Source: a virus (taxonomy: Duplodnaviria > Caudoviricetes). From it: a stretch of DNA of 35,715 bases. Positions within the stretch are counted from its first letter, which is position 1; each line of letters opens with the position of its first letter. Made by a program: the position numbers and the translations under genes. The DNA lies in the IMG/VR virus record IMGVR_UViG_3300037423_000638, positions 1 through 35,715 of that record; one strand, given 5' to 3'. Of this stretch, positions 1 to 35,715 are shown in pieces. The notes under the pieces were generated by a model. It worked only from the letters and a program-made list of their open reading frames with translations, was not told the origin of the DNA and did no database searches.

Positions 1-54
1 TGCGCCTACGCCATCCGCTCTATTAGCACCACCGAGAGTAAATGCGATGCGTGA
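1..54 (+). CDS. 3' end of an upstream gene (partial)
   Basis: Frame 1 is open from base 1 to TGA at 52-54 and overlaps the ATG at 47, as in a coupled phage early operon. Confidence 0.35.
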   Translation, partial: CAYAIRSISTTESKCDA

Positions 55-511
55 CCTGATGAACGCTCTCTGGTGGTGGAACTGGCGGCGGCGCTTTAGA
101 CGGGCGGCGTTGCTGGATTTGCGAAGCCGATCAGGCACCTTATCAGCCCGCCGCGAACTAGCACGGCGAATCAACGTGGAGATGCGAATGAGTGATGCAC
201 AGCGAGAGGAGCTTCTACCGTGCCCGTTTTGCGGCGGAATGCCGGCGATATTCGCAAGCAGCGACCACTCGACGGCGTGGGAAGGCGGCTGCGGAAACGA
301 AGACTGCAAGATGCAGCCGCAGGTGTGGGAGCTTGACGAAGCAACGGCCATCGCCGCATGGAACCGTCGCGCATCCCCCGACGAACACCTGCTGCGACAG
401 GCGGCAGAGGCGCTGGAGAAATCTTACGACGCAACGGAATGGCCTGCGGACGGAACGTCACTGCAAGAGCAAGTCGCCGCCGCGCTGCGTCAGCGCATAG
501 GGAGAGGGTGA
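47..511 (+). CDS. Lar-family (restriction alleviation-like) zinc-ribbon protein; the real start may be ATG 188
   Basis: LLPCPFCGG...C-x4-C...EATAIAAWNRR is the typical Lar-family pattern. GGAG at 178-181 precedes ATG 188. Confidence 0.75.
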   Translation: MRDLMNALWWWNWRRRFRRAALLDLRSRSGTLSARRELARRINVEMRMSDAQREELLPCPFCGGMPAIFASSDHSTAWEGGCGNEDCKMQPQVWELDEATAIAAWNRRASPDEHLLRQAAEALEKSYDATEWPADGTSLQEQVAAALRQRIGRG

Positions 512-792
512 TGCTCGGATACATGACCGCCAAACAAGCCCTTGCGAGCGGCTTCACGCACCACGGCAAGTATTTCGGAATCCCCCTATGGGTCGGTAAT
601 CCAGACGACCCCAACGGAGGGATGCTCGTGGCTGCCAAGTGGGCGCCGATGGAATACGTGATGACGGCCTTCCACTACGTCGAAGGCTTTATGCGATCGG
701 TCCTGTTTCCCGAGGACGAGCCGATGTTTCAGTTTCTCATTGGGCAACCGATCGCGCGCACTCCCCCTCAGGACTCCGGGAGCAGCAAATGA
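511..792 (+). CDS. phage hypothetical protein (MLGYMTAKQALASGFTHHGKYFGIP...)
   Basis: TGATG overlap with the upstream stop, GGAGAGG SD, protein-like composition. Confidence 0.7.
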   Translation: MLGYMTAKQALASGFTHHGKYFGIPLWVGNPDDPNGGMLVAAKWAPMEYVMTAFHYVEGFMRSVLFPEDEPMFQFLIGQPIARTPPQDSGSSK

Positions 793-1238
793 GCATCGGC
801 AGCCGCGAAGAAACGAAGAACCGGCTGCTGTCCGAAATGGACGCGTTGATGCGCAGCCTGCGCAAGTGCGACACGCAAGCAGCAGCAATTGACTGGATGA
901 CCCGCGCCTACAACGCCATGGACGGCGCAACGCGGCTGATCGCCGACATGGAGCGCATGGTGCGAGAAGAGTCGTCGCAGCAGCGCGGGCTGATCTTCCA
1001 GATTGCACCGCCCACGTTGGAGATCGTGCAGTCCATTCCTCCGGTCATCGCGCATCGACATGTCGAAGGGAAGAAGCCGAACTACACGACCCACAGCGGG
1101 CAGACCGTCGTCTATCCCGACTTCTTCCTGCATCCAGGCCTGAAGCCCGCACCGCGCGCCTGGACGCGAGCGGACACGCTACGCCTTGAGGCGGCGGCAA
1201 AGATGGGGCCGCGCCGGATCGTGCGCAAGGGTCAATGA
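789..1238 (+). CDS. phage hypothetical protein
   Basis: ATGA overlap at 789-792; helical N-terminal half (MSIGSREETKNRLLSEMDALMRSL). Confidence 0.65.
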   Translation: MSIGSREETKNRLLSEMDALMRSLRKCDTQAAAIDWMTRAYNAMDGATRLIADMERMVREESSQQRGLIFQIAPPTLEIVQSIPPVIAHRHVEGKKPNYTTHSGQTVVYPDFFLHPGLKPAPRAWTRADTLRLEAAAKMGPRRIVRKGQ

Positions 1239-1256
1239 GCAGCAAGGAATAGCAGT

Positions 1257-1526
1257 ATGAGCGATCTGACGCGACAACAGTTATGCGCGCAGCTCCAGGT
1301 GAGCGAATCGACCGTGCGCAGATGGGAGTTGGACGGCATGCCGTTCACTCCTGCGGGAAATCGGCCCCGCTATGATCTGGCCGAAGTCAAATCTTGGCTG
1401 AGGGGACGCGGGTGTCAATCTGGAAGGACAAGGACGGGCGTTACCACGTCGGAGTTATGCGCGGCGGCAAACGCCTTCACCGCAAGCTACCGCAAGGCGC
1501 ATCTAAGGGTGATGCCAAAGACCTAG
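1257..1526 (+). CDS. xis: excisionase / MerR-like winged-HTH DNA-binding protein
   Basis: LTRQQLCAQLQVSESTVRRWELDGMP...PRYDLAEVKSWL HTH pattern; directly upstream of and overlapping the integrase. Confidence 0.8.
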   Translation: MSDLTRQQLCAQLQVSESTVRRWELDGMPFTPAGNRPRYDLAEVKSWLRGRGCQSGRTRTGVTTSELCAAANAFTASYRKAHLRVMPKT

Positions 1527-2368
1527 AGGCCGCACTGCTGCAATCCGTGGCGGCCCGCAAAGCACCCTCCATCCCACAAGACCCGCTCATGACCGCAATC
1601 CTTGGCCTGTACATCGAGCACGCGAAGTCCTTGCGCAGCCCCGACACGGCCACGCACCACGCGAACCGGCTCGGGCCGTGGGCCGAGAACTTCCGCGCCA
1701 GCCAAGCGCGCGAGATGGCCGCCAAGATCGTCAACGACATGCGCGAGCACTATGCGCCTGCGACCATCAACCGCAGTCTGAGCGCCCTGCGCACAGCCCT
1801 GACGATCGCCTGGGAGCGAGGGTTGACCGCCGAGAACTTCGGCCTGCGCATCAAGCGCCTGCCCGAGAAGAACCTGCGGGACATGACGCTGAGCATGGAG
1901 CAGGTAAGACAACTGGCCGAGGCGTCCAGTGAGCAGGTGCGCGCCGCGATTTACATCGCCATCTTCACCGCCCTGCGCCGAGGCGAGATATTGAGTCTTC
2001 GCCGGGAAGACGTCGCCGCGGATCACCTCACGGTGCGCGCCGGCAACACGAAGACGCTCAAGGCCCGCACCGTGCCGATCGTGCCGCCGCTTCGCCCGTG
2101 GCTTGAGTACATCCCACTCAAGATCACGGCCGAGGGGCTGAAAACGGGCTTCCGGCACGCGCGAACCAGGGCGATGATGCCGTGGGTCAGCTTCCACGAT
2201 CTGCGCCGCTCATGCGCGACCCTGATGATCGAAAGCAAGGTGGACCTGTACGCCGTCTCCCGGCTGCTGGGGCATTCGTCCGTCGCCGTGACTCAGGCGC
2301 GGTACGCCCACATGCAGGACGATCAGGTGCGCGCTGGGCTGGAAAAGACGTTCGGGAGGATTGGATGA
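1412..2368 (+). CDS. int: tyrosine recombinase (phage integrase)
   Basis: Catalytic motifs TALRRGEI (R), TKT (K), FHDLRRS (HxxR), LLGHSS (H) and QARYAH (Y). GTG start at 1412 with GAGGGG SD. Adjacent to attP. Confidence 0.95.
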   Translation: MSIWKDKDGRYHVGVMRGGKRLHRKLPQGASKGDAKDLEAALLQSVAARKAPSIPQDPLMTAILGLYIEHAKSLRSPDTATHHANRLGPWAENFRASQAREMAAKIVNDMREHYAPATINRSLSALRTALTIAWERGLTAENFGLRIKRLPEKNLRDMTLSMEQVRQLAEASSEQVRAAIYIAIFTALRRGEILSLRREDVAADHLTVRAGNTKTLKARTVPIVPPLRPWLEYIPLKITAEGLKTGFRHARTRAMMPWVSFHDLRRSCATLMIESKVDLYAVSRLLGHSSVAVTQARYAHMQDDQVRAGLEKTFGRIG

Positions 2369-3366
2369 ACTACACCCGGAATTACACCCGGCGTATGGAC
2401 CTCATGGCGAAGATGGCCGGTTTTCATTGGTGGGTGATGCAGGGTTTGAACCTGCGACCCCTGCCGTGTGAAGGCGATGGCGCGGCACGCCATGCCTCAT
2501 CTTTCCCTTGGTGGACAAGGGCTTGGCGGGCACTGAAAGCCACTGCTCAGCAGCGGTTTACACCCAAATTGCACCTGGCGCTGGCTATCGCCCTCGCCCT
2601 CCCCGCCCACGCCCTGGAGGCATCCGCCACCAACGGCCGGATGACTGCTACCGCGTATCACTACACCGGCTGGGCCATCTGCTCCCTGACCCTGGATGGC
2701 TATCAGTACGTCGATGCCGCCGATCACGGCCGGTGCCTGCAGTCTGCGGTCTCGTTTGATTGGCAGGGTGAGGCCTTCAACCCGACCGAGGCCGGATCGG
2801 TGAAGGACGGCCCGACCTACCTGCCTAGCACCACCTTGCTCTACGCCTTTCAGGCGGCCGGCGACAAGATGGCAACCGAAGTGCAGATGGCCTACTGGCA
2901 GGGGGGCTTGTCGGGCCACGTCCTGCGCAAGTTCCTGTGGGTGGGCTACGGCGGCAGGAACATCATCGAGCACCGCATCGCCTTCGAGCCGCCCTATTCC
3001 GAAGTGCACTCGATGGGGCAGTATGAGGTGCTGACGGGCTACATGCCGCGCGGGTTCTCGCATTTGCGCAGCTACGATCCGACCACCAAGACCTTGGCCG
3101 AGCTGTCGGACGGGCCCGGCGAGCAGGCGCTGCCGGTGGTGATGTGCACGCCCGATGACCAGCACTGCGCCGGGGTCTATTCGCCCCTGCCGCTGGTCGG
3201 TGGCGGTTACGGGCGCTGGCGCTTTGTGGACTGCGTGAAGTGGAACATGGTGGTGCGGTATGCGAACCCCAAAGGGGTGTACCGGTTCCGGGTGTTCTCT
3301 GCTTACGGGACACTGGCGGAAGTGCGCGAATCGATGGATTGGCTGTATTCGACGCAGCCGCGATAA
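2365..3366 (+). CDS. exported or membrane-anchored beta-rich hypothetical protein whose ORF spans attP
   Basis: ATGA overlap with the int stop and GGAGG 5 nt upstream. Hydrophobic segment LHLALAIALALPAHA with an AxA site, then a globular domain (DAADHGRCLQSAVSFD...FNPTEAGS). The start is uncertain (alternative TTG 2569). Confidence 0.7.
   Translation: MNYTRNYTRRMDLMAKMAGFHWWVMQGLNLRPLPCEGDGAARHASSFPWWTRAWRALKATAQQRFTPKLHLALAIALALPAHALEASATNGRMTATAYHYTGWAICSLTLDGYQYVDAADHGRCLQSAVSFDWQGEAFNPTEAGSVKDGPTYLPSTTLLYAFQAAGDKMATEVQMAYWQGGLSGHVLRKFLWVGYGGRNIIEHRIAFEPPYSEVHSMGQYEVLTGYMPRGFSHLRSYDPTTKTLAELSDGPGEQALPVVMCTPDDQHCAGVYSPLPLVGGGYGRWRFVDCVKWNMVVRYANPKGVYRFRVFSAYGTLAEVRESMDWLYSTQPR
2370..2391. 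repeat. tandem TACACCCGG direct repeats; candidate integrase arm-type sites (left arm)
   Basis: TACACCCGG at 2371-2379 and 2383-2391; related TTACACCC and TTGCACCT on the other side of the core. Confidence 0.6.
2428..2475 (-). mobile_element. attP core: 3' half of a tRNA-Val(CAC) gene
   Basis: The minus strand reads GCCTTCACACGGCAGGGGTCGCAGGTTCAAACCCTGCATCACCCACCA: anticodon loop TTCACAC, T-arm GCAGG-TTCAAAC-CCTGC, 3' CCA. There is no D-arm or 5' acceptor strand. It lies about 60 bp past the int stop. Confidence 0.9.
2558..2576. repeat. candidate integrase arm-type sites (right arm)
   Basis: TTACACCC (2558-2565) and TTGCACCT (2569-2576) resemble the left-arm repeats. Confidence 0.5.
3335..3366 (+). 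repeat. copy 1 of a 32-bp imperfect direct repeat (gene 3' end, DWLYSTQPR*)
   Basis: 27/32 identical to 3749-3780. Confidence 0.85.
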
Positions 3367-3391
3367 CATCAACCCGTACACGGAGAGCCGA

Positions 3392-3739
3392 ATGACTGAT
3401 CGACAACAACACTTCGATGACGCGCGCGTTCGCACCATCGTGGATGCGATTACGGCGACGGCGTGGCACCACCGAAACGACGACAGCCCGCGCGAACTGC
3501 GCGCGGCGGTGGAGCAGATTGCCAAGCCTGCCCTCCAGCATCCAGAAGCCGCGCACGGCTGGGTGCGGGTTCCGCATCGGCACATTGCCAACATTCTGAA
3601 CTTGATCGACCCCGCGCCCATCATGGCTGCGGACGGAAAGACCTATGTGTTCAAGGATCCCATGGCGGTCGAGAGGTTGATCGTGCTGAGCGCCGAAGTC
3701 CGCGCTTTGACGGACGCTATGAAGGGGCCGCTGGATTGA
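3392..3739 (+). CDS. phage hypothetical protein (inserted cassette)
   Basis: GGAGAG SD at 3382-3387, ATG 3392; flanked by the 32-bp repeats. Confidence 0.65.
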   Translation: MTDRQQHFDDARVRTIVDAITATAWHHRNDDSPRELRAAVEQIAKPALQHPEAAHGWVRVPHRHIANILNLIDPAPIMAADGKTYVFKDPMAVERLIVLSAEVRALTDAMKGPLD

Positions 3740-3748
3740 GATGGAGTC

Positions 3749-3780
3749 TGGATTGGCTGTACGCTACGCAGCCGCGGTGA
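3749..3780 (+). repeat. copy 2 of the 32-bp repeat (orphan gene 3' end, DWLYATQPR*)
   Basis: 27/32 identical to 3335-3366; encodes almost the same peptide plus a stop. Confidence 0.85.
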
Positions 3781-3781
3781 G

Positions 3782-3845
3782 GGTGTTTTGTGATGGCGAA
3801 ATGCGCAGGCCGGAGATCAACACCGGCCCCCAATCACAAAGCATC
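3782..3845 (+). promoter_or_regulatory. long interrupted hairpin where convergent transcription units meet
   Basis: GGTGTTTTGTGAT (3782-3794) pairs with ATCACAAAGCATC (3833-3845), 13 bp with 2 G-U. Inner stem GGCCGG (3808-3813) / CCGGCC (3823-3828). Confidence 0.5.
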
Positions 3846-3850
3846 TATCG

Positions 3851-4171
3851 TCAAGCTGCCAGCTTCAGCGCCACGACAACCCAAGTGCCCGTGAAGGCGC
3901 CCACGCTGCCCGGTAGTAGCAGCCAGCGGTCCTGGGTATACCCGATCACCGCCAGCGCACCGAGGACGAACAGGGCGACGGCCCACAGCGAAGCGGCGAC
4001 GGGACTGCCGAATTTCACCGAAGCGACGTACAGCGCCCACGCGCCATCCGTGAGCGTCATCGCAACGAACGCCGCGATCCAGCGCCAGACATGCCACGCA
4101 AGACGCGACTGCTTGCAGCACTGGAAGGGGTAGTAGCACGGCGCGGCACCCCAGATGCGGCAGCGCTTCAT
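3851..4171 (-). CDS. small multi-pass membrane protein
   Basis: About 3 hydrophobic segments; ATGA overlap with the phosphoesterase stop. Confidence 0.65.
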   Translation of the reverse strand: MKRCRIWGAAPCYYPFQCCKQSRLAWHVWRWIAAFVAMTLTDGAWALYVASVKFGSPVAASLWAVALFVLGALAVIGYTQDRWLLLPGSVGAFTGTWVVVALKLAA

Positions 4172-5400
4172 GTCGCGAACTCCAGCCAGCGCGTGTTGAC
4201 CGCACGCCGGCGATCCTCAAGGTGCACCGGCATCGAGAACGTGATGCCTCGCTCGCTGTGTGTCAGCCATAGGGCTTGCTGCGGCGGCTCAAAGCCGAAG
4301 TTGTTGGACGCCGCGTATTCGTCGTAGCCCTTCAGGCTGCCGTTCACGATGAATCGCTGCAGCATGATCAGCTGGTGCCAATGGCCCATCAGCAGGGTGT
4401 CGAACCCCAGATCCAGTTGCGCATCGCGGCTGCGCTTCTTGTGGTCGCCGCGGGCGATCGGCCCAAGTGCGCCGATCATGCCGTCCCCGCCTCGAAACTG
4501 GTCGCCGTGCGTGAGGCAGTACCGATGCCCGAAGACCGTCCAGTGCGCGTCGGAGCCGTCGGGGATGTAGAACTGGATGCGCCTGTCGCCCTCGAAGTGG
4601 CGCGCCAGCACCTGGTAGAGCAGCCAATCGAAATTAGTGTAGTTGCGCCCCTTGGCCCGAGGCTTCTTCGTGTTGCGGCCGTGGTTGCCAGTGACGCAGG
4701 GAACGAAGACGCGCCCGAACGCGTCGGCCAGCATGCCGATCGCGCGCACCAAGCAGTCGCGCAGGTCCAGCCAGGCCACCATTACCGGGACGTCATTCGT
4801 CTCGCTCAACTCCTCGTGGATGTCGCCGCTGAGCATGTCGCCGCCGAGAGCAAGCACGATGCCCGGGTAGTTCGGCGCCACCATGTGATGCATGCACAGG
4901 TCGATCGTACGCTCGACGGCCGTGCGCAGCCGGCGCTGCGCGATGGCGATGTCGTACTCGTTGACGCCATTGATCTGCGCCGGAAAAACCTTCTCACCCC
5001 AGTGCAGATCGGACAGCAGCAGCGTCGGGACATGCAGGCCGCCTTTGGTCACGCGGGCGGGGTTGAGCCACAGCGGTGGGTTGGCCGCAGCTGCAGCCAT
5101 CTTCAGGATCTGGCGCTTGACGTACTCGTCGTCGAGCGAAGCCTTTTCGGCGGCGCAGAGTCTGGCACGCAGCTCGCGCACCTCGTCCAGTAGTTCCGGC
5201 GTTCCCGGCGGCGCGTTCACGACTGCGCGCCCGTCCTGAGCCACGGCGAGGGTGATGCCTTCGCGGTTTTCAAGCTTCCGTCGACGCGCCTGCACGCCGC
5301 GGACATCGACGCCAAGGTGGCGCGCGACAGCCGAGGGGCTGCCGCCGAATTGGGCCCAGGTCTGCTTGAGCTGTTCGTCCGTATATTGGGCTTTGGGCAT
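4168..5400 (-). CDS. calcineurin-like metallophosphoesterase with N-terminal HTH
   Basis: Motifs SDLH, LGGD, GNHG, HGD, GHWH; N-terminal GGSPSAVARHLGVDVRGVQARRRKL HTH-like segment. Confidence 0.88.
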   Translation of the reverse strand: MPKAQYTDEQLKQTWAQFGGSPSAVARHLGVDVRGVQARRRKLENREGITLAVAQDGRAVVNAPPGTPELLDEVRELRARLCAAEKASLDDEYVKRQILKMAAAAANPPLWLNPARVTKGGLHVPTLLLSDLHWGEKVFPAQINGVNEYDIAIAQRRLRTAVERTIDLCMHHMVAPNYPGIVLALGGDMLSGDIHEELSETNDVPVMVAWLDLRDCLVRAIGMLADAFGRVFVPCVTGNHGRNTKKPRAKGRNYTNFDWLLYQVLARHFEGDRRIQFYIPDGSDAHWTVFGHRYCLTHGDQFRGGDGMIGALGPIARGDHKKRSRDAQLDLGFDTLLMGHWHQLIMLQRFIVNGSLKGYDEYAASNNFGFEPPQQALWLTHSERGITFSMPVHLEDRRRAVNTRWLEFAT

Positions 5401-5402
5401 CT

Positions 5403-5795
5403 TCAGTCCTTCGGCACCAGCAGATTCACCAGGACGTGAATCACGCGATGTTCGACCCCATCGAGCGTTTCCTGCGTCACCGTGGAGGCTTCCTTGGCTG
5501 TTTCGATCAGCTCCTTCAGGAAGATGTGCAGCACTTCATGGCAGGCGATCTCTTCGACACTCTGCCCGGTCACGGGCGTAGCCCCGAAGTCCTGGCCGAT
5601 CGCATAGGTGGCCAGCCGCGCCCCCATATCCATCCGGTTGACTTCGGCCATGTTCGCCTTGCCAGCCGACTTGGAGGACCGCGCGATGCGCCAATCATTC
5701 AGGTTGAGCTTGTTCTGCCATTCGTGCACGAACAACGCGAAAGCATCCTCGTCCGTTGCCGTCACGGGGTTCATAGCTGGCTTGCGCTTGTTCAC
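5403..5795 (-). CDS. HEXXH zinc-metallopeptidase-like small protein
   Basis: IACHEVLHIFL motif. GTG 5795 overlaps the upstream stop (alternative ATG 5774). Confidence 0.7.
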   Translation of the reverse strand: MNKRKPAMNPVTATDEDAFALFVHEWQNKLNLNDWRIARSSKSAGKANMAEVNRMDMGARLATYAIGQDFGATPVTGQSVEEIACHEVLHIFLKELIETAKEASTVTQETLDGVEHRVIHVLVNLLVPKD

Positions 5796-5938
5796 TGGCT
5801 GCTCCCGAAAATCCAGATGCCGGCAGCGCAGACCGCGACGCCCACCGAGATGCCTTCCAGCGGGTAACCCGCCAGCCATCCCACGGCCCAGCAGGCCAAG
5901 ACAACGCCCGCACAGACGCGGGCCAGAAGCGTAGGCAT
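5792..5938 (-). CDS. 48-aa two-TM membrane protein
   Basis: MPTLLARVCAGVVLACWAVGWLAG...ISVGVAVCAAGIWIFG; coupled to the next gene. Confidence 0.55.
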   Translation of the reverse strand: MPTLLARVCAGVVLACWAVGWLAGYPLEGISVGVAVCAAGIWIFGSSQ

Positions 5939-5951
5939 GACAAACCCTTCA

Positions 5952-5967
5952 GGGCCGATTTCGGCCC
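5952..5967. promoter_or_regulatory. palindrome GGGCCGA-TT-TCGGCCC in a divergent intergenic gap
   Basis: Perfect 7-bp arms between the divergent genes starting at 5938 (-) and 6009 (+). Confidence 0.4.
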
Positions 5968-6008
5968 GAGTTGTGACTTCGGTGGTGAAACTTCCTAGAA
6001 TGGGCGGC

Positions 6009-6326
6009 ATGCTGCTCAGGCTGCTGCCCCTTGTCGTGCTCGTCGCGTGCTCAGACGCCGGGCCGTCATTTCCGAAGGCAACGGCAGCCGAACGCGCAGA
6101 CGCTGCGCAATCAGCGCTTGCGAAAATCCCGCCCTTGCGCTCGTACCACTACGACCGCGGCGAGCTCCTGGTCTTCGATGTGCCCGTGCCAATCACGCGT
6201 ACGATCACCGGCACTCAGACTTGCATCCTCTGGCGGGACGCTGAACTGAAGACTGCGACGATGCAGTGTCCGGTCGACACGCCCGATCCGCCGATGCGCT
6301 CGGCGCAGGACTCCTCGCGCTTCTAG
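6009..6326 (+). CDS. lipoprotein moron (possible superinfection exclusion)
   Basis: MLLRLLPLVVLVAC lipobox. It is the only plus-strand gene in the late region. TAGAAT -10-like box at 5996-6001. Alternative start ATG 6000. Confidence 0.75.
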   Translation: MLLRLLPLVVLVACSDAGPSFPKATAAERADAAQSALAKIPPLRSYHYDRGELLVFDVPVPITRTITGTQTCILWRDAELKTATMQCPVDTPDPPMRSAQDSSRF

Positions 6327-9300
6327 CGGGCGCGCTGGCGATCCATCTCTTCGCGCTCCTCTTCATTCGCGCGGCGCTCGAACTTCTGGCGGGCTTGCTT
6401 GGACAGACCGCTTCTGGGTTCCAGTGCCTGCTGGATGGCGCGGTTGATTTCACGCGGCGTCATGCCGATTTCTTCCATGCGCTCGCGGGCCTTGTCCTCG
6501 TCGCCTCGCTTGAGGTCGTCTTTCACAAGCTGCATCGTGTAGCGGCGCGACTGCTCGAAGCGGTCCGACGTTTGCTGGTTCACCGCGGCTTCCGGGCCAC
6601 CCGGATGGCCTTGGGAGAACGTGAAGCCGGTGACGGTGCCCACGACCTTCTTTTTGTCCAATTCGGTCGCGTGGCCCTGCATCCAGTCGTAGACGCGGGT
6701 GATGTCGTCCCAAGGAAGCTGGGCCTTCATCACATGGGCGACACCTTCACCGATGCGTTTAGGGACGGACCCGTTCGGGTCTTCGATCGGCTGGCCAAGG
6801 CTGTTGTGCCCGAGCATGGATTCGCTGATCGCCTTCGGGATCGGCGCGCCCTTGTTCCAGGCCGTACCCAACGTATCGGTCACCCAGCCCACCAGATCCT
6901 CTGCAACCTTGCCGGTGGGCAGGCGCATGTACTCATGACGATCCCCGATCGAAGCGCCCATGTCGACGCGGTTCTTTTTGCCGGGCTCGTTGGCCCAGGT
7001 CGAAGACAGCTGGTAGGGATTCCAGCTCGCCAGCGCCGCCGGCCGCTCGGCGATGTTCTCGCCCATCGCCTTGGCGCGGTCGATGTAGCCCTGGACGATC
7101 TCGGCCCCGGGCTTGTCCTTCTTCAGCGAGTCCACCAAGTCTTGCACCAGCGAGGTCGCGATGATGGCGAAGCCGACGTCCAGCGCGATGACGCCCCAAG
7201 CCTTGCGGCGCTGCTCCCACACCGCGCGCTTCGCTTCATCGGCCGGCACGCGTTCGGACAGCATGGCCTTCAGGCCCGAGGGCATGCCGGCCCAGGTGTC
7301 CTTGATCGTGCCGAGATTGGTGAAGTTGAAGGATCGCGAAAACAGCAGAATGTTGGCGGCCTTGCGTGCCAGCTCGCTCTGGTTTTCCTTGGCAACGACG
7401 CCGCCGTAACGGTTGGCCAGGTGCGCGGCCATGATCTGCGAGGCCGCTTCGGAGTAGCCTTTGGCCTGATAGCGCGCCTTGGCGTCGGCGTAGATGCCCA
7501 TCTGAAGCGCGCCGATCTGCTTCCACAGCATCGTGTGGTGCAGGAACTCGCCGGCTGCGTCCATGCCCTTCTTCGCCTGCGTCCCAGCGCCGTCGTGGAT
7601 CGCGTTGCCTAGAGCTTCGATACCCAGTGTGATCCAGCTCTCGTCGGGGTTGCCCCAGCGATCACCCATAGGCTTGAAGTTCTGCGCGATGTCGGTCACG
7701 TCGATCGACTGCGAATGATTCTCGCCGATCGGCACCATCCCGGCCTCGACCGCTTCGCGCATCAGGCCGTTGTCCTTCAGCAGGCCGTGACCCTTGACGT
7801 ACAGCTGCAGGGTGAGCATCTTCACCGGCGAGGCCGGCATCGCCTTGCCCCAGATCACCATGTTGTGGATCAGCGGCGAGAACATGATCGCGCTCATTGC
7901 CTTGCTCTTCAGGAGCATGTAGCCGGTGTACCAGGACGAGTCCTGCGTTGACATGATGGCCTTGAGCGGCCCCTCGAAGTCCTTGCGGATGTACAGCGGC
8001 ACGCGGTCCATCACCACATTGCCATCGGCGTCGGTCATCGGTACCGTCTTGCCTTCGGCGTCCTTCGTGAAGCGCGGGCGATACTGCATGAAGGCCGGGT
8101 GCGCGATGGTGATGTAGCCCTCGGCGTGGCCGTCGCGCACGAGCTCCTCGCCGGTGGCTTGGCCGATCGCCTTGATCTGGTTGATCAGGCGCCGGCCCGC
8201 GATAGCGCGCTCCAGGCGGTACATCGCCAGCGGCATCGTCATGATGTCGCGCACGACCTTGGCGCCCGCGGCACCCTGCTGCTTCGCCAGTTCTGCACCA
8301 GCGGCTTCCGTCTCCTCGGCCGTGAGGTGCTTGCGGTGCTTCAGGCTCTGCGCCGTCGTCGAGATGTTGCGGCCCTCCCCGCTTGATGCGGTCTTCGGGC
8401 CCCCGGACAGCGAACGCAGCTTGCCGATGTCGCCGTCCTCGCCGATCGTCACCAGCATGCGCGGCGTCCAGAACGGCAGGCCCTCGCCTTCGACCATGCC
8501 TTCGGCTTGCGCTGCGCGCCACAGGCCTTGGCCGTACTCATGCAGGGTGTCGACGGCTTCGCGCTGCTTCTCAGTCAGGCTGGCCAAGCCAACGCCTTCG
8601 GGTCGGCTGTAGCCCTCCTCATCGCGTTCGCGGATGCGTGCGACGTTCTCCTCGTCGGCGGCTTCCCACATGCGCTGGCGCTCTTCGGCGGTGAAGTTCG
8701 CCTCCAGCAAGCGAGACAACCTGCCCCATTGAACTTGCGCCCAGCGGGTTTGGTTGGCGTATTTCTGCGCCATCGCCTGGGCCTGCTTATTGTTGGTGGC
8801 GCTCATGGGAGCCACGCCCATCATCAAGTCGTTGCGAAGGGTGGTGTAGAGATCGCTCGCAGCGTGTAGCATCTTCGCACCGGGGCCTGCGTACGGTGCG
8901 CGGACTTCTTCTGGGAGGTCAGCATCCGATTCGGCGGCGCGGGCAAACTGGGGGCGAATGCCGTTTTCATCCAGCAAGCGCTGAACTTCGTCGGGCCCGA
9001 CCTTCGGGCGACCTTGCGCATCCTTCTCGAATCGATCGCCAAAGCGGCGCCAGAATTCCGAAGTGCCTTGGAAGGTCGGGTGAATAAGCTCGCCACGGTC
9101 GTTCTCCGCAGGTCGGCGCTGGCCATCCACTTCGATGGTGCGCTGCTCGGAGCGGGGAAGCACAGACGGCTCATTCGGCGGTACAATGCCCTTGCTCTGA
9201 CCCGGTGGGTTCGTGGCCGTTCCGCTGGCTTCATCGGACGGCGCAGCAAACGGGGGCCGCTCGCCAGATGCGGCAGGAGACTGGGCCCGGTCTCCCTCCC

Positions 9301-12300
9301 AGAGCACCTTCCATGTGTTCTTTGCTTCCGTCCGCGACGGGTAGGCTGTGCGGACGGTGTAGTAGTCCCGATCTCCATCTTTCCCGAGTTGCAGCTCCAC
9401 GAACATGCGGCGCGCAGTACCTGCCGCCCCCGTCTCCAGAAGCACTAGCTGGGCCGTTTGCTCGGGTTGGTAGATCTTGTTGAAGTGCGTTGCGACTTCG
9501 TGCACGAATGCCGATGCATCCGGGAAACCAGCAGCGCGAATAGACGCGCCGTGTCGATTCTCGATATGCCGTAAGCCATAAAGGTCGTTGCCCTCTTCCA
9601 GACGAATCTTCCCGGCTTGCCGCCGCATGATGCGTCCCATGTCGGCGCTGACCTCGCCGAAATCGATGGACCCAGACGGGCTTTTGACGAATCGGCTCGC
9701 ACCCTCGCGCTCTTCGTTGGGATCGTCGCGAGAGAACGACGCTTCCTTCTTCGCGAAACCCGGCTCCGGATTTCGTCCTCGCTCCACGTACCCACGCGCG
9801 GGCAGCAGGTAGTTCGCGATGATCTCGTCGCGCGTCATCTTCAGCGAGTCGATGCCGTGCTCGCGCAGGAATGTGCGGATCGCCGCAACAGCCCGCTTGA
9901 CGATGCTCATCTCGGGCCGTGTCTGCGCCATCTCGGCCAGCACTTCTTCGGCGGCCGTGAGGCGGTCGCGCTTGTTCGCGAGGTCGAGCCCGTACTGGTC
10001 GGCCTTGCGCGTGATCTCTTTTGGCAGCGCCGCAGCAATTTCGTTCAGGATGCCGTTCAGGCGATCGCCGAAGACGCCGCGCAAGCCGAAGTGGCCAAGC
10101 GCCTCGTGGAAGAGCACGCGCTGGACATCGCCCTTTGTTTGCAGTGCATCGCCAATGAGGTAGACGCCTCCCTTCCAGTGGAAGCCCTCAATGTTGCCTA
10201 CAGCGCCCTGAGAGTTCTGCTGCTCCCACACGCGGCGCACCGGCTCGGGCGCTTCGTCCATCGAGCCGAGGACATGGATGTCCGGCTTGCGCAGCCAATC
10301 GCGCGTGAGCGTACTGACGACCCGATGGATCTGGGCGCGCTTGCCCACGGTGGGCTCAGTGTCACTGCGTCGGAACGATGGCTCTTCGGGGATGGCGGCA
10401 ATGGCGCGCTCGGCCTCGCGCACGGGCTCCAGCCGCTCGACCTTCGGCGTCTTCTGCGAAAACCCGGAAATGGTTTCCGGTTTTTCGATGCCGGGCGTCG
10501 GATGGACGGGCGGCTCAAGGCGCACAGTGGGCGTTGGCTGGGCGGCTTCGACCGCAGCGGGAATTCGCGATTCGGAAACTGCGGATTCGGCGGGCTCGCG
10601 AGTCGGCGCAAAATCTTGCACCACGCGCTCGGCATCTGTTGCACGCGAACGGCCCACCACGGCACCTTCGGCGCTGGGGACAAACGGGATTTCGTGGGCG
10701 CGCAGCAAAGCAGCAACGGCAGCAGGATCGCCCTTCACCGTGACGGTGCCCGAGTCATTGCGGCGTACCGTGATCTCGGCGGCTTTCGACTCCACCTCAC
10801 GCGCTGACAACGCTTCGAGCGGCTTGGGTTCCGGTACAGCCGCGCTCGCTGCAGGCGGAGCAACTTCGCGCGCTACTGCATCGGCAATTCGAGGTGGAAC
10901 AGACTCACCCTCTGCACCAATGGAAGCAGGTTCTGCGGCCAGTCGCTGTACGGGTTCAGCATCGCTTCGAGCTCCAGGCTCCACGCCTGCTGTGGCGTCA
11001 GCCAGCCGGCCTCCATCGGCTCTTGCAGGTTCGGCTGGAAGCGCAGTGTCTCGGCTGACATTGGGTGTCTCCAGCGGCCAGATGGCCAGCATCTGCGAAC
11101 GAATGGAGCCTTCAGGCGCGGGATTCGCTGCAGCCTTGGCCGCTTCGATGGCCTCGTCTACCGACTGCGCTTGCAGCACGCGGCCCACATCGGCAATCTT
11201 CGGGGTGTCGGCGGAAACGCCCTCGGCTTCTGCCGTCTGGACGGCTTCCGGCGTGCGCAGGTCATGCGGCGCTTCCACATGCCCCGGCATACCAGCCGCC
11301 AAGAGGCTCCCTTGCACGCCGGAGACGACCGTGTTGGCAATATCGAAGGGCTGCTGGAGATTGTCGGGATCGGCGGCGTTCTGGATGACGCGCCCCGCTT
11401 CTCCCGTGGCCGCGCCCACCGGAAATCCCGTAACCGCACGCACCGCACGCGAGCCCTGCATGGACATCGGTACGGCCCCATTGATGCCCGCCCACATCCC
11501 GGCCGTGAGCGCGGATACGGCCGCCTGGCGCGGAGAGCCGCCGGACTCCAGCACCTGGTCGGCCTTCTCGCCTGCGGCCTTCAAGATGACCGGGCGCATG
11601 GCGTCAAAGCCAGTGGATAGCGCCTTGCCGACGAACTCCATCATGCCGGGGTTCTTGGCGACAGCAGCGGGAGCCTCGGCCAATCCACCGGAGGCGATGA
11701 TCGCGGGCAGGTCTTGCAGCAGGCCGCCCACGCCGTTCGCGATCTTGGACTTGAGGTCCATCTTCTCGTCGGGCTTGAGGGCGTAGTAGTCCACTGCGTT
11801 CTGCGCCGGGTCGACGAGCTCGCGGAAGGCCGCGTCCTGCCACGAGTAGTCGGCCTTACCGCCGAACGGCTGCTTCACGGCGTTGATCACCGACTCGGCG
11901 ATGACCGGCAGGGAGCTGAAGGTGGCGGCGATGTACTTGGCCGACTTCGCGCCCGACTCGCCCCAGCCACGCCCGAAGGCCTCGGCGGCACCGACATCGC
12001 GCTTGGCACCAACCGCCGGCGGGTTGACGAAGCCGCGACCGCCTCCAGCCTCAGGCGGTGCCGGCGGCTGCGCCGTTTCCGCAAAGCCCGTGCCCATGGG
12101 ATCGCCCAACGGCTGGGGCTGGTCCGCGACAACGGGCTGCTCGGTCGTCGCGTTATCGCGCTGGTTCAGTCGATCGGTCAGGAACGGAATGATCTCGTCG
12201 GGCTTGTAGCCAGATTTGATAGCCCCGTCCGTGTCGAATCCCGCCTGCTGACCGAGAAACGACGCGATCTCCGCATCGCTGTAGCCAGCGGTGCGGGCAC

Positions 12301-12319
12301 CCTGATAGTCGAAGGGCAT
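6323..12319 (-). CDS. giant internal virion / DNA-ejection protein of the large polyvalent type (zincin peptidase and PBECR-like modules)
   Basis: 1998 aa, last gene of the ejection cluster. N-terminal GYSDAEI/GYKPDEI repeats, Gly/Ala-rich membrane-like region, RVLFHEALGHFGLR zincin motif, GKIRLEEG...YGLRHIENRH module. Confidence 0.85.
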   Translation of the reverse strand: MPFDYQGARTAGYSDAEIASFLGQQAGFDTDGAIKSGYKPDEIIPFLTDRLNQRDNATTEQPVVADQPQPLGDPMGTGFAETAQPPAPPEAGGGRGFVNPPAVGAKRDVGAAEAFGRGWGESGAKSAKYIAATFSSLPVIAESVINAVKQPFGGKADYSWQDAAFRELVDPAQNAVDYYALKPDEKMDLKSKIANGVGGLLQDLPAIIASGGLAEAPAAVAKNPGMMEFVGKALSTGFDAMRPVILKAAGEKADQVLESGGSPRQAAVSALTAGMWAGINGAVPMSMQGSRAVRAVTGFPVGAATGEAGRVIQNAADPDNLQQPFDIANTVVSGVQGSLLAAGMPGHVEAPHDLRTPEAVQTAEAEGVSADTPKIADVGRVLQAQSVDEAIEAAKAAANPAPEGSIRSQMLAIWPLETPNVSRDTALPAEPARADGGRLADATAGVEPGARSDAEPVQRLAAEPASIGAEGESVPPRIADAVAREVAPPAASAAVPEPKPLEALSAREVESKAAEITVRRNDSGTVTVKGDPAAVAALLRAHEIPFVPSAEGAVVGRSRATDAERVVQDFAPTREPAESAVSESRIPAAVEAAQPTPTVRLEPPVHPTPGIEKPETISGFSQKTPKVERLEPVREAERAIAAIPEEPSFRRSDTEPTVGKRAQIHRVVSTLTRDWLRKPDIHVLGSMDEAPEPVRRVWEQQNSQGAVGNIEGFHWKGGVYLIGDALQTKGDVQRVLFHEALGHFGLRGVFGDRLNGILNEIAAALPKEITRKADQYGLDLANKRDRLTAAEEVLAEMAQTRPEMSIVKRAVAAIRTFLREHGIDSLKMTRDEIIANYLLPARGYVERGRNPEPGFAKKEASFSRDDPNEEREGASRFVKSPSGSIDFGEVSADMGRIMRRQAGKIRLEEGNDLYGLRHIENRHGASIRAAGFPDASAFVHEVATHFNKIYQPEQTAQLVLLETGAAGTARRMFVELQLGKDGDRDYYTVRTAYPSRTEAKNTWKVLWEGDRAQSPAASGERPPFAAPSDEASGTATNPPGQSKGIVPPNEPSVLPRSEQRTIEVDGQRRPAENDRGELIHPTFQGTSEFWRRFGDRFEKDAQGRPKVGPDEVQRLLDENGIRPQFARAAESDADLPEEVRAPYAGPGAKMLHAASDLYTTLRNDLMMGVAPMSATNNKQAQAMAQKYANQTRWAQVQWGRLSRLLEANFTAEERQRMWEAADEENVARIRERDEEGYSRPEGVGLASLTEKQREAVDTLHEYGQGLWRAAQAEGMVEGEGLPFWTPRMLVTIGEDGDIGKLRSLSGGPKTASSGEGRNISTTAQSLKHRKHLTAEETEAAGAELAKQQGAAGAKVVRDIMTMPLAMYRLERAIAGRRLINQIKAIGQATGEELVRDGHAEGYITIAHPAFMQYRPRFTKDAEGKTVPMTDADGNVVMDRVPLYIRKDFEGPLKAIMSTQDSSWYTGYMLLKSKAMSAIMFSPLIHNMVIWGKAMPASPVKMLTLQLYVKGHGLLKDNGLMREAVEAGMVPIGENHSQSIDVTDIAQNFKPMGDRWGNPDESWITLGIEALGNAIHDGAGTQAKKGMDAAGEFLHHTMLWKQIGALQMGIYADAKARYQAKGYSEAASQIMAAHLANRYGGVVAKENQSELARKAANILLFSRSFNFTNLGTIKDTWAGMPSGLKAMLSERVPADEAKRAVWEQRRKAWGVIALDVGFAIIATSLVQDLVDSLKKDKPGAEIVQGYIDRAKAMGENIAERPAALASWNPYQLSSTWANEPGKKNRVDMGASIGDRHEYMRLPTGKVAEDLVGWVTDTLGTAWNKGAPIPKAISESMLGHNSLGQPIEDPNGSVPKRIGEGVAHVMKAQLPWDDITRVYDWMQGHATELDKKKVVGTVTGFTFSQGHPGGPEAAVNQQTSDRFEQSRRYTMQLVKDDLKRGDEDKARERMEEIGMTPREINRAIQQALEPRSGLSKQARQKFERRANEEEREEMDRQRAR
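10457..10487. repeat. 14-bp-arm inverted repeat inside the giant gene
   Basis: CGAAAACCCGGAAA-TGG-TTTCCGGTTTTTCG, 13/14 pairs. Confidence 0.6.
10873..11061 (-). CDS. 62-aa nested out-of-frame gene inside the giant ejection-protein gene
   Basis: GGAG-7nt-ATG. By hand count about 53/62 codons end in G/C in this frame versus about 23/62 in the host frame. Protein-like sequence. Confidence 0.65.
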   Translation of the reverse strand: MSAETLRFQPNLQEPMEAGWLTPQQAWSLELEAMLNPYSDWPQNLLPLVQRVSLFHLELPMQ

Positions 12320-12323
12320 TGGC

Positions 12324-13256
12324 TTACTTCAGGAACGAGTTCAAGGGGGGTTTCTTGGCGGGGCTGGCGGGTGCAGGTGCTGGTGAAGGCGTTGGCGTGT
12401 CTCCCTCGTCGTCGCCTTCGTCCTTGGGAACGATGTTCAGCCCCTTGAACAGATCCAGCTTGCGCTTCTTGCTCTCGGCAATCTCGCCGCGCAGTTCCTC
12501 CATCTGGGTCTTGATCGACTCGTAGGCCGGATTCGGCTGGCCGCCCTTGGTGGGATTCGTGTTTTGCAGCTGGTTGTTCAGCATGTTCAGCTGGCTCGTG
12601 GACGCGCGGATGTTCGCGTCCTCCGAGGTGATCAGCATGCGCGTCGTCGCTGAGTCGATCTTGCCGTTCAAGCGCTTTTCCTGCGCGGCCTGCAAGCGCA
12701 GTTCGTAGCCGTACTTCATTGCTTCAGTCTTGGCATCCGCGATCTGTTGCATCGTCGCGTTGCGGTCCTGCGCGCGTTGCAGCAACGAGTCCAGCTTCAT
12801 CTGGTTGATCTCGGAAGCCGATGCCAGCTTGGCCGCTTCGGTCGGACTGATGTCGCCCGTTGCAATCGCCGCCTGCGTGCGCGTGCTGGGCGCATTCATG
12901 ATCGATTGCCGGTCATTGGCCAGCGATTGATCAACGACAGCCTGCTGCTCCGGGGTCCAGGTCGACGCATCGCCCATGCCGGACATGATCACGCTTCGCT
13001 TGGCCCCAACCTGTTGGTCGGCAATGCCGCCCGCTGCGGTGGCGATACGCGAAGCCTGCGCCTCGCGTTGCTGGTTCGCGGTGTCGACCTTGAACTGCTC
13101 CAGCGCCTGCTGGCGACTGAGCTCCAGGTTCGATTGCAAGGTAGCCAATTGCGATTGGCGATCCAAGTCGAGATCGCTTTTCATCATCGCGGCCCCGGCA
13201 TCTTGCGCCGCCGCTCCAGCCCCGCCCAGAGCCCCCAGAATGATTCCAGGCATCAC
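12324..13256 (-). CDS. internal virion / ejection protein
   Basis: Gly/Ala-rich N-terminus (GIILGALGGAGAAA), Gln-rich coiled coil, position in the ejection cluster. Confidence 0.75.
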   Translation of the reverse strand: MMPGIILGALGGAGAAAQDAGAAMMKSDLDLDRQSQLATLQSNLELSRQQALEQFKVDTANQQREAQASRIATAAGGIADQQVGAKRSVIMSGMGDASTWTPEQQAVVDQSLANDRQSIMNAPSTRTQAAIATGDISPTEAAKLASASEINQMKLDSLLQRAQDRNATMQQIADAKTEAMKYGYELRLQAAQEKRLNGKIDSATTRMLITSEDANIRASTSQLNMLNNQLQNTNPTKGGQPNPAYESIKTQMEELRGEIAESKKRKLDLFKGLNIVPKDEGDDEGDTPTPSPAPAPASPAKKPPLNSFLK

Positions 13257-13762
13257 ACCGCTCCCTGTTGTTGTGCTGGTTGCGCGGCCCCGGCAATCAG
13301 CCCCGGCGCGCTCGGCGGCGCGGCCTGCGGCGCTGCGCCCGATTTCGCCCCCGCCGCCACAGCAATCTTGTTGATCACCTCCGGGGTGGCATGGAACAGG
13401 CGCAGCAGCATCTCGCCCATCGCCTTTTCAGCGGCAGCCAGGTAGTTGGCATCGATCTTCTGCTTGCCGGAATCTTCGAGGAACTGCAAGCCCTCGCACA
13501 GCAGGATCGTCGCGGCCGGGATCAACACCTGCATCGGGATTTTCTTGCCGCCTTGCGCGTACAGCATCACCGCCATTCCGGCGAAGGATTGGCCGATCTT
13601 GTCGGGGTCCAGTTGCGCCAGCGCCTTGAACAGCATGTGCCGCGTCTGCTGGCCGAACATCAGTTGTTTGCCGACCTGCACGACATGCTGAATCGCCGGG
13701 GCAAGCTGCGGGTTGGCCTTGGCCAGCGTCTCTTGTTCGGCCTGCTGGAGAAGTGGGTTCAT
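13253..13762 (-). CDS. helical hypothetical virion-cluster protein
   Basis: Coupled start and stop with both neighbours; strong GC3 bias. Confidence 0.7.
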   Translation of the reverse strand: MNPLLQQAEQETLAKANPQLAPAIQHVVQVGKQLMFGQQTRHMLFKALAQLDPDKIGQSFAGMAVMLYAQGGKKIPMQVLIPAATILLCEGLQFLEDSGKQKIDANYLAAAEKAMGEMLLRLFHATPEVINKIAVAAGAKSGAAPQAAPPSAPGLIAGAAQPAQQQGAV

Positions 13763-14637
13763 TGGCGTACTCCGTTGATCAGGCCCGGGGTGCTGGGTTG
13801 AGTCGGCGACCAGGTTCCCACTTGATTGCCGTAGCTTTGCAGGTTGATCAACTGCTGGTTCTGCGCGAGTTTTTGTTGTTGCAGCGAGTAGTCGCTCATG
13901 CCCTTGAAGGTGCCGCCTACGACCTGCATGCCGAGTTCGGCCAACTTCGGGTTAGCTTTCACCCAGCCGGAGAACTGATCGAACAGGGAGCTGGTGGAAC
14001 TTCCGGTGCCTGCCGGGTTGAAGCCGCCGCCGACATCAATGTTGTCGGGGCCGAGACGGCCGCCGATATCCATGTCGGCTGGTGTGACCGGAGCTTGTGC
14101 GCCCGTCGGCCCAGTCGGACCCTGAGCACCGAGCACAGATCCCGAGGGGGCCGAGGCCGTCGAAGGCGAAGCGGATGCCATGGTGGGCTGCAACGACGTA
14201 TCAGCCGCCGCCGTGGTCGGGGCCAGCGAGGTTTCCGGGGCTGCCAGACTGGGAGCCAACGATGGCGCACTGGCCGCCGCCGCGCCCGAAGTCGCGCTAC
14301 TCGCGCTGCTGACCGCATCGCTGGCCAAGTCGGCCCCGTTCATGTAGTCAACGGCCGTGGCGGCTTCGTTGGCCACCGTTCCAGCCGCCGCATCGGTCGC
14401 GCCCGCCGTGGCAGCTCCCTCAACAGCCGCGCCCGTCGCGCCGCTGGCGAATGAGGCCGCCAGGCTGCCGACGCCGCCCGCCAGTCCGAGCACACCGCCG
14501 ATCTTCATCAGATCCTTGTTGCCGGTGACGGCCCCCACCACCGTGAGCGCCAAGCCCACCTCGGATACCGCCGTGGCGATGGCCGCGAACGTGCCGAGTT
14601 CAACGGCCGTGGCAACGGCCGTAACGACAAATGCCAT
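13759..14637 (-). CDS. internal virion / DNA-transfer (pilot-like) protein
   Basis: Hydrophobic Ala/Gly/Val N-terminus (VGLALTVVGAVTGNKDLMKIGGVLGLAGGV), low-complexity Ala/Ser/Thr middle. Confidence 0.7.
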   Translation of the reverse strand: MAFVVTAVATAVELGTFAAIATAVSEVGLALTVVGAVTGNKDLMKIGGVLGLAGGVGSLAASFASGATGAAVEGAATAGATDAAAGTVANEAATAVDYMNGADLASDAVSSASSATSGAAAASAPSLAPSLAAPETSLAPTTAAADTSLQPTMASASPSTASAPSGSVLGAQGPTGPTGAQAPVTPADMDIGGRLGPDNIDVGGGFNPAGTGSSTSSLFDQFSGWVKANPKLAELGMQVVGGTFKGMSDYSLQQQKLAQNQQLINLQSYGNQVGTWSPTQPSTPGLINGVRQ

Positions 14638-14640
14638 GGA

Positions 14641-15081
14641 TCAATCTCCTTGAGTCAGCAGGGCCTGGTGAAATTCCAGGTATTCCTGCTCGCTGGCGCA
14701 GGTGAAGTGCGCCTCGATCTGTTGCGGGTCTTGCAGATGCGTGTGCAAGATGGTGGTCCACACGCAATCCTCATGCGCGATCGCGATGCGCTTGGTGCCC
14801 GGAGGGGAGACGATCATGCGCGGCGACTTGATGCGCTCAAACCCGTTTTCCGTGCTCACCGACATCTCGCCATGCGACAGGATGTTCATGTTCTCGTACT
14901 TGTGCACACGACCGGTCAGGCGCGTTCCCTTCGGGATGAAGATCGTGCGGGCGTACACCCCGGGGGAATAGTGGTGCTGGACCAGGATTTCCGCCTGCGG
15001 CATCTCCTTCATCCGTGCCTCGATGGCCTCGATGTCGGCCATGGTGACCAAGCGCGTGGGGCGTTCAGCGACTTCGTTCAT
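14641..15081 (-). CDS. cupin-fold hypothetical protein
   Basis: HHYSPGVYARTIFIPKGTRLTGRVHKYENMNILSHG...SPPGTKRIAIAHEDCVWTTI has a double-stranded beta-helix (cupin)-like pattern. Confidence 0.7.
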   Translation of the reverse strand: MNEVAERPTRLVTMADIEAIEARMKEMPQAEILVQHHYSPGVYARTIFIPKGTRLTGRVHKYENMNILSHGEMSVSTENGFERIKSPRMIVSPPGTKRIAIAHEDCVWTTILHTHLQDPQQIEAHFTCASEQEYLEFHQALLTQGD

Positions 15082-16286
15082 CAGCCCCCCGGATAGTCAT
15101 TGACCGGCACGCCCGTGAACGGATTGGTTGGCGGTGGCTGCTGGCCCGTCGAGCCGAACCCGACGTAGTTCCCGTTGGCGTCAAAGCCTGGGTAATTGGA
15201 CAGGTTCATCGCCACATCCACCCCGGCGGCTTTCGACATCGCGGAGAGCTGGTTGTTCACGTTCTGGATGATCTGGGCGATGGCTTGCGTCTTGGAGGTC
15301 GCATCCATCTTGTCGTTGTTCTGCAATTGCGAGATCGCCGCCACCGCTTGATTGAAGATCGTCGCGGCCTGCGAATTGGTCTGGATCACAAGCTGATTCT
15401 TGTTCTGCATGTCCTGCAGCGTCGTGCGGGTCTGCGCATCCAGCCCGGCGGTGTATTTCTGCGTGTCGGCGTTCAGTTGGGCGATCTGCTTTTGGGTGTC
15501 CGATTGCAGACCCGCGATCCCGAGCTGGTTGGCCAGTTGCGCCTTCTGCATGGCCATCTGGTTCTGGATGTCGGCGTTGTATCCACCCGCCTTGGCAAAC
15601 GTCGCCGCATCGGCCTGCGCAATCGGAATCGCTGCCGCAAAGGCCGCCTTGTCCGCCGCCGTGGTCGCCAGGGTCGAATTCGACAGGCCCCGCGCATTCA
15701 TCTCATCGACGGCATCGGCGCGGGCCGAAGCGATGATGGGGTTGTTGGGGTTGATGATGGACTGGATGCGCCCTTCAACCGTCTGTTCGGGTGTCACTTT
15801 CCATGCGGTGTAATTCGAGTTACCGCGCCCACCCGCGACGATGCCACTACCACCACCCGATGAAGCAGGTGCCGGCGCTGGACTCGGTGCTCCGGTAGAA
15901 GGTGCCGCTGTCGGCGCGCCGAGCCCGTCGATCCAGTTGCGCACATCCTGCTGGGTGCCGTTTTCCACGTCGACCGGCATGCCGAACGCGGTCTTTGGCG
16001 AGATCATCTGGCCATACTTCTGTTGGTAGTAGTCGTTGGCATAGACGTCATTTCCCGATGCGTTCTGCACCCTGTTGACGACACCTGCGTCATACGTTTG
16101 GCCATTGGCCGCCGTGTAGCTTCCGTCTGCGTTGATCGCGCCGGACACGATGCCGGGAGTCGCTCCGGGGCTGGGTGTGCCGACAATGGGCACCCAGCCC
16201 TTGGCCGGGTTAAGGCTGAAGCCTTGGGGGCCACCCGGTACCGCCGCTGGTGCCGCCCCCCATTTGGGGTCAACGAATCCTGTCAT
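15081..16286 (-). CDS. internal virion / ejection protein
   Basis: MNARGLSNSTLA motif followed by an Ala/Gln-rich coiled coil, typical of podophage ejection proteins. Confidence 0.7.
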   Translation of the reverse strand: MTGFVDPKWGAAPAAVPGGPQGFSLNPAKGWVPIVGTPSPGATPGIVSGAINADGSYTAANGQTYDAGVVNRVQNASGNDVYANDYYQQKYGQMISPKTAFGMPVDVENGTQQDVRNWIDGLGAPTAAPSTGAPSPAPAPASSGGGSGIVAGGRGNSNYTAWKVTPEQTVEGRIQSIINPNNPIIASARADAVDEMNARGLSNSTLATTAADKAAFAAAIPIAQADAATFAKAGGYNADIQNQMAMQKAQLANQLGIAGLQSDTQKQIAQLNADTQKYTAGLDAQTRTTLQDMQNKNQLVIQTNSQAATIFNQAVAAISQLQNNDKMDATSKTQAIAQIIQNVNNQLSAMSKAAGVDVAMNLSNYPGFDANGNYVGFGSTGQQPPPTNPFTGVPVNDYPGG

Positions 16287-16468
16287 GTCTGCTCCTTCTC
16301 ATCGGTCAGTGGCTTGGCCAGCAGTGCTGCGGTCTGCGCGCCTTCCATGCGTTCCAGCGTCGCCAGCGCCCATTCGAGTTCGGCCCGGTCGCGCCGGTCG
16401 AAGGCGTTGCGCACCACCTGCGCCAGCCGCCTTACGGTCCATCCAGCGGGTCGTACTGGCGCTTCCAT
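16283..16468 (-). CDS. small hypothetical protein (61 aa)
   Basis: Fills the gap between Rz and the next gene; its stop overlaps the next ATG. Confidence 0.4.
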   Translation of the reverse strand: MEAPVRPAGWTVRRLAQVVRNAFDRRDRAELEWALATLERMEGAQTAALLAKPLTDEKEQT

Positions 16469-17049
16469 AGCAGCAGCGTGTCGCGACAGATCGAGTACGC
16501 ATCGTTCACCTCCTGCGCTTCGTTCAGCAGGCGGGTGATGAGGGCCGTCAACGGTGCGGAGACGAAGCCGCCTGCGCTGCGCCCTGGCTGTAGTCCTTGA
16601 GTGCCCCCGGAAAGTAGCCCGGTGCCTTGGGCTCGGTCGCCAGCACCGCTGCGGGGATCGTCGGCAGCTTCGCTCGGGGCGCCTCCACCACTGCTCCCAC
16701 ATTGGCCGGCGGGGTCGAACAGGCGGCCACCGTGGCGAGCCACATCGTCAGCCAGAGCCAGTGCAGCCGCGCGGCTGTCCATCCTGCGTTTTTCATAGTC
16801 GGCTTCCTTGTCCGCTTGCATCTGGGCCACCTGACGCTCCAGCGCCAGTGCCCGCTTGGTCGCTGCGGCCAGCTTCTGCGCCGCTTCCAGTTGCAGCTCG
16901 TCGATGGCAAGCTGCATGCGGTTGTGTTCGGCCTCGCGCGCCTCGTTGGCGCACACCTGGCCGTAGCCGAAGAAGGCTGCCGTCAGCGCTAGCAGCATCG
17001 CCAGCAGGATGACCCAGCGCGTGGGTGACATCCATTCGAGCAGGCCCAT
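16432..17049 (-). CDS. Rz: i-spanin (Rz-like)
   Basis: N-terminal TM (WVILLAMLLALTAAFFGYG), long coiled coil, downstream of the endolysin, contains a nested lipoprotein. Confidence 0.85.
   Translation of the reverse strand: MGLLEWMSPTRWVILLAMLLALTAAFFGYGQVCANEAREAEHNRMQLAIDELQLEAAQKLAAATKRALALERQVAQMQADKEADYEKRRMDSRAAALALADDVARHGGRLFDPAGQCGSSGGGAPSEAADDPRSGAGDRAQGTGLLSGGTQGLQPGRSAGGFVSAPLTALITRLLNEAQEVNDAYSICRDTLLLWKRQYDPLDGP
16548..16796 (-). CDS. Rz1: o-spanin lipoprotein (Rz1-like), nested in Rz
   Basis: MKNAGWTAARLHWLWLTMWLATVAAC lipobox followed by a Pro-rich segment; embedded in another frame of Rz. Confidence 0.8.
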   Translation of the reverse strand: MKNAGWTAARLHWLWLTMWLATVAACSTPPANVGAVVEAPRAKLPTIPAAVLATEPKAPGYFPGALKDYSQGAAQAASSPHR

Positions 17050-17426
17050 CAGATGCCCTCGTCCGGCTTGAAGTCGGTCAGTGGAATCAGGCCTTGATCA
17101 CCATCCTCGTACAAAACGAAGACCGCGTCGCCATGCACCGCCCAGCACAAAAAGAAGTCCTTCCCCTCCACAATCGCTCGACCCTGGCGAAATTTGTCGC
17201 GCCAGTCCGGCTTGATCCGGGATAGCGTTCCAGCATGTACGCACGGACGATTCTGCAGGCGGATCACATCGTTACCGTTTCGGGTCACCATAGTCCTGAT
17301 GTCCTCCGCATGGGCGTGTGGGACCAACATGCCGACGGCAACCACCAGCGCGATTACCACTGTCATGCGGATCACAGCGGGCAGCGCTAGCCAGATATTC
17401 CAGACTTTGGCGAGGCGTTTCATCAT
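17049..17426 (-). CDS. exported/periplasmic hypothetical protein in the lysis cassette
   Basis: GGAAAGGTGA SD; hydrophobic segment ending VPHAHA; two Cys in the mature domain. Confidence 0.7.
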   Translation of the reverse strand: MMKRLAKVWNIWLALPAVIRMTVVIALVVAVGMLVPHAHAEDIRTMVTRNGNDVIRLQNRPCVHAGTLSRIKPDWRDKFRQGRAIVEGKDFFLCWAVHGDAVFVLYEDGDQGLIPLTDFKPDEGI

Positions 17427-17475
17427 TTCACCTTTCCTTGTTCGGTGATCCATTCCTGCAGTCCTTGCAGTCAGT

Positions 17476-18066
17476 TCAAGGCGCATCGCTTGTCTCCTTC
17501 GGCATGAGGCACAGCTCGTCTTCCTGCATGCGTCGAATGGGCTGTCCTTGGCAGTTGCTGCCTGCCTTGCGGCAGTCCTTGCCGCCATCGCGTATCCACA
17601 ATGTGATGGCCGCGCACCCCTCGTTGCGCTTGCCCTCGTTCAGCAGCCGGATCGCCGTGCTGTCGCGCGCCTTGGCTTTGCCCAGGTTGTGAACCATGTC
17701 CGCAATGCCCGCCTTGGCTGGCTCGGACAGCGTGGCCCACACCTCGGGCCGCAGGATGTCGCGCGCCTCGCGAAGATCGCTCTCGAAAAACTCGCGGTCG
17801 GCCGCTTGGCATTGGGCGGCGGTGAGCGTCATGCCCTTGTAGATCGGACGACCCTCGTACACGGTCAGGCCCTTGCAGATGGTCCATATGCCAGCGCCGT
17901 CGCGGTAGGCCGTCAGGCGCAACCCTTCCTTTTCGGTGGCGAACTGGTCCAGCAAGGCGGGTGCACTGGCACCTGCGGCGATGAGCGCCACCATGACCGC
18001 ACTCAAGCCGGTCTTGCGGTAGCGGCCGGGATCGCGGTTGCCCGGCGTCATGGCAACGTCAGGCAT
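17476..18066 (-). CDS. SAR endolysin, GH24 lysozyme
   Basis: Gly/Ala-rich SAR segment (GLSAVMVALIAAGASAPALL); E-x8-D-x5-T triad (EGLRLTAYRDGAGIWT); C-terminal KDC...NCQGQPIRR. Confidence 0.92.
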   Translation of the reverse strand: MPDVAMTPGNRDPGRYRKTGLSAVMVALIAAGASAPALLDQFATEKEGLRLTAYRDGAGIWTICKGLTVYEGRPIYKGMTLTAAQCQAADREFFESDLREARDILRPEVWATLSEPAKAGIADMVHNLGKAKARDSTAIRLLNEGKRNEGCAAITLWIRDGGKDCRKAGSNCQGQPIRRMQEDELCLMPKETSDAP

Positions 18067-18262
18067 CTTCTTTGGCCTTGCCGCGCACGAACGGCGCGAG
18101 CGAAGTGATCAGGCCAATCACCACCAGCCGCAACCACACCGGGATTTGGTCGGAAAATGGCAGCGGCACGCCCGACGAAACGAGCACTTCCGCGCCGCTC
18201 ATCACAACCGCCAAGGCCCACAGTGCGAGCCTCTTCGGATTGGCTTTGACGCTTTCGATCAT
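18059..18262 (-). CDS. holin (2 TM, pinholin-like)
   Basis: 67 aa, two hydrophobic helices, charged C-terminus (RGKAKEDA), directly upstream of the endolysin. Confidence 0.65.
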   Translation of the reverse strand: MIESVKANPKRLALWALAVVMSGAEVLVSSGVPLPFSDQIPVWLRLVVIGLITSLAPFVRGKAKEDA

Positions 18263-18498
18263 GGCGTCCACCTGATATGCGACAGGCCCCAAGTGATGAC
18301 GCCGCCCAGCGCCGATGCCGCGCCGCCGAGGGCAACCAGCAAGCGCCAGCCTCCTTTGGCTTCGGCAAGTTGCAATCGAATGGCCTGCATGTCCTCGCTC
18401 ATGGCCTGCAAGAGCAGCGTCTTTTGACGATCGGACTCAAGCAATTGGGAAACTTGCGCCCTGATCTGCCCGAACTCCATCGGATCGATATCGCTCAT
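18259..18498 (-). CDS. coiled-coil plus C-terminal TM protein (holin/antiholin-like)
   Basis: 79 aa; AKGGWRLLVALGGAASALGGVITW TM; first gene of the lysis cassette. Confidence 0.7.
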   Translation of the reverse strand: MSDIDPMEFGQIRAQVSQLLESDRQKTLLLQAMSEDMQAIRLQLAEAKGGWRLLVALGGAASALGGVITWGLSHIRWTP

Positions 18499-18519
18499 TG
18501 CGGCCCTCCTGCGGGGGTT

Positions 18520-18846
18520 TCAGTTAACCAGCGCGAACAGTCGCGCGGTCTGCGTTTCGCTCAGGCCCATCCTGGCGCCCCACTCGATGCGCGCCTGCTC
18601 CGTGGCCGCGACTTGGGCAGCCGCCACAGCCGCCAGCGCCGCGTCGTGGGCCGCTTTACGCTCGGCGCTGAACGCCAGCGCGTCGCCTTCACGCACCATC
18701 CCGCCGAGCACGAAACCTTCTTGCGGAATTGGCCCGTCCACCGAGTCATCCCACAGCACGCGCGATGGATCGAAGTAGGAGCCGCCGTCGCCCAGGGTGA
18801 TCAGATCCTGCTCGCCGGTTGGGGTATCTACGAGAAGCTGTCTCAT
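18520..18846 (-). CDS. hypothetical protein, probable tail-fibre assembly chaperone
   Basis: ATGA-coupled to the tail fibre gene; 108 aa. Confidence 0.6.
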   Translation of the reverse strand: MRQLLVDTPTGEQDLITLGDGGSYFDPSRVLWDDSVDGPIPQEGFVLGGMVREGDALAFSAERKAAHDAALAAVAAAQVAATEQARIEWGARMGLSETQTARLFALVN

Positions 18847-19967
18847 GTGCCAACCTTTCTGACCGCGAAAACCGCTATCGGGCTGGTGCCTAAGTTCGCA
18901 CCGTTACCGTGGGGCCTGATGACGTCGCCCGCGTTGAAGTACATGACTCGACTCAAGGACCATCCCTGATTCACCGAGTTGTCCCACTGCCCATACAAGA
19001 TGCGCGAGCTCGCAGTGATCGAATCAAGGTCCGTGGTTGGCGTCGTCGTGTTGACGCTGGCTCCGATCTTCAGTGCCGCCGTAGCGCCAAACGGCCCGTT
19101 CAGATAGACCTGGTACAGACCGGCGCGGTTGGTGGTGAAACTCGCGCCCAATGTCGCGGAGTCCGCATAGGTAATATCGGTACCAGTGCTGCTCTGCACC
19201 GTGGTGAATCGCGCAATCTTCGTGTTGGTGCTGCCCCACCCATTGGGCGTCGTTACCGCCACGGCGTGATCACCTGCGCCGAGCGAGGCCCCGTTGGCTC
19301 GCGTGTAGCTGGTGCAATACACCGTCGTGCCGTCTGATTCATAAGTGGCGATGTCGCCTGCGGCCGTGGTGATGTTCACCGCGCCCGGCAGCTTGTTCGT
19401 GGTGGCGTTGTGCGTGAGCGTCAGCGCCCCATCGAAAATCACCGTGCGCGGCCCGCGCGTCAGGGTCACGCCGATAATCGTTGTCGTGCCGGTGACGTGA
19501 ACGCGGTTGCCCGTGGCCGCATCCAGGTTCAATGTCGCCGCGCTGGCGATGTTCGCCCCCGTGGGCATATCCACCAGTTGATCGCCCGGCAGTACCCCAT
19601 AGCTCACCGTCCACACCGCGTAGGTGCCGCTGCCGTAGCTCTCGGAGACCTGCACCACCAATGACCCCGTGGCCGTGTCATACGAGGTGACGGTCCCGAT
19701 CATTCGCGTGGCTGGAGCCGTGGTGTACGCGATCACCACAGTCTGGCCCGCGAAGATGGAGCGGTCGGTCTGGATCGTCAGCGTTTTCGGGCCGGTGCCA
19801 ATACTCAGGCTGGTCGTACTCGTTCCGCTGACCAAGGTCGGGTCCAGCGCATCCGACACGCCATCGAAAGCGGTCTGGATCAGCCCGAACTCGGTGCGCA
19901 GATCGGCGGACAGGGCGCGGCTGATCGCCGTCGGCTTGCCGGTGGTGGTATAGAACTGGTTGGTCAT
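18843..19967 (-). CDS. tail fibre protein
   Basis: ATG 19967 overlaps the nozzle stop; N-terminal SADLRTEFGLIQTAFD attachment helix; Thr/Gly/Ser-rich beta segments. Confidence 0.8.
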   Translation of the reverse strand: MTNQFYTTTGKPTAISRALSADLRTEFGLIQTAFDGVSDALDPTLVSGTSTTSLSIGTGPKTLTIQTDRSIFAGQTVVIAYTTAPATRMIGTVTSYDTATGSLVVQVSESYGSGTYAVWTVSYGVLPGDQLVDMPTGANIASAATLNLDAATGNRVHVTGTTTIIGVTLTRGPRTVIFDGALTLTHNATTNKLPGAVNITTAAGDIATYESDGTTVYCTSYTRANGASLGAGDHAVAVTTPNGWGSTNTKIARFTTVQSSTGTDITYADSATLGASFTTNRAGLYQVYLNGPFGATAALKIGASVNTTTPTTDLDSITASSRILYGQWDNSVNQGWSLSRVMYFNAGDVIRPHGNGANLGTSPIAVFAVRKVGT

Positions 19968-22297
19968 TGACTGCCTCGCGTGAGGTGGCGCTGCGTGTAC
20001 AACAAGGAAACCCCCTGCCAGGTCGTGGGGTCGTCCATCGCGGAGTTGCCGTAAACCACGAAGCCGATGTTGTTGTCGGACCCGTCGATGGAGATTTCCG
20101 GCTGCGTCAGGACGGCCGCATCCCAGGTGAAGCCTTCCCAATACACGCCTTGCGCGTCCCAGTACGCCCCGCCGCCGGTCAGTTGCTGCGCCGCTTCGGC
20201 CGCTGCGGGTTGCACGTTCGGATTGGCGTAGCCCAGGTCATAGCCGATCACGTTGCTGGCGTAGCCCTCGCAGTCGGCCTCGAACACGGCGCGGCGAAAG
20301 CGCTTGTTCACGCGCGGCGAACCGATGTTGTTGAAGGCCGGACGGAACCAATGCTCGATGGCGTCACCGTCAAAGCTGGTCCCGACGTTGTCCTCGAACA
20401 CCCAGCCGTCATCCGACCCGAAGAAGGTTCGCTCCTGCTCGGTCGTCCACAGCGAGTTCCAGGCGCAGCGCACCACATCGGGATACAGCAGCGGCAGGAT
20501 GCCGGAGAGCTTTTCGCCGGTCAGCCCGCACACCAAAGCCGTGCCGTCGGTGAAATAGACGCGGTACTGGTTCTTGGACAGCAGCGTGACCGACGCGCAG
20601 GCCGCGCTGAATTTGCCATCCAGCAGGGGCTGCACATTGAACGACAGCGCCGCGAAGTTGAAGTCGCCGTAGTTCAGCGTCGTGATCAGGGACTGCACCC
20701 CCCGCGCCGTCAGCCCGTAGGTGTTGTTCGACACCGGCTGCACGGTGTACGCCTTGTAGCCCATCGCGTAGACCGAGGGCACGAGGTTGAAGTCCGTCGA
20801 ACTGGAGCCGTACAGAATCGAGGTCTTGCCTTCGGTGAAGATCGCCAGCGAGGCCCCAGCCGAATTGCCGGTCTGCGGCATCAGCGCCGTCACCGCATCG
20901 CCCATTCCGATCTCGGCGGCACCCGTGAGGGCCGTCCAGGCGTAGGGGTTGTTCGTGGTGCTGTACTCCACCTTCGAGGCAAAGGAATAGAACAGCTTGT
21001 TCTTGTGCACCGCGACGTGCGTCGGGGTGTCCGTGGTCTGCCCGGTGTGGATCGGCACGTAGCGGGTGCCATCGAACTCGAAGCCGACGTTGACGCCATC
21101 GGCCCCGTAGGCTTTCCTGGTGGTCGACGAACCGGTGAAGTTGCCGATAACCGTTTCAACCCGACCGCCTGGCTGGCGGGTGATTGCGCTGCTGGCCCCA
21201 TTGGCTTGCGCCTGCGCGTTGCTGGAAACCTGCAAGGTCTCGCCGCTAGTGAATGGCCCCGATGTGATGGAGTCGAAAACAATCGACCCCACAGGGCTGC
21301 TGGTCCAGGTGCCCGCCCGCAGCAACACGGCCCGCGCAACGGCGCTCGCTCCGGAAGTCGCCCCGGTCACGGTATCGCCGACACTGATCCCGGTGGCTGA
21401 ATTGAGCGTGGCGGTGTGCGTGCCAGACTGCGTGCCCGATGTGTTGATGGCCGCCCCGCCCGAGGTCGCGGCCAGCTCGAACGTGTTGGCCGTGCGGGCT
21501 ACAACGTAATAGGTCGTTCCCGCCGTCAGCCCCGTGGGCAGCGCCCCAGTGGTGGACAGCACCACGCTTTGCCCGTTGGCCAGACCGTGGTTGTTCCAGG
21601 TCACGACCCCGGGGCTTGCGATCGTGATCGTGACGGTGGAGGAAACGGCTTGGAACAGCAGCTCGAAGCCGAAACTCACCTGCGTCCAGCCGCCGGCCGT
21701 GGACTTATACAGGTTGCCTGCCGTGGCCCCGACGTTGTCGCGGAAGGCGTAAACGACATCGGCCAGCACGAACACGCCGCGAATGGCCCCGGAGCCGGGA
21801 ACGGCTGCGATGTCGGCGCGCCGGTCATTGGCCGCCAGCAGCCGCCAGGTCGCGTCCAGCACCAGCGAGGGTGCGCCGCTTTCCGCTGACACCGCATTGG
21901 CTACCGCCTGCGTCACGCCAGCAACTTGCAGGTTCTCGCCGCTGCTGTAGGTGCCGGTGACGCGGCCGAGCACGATGTAGGTCAGCCCCGACGCAGTAGC
22001 GGTGGCCAACACTTTGCCGGTAGCCCCGGAGGTCGCCCCGGTCAGCGTGTCCCCGGCGTTCACGGTCCCCGTGATGCTCGCCTCCAGCGCCCAATAAGTG
22101 ACCGATGTCGGCGAGGTCTGGCCGTCGAAGCGCTCGTAACCGTTGATCCTGCGATAGCCGCCCACGGGCGTGGGTTCGTAGTTCTGCGCGTCGAACACCT
22201 TGCCTGGGCTCAGGCGGATACGCGGGGTGACCAGATCCAATCCACCCGTGAACGCCTTGTAATCGGCTTTGGTGTCCGAAAAGCGCGGGCGCTGCAT
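19964..22297 (-). CDS. tail nozzle / tail tubular protein B-like, with inserted beta modules
   Basis: 777 aa; FTGGLDL...GYRRINGYERFDG N-terminus and NKRFRRAVFE C-terminus; follows the adaptor gene. Confidence 0.8.
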   Translation of the reverse strand: MQRPRFSDTKADYKAFTGGLDLVTPRIRLSPGKVFDAQNYEPTPVGGYRRINGYERFDGQTSPTSVTYWALEASITGTVNAGDTLTGATSGATGKVLATATASGLTYIVLGRVTGTYSSGENLQVAGVTQAVANAVSAESGAPSLVLDATWRLLAANDRRADIAAVPGSGAIRGVFVLADVVYAFRDNVGATAGNLYKSTAGGWTQVSFGFELLFQAVSSTVTITIASPGVVTWNNHGLANGQSVVLSTTGALPTGLTAGTTYYVVARTANTFELAATSGGAAINTSGTQSGTHTATLNSATGISVGDTVTGATSGASAVARAVLLRAGTWTSSPVGSIVFDSITSGPFTSGETLQVSSNAQAQANGASSAITRQPGGRVETVIGNFTGSSTTRKAYGADGVNVGFEFDGTRYVPIHTGQTTDTPTHVAVHKNKLFYSFASKVEYSTTNNPYAWTALTGAAEIGMGDAVTALMPQTGNSAGASLAIFTEGKTSILYGSSSTDFNLVPSVYAMGYKAYTVQPVSNNTYGLTARGVQSLITTLNYGDFNFAALSFNVQPLLDGKFSAACASVTLLSKNQYRVYFTDGTALVCGLTGEKLSGILPLLYPDVVRCAWNSLWTTEQERTFFGSDDGWVFEDNVGTSFDGDAIEHWFRPAFNNIGSPRVNKRFRRAVFEADCEGYASNVIGYDLGYANPNVQPAAAEAAQQLTGGGAYWDAQGVYWEGFTWDAAVLTQPEISIDGSDNNIGFVVYGNSAMDDPTTWQGVSLLYTQRHLTRGSQ

Positions 22298-23043
22298 CAG
22301 ATCAGGCCCCCGGCCGTACGCAATCGAGGCGCCTGGTCCTTGACCAGTTGCATGAACATCTCACGGTACATCCCGGCCCCGAGGTCATAGATTTCCGGGG
22401 CCGACTCCGACACGCCGTAGTACTGCATCGCCTTGAAGACGATGAGGTCATGGAACTGCGACGGCATGTCGGGCACATCGTCGCCGTTGACCAGCGGAGT
22501 GGCCTGCCGGTAGTAGTCCCCCACCAGCGTGTATCCCGCCGACGCAATGGGACCAACCACCAGCGAGTTGTCCGGGGCCACGGCACACACCATGGGGCGC
22601 GAGTACGTCGTGCGCGTGGCACCAAAGAAGTAGGTGTCGCGCCACTCGTCGTATTCGACCGGGCGCATCGGCACTTCCGACGTCACCCCGGCAGCGGTGT
22701 CGTAGTTGCGGAAGGTGTCGCCGTTGTCGTAGTTCAGCGCCCAGTGGCCGAAGTCGGTCAGGGCGAAGTCGGTGCTCGGCGAGTAGGCCCCCTGCCCGTT
22801 GACCGTTTCGCAGGAGCATGAAGCGCGCATGAAGCGCCAGAACCGGTTCGCGCGCTGAATGTCCATCCACGCGCGCGAGGTCCACGTCAGCACCCGGGTG
22901 TACTCGGCGACCTGGTTGACGACATCGGTCGGCCCGGAGCCCGAGATGCGGCACTCCTGCCTGACCAGTTGGGCCAGTTCCAGGAAGGTCTTGCCGCCGG
23001 TATCGGTCGTCGCCGAGGTTCCGGGGTCGATGACGATGGTCAT
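22297..23043 (-). CDS. tail adaptor / tail tubular protein A-like
   Basis: TFLELAQLVRQEC...WRFM...DVPDMPSQFHDLIVFKAM pattern of head-tail adaptors; synteny. Confidence 0.75.
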   Translation of the reverse strand: MTIVIDPGTSATTDTGGKTFLELAQLVRQECRISGSGPTDVVNQVAEYTRVLTWTSRAWMDIQRANRFWRFMRASCSCETVNGQGAYSPSTDFALTDFGHWALNYDNGDTFRNYDTAAGVTSEVPMRPVEYDEWRDTYFFGATRTTYSRPMVCAVAPDNSLVVGPIASAGYTLVGDYYRQATPLVNGDDVPDMPSQFHDLIVFKAMQYYGVSESAPEIYDLGAGMYREMFMQLVKDQAPRLRTAGGLI

Positions 23044-23046
23044 GCG

Positions 23047-23634
23047 TTAGAACTGCGACAGCATCCGCTGATACCACTGCAGGCCGGCATCGCCTGCGGG
23101 ATCGTGGCGAACCACGAACGGCGCGACCGGCACGCTTTCGGCTTCGAGCACGTAGCCGTCCTGATTGGCCATCGGGGTCGGGGAGACTTCGCGCGTGCTG
23201 AAGTTCTCCTGGCGGCTCTTGGCCAGCACTTCGAGATACTTGCGCTTGACAGTGAGTTGCGTGCTCACCGGAAGATAGGTGAAGCGAATCCAGCGGCGCG
23301 CCTTGGGGTCGTACACCTCGGCCCCGACACCCTGCACGGCGCAGAAGACGTGTTTGGGCGCATTGCGGTCGGACGACGGCGTGATCACCACCGTCACGGG
23401 CTGCTCGTTGAACGCCAGCTCCTGCATGTACTGCGCCTTGGCTTCCTCAGGCGACATCGGCGAGAGGCCTTCGACATCGGTCTCGATGCCGGGAGCGAAC
23501 TCTTCGGCCAAGCGTTGGTTGATATCGATCGGGTCGCGCTTGTGGACCTTGACGTCGCCGGGGCCGATGACATCGGCAGTCGTGACAACGGGATGATGGA
23601 TGGCGTCGGAAGACGCAGTGCGGGCTCGCGGCAT
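23047..23634 (-). CDS. phage hypothetical protein (between capsid and tail genes)
   Basis: ATG 23634 with GAAAGG SD; strong GC3 bias. Confidence 0.75.
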   Translation of the reverse strand: MPRARTASSDAIHHPVVTTADVIGPGDVKVHKRDPIDINQRLAEEFAPGIETDVEGLSPMSPEEAKAQYMQELAFNEQPVTVVITPSSDRNAPKHVFCAVQGVGAEVYDPKARRWIRFTYLPVSTQLTVKRKYLEVLAKSRQENFSTREVSPTPMANQDGYVLEAESVPVAPFVVRHDPAGDAGLQWYQRMLSQF

Positions 23635-23658
23635 GTTGGCCTTTCGGTTGGTGGAATG

Positions 23659-23690
23659 AAAAAGGGGCACCGGAATGAACCGATGCCCCT
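23659..23690 (-). terminator. intrinsic terminator after the capsid/decoration genes
   Basis: Minus strand GGGGCATCGG-TTCATT-CCGGTGCCCC-TTTTT. Confidence 0.8.
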
Positions 23691-23708
23691 GCCTTGTGGC
23701 AACTGCGC

Positions 23709-24197
23709 TTAAGCGACCTGGGGCCGCGCCGGCAGGCCCAGCGCCACGTCATGGAAGCTGTAGGTCATGCCGGTGACCGAGCTGAGGTTGTTGGTGCCGA
23801 ACGTCCACGTCCCCGACAGCGTCGAGCCTGCCTTGAGCACGATGTAGCCGATGGGGCAATACAGGCTGGCGTCGATGGAGGGGAACTGCGGGGCCGAGAT
23901 GAAGGCCCCGGACACATCCAGCGCCTGCACCGAACCCTGCGCCGCCTTGACGTTGCCGGAGGTATCCAGCATCACCACGACGACGGTGCCCTGATTCGCG
24001 GACAGGGCCACGAAGGCAGCGCCCGTCGTGATGTCCGTGGTCGGGGTCGCGCCGTTGGTGATGGCGCCCTTGCTGTAGGCACTGCCACCGATGGCAAATG
24101 CCGTCGTGCCGGTGGTGCTGATGGTGGTCGTCGTGCCCGCAGCGAGCGTGCATTTCGACAGGCAGCCGGTGAGCGGCTGTGCAGCGAGAAAGTCCAT
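23709..24197 (-). CDS. capsid decoration-like protein 2
   Basis: Thr/Gly-rich beta protein, inside the terminator-bounded capsid unit, AGGAG SD. Confidence 0.7.
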   Translation of the reverse strand: MDFLAAQPLTGCLSKCTLAAGTTTTISTTGTTAFAIGGSAYSKGAITNGATPTTDITTGAAFVALSANQGTVVVVMLDTSGNVKAAQGSVQALDVSGAFISAPQFPSIDASLYCPIGYIVLKAGSTLSGTWTFGTNNLSSVTGMTYSFHDVALGLPARPQVA

Positions 24198-24225
24198 ATC
24201 TTTTCTCCTTGATGGACAGGTTTGG

Positions 24226-24747
24226 TCAGATGCCCAGCAGCACGGTCGGATCGATCGCGCCTTGGGTGTTGATGAAGACGGCGTTGGGAACGACGGTGGC
24301 GTCGTCCAGCACCGTGGTGCCGCCGACGAAGTCGCCGGTTCCGCTGGGGTTGACCAGCGTCAAGCCGATGAGGGCCTTTTGCAGCGGTTGGTCCGGGAAC
24401 GTGACCTGCGCCAACGTCGCGCCCTGGCCCAAAAACAGCGACGTCAGCGTGCCCGCCGAGTCGATGTAGTGAGCCCAGCCGCCGTAGTAAAGGTTCGTCA
24501 CCGTACCCGAGAGCGCCGCCATGTCGGTGTCGGCCGCCTTGGTCACCAGCACGCCGTTGGCAATGGCGTAGATCGCGGTGTGGGCCTGCGTGATCGCGGA
24601 GGCCGAGCCCCCTTTGATTCGCAGGCCCGCCGAGGTCATGCACTGGGAAGACAGCGCATTGGCGACGTGTCGCATCGGCGTTGCCAGCGCCCGCTGCAAG
24701 TCGGGGGCCTTCACGCCGTTGATGTACTGCATCAGTTTCGCGAGCAT
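24226..24747 (-). CDS. capsid decoration-like protein 1
   Basis: Directly after the major capsid gene, GGGAG SD; resembles 23709-24197. Confidence 0.7.
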   Translation of the reverse strand: MLAKLMQYINGVKAPDLQRALATPMRHVANALSSQCMTSAGLRIKGGSASAITQAHTAIYAIANGVLVTKAADTDMAALSGTVTNLYYGGWAHYIDSAGTLTSLFLGQGATLAQVTFPDQPLQKALIGLTLVNPSGTGDFVGGTTVLDDATVVPNAVFINTQGAIDPTVLLGI

Positions 24748-24762
24748 GTTGTCTGCTCCCGA

Positions 24763-25842
24763 TTACGCTTGCACGCGCATCGCGACGTTCAGCACCGCCA
24801 TCCAGCCGGCGTTCTCCACCATCACAGCCTTCCACCAGCTCGCGCCGCAGTAGCCGCGCTGGCCCAGCGGGTCAGCCTTGCTGGTCTCGTCGGGCATCAG
24901 CAGCACCGGCTTCGTGGAGTCTTCGCCCCGCAGGCTGATCTGCGAGAACGCATCCTCGGCCACGACGATGGGCTGGAAGACGTCGATGCTCGTGCCCGTG
25001 GTGGACGTGTAGGCGCCTGCGGTGGAAGCCACCGAAGCGCCACTGTCCTGGATCGCCACGAGGTCGGGGTGGATGATGAAGCGGAAGCGCTCGCACTTGC
25101 CGATCTCGCCGGGCTGGGCCTGGCCGGAATCGCTGTACTGCTCCACCGGGGTGAAGTTCGGCAGGTCCCGCGCATCGCCTTCCAGTTGGTAGGGCAGGTA
25201 CACGTTGAACGCGTCGAACACCGCCGTGGTGCCGTAGTTCGGCCCCGCCTTGAGCATCTTGGTGACCGGCATGCCGTGGTTGCCCACCAGCGCCGTGGCC
25301 ACCTTGCGCAGCAGCGGCAGCGTCAGCGCACCGTTCACGGTGCTGCGGGAAGTCCCCGTGCCGCCGTAGAAGTAGTTCGTCGAGCCGCGCAGCGCGCCGT
25401 AGATGATGTACTCGTTGACGAGCACGACACGGTCGGCGACCAGCTTGGCCATCTCCGAGGGGATGTTGTCCTCGTAGAACTTGTAGGTCTTGTCCGTGAA
25501 GCCGTACAGGCACGAGTACTGCTGCATCACCACGGTGATGTCTTGCGGCACGACGTTGTCCGGCGGCGGCGTGACGCCTTCGGACGTCTGGTGCGCCTGC
25601 ACGACCACGTTGGTGCGGTCGCCAGTGCCGTCCTGCACGAAACGGTTGATCGTGTTGGCGCTCGTGGTCGTTGCGCCGTAGGGCAGGAAGCGACGAGCCA
25701 CGTAGGTGTCGCTGTTGTTGCGGGGCAGTTGCTCTTGACGGCCGCCGCGCGCGAGGATTTCGCGGGGGATGGCACGCTTGAGGATCTTGCCTTTGAACTT
25801 ACCGATTCGCGCCGCGTACAGCGCGTAGCCTTGCATAGCCAT
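24763..25842 (-). CDS. major capsid protein (N4-gp56-like family, HK97 fold)
   Basis: 359 aa; EGVTPP...QQYSCLYGFTD, GEIGKCERFRFI and KADPLGQRGYCGASWW motifs; AAGGAG SD. Confidence 0.9.
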   Translation of the reverse strand: MAMQGYALYAARIGKFKGKILKRAIPREILARGGRQEQLPRNNSDTYVARRFLPYGATTTSANTINRFVQDGTGDRTNVVVQAHQTSEGVTPPPDNVVPQDITVVMQQYSCLYGFTDKTYKFYEDNIPSEMAKLVADRVVLVNEYIIYGALRGSTNYFYGGTGTSRSTVNGALTLPLLRKVATALVGNHGMPVTKMLKAGPNYGTTAVFDAFNVYLPYQLEGDARDLPNFTPVEQYSDSGQAQPGEIGKCERFRFIIHPDLVAIQDSGASVASTAGAYTSTTGTSIDVFQPIVVAEDAFSQISLRGEDSTKPVLLMPDETSKADPLGQRGYCGASWWKAVMVENAGWMAVLNVAMRVQA

Positions 25843-25875
25843 GACTGGGACTCCTTCGTCTCAGGTGCGCCAACG

Positions 25876-25904
25876 AAAAAGGCCAGCGGGTGAGGCTGGC
25901 CTTT
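25876..25904 (-). terminator. terminator-like hairpin between the scaffold and major capsid genes
   Basis: Minus strand AAAGGCCAGC-CTCACCC-GCTGGCCTTTTT. Confidence 0.55.
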
Positions 25905-25930
25905 CGGATCGACGCGTGGTTTGAAGCGAG

Positions 25931-26938
25931 CTAGTCTTCTTCCTCGAAGCCTTGCTCGAACGGGGACTTGGCCCGTGTCGGGGGCGGCGAGCCGCCGTCC
26001 TTCGGTGGGGCCACTGCGGCTGCCATCTGGCGAGACCGCATGGAGGGTTGTGCCGGTGTGGTGGCCGGTTTGGGAGCGGCTGTCGGGGCCGGGGTTGGGC
26101 TGGGCGCTGCGGCCTGGCGCTGACCGTAGTAGTCGCGCATCAAGGCTGCGGCGTCACCCACATCGGATGACACGTATCGGGCCACTGCGGATTCCGGGTT
26201 GGTGGCGATGAACTTGCGCAGCGGCGAGTTCTCGTCGGCCATCGCGGCATCGACAGCGGTCCGTCCAACAAGCACGAGCGAGCCGCCGGGTTGACCGGCG
26301 ATCCATTTGCCGAACTCCTCGCCGTTGACGTCCTTCTTCCAGGTTGGGAAGACGGCCGCCAAGGTGGTTCCGGCAAGCTCCCGGCGCACGGGCTCGATCT
26401 GCTCGGTCACCATCTTGGTGATGGCCTCCGCGTCGATCGGCTTGCCGCCAGTGCCCTTGAGGCGACCCATCACCTTCTCGAACGCCTTGCGGGTGTAGTC
26501 GGCCAGTTCGGGGTACTGGGCCTTCATGTCCGCGAAGTCGTCATCGGTCAGCTCCACGGCGGCGCCTTGCGGCGTGGCCTTCTGAAGTTCTGCGATGGTT
26601 CGTTCGAGCCCGCCGATCTTGCCGAAGGCCTGGTCGCGAATCTTGCCGAACGTGGCCTCGATCTCGTCGATCTTGGCGGCGCTCTTGCTGACTCGCTCCC
26701 ACTCTCCGCGCTGGATCTGCACGTACTCGGGGGCGACTGGGGCTGCTGTGGGAGCCGGGGTCGACGTTGGCGTCGGTGCGGGAGTCGGCTCCGGGACAGC
26801 CGGCGTTTCCGTGGGCTGACCGTCGTCCTCATCGTCGCTGTCGAACGTCGAAGCGAACGCCGATGCGGTGATCGCTGCGCTTTGTTCCTGCTCCGTCGGC
26901 TCGGGCTTGATTTCCTGCTCTGTGCTTGCTCCGCTCAC
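25931..26938 (-). CDS. capsid scaffolding protein
   Basis: GTG start with GGAGAG SD; acidic Pro-rich N-terminus, coiled coil, C-terminal FEQGFEED; upstream of the capsid gene. Confidence 0.75.
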   Translation of the reverse strand: MSGASTEQEIKPEPTEQEQSAAITASAFASTFDSDDEDDGQPTETPAVPEPTPAPTPTSTPAPTAAPVAPEYVQIQRGEWERVSKSAAKIDEIEATFGKIRDQAFGKIGGLERTIAELQKATPQGAAVELTDDDFADMKAQYPELADYTRKAFEKVMGRLKGTGGKPIDAEAITKMVTEQIEPVRRELAGTTLAAVFPTWKKDVNGEEFGKWIAGQPGGSLVLVGRTAVDAAMADENSPLRKFIATNPESAVARYVSSDVGDAAALMRDYYGQRQAAAPSPTPAPTAAPKPATTPAQPSMRSRQMAAAVAPPKDGGSPPPTRAKSPFEQGFEEED

Positions 26939-27042
26939 AACTATCTCTCCATGACACGCCGGCCTTTCGGCCAGCACCAAATCAGCAGCCGGCGCTCCCG
27001 CTTGTCGGGTGGACGTGGGCTACCACGCGTGCCGTGCGGCGC

Positions 27043-27273
27043 TTACGCACCGGGCGGCAATTCTTCTGATCTCGGCGGCCGGTCCAGCAGCATCAGCCTG
27101 CGGATGGCCTTGATCTCTCCGCGCTTGAGCGCCGTCTGCGCGACGTCAAGCTGCTCGTTTTCGTTCTCGCGCTGGATGCGAGCGATGCTGTCCTCAAAGT
27201 GGCGCATCAGGCGCTCCCACAGCGGTGAAGCGCGCTCGGCGTCGGTCAGCGCAAAGGGCATCGGGTGGCTCAT
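27043..27273 (-). CDS. small portal-associated hypothetical protein
   Basis: ATGA-coupled to the portal gene; QTALKRGEIKAIRRLM helix is typical of small genes that follow podophage portals. Confidence 0.75.
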   Translation of the reverse strand: MSHPMPFALTDAERASPLWERLMRHFEDSIARIQRENENEQLDVAQTALKRGEIKAIRRLMLLDRPPRSEELPPGA

Positions 27274-29666
27274 TGGGCGAACGCCTGCCCAGGTTCTGCG
27301 CGTCCGGCGGGCTCAGTGGGCGGTGTCAGCGCGTCGGGGGCGGGTGCTGGGTTGTGGTGCTGGTGCAAAGTCACCGCAAGGTTGTCGCGGCTGATCTCGC
27401 GCTGGGCCGACAGCTTCATGCTCGTTTCAGCCAAATCCTTCTTGGCATCCTGAATGGAAATCTTCATCTCCTTGGCGTACTCCAGCAGCGCGATCTGCCA
27501 CTTGAGCTGCCGATCGTGGTGTTCGCCTTCGAGCCGAATGCGCTCCTGCTCGGCCAGCGCCTGCTCGTAGGCCAAGCCACGGTCATGCGCGTTGGCCGCG
27601 ATCTCGCGCCGGACCGTGCCGTCCATGTCGGCCACATGCAGGCGGGTGGCGGCGTTGATCTTGGCGACCTTCTCCTGCGGCGATTCCGGCGGCGGCTGGC
27701 TCTGAAGCCGCTGCAGCTCCTCGTCGCTGTAGGCGAGTTCTTCGGGGTCGATGCGCTTGGAGCGCGCCACCAGCTCAGCCCACTTCCTCGGACTCCAGCC
27801 GAAGGCGGGATTCAGCGTGAGCTGGCCCATCATCATCAGGGTCTGCTCTTGGATGGCTTTTTCCACCATGGCCTGGCAGCCCTTGGCGATGATCTGGAAG
27901 TCGCCCTTTTCGTCTTCCGGAACATCGGGGTCCAGCAGCAGCCACTCGTAGTAGTCGTCGATCAGCGGCTCGATGACTTCCTTGTCCAGGGTGTCGGCGA
28001 TGTTTCGCAGCAGCGTGTTGCCGTTGGTGTTCTGCAATTCCGCCTGCCCGAAGGTCTGCGGGGTCGTCGGCCCGTCGCGGCCCTGCGAGACCAGCGGAAT
28101 GTTCGAAAACTCCTCGGCCAACTGGAAGGCGTAGTCCACGATGGCCTTGAGCTCGGTCCCGAGGTTGGGAATCTCGATGGCCGCCATGAGCTGACGGACA
28201 TCCACGCCCATTGCTTCTGCGGTGGTTTCCCAAACCTTTATGCCGCCACCGATCACCAGCGAGCCATCGGCCGGCTGAATCTTGTCGGTGGCAACCACGA
28301 GTTGCACGCCCGAAGACACCCCGGCGTTGTTCATCCACGCCCGCGTGCCGGCGTTGACCATGCGCTGCGGCACCGAGACTTGCTCGGCCACCCCGACCCC
28401 GGCCCAATGACCGGCGCGGCGCGACCACGAGAAAACCCGATACGGGAAGTGTCCGGACTCCTGCAGCGGGTTGAACTGCGCCCGGATCACGGTGTCATTG
28501 ACCAGCGTGACCACGGCATTGCAATACACCATCTCGTCGGGCAAGTCCTCCGCGCCCAAGGCCCGCAGCGTGATCATGTTCTCGCGGGTCAGCTCCCCGG
28601 TGTACTGCCACAGCACGTACATGCCCTTGCGGTCGCGCGGCATGTCCTTGCGGTTGCCTTGTTCGTCGACGAACGCCTTCTCCGGCCCTTCCTCGATCAC
28701 CTTGTCGATGCATTCCGGCAGGTACACCGGCAGCCCACCGGGTTCCCTCAAGTCCTTCAGCGACCGCAGCTTGCCCTCGGAGATGTAGCTGCGCTCCAGC
28801 ACGTAATCGCCGTCGTGGATGTCTTCGCCGCAGTTCGCAGCGGGGAAGAAGTTCCACGGGTCCACCCAGGTCACGCCGGGGAAGGTGCGCTGCACGATCT
28901 CCAGCTCGATGCCTTCGCCGTCCTTGGACAGCGCCCGCTCAGTGGAGCCCTGCGGGAACGGGCCTTTGAGAACGCCCGCGCCGATGCGCGCGGCATCATC
29001 GATCACGCGCCTGATTTGCTTGCCGTACCGGGCTTCTTCCAGCCAGTCCCAAATGCGTTTGCTCGCCTTCTCGGCCGAGGCCTTCGCTTTGGCGATCGCG
29101 TCCTTGGCCGCTTGCGCCGTGGGGGACAACTGCGCCGGTTGCGCCGTCGCCGGATTCGGCGCACTCTGACCCATGACGGCGGGCTGCGCGCTTTGTTCCT
29201 GCTCTATCGCATCGACGAGCTCCGGGTCCGGGGTCGGCTCCATCGAAAACGGCATGCCGCCAATGGGCAGCGCCTTCTCCTTGGCCTTGGCCGCCGCCAT
29301 ATCGACGTAGCGCGTGGTCAAGCGGATGAAGACCGTGGAGCGGGCCTCGGCGGCTTTCTGTGCGTCCTTGGTCAGCGGGCCGCTGGGGCTGGTGGGCTTG
29401 CGCCACGGCTGCCCGGCCCCCGCCACTTCGGAGCGGTTCATGTCGTCGATCGCGGCGTAGGCTTCTTCTGCCGCCGTCCAGACATCCTCGATGCCGCTTT
29501 CCTTGCGCGCCCTCACCGCTGCATCGCGCTTACCGCCGATCAGCTTGCCCAGGTTTTGCAGTTGCCCATACCACGCTGCGGCTTCTTCCTCGGGGCTGCG
29601 CTGCGGCAGGGCGAGCTTATCCCCGCCCGACTGCAGTTCGTCGGGCAGGAGGGATTCGTCGGTCAT
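27270..29666 (-). CDS. portal protein
   Basis: 798 aa; DAARIGAGVLKGP, VDPWNFFP, HWAGVGVAEQV...QRMVN and C-terminal coiled-coil barrel; synteny. Confidence 0.9.
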   Translation of the reverse strand: MTDESLLPDELQSGGDKLALPQRSPEEEAAAWYGQLQNLGKLIGGKRDAAVRARKESGIEDVWTAAEEAYAAIDDMNRSEVAGAGQPWRKPTSPSGPLTKDAQKAAEARSTVFIRLTTRYVDMAAAKAKEKALPIGGMPFSMEPTPDPELVDAIEQEQSAQPAVMGQSAPNPATAQPAQLSPTAQAAKDAIAKAKASAEKASKRIWDWLEEARYGKQIRRVIDDAARIGAGVLKGPFPQGSTERALSKDGEGIELEIVQRTFPGVTWVDPWNFFPAANCGEDIHDGDYVLERSYISEGKLRSLKDLREPGGLPVYLPECIDKVIEEGPEKAFVDEQGNRKDMPRDRKGMYVLWQYTGELTRENMITLRALGAEDLPDEMVYCNAVVTLVNDTVIRAQFNPLQESGHFPYRVFSWSRRAGHWAGVGVAEQVSVPQRMVNAGTRAWMNNAGVSSGVQLVVATDKIQPADGSLVIGGGIKVWETTAEAMGVDVRQLMAAIEIPNLGTELKAIVDYAFQLAEEFSNIPLVSQGRDGPTTPQTFGQAELQNTNGNTLLRNIADTLDKEVIEPLIDDYYEWLLLDPDVPEDEKGDFQIIAKGCQAMVEKAIQEQTLMMMGQLTLNPAFGWSPRKWAELVARSKRIDPEELAYSDEELQRLQSQPPPESPQEKVAKINAATRLHVADMDGTVRREIAANAHDRGLAYEQALAEQERIRLEGEHHDRQLKWQIALLEYAKEMKISIQDAKKDLAETSMKLSAQREISRDNLAVTLHQHHNPAPAPDALTPPTEPAGRAEPGQAFAQ

Positions 29667-29857
29667 GCGTTAGTTGGTTTGGCGCCGCTGCGGGTGTCGG
29701 CGTTATCGGCGGCCTGGTCGTGAGCGGCCTGCTGTTGTGCCTTGATCTGTGTTTCTATGTCCAAGATCACCGCTGCAACCTCGCAATAAGGTCTTTGCCC
29801 GAGAGCATTGCCGATCACTTTCCACGCGTCCAGATGAAGAGAGGCGGTGTATTTCAT
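29663..29857 (-). CDS. small helical protein (fibre-associated chaperone-like)
   Basis: ATGA-coupled on both sides; IGNALGQRPYCEVAAVILDIETQIKAQ. Confidence 0.65.
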   Translation of the reverse strand: MKYTASLHLDAWKVIGNALGQRPYCEVAAVILDIETQIKAQQQAAHDQAADNADTRSGAKPTNA

Positions 29858-30903
29858 GCTGTCGTGGTGATGGCTGTCCAAGTGGTGGAACCATCGGTGT
29901 TTATGTAGGCACGGTTGTTTGTGGCGGACCCGTCCGTTCGTAGGTACATAGAGCCCTTGGCAGCGGAAACGGTAGGAGCACCGGACCCCATGTACAGCCC
30001 CAATCCGCCTGCAGCATTCGATGTCTGAAGGAAAAGGACACCCCCGGCAGGGGGAGTGGTGGCGATTCGCGTCTTCACCAGGCCCGTGTAGTCCACAGTA
30101 AAAACATCGCTGGTTGCGTCGCGACCCTTGAACAGGAAGTCCCAATTCCCGCCAGCAGAACCCTGTGCGTAATAGGCGTTCCCGCCGGTCCCCGTGCTTT
30201 TGGTCGCAACAAAGCCGTAGTAGCCAGTGCCGCCGTAGTTGTTGGTTACGCAAATCTGCGTATCAATCTGCTGGGTGATCGTGTTGCTTCCGGTGTCGTA
30301 GATAGAGGTGACGCTCTCCATCGCTGCGGAGAACCCCGTCCCCGCATGCAGGACATTGGTCAGGATGCCAGCGCAATCCGAGTGCGTACCACCCTGTCGA
30401 ACAACCACCTGAAGCCCGTCGATCTCGCCTTCCACCGTCGAGGTCGTGTAGTTCTGCTTGATTATCGAAATGCTCTTGCCGTAATCGGCACTGCCTGGTC
30501 CGTTCAAGCCCGAGCCGACCGGACGAACACTCAGATTTTCTGCAATCGATTGATTGCCGGCGTGCGCCCCCGACAGAGTTGCCGTCGCATACCTGCGCGC
30601 AAACCACGTCGTGTCGCCCGTCTCGGCGTAGACCTGGACCGAAGTGAGCGGACCCGAGATGTCCGTGATGTCCAGAAGCGTGATCGTCGCGTACTGGACT
30701 CCGTTCACAGAAATCGCATACACCCCATCGGGGGCCTTGAATGAGAAAACCCCAGATGTGTCGGTAGTTAGCGGGTTTGTCTTTCTTGTTACGCCATCGT
30801 CAGCATAAATCAACGCCGAAGCGCCGTTTTGCGTTATGCGCACAGGTACACGCGAGCGCGCGTTGCCTGACTTGTCCTGAACGATGTCGCTGTACTTTTG
30901 CAT
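29854..30903 (-). CDS. fibre/spike-like virion protein
   Basis: N-terminal NPLTTDTSGVFSFKAPDGVY attachment-like domain; C-terminal GSGAPTVSAAKGSMYLRTDG motif of the kind seen at spike ends. Confidence 0.7.
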   Translation of the reverse strand: MQKYSDIVQDKSGNARSRVPVRITQNGASALIYADDGVTRKTNPLTTDTSGVFSFKAPDGVYAISVNGVQYATITLLDITDISGPLTSVQVYAETGDTTWFARRYATATLSGAHAGNQSIAENLSVRPVGSGLNGPGSADYGKSISIIKQNYTTSTVEGEIDGLQVVVRQGGTHSDCAGILTNVLHAGTGFSAAMESVTSIYDTGSNTITQQIDTQICVTNNYGGTGYYGFVATKSTGTGGNAYYAQGSAGGNWDFLFKGRDATSDVFTVDYTGLVKTRIATTPPAGGVLFLQTSNAAGGLGLYMGSGAPTVSAAKGSMYLRTDGSATNNRAYINTDGSTTWTAITTTA

Positions 30904-31517
30904 CAGGCCAGCACCCAGATATCTGCGGCATTCAAGGTCAACGTCTCCGAACCCGTGGCTTTCTGGCCAGTCAACACCAGATCGAGCGCAGCGGTGGTGT
31001 CGATTGCGGTGGTCGTCTGTGCATTCATCGTCAAAAGCGTGTCAGAGCTTCTGTTGCCGGCGATGCCCATCACCTGCGATGAGGCCGAGTTCCTGTTGAA
31101 CACTCGCGTGGAGAAAAATCCGGTCGCCGAGGTGGTCCAGGCATTGGAGGAAATCTGAGTACCGCTTCCTCCCCCCAATCTGGCCCGAACGGTCTTCACG
31201 TTGGCGCTGTTGGTCGAGGTCCACCACGACTCAAAACGAAGGCCACCATTCACCCCCAGCAGATTCGCCGGAATCGTGACCGTGGCAACGACAACTTCGT
31301 TGGTACTACTCGCCGTGACGGTCTGGTCTGTGGTGATTCGAGCAATGAGCTGCAGCCCATCCGGGAGCCACCGCGTACCGTCGGTCACCAACACCATGCC
31401 GGGTGAAATACCCAAGTCCGACACACGACGGCGGGTGCCGGCGGCCACGCTGCTGGCGGTGGGCAGCGTGGCATAAGTGCAGATGGGAATGGTTTCGCCT
31501 GGATAAAACAGTGGCAT
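30903..31517 (-). CDS. fibre/decoration-like beta protein
   Basis: TYATLPTASSVAAG...VTDGTRWLP fibre-like N-terminus; Thr/Ser-rich. Confidence 0.65.
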   Translation of the reverse strand: MPLFYPGETIPICTYATLPTASSVAAGTRRRVSDLGISPGMVLVTDGTRWLPDGLQLIARITTDQTVTASSTNEVVVATVTIPANLLGVNGGLRFESWWTSTNSANVKTVRARLGGGSGTQISSNAWTTSATGFFSTRVFNRNSASSQVMGIAGNRSSDTLLTMNAQTTTAIDTTAALDLVLTGQKATGSETLTLNAADIWVLA

Positions 31518-31949
31518 TTACCACTCCCGCGCAGCGAATGCCTGCGCCGTCGTCGCACCGTAGATGCTGATCGCGCCGGTCGGCACGCCGTTGGGCGGGT
31601 TCTCGTACAGCGCGCCAGCCGCAACTTTCATGCTGGGCTGTGCAGCCGCCGCCGTGCCGGTCTCCCTGATCCACAGATCGCCCGTCGAGACGTTCTGCAG
31701 CCAGAAGCCCTGCCGGTTCGCGTTGGCGGCCATCAGCACTTGCGCCGTGCCGCCTGCGGTGATGGTGCCGCTGCGATCTGTCGGCTGCACGCCAGGACTG
31801 GTGACGGGCAGCGGCGTTCCGCCCACGACACCCTGCACTTGGGAGCCGGGAGCCGTCACGATCCGGCCGTTCGAGTCGACCAGCACCGCGTAATACTGCG
31901 GCGAGCCGGTCTGGTCGGTGACGCCGACCGCAACGGTTCTCGTGCTCAT
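31518..31949 (-). CDS. structural-like beta-sandwich protein
   Basis: TDRSGTITAGGTAQVLMAANANRQGFWLQN; GGAG SD. Confidence 0.7.
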   Translation of the reverse strand: MSTRTVAVGVTDQTGSPQYYAVLVDSNGRIVTAPGSQVQGVVGGTPLPVTSPGVQPTDRSGTITAGGTAQVLMAANANRQGFWLQNVSTGDLWIRETGTAAAAQPSMKVAAGALYENPPNGVPTGAISIYGATTAQAFAAREW

Positions 31950-31958
31950 CTCAGCTCC

Positions 31959-32606
31959 TTACTGGTTCACTTCGTGCCAGTGGAACGAGCCGAGCATGCC
32001 GTTCGTGCCGGAGGCGGTGGAGGTGTAGATCGCCACATAGCCGCCAGGGGCCAGCACGATGCCGCCGTCCACGTCGATCCAGATCGGCTGCATCTGCGGC
32101 ACTGTGGTGATAGCGCCCGTCAGGCCGGAGCCCAGCAGGGTGTGCACCACCGGGGCCACCGGCAGCGTGGCCGCCGTATCGGCCAAGGCCACGCCTGCGG
32201 TTCCGAAGTTGGTGTCGATGTAGTTCGAGCGCGGCGTTGCCGGGGTCGTGTGCGTCACGTTCGTGGTCGAGAAGCCGACCATCAGCCCCACTGCCGATGC
32301 GGCAGTGAAGGCCACGAGGAAGCTGACGCCGACGCGGTCCACGATCACCAGCTTGCCCGAGCCGTTGGGGTTCGACAGGCACAGGCCGGTGTAGGTCGTT
32401 GCCAGGCCCACGGTCGTGGTCTGCCCGGCCTGGTTGGCAACGTGAAAGCTCGCCTTGCGGCGCACGTTCTCATACAGGCAGCCGTGCAGTTGCGAGACCA
32501 TGCCGTCTTGCTGCGGCCCGAGCGCAAGCGGGGCCGGCAATCCGACGTTGGCAGTGGAAGCAGAAGCGGCGCCGCCTTGGATGACGCCATTCAGGGGATC
32601 GGCCAT
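31959..32606 (-). CDS. structural-like hypothetical protein
   Basis: AAAGGAGG SD; Thr/Gly/Ala-rich beta protein ending WHEV. Confidence 0.7.
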   Translation of the reverse strand: MADPLNGVIQGGAASASTANVGLPAPLALGPQQDGMVSQLHGCLYENVRRKASFHVANQAGQTTTVGLATTYTGLCLSNPNGSGKLVIVDRVGVSFLVAFTAASAVGLMVGFSTTNVTHTTPATPRSNYIDTNFGTAGVALADTAATLPVAPVVHTLLGSGLTGAITTVPQMQPIWIDVDGGIVLAPGGYVAIYTSTASGTNGMLGSFHWHEVNQ

Positions 32607-32700
32607 GATGGGCCTCCTTTAACGAAGTGGAAGGGGATTGCGCCGTGAACAGGTTGGTTAGACGCTGCTGGCACGGCGCACCAGCAAGCGATCAAGAGAA

Positions 32701-34209
32701 TTAGCCCAGTGGTCCCATTCCGGTAACGCTGGGTGTCCAGGGCACGGCGCGGCGGGACGTCAGCCTGTGCTCGCCGGTTTCGTGCGATGGCTCCCAGCCT
32801 TGCGCGAACTGCCGATAGGCATCAGCGCCATGCGAATACTTGTCGTGGACCGGCTCGTCGCTCCAGTTGCCGATCGATTCGTTCCATTTCTTGCGGTAGT
32901 TCTCAAGGGCCTCGATGCCTTCCGCGCAGTTCGTCTCGTGGAAATAGCATTCCGACAACATCGACCGCGCAGCGTTGATACCCATGTTGCGGTCACTCAC
33001 TCGCGGAACGATCCGCACCCGCACGCCCGGGAACAGCCTCTTCATCTCAGCCTGCGCAGACACATCCGTCACCACGCTCTTGTCACCGCCATCGTGCGGC
33101 AGGTAGATGTTCCCCAGCAGGTAGCCTTTTTTTTGTATCTCGCGCGCATAGAACTCCAGCGTCTTGCCGGTGTCCTGCAAGTAGTCAATGAAGCGGTGCT
33201 CCAGCGCCCCATGCTGGTGGAACCATATCGCCGTCGTGTCGCGCCCCAAGTCAAAGAAGAGGTTGACTCGTACCCCGGACATGATCGGGATATGCCGGAT
33301 GCGGTGCTGCTTGCGGGCCAGCGCCATCTCGACGGCGAAATAGCGTTCTTCCATGGCTCCGGCAAATGCCTCCTCGGGAGTGGACGGGTACTCCTGGCGC
33401 ATGTCGCCTTTGAACAAGCGCCTCTTGACTGCGTACCACGCCACTTGGGCGTCGTCAAGAAAGATCCCGTACTTGGTCTCTAGCTCGTTGAAATAGTCGA
33501 TCAGCTCGTTTTCTATCTTCACGCCCGCAGGGTCCATCCGGTAGGACGCTTTGCGCCACCACGGATAGAAGTGGAGCTTGAACTCCATCGCATTGGGCGG
33601 ATGCACGCCACGCTTTTCCGCCTCGCGCACCATCTCGTAGAAGTGCCCGCCCGTGCCCTCGGCTGTCGATTCGATGAACACCAGGCCGCCTGCATGAACC
33701 GCTGGCAGCGAGCCCGTTTTGATTTCGTTGGCCTTGTCCGGGAAGCGGCGGCAAATCTTGCCGTACTCCGATATGTGCAAGAACTGCAGTGTCCCCGAGC
33801 GACCCGACGTGCCCACATAGATGCTTGAGCCATTCGCGAACACAATCTCTGAGGCCGTCATGTTCACGGGCGGGTTCAGCGCCTTCACCCCCGCAGGCAT
33901 CTTCTCCCACGGGAACTTGACCTTGTTGCGGAATATCTTTTCCGCCTCGCGCAAGCCATGGGCAATGATGGCCGACGAGTAGTTGGGCGTGAAAATCGTC
34001 TGGTCCAGCGCCAGAATGTCTATGAGTGTGGTGAATCCAAGCTGGCGCGCCTTGAGCACCAGGTTATTGGTATGCAGGTTCCCCAGGAGGTCCAACTGCT
34101 CCGCGTTGGGGTTGAATCGGACTTGCTTCCCGCTCTCATCAACGATCCAGTACAAGTTGGCGAGCCGCCAGCGCCAATCGCCGAGGCAGTCGATAACCTC
34201 GACACTCAT
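32701..34209 (-). CDS. terL: terminase large subunit
   Basis: Walker A LKARQLGFTT, Walker B FLHISE, coupling motif IESTAEG, nuclease FDLG...HDKYSHGADA. Confidence 0.95.
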   Translation of the reverse strand: MSVEVIDCLGDWRWRLANLYWIVDESGKQVRFNPNAEQLDLLGNLHTNNLVLKARQLGFTTLIDILALDQTIFTPNYSSAIIAHGLREAEKIFRNKVKFPWEKMPAGVKALNPPVNMTASEIVFANGSSIYVGTSGRSGTLQFLHISEYGKICRRFPDKANEIKTGSLPAVHAGGLVFIESTAEGTGGHFYEMVREAEKRGVHPPNAMEFKLHFYPWWRKASYRMDPAGVKIENELIDYFNELETKYGIFLDDAQVAWYAVKRRLFKGDMRQEYPSTPEEAFAGAMEERYFAVEMALARKQHRIRHIPIMSGVRVNLFFDLGRDTTAIWFHQHGALEHRFIDYLQDTGKTLEFYAREIQKKGYLLGNIYLPHDGGDKSVVTDVSAQAEMKRLFPGVRVRIVPRVSDRNMGINAARSMLSECYFHETNCAEGIEALENYRKKWNESIGNWSDEPVHDKYSHGADAYRQFAQGWEPSHETGEHRLTSRRAVPWTPSVTGMGPLG

Positions 34210-34709
34210 TTCACCGCGATACGGTTTCTCGGGTCGGCCGCTATCTGATCCAGCACGATTGACAGCGGGCTCTCAGCGTCACCAGCCAGTGTCGTGCGAT
34301 CACCGTATTTTTTGGGTTGCAGCTTGCTCGCGTACCACTTGCGAGCATCCACACGCAGCCGATTGCGCGCAACGGCCGTAGGATCGAAGACAACCTCCAT
34401 CCCGACCGTCTCATCGCCCACGGCTCCATTTTTGCGCTTGACGGTAATCACCTCTTCGTCAGCGATTTCAACGATCTGTTCGGCGTAGAAGTCGGCCTGC
34501 AACTCGCGCGCGCGCGCGTATTGCTGTCGAAAGACTTCATTGGCCTCCAGCCAGCGATGAACCGTCCTAGCCTCAGGCAAGCCGTCATCCTTGCAAATAG
34601 TCCGCAGACTTTCGCCCTCGGCCAACCGCTCGCAGATAATGTTCCCCACTTGCTCGGTATAGCTGCTCGGTCGGCCTCTCTTCACAGAAGCACCCTTCGG
34701 CTTGCTCAC
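34206..34709 (-). CDS. terS: terminase small subunit (Sf6 gp1-like)
   Basis: GRPSSYT...ICERLAEGESLRTIC...TVHRWL...QYARARE...RLRVDARKWYASKLQPKKYGD; GTG start overlaps the upstream stop. Confidence 0.9.
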   Translation of the reverse strand: MSKPKGASVKRGRPSSYTEQVGNIICERLAEGESLRTICKDDGLPEARTVHRWLEANEVFRQQYARARELQADFYAEQIVEIADEEVITVKRKNGAVGDETVGMEVVFDPTAVARNRLRVDARKWYASKLQPKKYGDRTTLAGDAESPLSIVLDQIAADPRNRIAVK

Positions 34710-34942
34710 AGCCGCCCCTGAAACACAATGCCGTAGTTTTCGCACTGGGGACAAAACCCCCGTGCGCCGCATCCGGCTTTCTCTTTCGGTGCCATCACTT
34801 TGGGAGGGCCCCACTGTCCAGGCAGCATCGCGGCCGTCCCGGCCAACGCCTCAAGCGCGGCGGGCAAGTCTTGCTGTTCGCGGAATAGAACCAGCAGGGT
34901 GTCGCGGCGGATGTGCGGCTTGCCCCACTTGTATCGAGTCAT
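34706..34942 (-). CDS. small hypothetical protein with a C-x5-CPQC zinc-ribbon-like end
   Basis: Coupled to neighbours on both sides; GCGARGFCPQC. Confidence 0.55.
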   Translation of the reverse strand: MTRYKWGKPHIRRDTLLVLFREQQDLPAALEALAGTAAMLPGQWGPPKVMAPKEKAGCGARGFCPQCENYGIVFQGRL

Positions 34943-35136
34943 CCCAGCCGTCTCAAGTATTCCGCCACCGCCGCTTCAAAGCACGCCTCGGACAGCTTGG
35001 CGAGTTGCTTGGCGCTTGCGATGTGCTCTTCGTCCACATGGACGCAGGACAGCACTTCGGCGGCGACGTTGCGGTTGTTGTCCAAGCACCGAGCGGCAGC
35101 GCGCAGGGTTTCGCGCGAATCAGCAAGCAGGCTCAT
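34939..35136 (-). CDS. small hypothetical protein
   Basis: 65-aa helical ORF overlapping both neighbours. Confidence 0.55.
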   Translation of the reverse strand: MSLLADSRETLRAAARCLDNNRNVAAEVLSCVHVDEEHIASAKQLAKLSEACFEAAVAEYLRRLG

Positions 35137-35464
35137 CGTCTTGGCTTTCGACGGATTCTTCGCTTACCTGCGGGTCATCCGTCACCAGTTGCGCGGCCAT
35201 TTCGGGCGGGATGTCTTCAGCGGTCAACTCATGGACATTGCCATCCGCGTCAACGCCGAAGACGGTGCCGTAAGTCACCCTCTCCACCGCATTGGCGTGC
35301 TGGCGCAGGAATTCCGGGTCGGCCGCCGGCAGACCGCCTGCAAACTCGTACCCAGTCCAGTCTTCAGGGTTCGGCGCGATCGCCAGGAAGTTCGCCACGT
35401 CCTGAAGCGCGCCCCAGCTCTTTTCCTCGCCGGTCACGTTGTTGCGGATCGTGATGGGGAACAC
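35120..35464 (-). CDS. acidic hypothetical protein
   Basis: GTG start with GAGGAGG SD. Confidence 0.7.
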   Translation of the reverse strand: MFPITIRNNVTGEEKSWGALQDVANFLAIAPNPEDWTGYEFAGGLPAADPEFLRQHANAVERVTYGTVFGVDADGNVHELTAEDIPPEMAAQLVTDDPQVSEESVESQDDEPAC

Positions 35465-35466
35465 GC

Positions 35467-35715
35467 TCAGTCCTCCTCGTAGCCAGAGCTGAAGCCTTGC
35501 GACTGGATCTGCTGGGCGTGGGTGGCAGTGGCGTCCTTCTTGCCGTCCTGCTTGTAGATTTGCAAGGCCTGCGTCAGAGCATCCTTGATGTCCTTGGCGG
35601 GCTGCATGTCGGCAGCTTCCTCGCCAGGCTGCTCCTGCGCTTCTTCGGCGTCGGTTTCGGTGCCGACCGATAGGTTGCCATCCGCATCACAATGAATGAG
35701 GATCAGGTACCCATT
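35467..35715 (-). CDS. acidic hypothetical protein (5'-partial)
   Basis: Open frame NGYLILIHCDADGNLSVGTE...GFSSGYEED* from the window edge to TGA 35467. Confidence 0.65.
   Translation of the reverse strand, partial: NGYLILIHCDADGNLSVGTETDAEEAQEQPGEEAADMQPAKDIKDALTQALQIYKQDGKKDATATHAQQIQSQGFSSGYEED

Follow-up and report, generated by a model that had tools for sequence, protein, structure and literature searches.

The sequence analysed here (henceforth the window) is a linear virus record of 35.7 kb (35,715 nucleotides) with an estimated completeness of about 59%. It carries a plus-strand integration module in which a xis-like HTH ORF (1257..1526; HTH_17, E 8.5e-4, under the curated cut-off) lies 5' of a tyrosine integrase gene of the tRNA-Val(CAC) family (1412..2368; PF00589, E 7e-21) that likely starts at GTG 1412 (Shine-Dalgarno, SD, pairing of -7.1 kcal/mol). 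Behind these follow a proximal pair of arm-type repeats (2367..2390, plus strand; motif AAYTACACCC, copies 12 nt apart, repeat family D19), a 48-bp attP core on the minus strand (2428..2475) that corresponds to the 3' half of a tRNA-Val with anticodon CAC, and a distal arm-type pair (2557..2576, plus strand; copies at 2557 and 2568). The core and both arm clusters lie where the original prediction for this DNA had placed them. The arm motif also occurs in related attPs, and kin of the integrase were found integrated at tRNA-Val(cac). Compared with full tRNA-Val genes, the core has one mismatch in 2 of the 401 genomes searched, and ARAGORN detected no complete tRNA in the window. An integrase, a tRNA 3' half and flanking arms with no full tRNA are the features by which a tRNA-Val(CAC) tyrosine-integrase attP is recognised, and all are present here.

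No close relative emerged when the integrase protein was scanned by itself. Related attPs came from a scan based on 27 aligned integrases, which gave 56 loci. Among the 40 closest, 18 had an intact attP with the core and arm motif of the window and were scored; in the others no core could be located, a complete tRNA was present (tRNA-Val(cac) behind int in 10 of the 40), or the locus was truncated or a duplicate. The arm pattern missed L175, L178 and the window itself, and L175 and L178 were scored separately. The distance from core to last arm was 138–150 nt in the 18 related attPs and 149 nt in the window. As layout and distance equal those of these 18 controls, an assembly artefact was rejected, and the attP of the window is confirmed as an intact, genuine tRNA-Val(CAC) site. 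Among the related loci, L158, L164–L166, L183, L184 and L186 have a complete tRNA-Val(cac) placed after int and ahead of an arm-core-arm site in which only the anticodon stem-loop of the core is left. This tRNA is possibly a phage-borne replacement of the host copy; tRNA-dependent lysogeny has reportedly been described and offers a comparison for such loci. Four others (L160, L169, L181, L188) have extra ORFs between int and core, some of them HNH-like by eye.

The feature that drew attention to this site is a reading frame that runs through it. An ATG (2365-2367) overlaps the integrase TGA (2366-2368) and is preceded, 5 nt upstream and within the 3' end of int, by the Shine-Dalgarno sequence GGAGG (2355..2359, plus strand, -9.7 kcal/mol). 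As had been predicted, the frame continues from this ATG via the core into a signal-like segment and a domain of 250 aa; it is stop-free from GTG 2182 inside int through ATG 2365 to TAA 3364-3366, and the remaining two plus-strand frames contain 3 and 1 stops over 2368-2568. The part that crosses attP is an open leader of 68 codons (2365..2568, plus strand) that is putatively translated. Further in-frame starts in the leader are ATG 2395, 2404 and 2413 and, within the core, GTG 2434 and ATG 2437. From the end of the core to the signal the sole ATG, GTG or TTG is TTG 2569, which sits in the last arm repeat and, as anticipated, lacks a clear SD: its best pairing is -2.3 kcal/mol at 11 nt, compared with -9.7 for ATG 2365. 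The latter ranks as the strongest of 19 window starts scored, and the values for seven other window genes range from 0 to -7.8 kcal/mol. The SD and the coupling to int had been regarded as the stronger evidence for a functional start; the SD retains that role. The ATGA overlap also ends 5 of 37 related integrases and is weak evidence when the window is taken alone. No sigma-70-like promoter was found in 2200-4000.

The signal-like segment (LHLALAIALALPAHA; 2569..2613, plus strand) is a hydrophobic stretch, and the N-termini of homologues are likewise signal-like. It contains a hydrophobic 11-mer with a KD value of 2.5 and an AHA motif, the putative cleavage site. Started at TTG 2569 it would be 15 aa long with no K or R; the basic residues lie only upstream, where the preceding 15 residues have a net charge of +4. 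The mature domain (2614..3366, plus strand) belongs to an unnamed family with 2554 homologues at E <= 0.001, with no Pfam family among the 120 matches listed. The protein itself had no match in PHROG or Pfam, none in 50,697 annotated phages, and in an atlas comparison matched only clusters without a name. Gene calls of the homologues begin with M in 111 of 116 cases, with K or R among the first residues in 79, 50–75 aa before a DHG motif; the att-adjacent homologues have no Met-Lys start.

The globular domain of about 250 aa expected from the sequence gave a confident model (pLDDT 92.5), a galactose-mutarotase-like beta-supersandwich with a C-terminal helix. Its best fold matches were the GH174 endo-1,3-fucanases 8jd7 and 9k1g (Z 21.4 and 20.9; the top match with rmsd 2.8 over 241 aligned residues; PMC11943901) and a PBCV-1 chain, 8h2i (Z 20.7, rmsd 2.6, 221 aligned). 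From the fit of the residue range we identified this chain as the finger protein P19, for which its authors suggest a role as a polysaccharide lyase (PMC9617893). A chlorovirus protein also ranks among the top viral matches. The likeness to GH174 and P19 is one of predicted fold, beta-sandwich plus C-terminal helix, and differs from family membership at the sequence level: identity to these structures is 10–13%, many non-catalytic domains reach Z 14–19, and a PDB sequence search with the A1 profile gave no match at E <= 10. At least 97% of 116 homologues keep D52, H53, R55, Q58, E68, N71, E74, E153, Y158, D181, E185, R216, R218, K224, W225, N226 and R230. The invariant D52 and E153 have a spacing similar to that of the catalytic D119, E120 and E218 of Fun174A, which is no more than a lead. 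With over 2500 homologues, no Pfam, invariant D/H/R/E/Y and a mutarotase-like fold, this is a candidate carbohydrate-active family. A fold alone shows no function, but we infer an exported, probably glycan-acting protein, periplasmic or at the surface and presumably useful in lytic growth. The earlier view that the product is exported and not a repressor is consistent with a predicted secreted-type beta-supersandwich.

The last ~30 nt of the gene (DWLY-TQPR-stop) are duplicated, at 3337-3366 and about 3749-3780, with a 115-aa ORF (3392..3739, plus strand) between the copies, as if a cassette had been added by recombination. No such duplicate was found within 2.5 kb in L002, L003 or L006, three of the relatives described below.

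The four viral records nearest to the window gene are 61–69% identical (L002, L003, L006, L011); L011 equals L003 over 921 nt, leaving three distinct close relatives with DNA (67–69% identity). In each of the three the gene lies directly behind an integrase unrelated to that of the window, and its frame can be read without a stop from an SD-led ATG that precedes the core (3/3). The stops or frameshifts that had been named as evidence against the prediction are absent from L002, L003 (= L011) and L006. Together with the window, these relatives represent three unrelated integrase/att modules, at tRNA-Val, tRNA-His and a phosphatase gene. The exact ATGA coupling, whose conservation had been proposed as a check, is not conserved among them. 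The int TGA of L003 is overlapped by GTG 4746/ATG 4749 (TGATG), with a second ATG at 4779 (SD -5.3), and the frame stays open through the 3' half of tRNA-His on the plus strand. L002 and L006 share a lambda-like integrase and have a separate ATG (SD -5.2) 20 nt past the int stop, followed by 56 stop-free codons up to the signal. Run X1 contains a third allele with at least 4 leader substitutions and no stop among those listed.

The L002/L006 att core is 13 bp long. A run X6 contig departs from L002 at 709, beyond which it reads F-S-I-L-M-V-C-M-G on the opposite strand, and all 13 bp match within the stretch encoding VCMG in one LMWPc phosphatase gene out of the 8 examined. On the minus strand of L002:697-780 and L006:2780-2860 the attP appears to bring a replacement N-terminus for the host LMW phosphatase gene, which is split at the VCMG motif (..KKPVQFSVLLVCMG in L002, MPVQTSVLFVCMG in L006). 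The prophage junction at the LMW phosphatase was seen in run X6, and L153 has the same core. In L003:4750-4970 the tRNA-His core is on the plus strand relative to int and in L140 and L149 on the minus strand, so that this attP is apparently inverted.

When 130 loci, excluding the duplicates L004, L005, L011, L012 and L014, were screened with the three integrases, matches came only from L002, L003 and L006 (flanks at most 3–5 kb). The remaining four viral homologues (45–52%) have their own ATG and no integrase match nearby, and one of the 103 genomes from the host-like order has a stand-alone homologue. For the att-adjacent clade, no copy in the prophage state was found among the best 80 of 138 metagenome loci and 45 genome loci, all of them at most 52% identical. 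A linker pattern search found nothing, a 3'-end pattern picked out 9 stretches, of which 2 were known loci and the other 7 unrelated, and no contig of runs X1–X4 bridged the window attP. The protein-only members P0124/P0129/P0130 and P0002 suggest, by their sequences, two further att modules. Between Met3 and residue 40, where the hydrophobic core lies, P0124 and P0130 lack any M, V or L, and they carry an in-frame G-S-I-P resembling a tRNA T-arm, as read from the protein. Such protein-only cases are biased by gene calling, and the short P0008, P0017 and P0139 may be fragments or closed alleles. In all the att-adjacent members, family similarity begins inside the hydrophobic core, which indicates that att modules have been swapped within the signal-coding stretch.

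The caveat that 68 open codons may arise by chance was justified: with dinucleotide shuffling, P(open) for the window frame is 0.16, and in control attPs 10 of 54 frames are open (about 1 in 5), 5 of them with an upstream ATG. In the window alone the open frame is not more than chance, and the support comes from the relatives. Their individual values are 0.19 (L003), 0.19 (L002) and 0.34 (L006). The leaders of L002 and L006 differ by 42 substitutions in 171 nt with no indel; with that many sites substituted, the second allele would retain an open frame with P 0.16–0.29, giving 0.03–0.10 for the pair. For the two non-window modules the joint chance, as the product of module probabilities, is 0.006–0.018. 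Among gene-like plus-strand ORFs (GC3 >= 0.8, GC2 <= 0.6) behind 21 Val-type attPs, none of five is open through the core; when four by-eye picks are added, together with three genes behind His and lambda-like modules, 1 of 12 control genes is open (L149). Fisher's p for relatives versus control genes is 0.033 without and 0.009 with the window, but it draws on the same data as the joint-chance test, and the modules independent of the window number only two.

In the exception, L149, the open frame begins at an ATG ahead of the core and runs into an unrelated gene equipped with its own ATG. L150 resembles it: in both (about 3560-4100 in L149) an ATG before the His core opens into a small gene (MPRHQLPDF..), ahead of which lies CTGT-N8-ACAG, presumably an SOS-box-like element. 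In L190 a different secreted-type protein has an ATG (SD -7.9) between core and arm; in this 200-aa ORF (L190:628 onward; MLTIKKRLCRAAFYTGIALAFSAHA), which adjoins a Val attP, the distal arm repeats code for the signal peptide.

On these data we put at about even the probability that translation in the free phage starts before attP, with a disposable leader, and that integration cuts it. Ribosomes would start at the SD-led ATG upstream of the core, the protein would be exported by Sec and cleaved after AHA despite its long leader, and the 60–70 leader residues would be discarded with the signal peptide. Integration would remove ATG 2365, after which TTG 2569 could support weak expression at most. 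Exceptionally long N-terminal signals of autotransporters can pass Sec (PMC2805444); those signals have a common domain organisation, whereas the window leader would be unconstrained att DNA.

The absence of constraint is apparent from L002 and L006, in which substitutions at the three codon positions number 11/16/15 in the leader and 9/9/36 in the body. Leader codon changes comprise 3 synonymous and 21 non-synonymous ones, with 5.8 synonymous expected. A conserved leader peptide was rejected, since this pattern shows no protein constraint; a leader free of amino-acid constraint fits a disposable signal-peptide extension. The same lack of constraint suits another account, which we regard as unlikely, that ribosomes from the upstream ATG serve to carry transcription over the untranslated, structured att region (anti-polarity) or to unmask an arm start while the protein is made mostly from TTG or GTG. 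Both starts are kept in four of four cases, and coupled frames without a body do exist, since L172 and L176 have ATGA-coupled frames over the whole attP with no recognisable gene beyond (L172 SD -8.9). However, such a frame need not be shared with the gene, yet it is in frame in 4/4, and the att RNA fold is not unusually structured (z -0.5).

A possible but somewhat doubtful alternative to a start before attP is that the gene begins at the TTG or GTG of the distal arm, the frame across attP being chance or an inherited accident, and that integration only parts it from the xis-int transcript. In each of the four DNA-level cases a near-cognate start occupies the normal signal position, and it is the one picked by gene callers. 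The TTG of L002/L006 has an SD of -4.9, on par with the upstream ATG; GTG 4938 of L003 has no SD, yet a good n-region (MGTKK..). The L190 protein beginning in the arm and the open control frames (10/54) point the same way. This account has to set aside the joint chance for the non-window modules, a window signal of 15 aa without K/R behind a poor SD at TTG 2569, and P0124/P0130, which have no such start before the hydrophobic core.

A main start within the core in both states, at GTG 2434/ATG 2437, with the host flank changing transcription only, appears very improbable. GGUGG, the antisense tRNA end, gives these codons an SD of -4.3, the ATG is kept in host-like cores, and L002/L006 also have an in-core ATG. 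But the predicted unpaired fraction (0.15–0.19) is the lowest among the starts scored, the SD of the L002/L006 codon lies outside their 13-bp core, and L003 has no in-core start.

The idea that integration separates start from body was borne out in part. In two host-like tRNA-Val genes the host flank closes the frame 9 and 2 codons before the core (2/2). For L003 the body would follow a restored host tRNA-His, the 5' half of which gives no in-frame start in 6/6 prophage loci, and the 13-bp core of L002/L006 includes neither SD. With host flanks closed or startless and SDs outside the core, the SD-led ATG would be lost in all three modules on integration, and only in-core or arm starts would stay. 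On the other side, the coupling is not conserved and every module retains a TTG or GTG. Integration in any case deprives every gene behind attP of the xis-int transcript.

The mature protein would be identical whichever start is used, so any suitable att module could join the signal-coding stretch, provided that it supplied a start and basic residues and was free of stops. This tolerance would account for the recurrent association with different attPs even if the switch itself had not been selected. We consider it rather improbable that a portable, selected switch is at work, in which att forms a throw-away signal leader for a glycan-cutting protein carried on at least three, perhaps five, unrelated integrase/attP modules and made only when unintegrated, sparing the surface sugars of the lysogen but removing them during lytic growth.

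Several known systems bear comparison with the start before attP. In Myxococcus phage Mx8, attP lies inside int and integration swaps the C-terminus of the integrase; the likeness is a coding frame over the crossover, and the difference that the window int ends before attP. The sib element of lambda is an RNA decay signal that acts on int by retroregulation. In lambda as in the window, integration would part an att-side element from the xis-int transcript, but in the window a downstream gene would lose its likely start. In the mycobacteriophages BPs, Brujita and Charlie, the repressor gene contains attP close to its 3' end and integration removes a degradation tag, turning the repressor on, in units with no xis and no arm-site control (PMC3694055). 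The window shares an attP inside an open reading frame, and phage and prophage would encode different forms. It differs in that the ORF encodes a predicted secreted beta-supersandwich and not a repressor, that attP is 5' of the body, so a start would be lost and no C-terminal tag removed, and that a xis-like HTH ORF (a weak match) and arm sites are present. The arrangement would thus work like the BPs type while failing three of its defining features as given there. No account of attP parting a start codon from an exported gene was found in the titles and abstract openings searched.

If the start before attP is real, translation initiation of a cargo gene would come under the control of site-specific recombination, which would then act on more than the tails of repressors or integrases, and across temperate phages such starts would be misplaced by gene callers. 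The arrangement would also exemplify attP module exchange inside a gene, with a signal peptide that tolerates arbitrary upstream sequence.

Elsewhere in the window, short near-identical gene-end linkers (753-794, 487-511, 188-212 and 8-51) are common to L003 and L006, and the genes between them differ; by sequence, the linkers may be modular exchange points. A 1998-aa ORF on the minus strand (6323-12319), with 85% DNA identity to L002 at one end, is likely a virion or ejection protein.

Follow-up and report, generated by a model that had tools for sequence, protein, structure and literature searches.

On the minus strand of the window, i.e., the entire 35,715-nt stretch of viral DNA analyzed here, a 62-codon gene is embedded in the giant gene of a 1998-residue polyvalent-type protein. 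It is a same-strand gene in a shifted frame, with its own start signal and under purifying selection. We regard it as almost certainly a real gene, and it belongs to a conserved, unnamed family of hidden genes. For its acidic 62-residue product, we infer a role as an escort under which the new giant protein would stay intact until packaging, a reading to which we give a probability of about 0.4.

Genomic context and coding signal of the nested gene

The window record is linear and estimated to be 59% complete; its minus strand carries terminase, portal, capsid, tail and lysis genes (Table 1). The giant is large and multidomain, bears an HEXXXH MPTase motif and lies among virion genes, and thus fits the polyvalent type. 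Its product is presumably packaged in the virion and ejected, judging from this gene context and from gp47 of phage phi24B, which was found in virions and proposed to be an ejection protein (bioRxiv 10.64898/2026.04.10.717836). By sequence comparison, the C-terminal domain of the giant shares 80–81% identity with its closest relatives and 33–42% with ten distant loci. A peptidase downstream of the nested gene, postulated in the preliminary description, is borne out by an HExxxH motif at giant residue 738, with H, E, G and a downstream E invariant in the alignment (A6). The PBECR-like label given there to residues 895–1015 stays unconfirmed: a Pfam scan of the giant, which would cover named LPD, PBECR and ART domains, returned 0 families, and a comparison of the giant with GenBank phages gave no match.

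Three further reading frames in the window are of note in their own right. An ORF at 16283–16702 (minus strand) overlaps the 3' part of an Rz-like gene at 16432–17049 (minus strand). A 129-aa ORF at 5937–6326 (plus strand) converges on the end of the giant gene; its hydrophobic leader and Cys look like a lipoprotein signal, and genes of this type are candidates for superinfection exclusion. A 410-aa protein matching PHROG exonuclease families is encoded at 4168–5400 (minus strand), immediately following the virion block.

The minus strand reads ctGGAGacaccca and then ATG, at which the nested ORF opens (position 11061); the ORF lies wholly within the 1998-aa ORF 12319–6323, over giant residues 420–482. 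Re-derivation from the window reproduced the 62-residue translation, the GGAG and the ATG identically, and the earlier count of G/C-ending codons (53/62 in the nested frame against about 23/62 in the giant frame) was refined to 53/62 against 24/64. In the rest of the giant, GC3 is 0.80, and the lowest 64-codon window outside the overlap has 37/64. The giant-frame value of 24/64 corresponds to a binomial p of 1e-13; synonymous resampling of the giant's own residues predicts 50/64, and 0/20,000 resamples were as low as 24. The +1 frame was open in 74% of the synonymous resamples, and open with an ATG in 17%; in the window, it is open for 32 codons upstream of the nested ATG. Because an open +1 frame alone is common by chance, the claim of a gene is carried by the codon flip together with conservation in relatives.

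RNA structure around the nested start showed nothing unusual (z = -0.1), and no sigma-70-type promoter was found in 10600–12700 by a scan limited to this one promoter type. As no promoter-like site was found, the nested gene is likely read off the late transcript of the giant. Standard gene callers had been expected to miss the gene, and the exact peptide of the window is indeed absent from a collection of 15 billion proteins.

Table 1. Positions of features in the window (upper rows) and of further nested +1 ORFs in other loci (lower rows)
Feature	Position	Strand	Remarks
Giant 1998-aa polyvalent-type gene	6323..12319	minus	last gene of the virion/tail block
N-terminal Gly/Ala-rich region (residues 1 to ~350)	11270..12319	minus	hydrophobic stretch near residue 130
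Shine-Dalgarno-like GGAG	11069..11072	minus	7-nt spacer to ATG
Nested gene, 62 codons ATG..TAG	10873..11061	minus	+1 frame of the giant gene
Final CAG codon (Gln) plus TAG stop	10873..10878	minus	3' end of the nested gene
Zincin-like metallopeptidase (MPTase-like) domain	9770..10327	minus	HEALGH at residues 738-743 and downstream invariant Glu
Variable payload segment (residues 895-1015)	9275..9637	minus	missing from the closest relatives
Conserved C-terminal domain (residues 1130-1998)	6326..8932	minus	sequence comparison with relatives
TnpV-like family	L210:6551-6874; L213:7207-7512		LASTA; Atu_ph08
TnpV-like family	L231 giant residue 728; L233 giant residue 1707		VvAW1; POI1126
Basic ORF, ~52-57 aa	L046:11105-11266; L199:9005-9166; L117:4019-4174; L094:4646-4816; L011:8567-8827
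Similar nested +1 ORF pair	L113:8639-9010; L228:3966-4328
Similar nested +1 ORF pair	L227:8001-8153; L229:6081-6248
Similar nested +1 ORF pair	L082:6205-6624; L201:10037-10471
Similar nested +1 ORF pair	L099:7335-7520; L201:7334-7519

A family of nested genes in the +1 frame of giant genes

A search with the window peptide identified five viral loci at 73–76% identity, a three-sequence alignment added one further locus (45% identity), and an exhaustive protein search yielded 15 true small relatives, P0002 being dropped as a repeat artefact. A word-indexed protein search with the single window peptide gave no match, tblastn of the window peptide, the L007 peptide and P0016 against GenBank phages returned chance matches only, and a first round of family profile expansion gained no new member. 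Matches from the ESM Atlas were rejected as weak, unnamed look-alikes. Degenerate DNA patterns were run over viral, genome and metagenome contigs, and a profile filter (E < 1e-5, at least 55 aa) applied to 206 loci kept 37 distinct intact peptides; the remaining loci were duplicates or chance matches, the majority of the genome and metagenome pattern matches being due to chance. The small protein of the window matched no Pfam or PHROG family, and no published description of the nested family was found in the literature covered, which excluded subscription journals and bioRxiv supplements.

All 37 members occupy the +1 frame of a long ORF that is a giant polyvalent-protein gene, and they are located at giant residue ~370–860 wherever the start of the giant is in view. 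The start signal first seen in the window is conserved across the family: the start codon, ATG or TTG at a fixed position, is ATG in 36/37 members, and a Shine-Dalgarno-like 4-mer or better lies 4–13 nt upstream in 35/37, a raw count without a shuffled control. With three copies from cultured phages (BA3, FGH and VvAW1), 40/40 copies with known context are nested in a giant gene in phase +1, and no free-standing copy occurs among these 40, a count to which P0003–P0019 do not belong; a genomic context search for P0017 returned no locus. One family copy per genome was present in 5/5 genomes searched. One carrier (L053) is a prophage-like region in the cultured strain Quisquiliibacterium transsilvanicum DSM 29781. 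In one further copy, outside the 37 intact members (L046, 9968–10165), a premature stop follows codon 31 within an intact 3,277-codon giant, which reflects either a real loss or an assembly error.

The copy in Thalassomonas phage BA3 was reached through protein structure. Among viral proteins, A8HNW3 (110 aa) gave the best structural match to the small protein, with a probability of 0.87 and E 0.55; we take it to be a protein of this phage, as it matches BA3_0004 (YP_001552273.1) in length (110 aa) and sequence similarity. BA3_0004 is annotated in GenBank inside the giant BA3_0002 as a hypothetical protein without function and, like the window gene, lies in phase +1 within the giant. A distant family member forms its final 64 residues, at giant residue 470; the start as annotated appears to lie 46 codons too far upstream. 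Used as a query, the BA3 copy retrieved copies in Vibrio phage FGH (71%) and VvAW1, both in phase +1 and unannotated. The family profile matched the VvAW1 copy at E 7.6e-7 and the BA3 copy at E 9e-4.

Codon usage and substitutions point to the same frame throughout the family. Nested GC3 is 0.68–0.92 versus 0.30–0.49 in the giant frame, and it is the higher of the two in 37/37 members. Across the 12 closest pairs, differences at nested codon positions 1, 2 and 3 numbered 42, 44 and 107, and pN/pS was 0.28 in the nested versus 1.26 in the giant frame; the next 23 pairs gave 0.40 versus 1.19, although in both sets the pairs share ancestry and are not independent. The preliminary description had held that the nested frame is the selected one and that the giant reads through it as a linker, and this frame-by-frame comparison of homologues upholds it. 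Purifying selection acts on the nested frame, and the residues of the giant there form a drifting linker; giant residues 420–482 are a by-product of the nested code. In contigs of one relative from three public runs, the 3' end of the nested gene is matched with 3 differences in 61–73 nt, the sequence is replaced from the base after the nested stop, and 20/156 nt differ further on.

The carrier giants are mosaic. Named polyvalent domains of the LPD, PBECR or ART kind were detected in 11/17 other carrier giants scanned, with LPD1, 5, 37, 38 and 39, InPase, ART-PolyVal, SNF2, PBECR1 and MuF_C in changing combinations. Complete carriers fall into 5 C-terminal and several N-terminal clusters with differing payloads, and the domains flanking the nested gene vary. 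No single N-terminal domain is common to all carriers; the nested gene always follows the Gly/Ala-rich N-terminal region and precedes the payload. An HExxH-type motif is present in 19/21 complete carrier giants, one of the two motif-less carriers having the peptidase in the next ORF and the other lying at a contig end, and the peptidase domain is recognized by profile in 14/21. As the motif also occurs in 13/16 giants without the family, its co-occurrence with the nested gene is non-discriminating. In some giants, the nested gene lies up to ~2,900 residues from the peptidase domain. In L122, the giant is seemingly split into two ORFs, of which the first holds the nested gene and the second the peptidase.

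Many related giants lack the gene. The C-terminal domain of the giant led to 15 loci; the gene is present in the 5 close ones and gave no significant match in the 10 distant ones, two of which (L220 and L221) have +1 ORFs of weak similarity in the equivalent position. Seven giants of cultured phages, one of them cut at the 5' end, likewise gave no family match. Carrier loci were collected with the nested peptide and therefore cannot show how frequently the gene is lost.

The codon test also finds other recurrent +1 ORFs in giants, the giant of the window holding one candidate only; all 60 candidates of the scan are in phase +1, which is partly built into the codon score and is not counted as evidence. 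A second nested +1 family of ~100–110 aa, with its own SD and ATG, is found inside DarB-like giants. Its resemblance to TnpV is weak (Pfam E 0.003, which does not reach the curated cut-off), and 21 GenBank records match it at E < 1e-15, mostly under genes annotated as DarB-like or methylase giants. A basic nested +1 ORF of ~52–57 aa, without a Pfam or PHROG family, recurs in giants that carry the main family, and another basic one of 44–53 aa recurs in L122 (4762–4893), L158 (347–505), L082 and L220. L053 holds a second, divergent nested ORF (8908–9126, giant residue 800) that is weakly similar to the main family and ends in Gln. Two records show oddities of annotation. In Sinorhizobium phage PBC5 (L232, AF448724), a frame change near 8305–8350, possibly a sequencing error, splits the giant into orf33 and orf23 and fuses a nested ORF to orf33, which places this ORF at the end of phrog_938. 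In Pseudomonas phage Itty13 (L234), three GenBank antisense ORFs, likely a mis-annotation, lie opposite a 4,112-codon ORF with a peptidase domain.

The small protein and its possible role

From the family alignment, the product is predicted to fold into a three-helix bundle (mean pLDDT 88), with helices in the window protein at residues 10–17, 23–35 and 43–56 and a free tail ending in Gln. The protein is acidic, with a net charge of -1 to -9 in 37/37 members. Q13, G19, A26, W27 and L29 are nearly fixed, which was partly required by the search pattern; the 15 proteins of the exhaustive search show the same near-fixed residues as the pattern-found members. The conserved face comprises F8, L12-Q13, P15, G19, L21, A26-W27, L29, W41, L54 and H56. 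The C-terminal residue is Q, H or N in 30/37 members and in 18/20 clusters at 60% identity; such an end occurs in 10.5% of 1,576 control +1 segments. The frame of the giant does not impose it, since the fixed A falls on a third codon position of that frame. Conservation of the last residue, on a tail whose length varies, suggests a pocket that may bind the free C-terminus. A PDB structure search gave no match at E 0.001 (best Z 4.0), which does not in itself make the fold novel, and PDB sequence matches were rejected as designed armadillo repeats.

We hypothesize that ribosomes would start at the internal GGAG on the late transcript of the giant, so that the small protein would be made where and when the giant is made. 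Its conserved face and free Q/H tail could then dock on the newly made giant, and the tail would probably occupy a pocket of the protease type. For this pocket, the giant's own metallopeptidase, the one domain common to nearly all carriers, would be the best candidate; a plugged pocket might delay self-cleavage until after packaging or ejection. This reading of an escort and protease plug was chosen because the peptidase is present in nearly all carriers and because the MPTase of polyvalent proteins has been proposed to cut them into units, some polyvalent proteins being packaged or transferred uncut (Iyer et al. 2017, PMC5512222). When the small protein was co-folded with zinc and the peptidase domain of the giant, the score was 0.05, which speaks neither for nor against binding. 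The lack of an N-terminal domain common to all carriers makes a specific chaperone awkward. In a bolder form, which we consider conceivable although doubtful, the nested protein would be an out-of-frame guard, a pro-peptide in trans that holds the giant's peptidase shut until ejection; the linkers would then be the shadows of +1 genes arranged in two-layer operons, and other nested families would guard other modules, e.g., the TnpV-like ORF before a methylase-helicase block.

The small protein could instead have a job unrelated to the giant, for example in taking over the host, in timing lysis or in excluding related phages, its gene being merely parked in a tolerant linker. The free exchange of the domains around the nested gene and the many giants without it are in keeping with this, and the several unrelated +1 ORF families that recur in other linkers suggest that linkers are general parking places. 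We nevertheless consider mere parking unlikely, given the fixed place of the gene after the N-terminal region and the lack of a free-standing copy among the 40 with context; the lack of a sigma-70-type promoter, within the one promoter type scanned, weakens a separate expression in the lysogen.

A role at the host Lon protease, as a decoy, regulator or short-lived substrate that docks by its C-terminus and spares unfolded ejection proteins, appears rather improbable. Lon prefers a C-terminal His (PMC11986505), and LarA, a small regulator, acts on Lon via a His-ending tail (PMC10665427); His ends 14/52 aligned members and all three cultured-phage copies. Gln, however, is the commonest end (27/52, the window protein included). 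In work with the Lon of one species and one reporter, which may not hold for other hosts, the half-life was 402 min with a Gln end, in the middle range of 18 variants, and 152 min with a His end (PMC11986505). The degron x-L/I-L/I/V-H is matched by 0/52 members, and a decoy has no evident need for nesting in the giant gene, yet 40/40 copies are nested.

It is very unlikely that the nested frame is reached by a +1 ribosomal frameshift yielding a shortened giant with the nested domain at its end. The constant +1 phase, the 32 open codons before the ATG in the window and a PHROG profile ending in a different nested ORF speak for such a mechanism. The members, however, start with an ATG or TTG whose position is fixed and which follows a spaced Shine-Dalgarno motif, and the +1 frame is closed 1–7 codons before the start in 6/37 of them, which makes frameshifting unlikely. 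The PHROG fusion concerns another family and was traced to the single frame change in the record of PBC5, which lies ~50 nt ahead of an intact start of that family.

An immunity protein for the nuclease-like payload segment, as first suggested from the upstream position of the nested gene, would suit the small, acidic nature of its product but is hardly credible, since the segment is present in only 1/57 giants examined; L001 and L005 lack it and keep the nested gene, which in L001 is 76% identical. Equally hard to sustain is the view that no protein is made and that the pattern stems from an RNA or DNA element or from the amino-acid bias of the linker: the +1 frame is indeed frequently open by chance at this linker, but the observed GC3 is far from that predicted by the linker residues, RNA structure at the start is ordinary, the nested frame has its excess of changes at third positions with pN/pS < 0.5, and the family alignment predicts a confident fold. 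Translational coupling, in which the nested stop would serve a restart in the giant frame, was discarded, since TAG, the stop of 17/37 members, gives no start codon in that frame.

Comparison with known systems and implications

In phage lambda, Rz1 lies in the +1 frame of Rz. As in the window pair, a small same-strand gene with its own start is wholly contained in a larger one, and the products of Rz and Rz1 cooperate. Unlike in Rz1/Rz, the outer gene here encodes a virion protein of 2,000–4,000 residues that is unconstrained in the overlap. The 62-aa product also differs from Rz1 in having no Cys and no hydrophobic leader, hence no Rz1-type lipoprotein signal or lipobox, and the Rz-like gene of the window lies elsewhere. 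A small partner of a giant protein is known in phage P1, where Ulx, the product of a separate gene, aids the packaging of DarB. DarB and Ulx resemble our case as a giant packaged and ejected protein with a small partner and an ordered incorporation; Ulx differs in being a virion component (PMC12810830, PMC9024508). No sequence or fold link between Ulx and the nested family was found. Embedded spanin genes of the Rz1-in-Rz type are exemplified by orf49 inside orf48 of CSP3 (PMC10269572).

The carriers share LPD1/5/37/38/39, InPase, ART-PolyVal, SNF2, PBECR1 and MPTase-type domains with the described polyvalent proteins and, like these, lie among virion genes (Iyer et al. 2017, PMC5512222); the giant of the window differs from that set in having no Pfam match. 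No passage on inner genes was found in the main part of that study (PMC5512222). LarA resembles the nested family in its small size and in the conserved last residue that its unstructured tail bears (PMC10665427), whereas the family, unlike LarA and the x-L/I-L/I/V-H degron, ends mostly in Gln.

Embedded genes as such are already known, as in the case of Rz1 in Rz, and BA3_0004 has stood in GenBank without comment. Anti-defence and host take-over domains are carried by giant ejected proteins, and a giant gene of this kind was found to be needed for infection in PTXU04 (PMC11879866). With a conserved partner within the same gene, the survival of the giants, unfolded and uncut, until packaging becomes testable. 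The family also implies that annotations miss whole families of small proteins, and that deleting or swapping 'linkers' in giant genes removes hidden genes.
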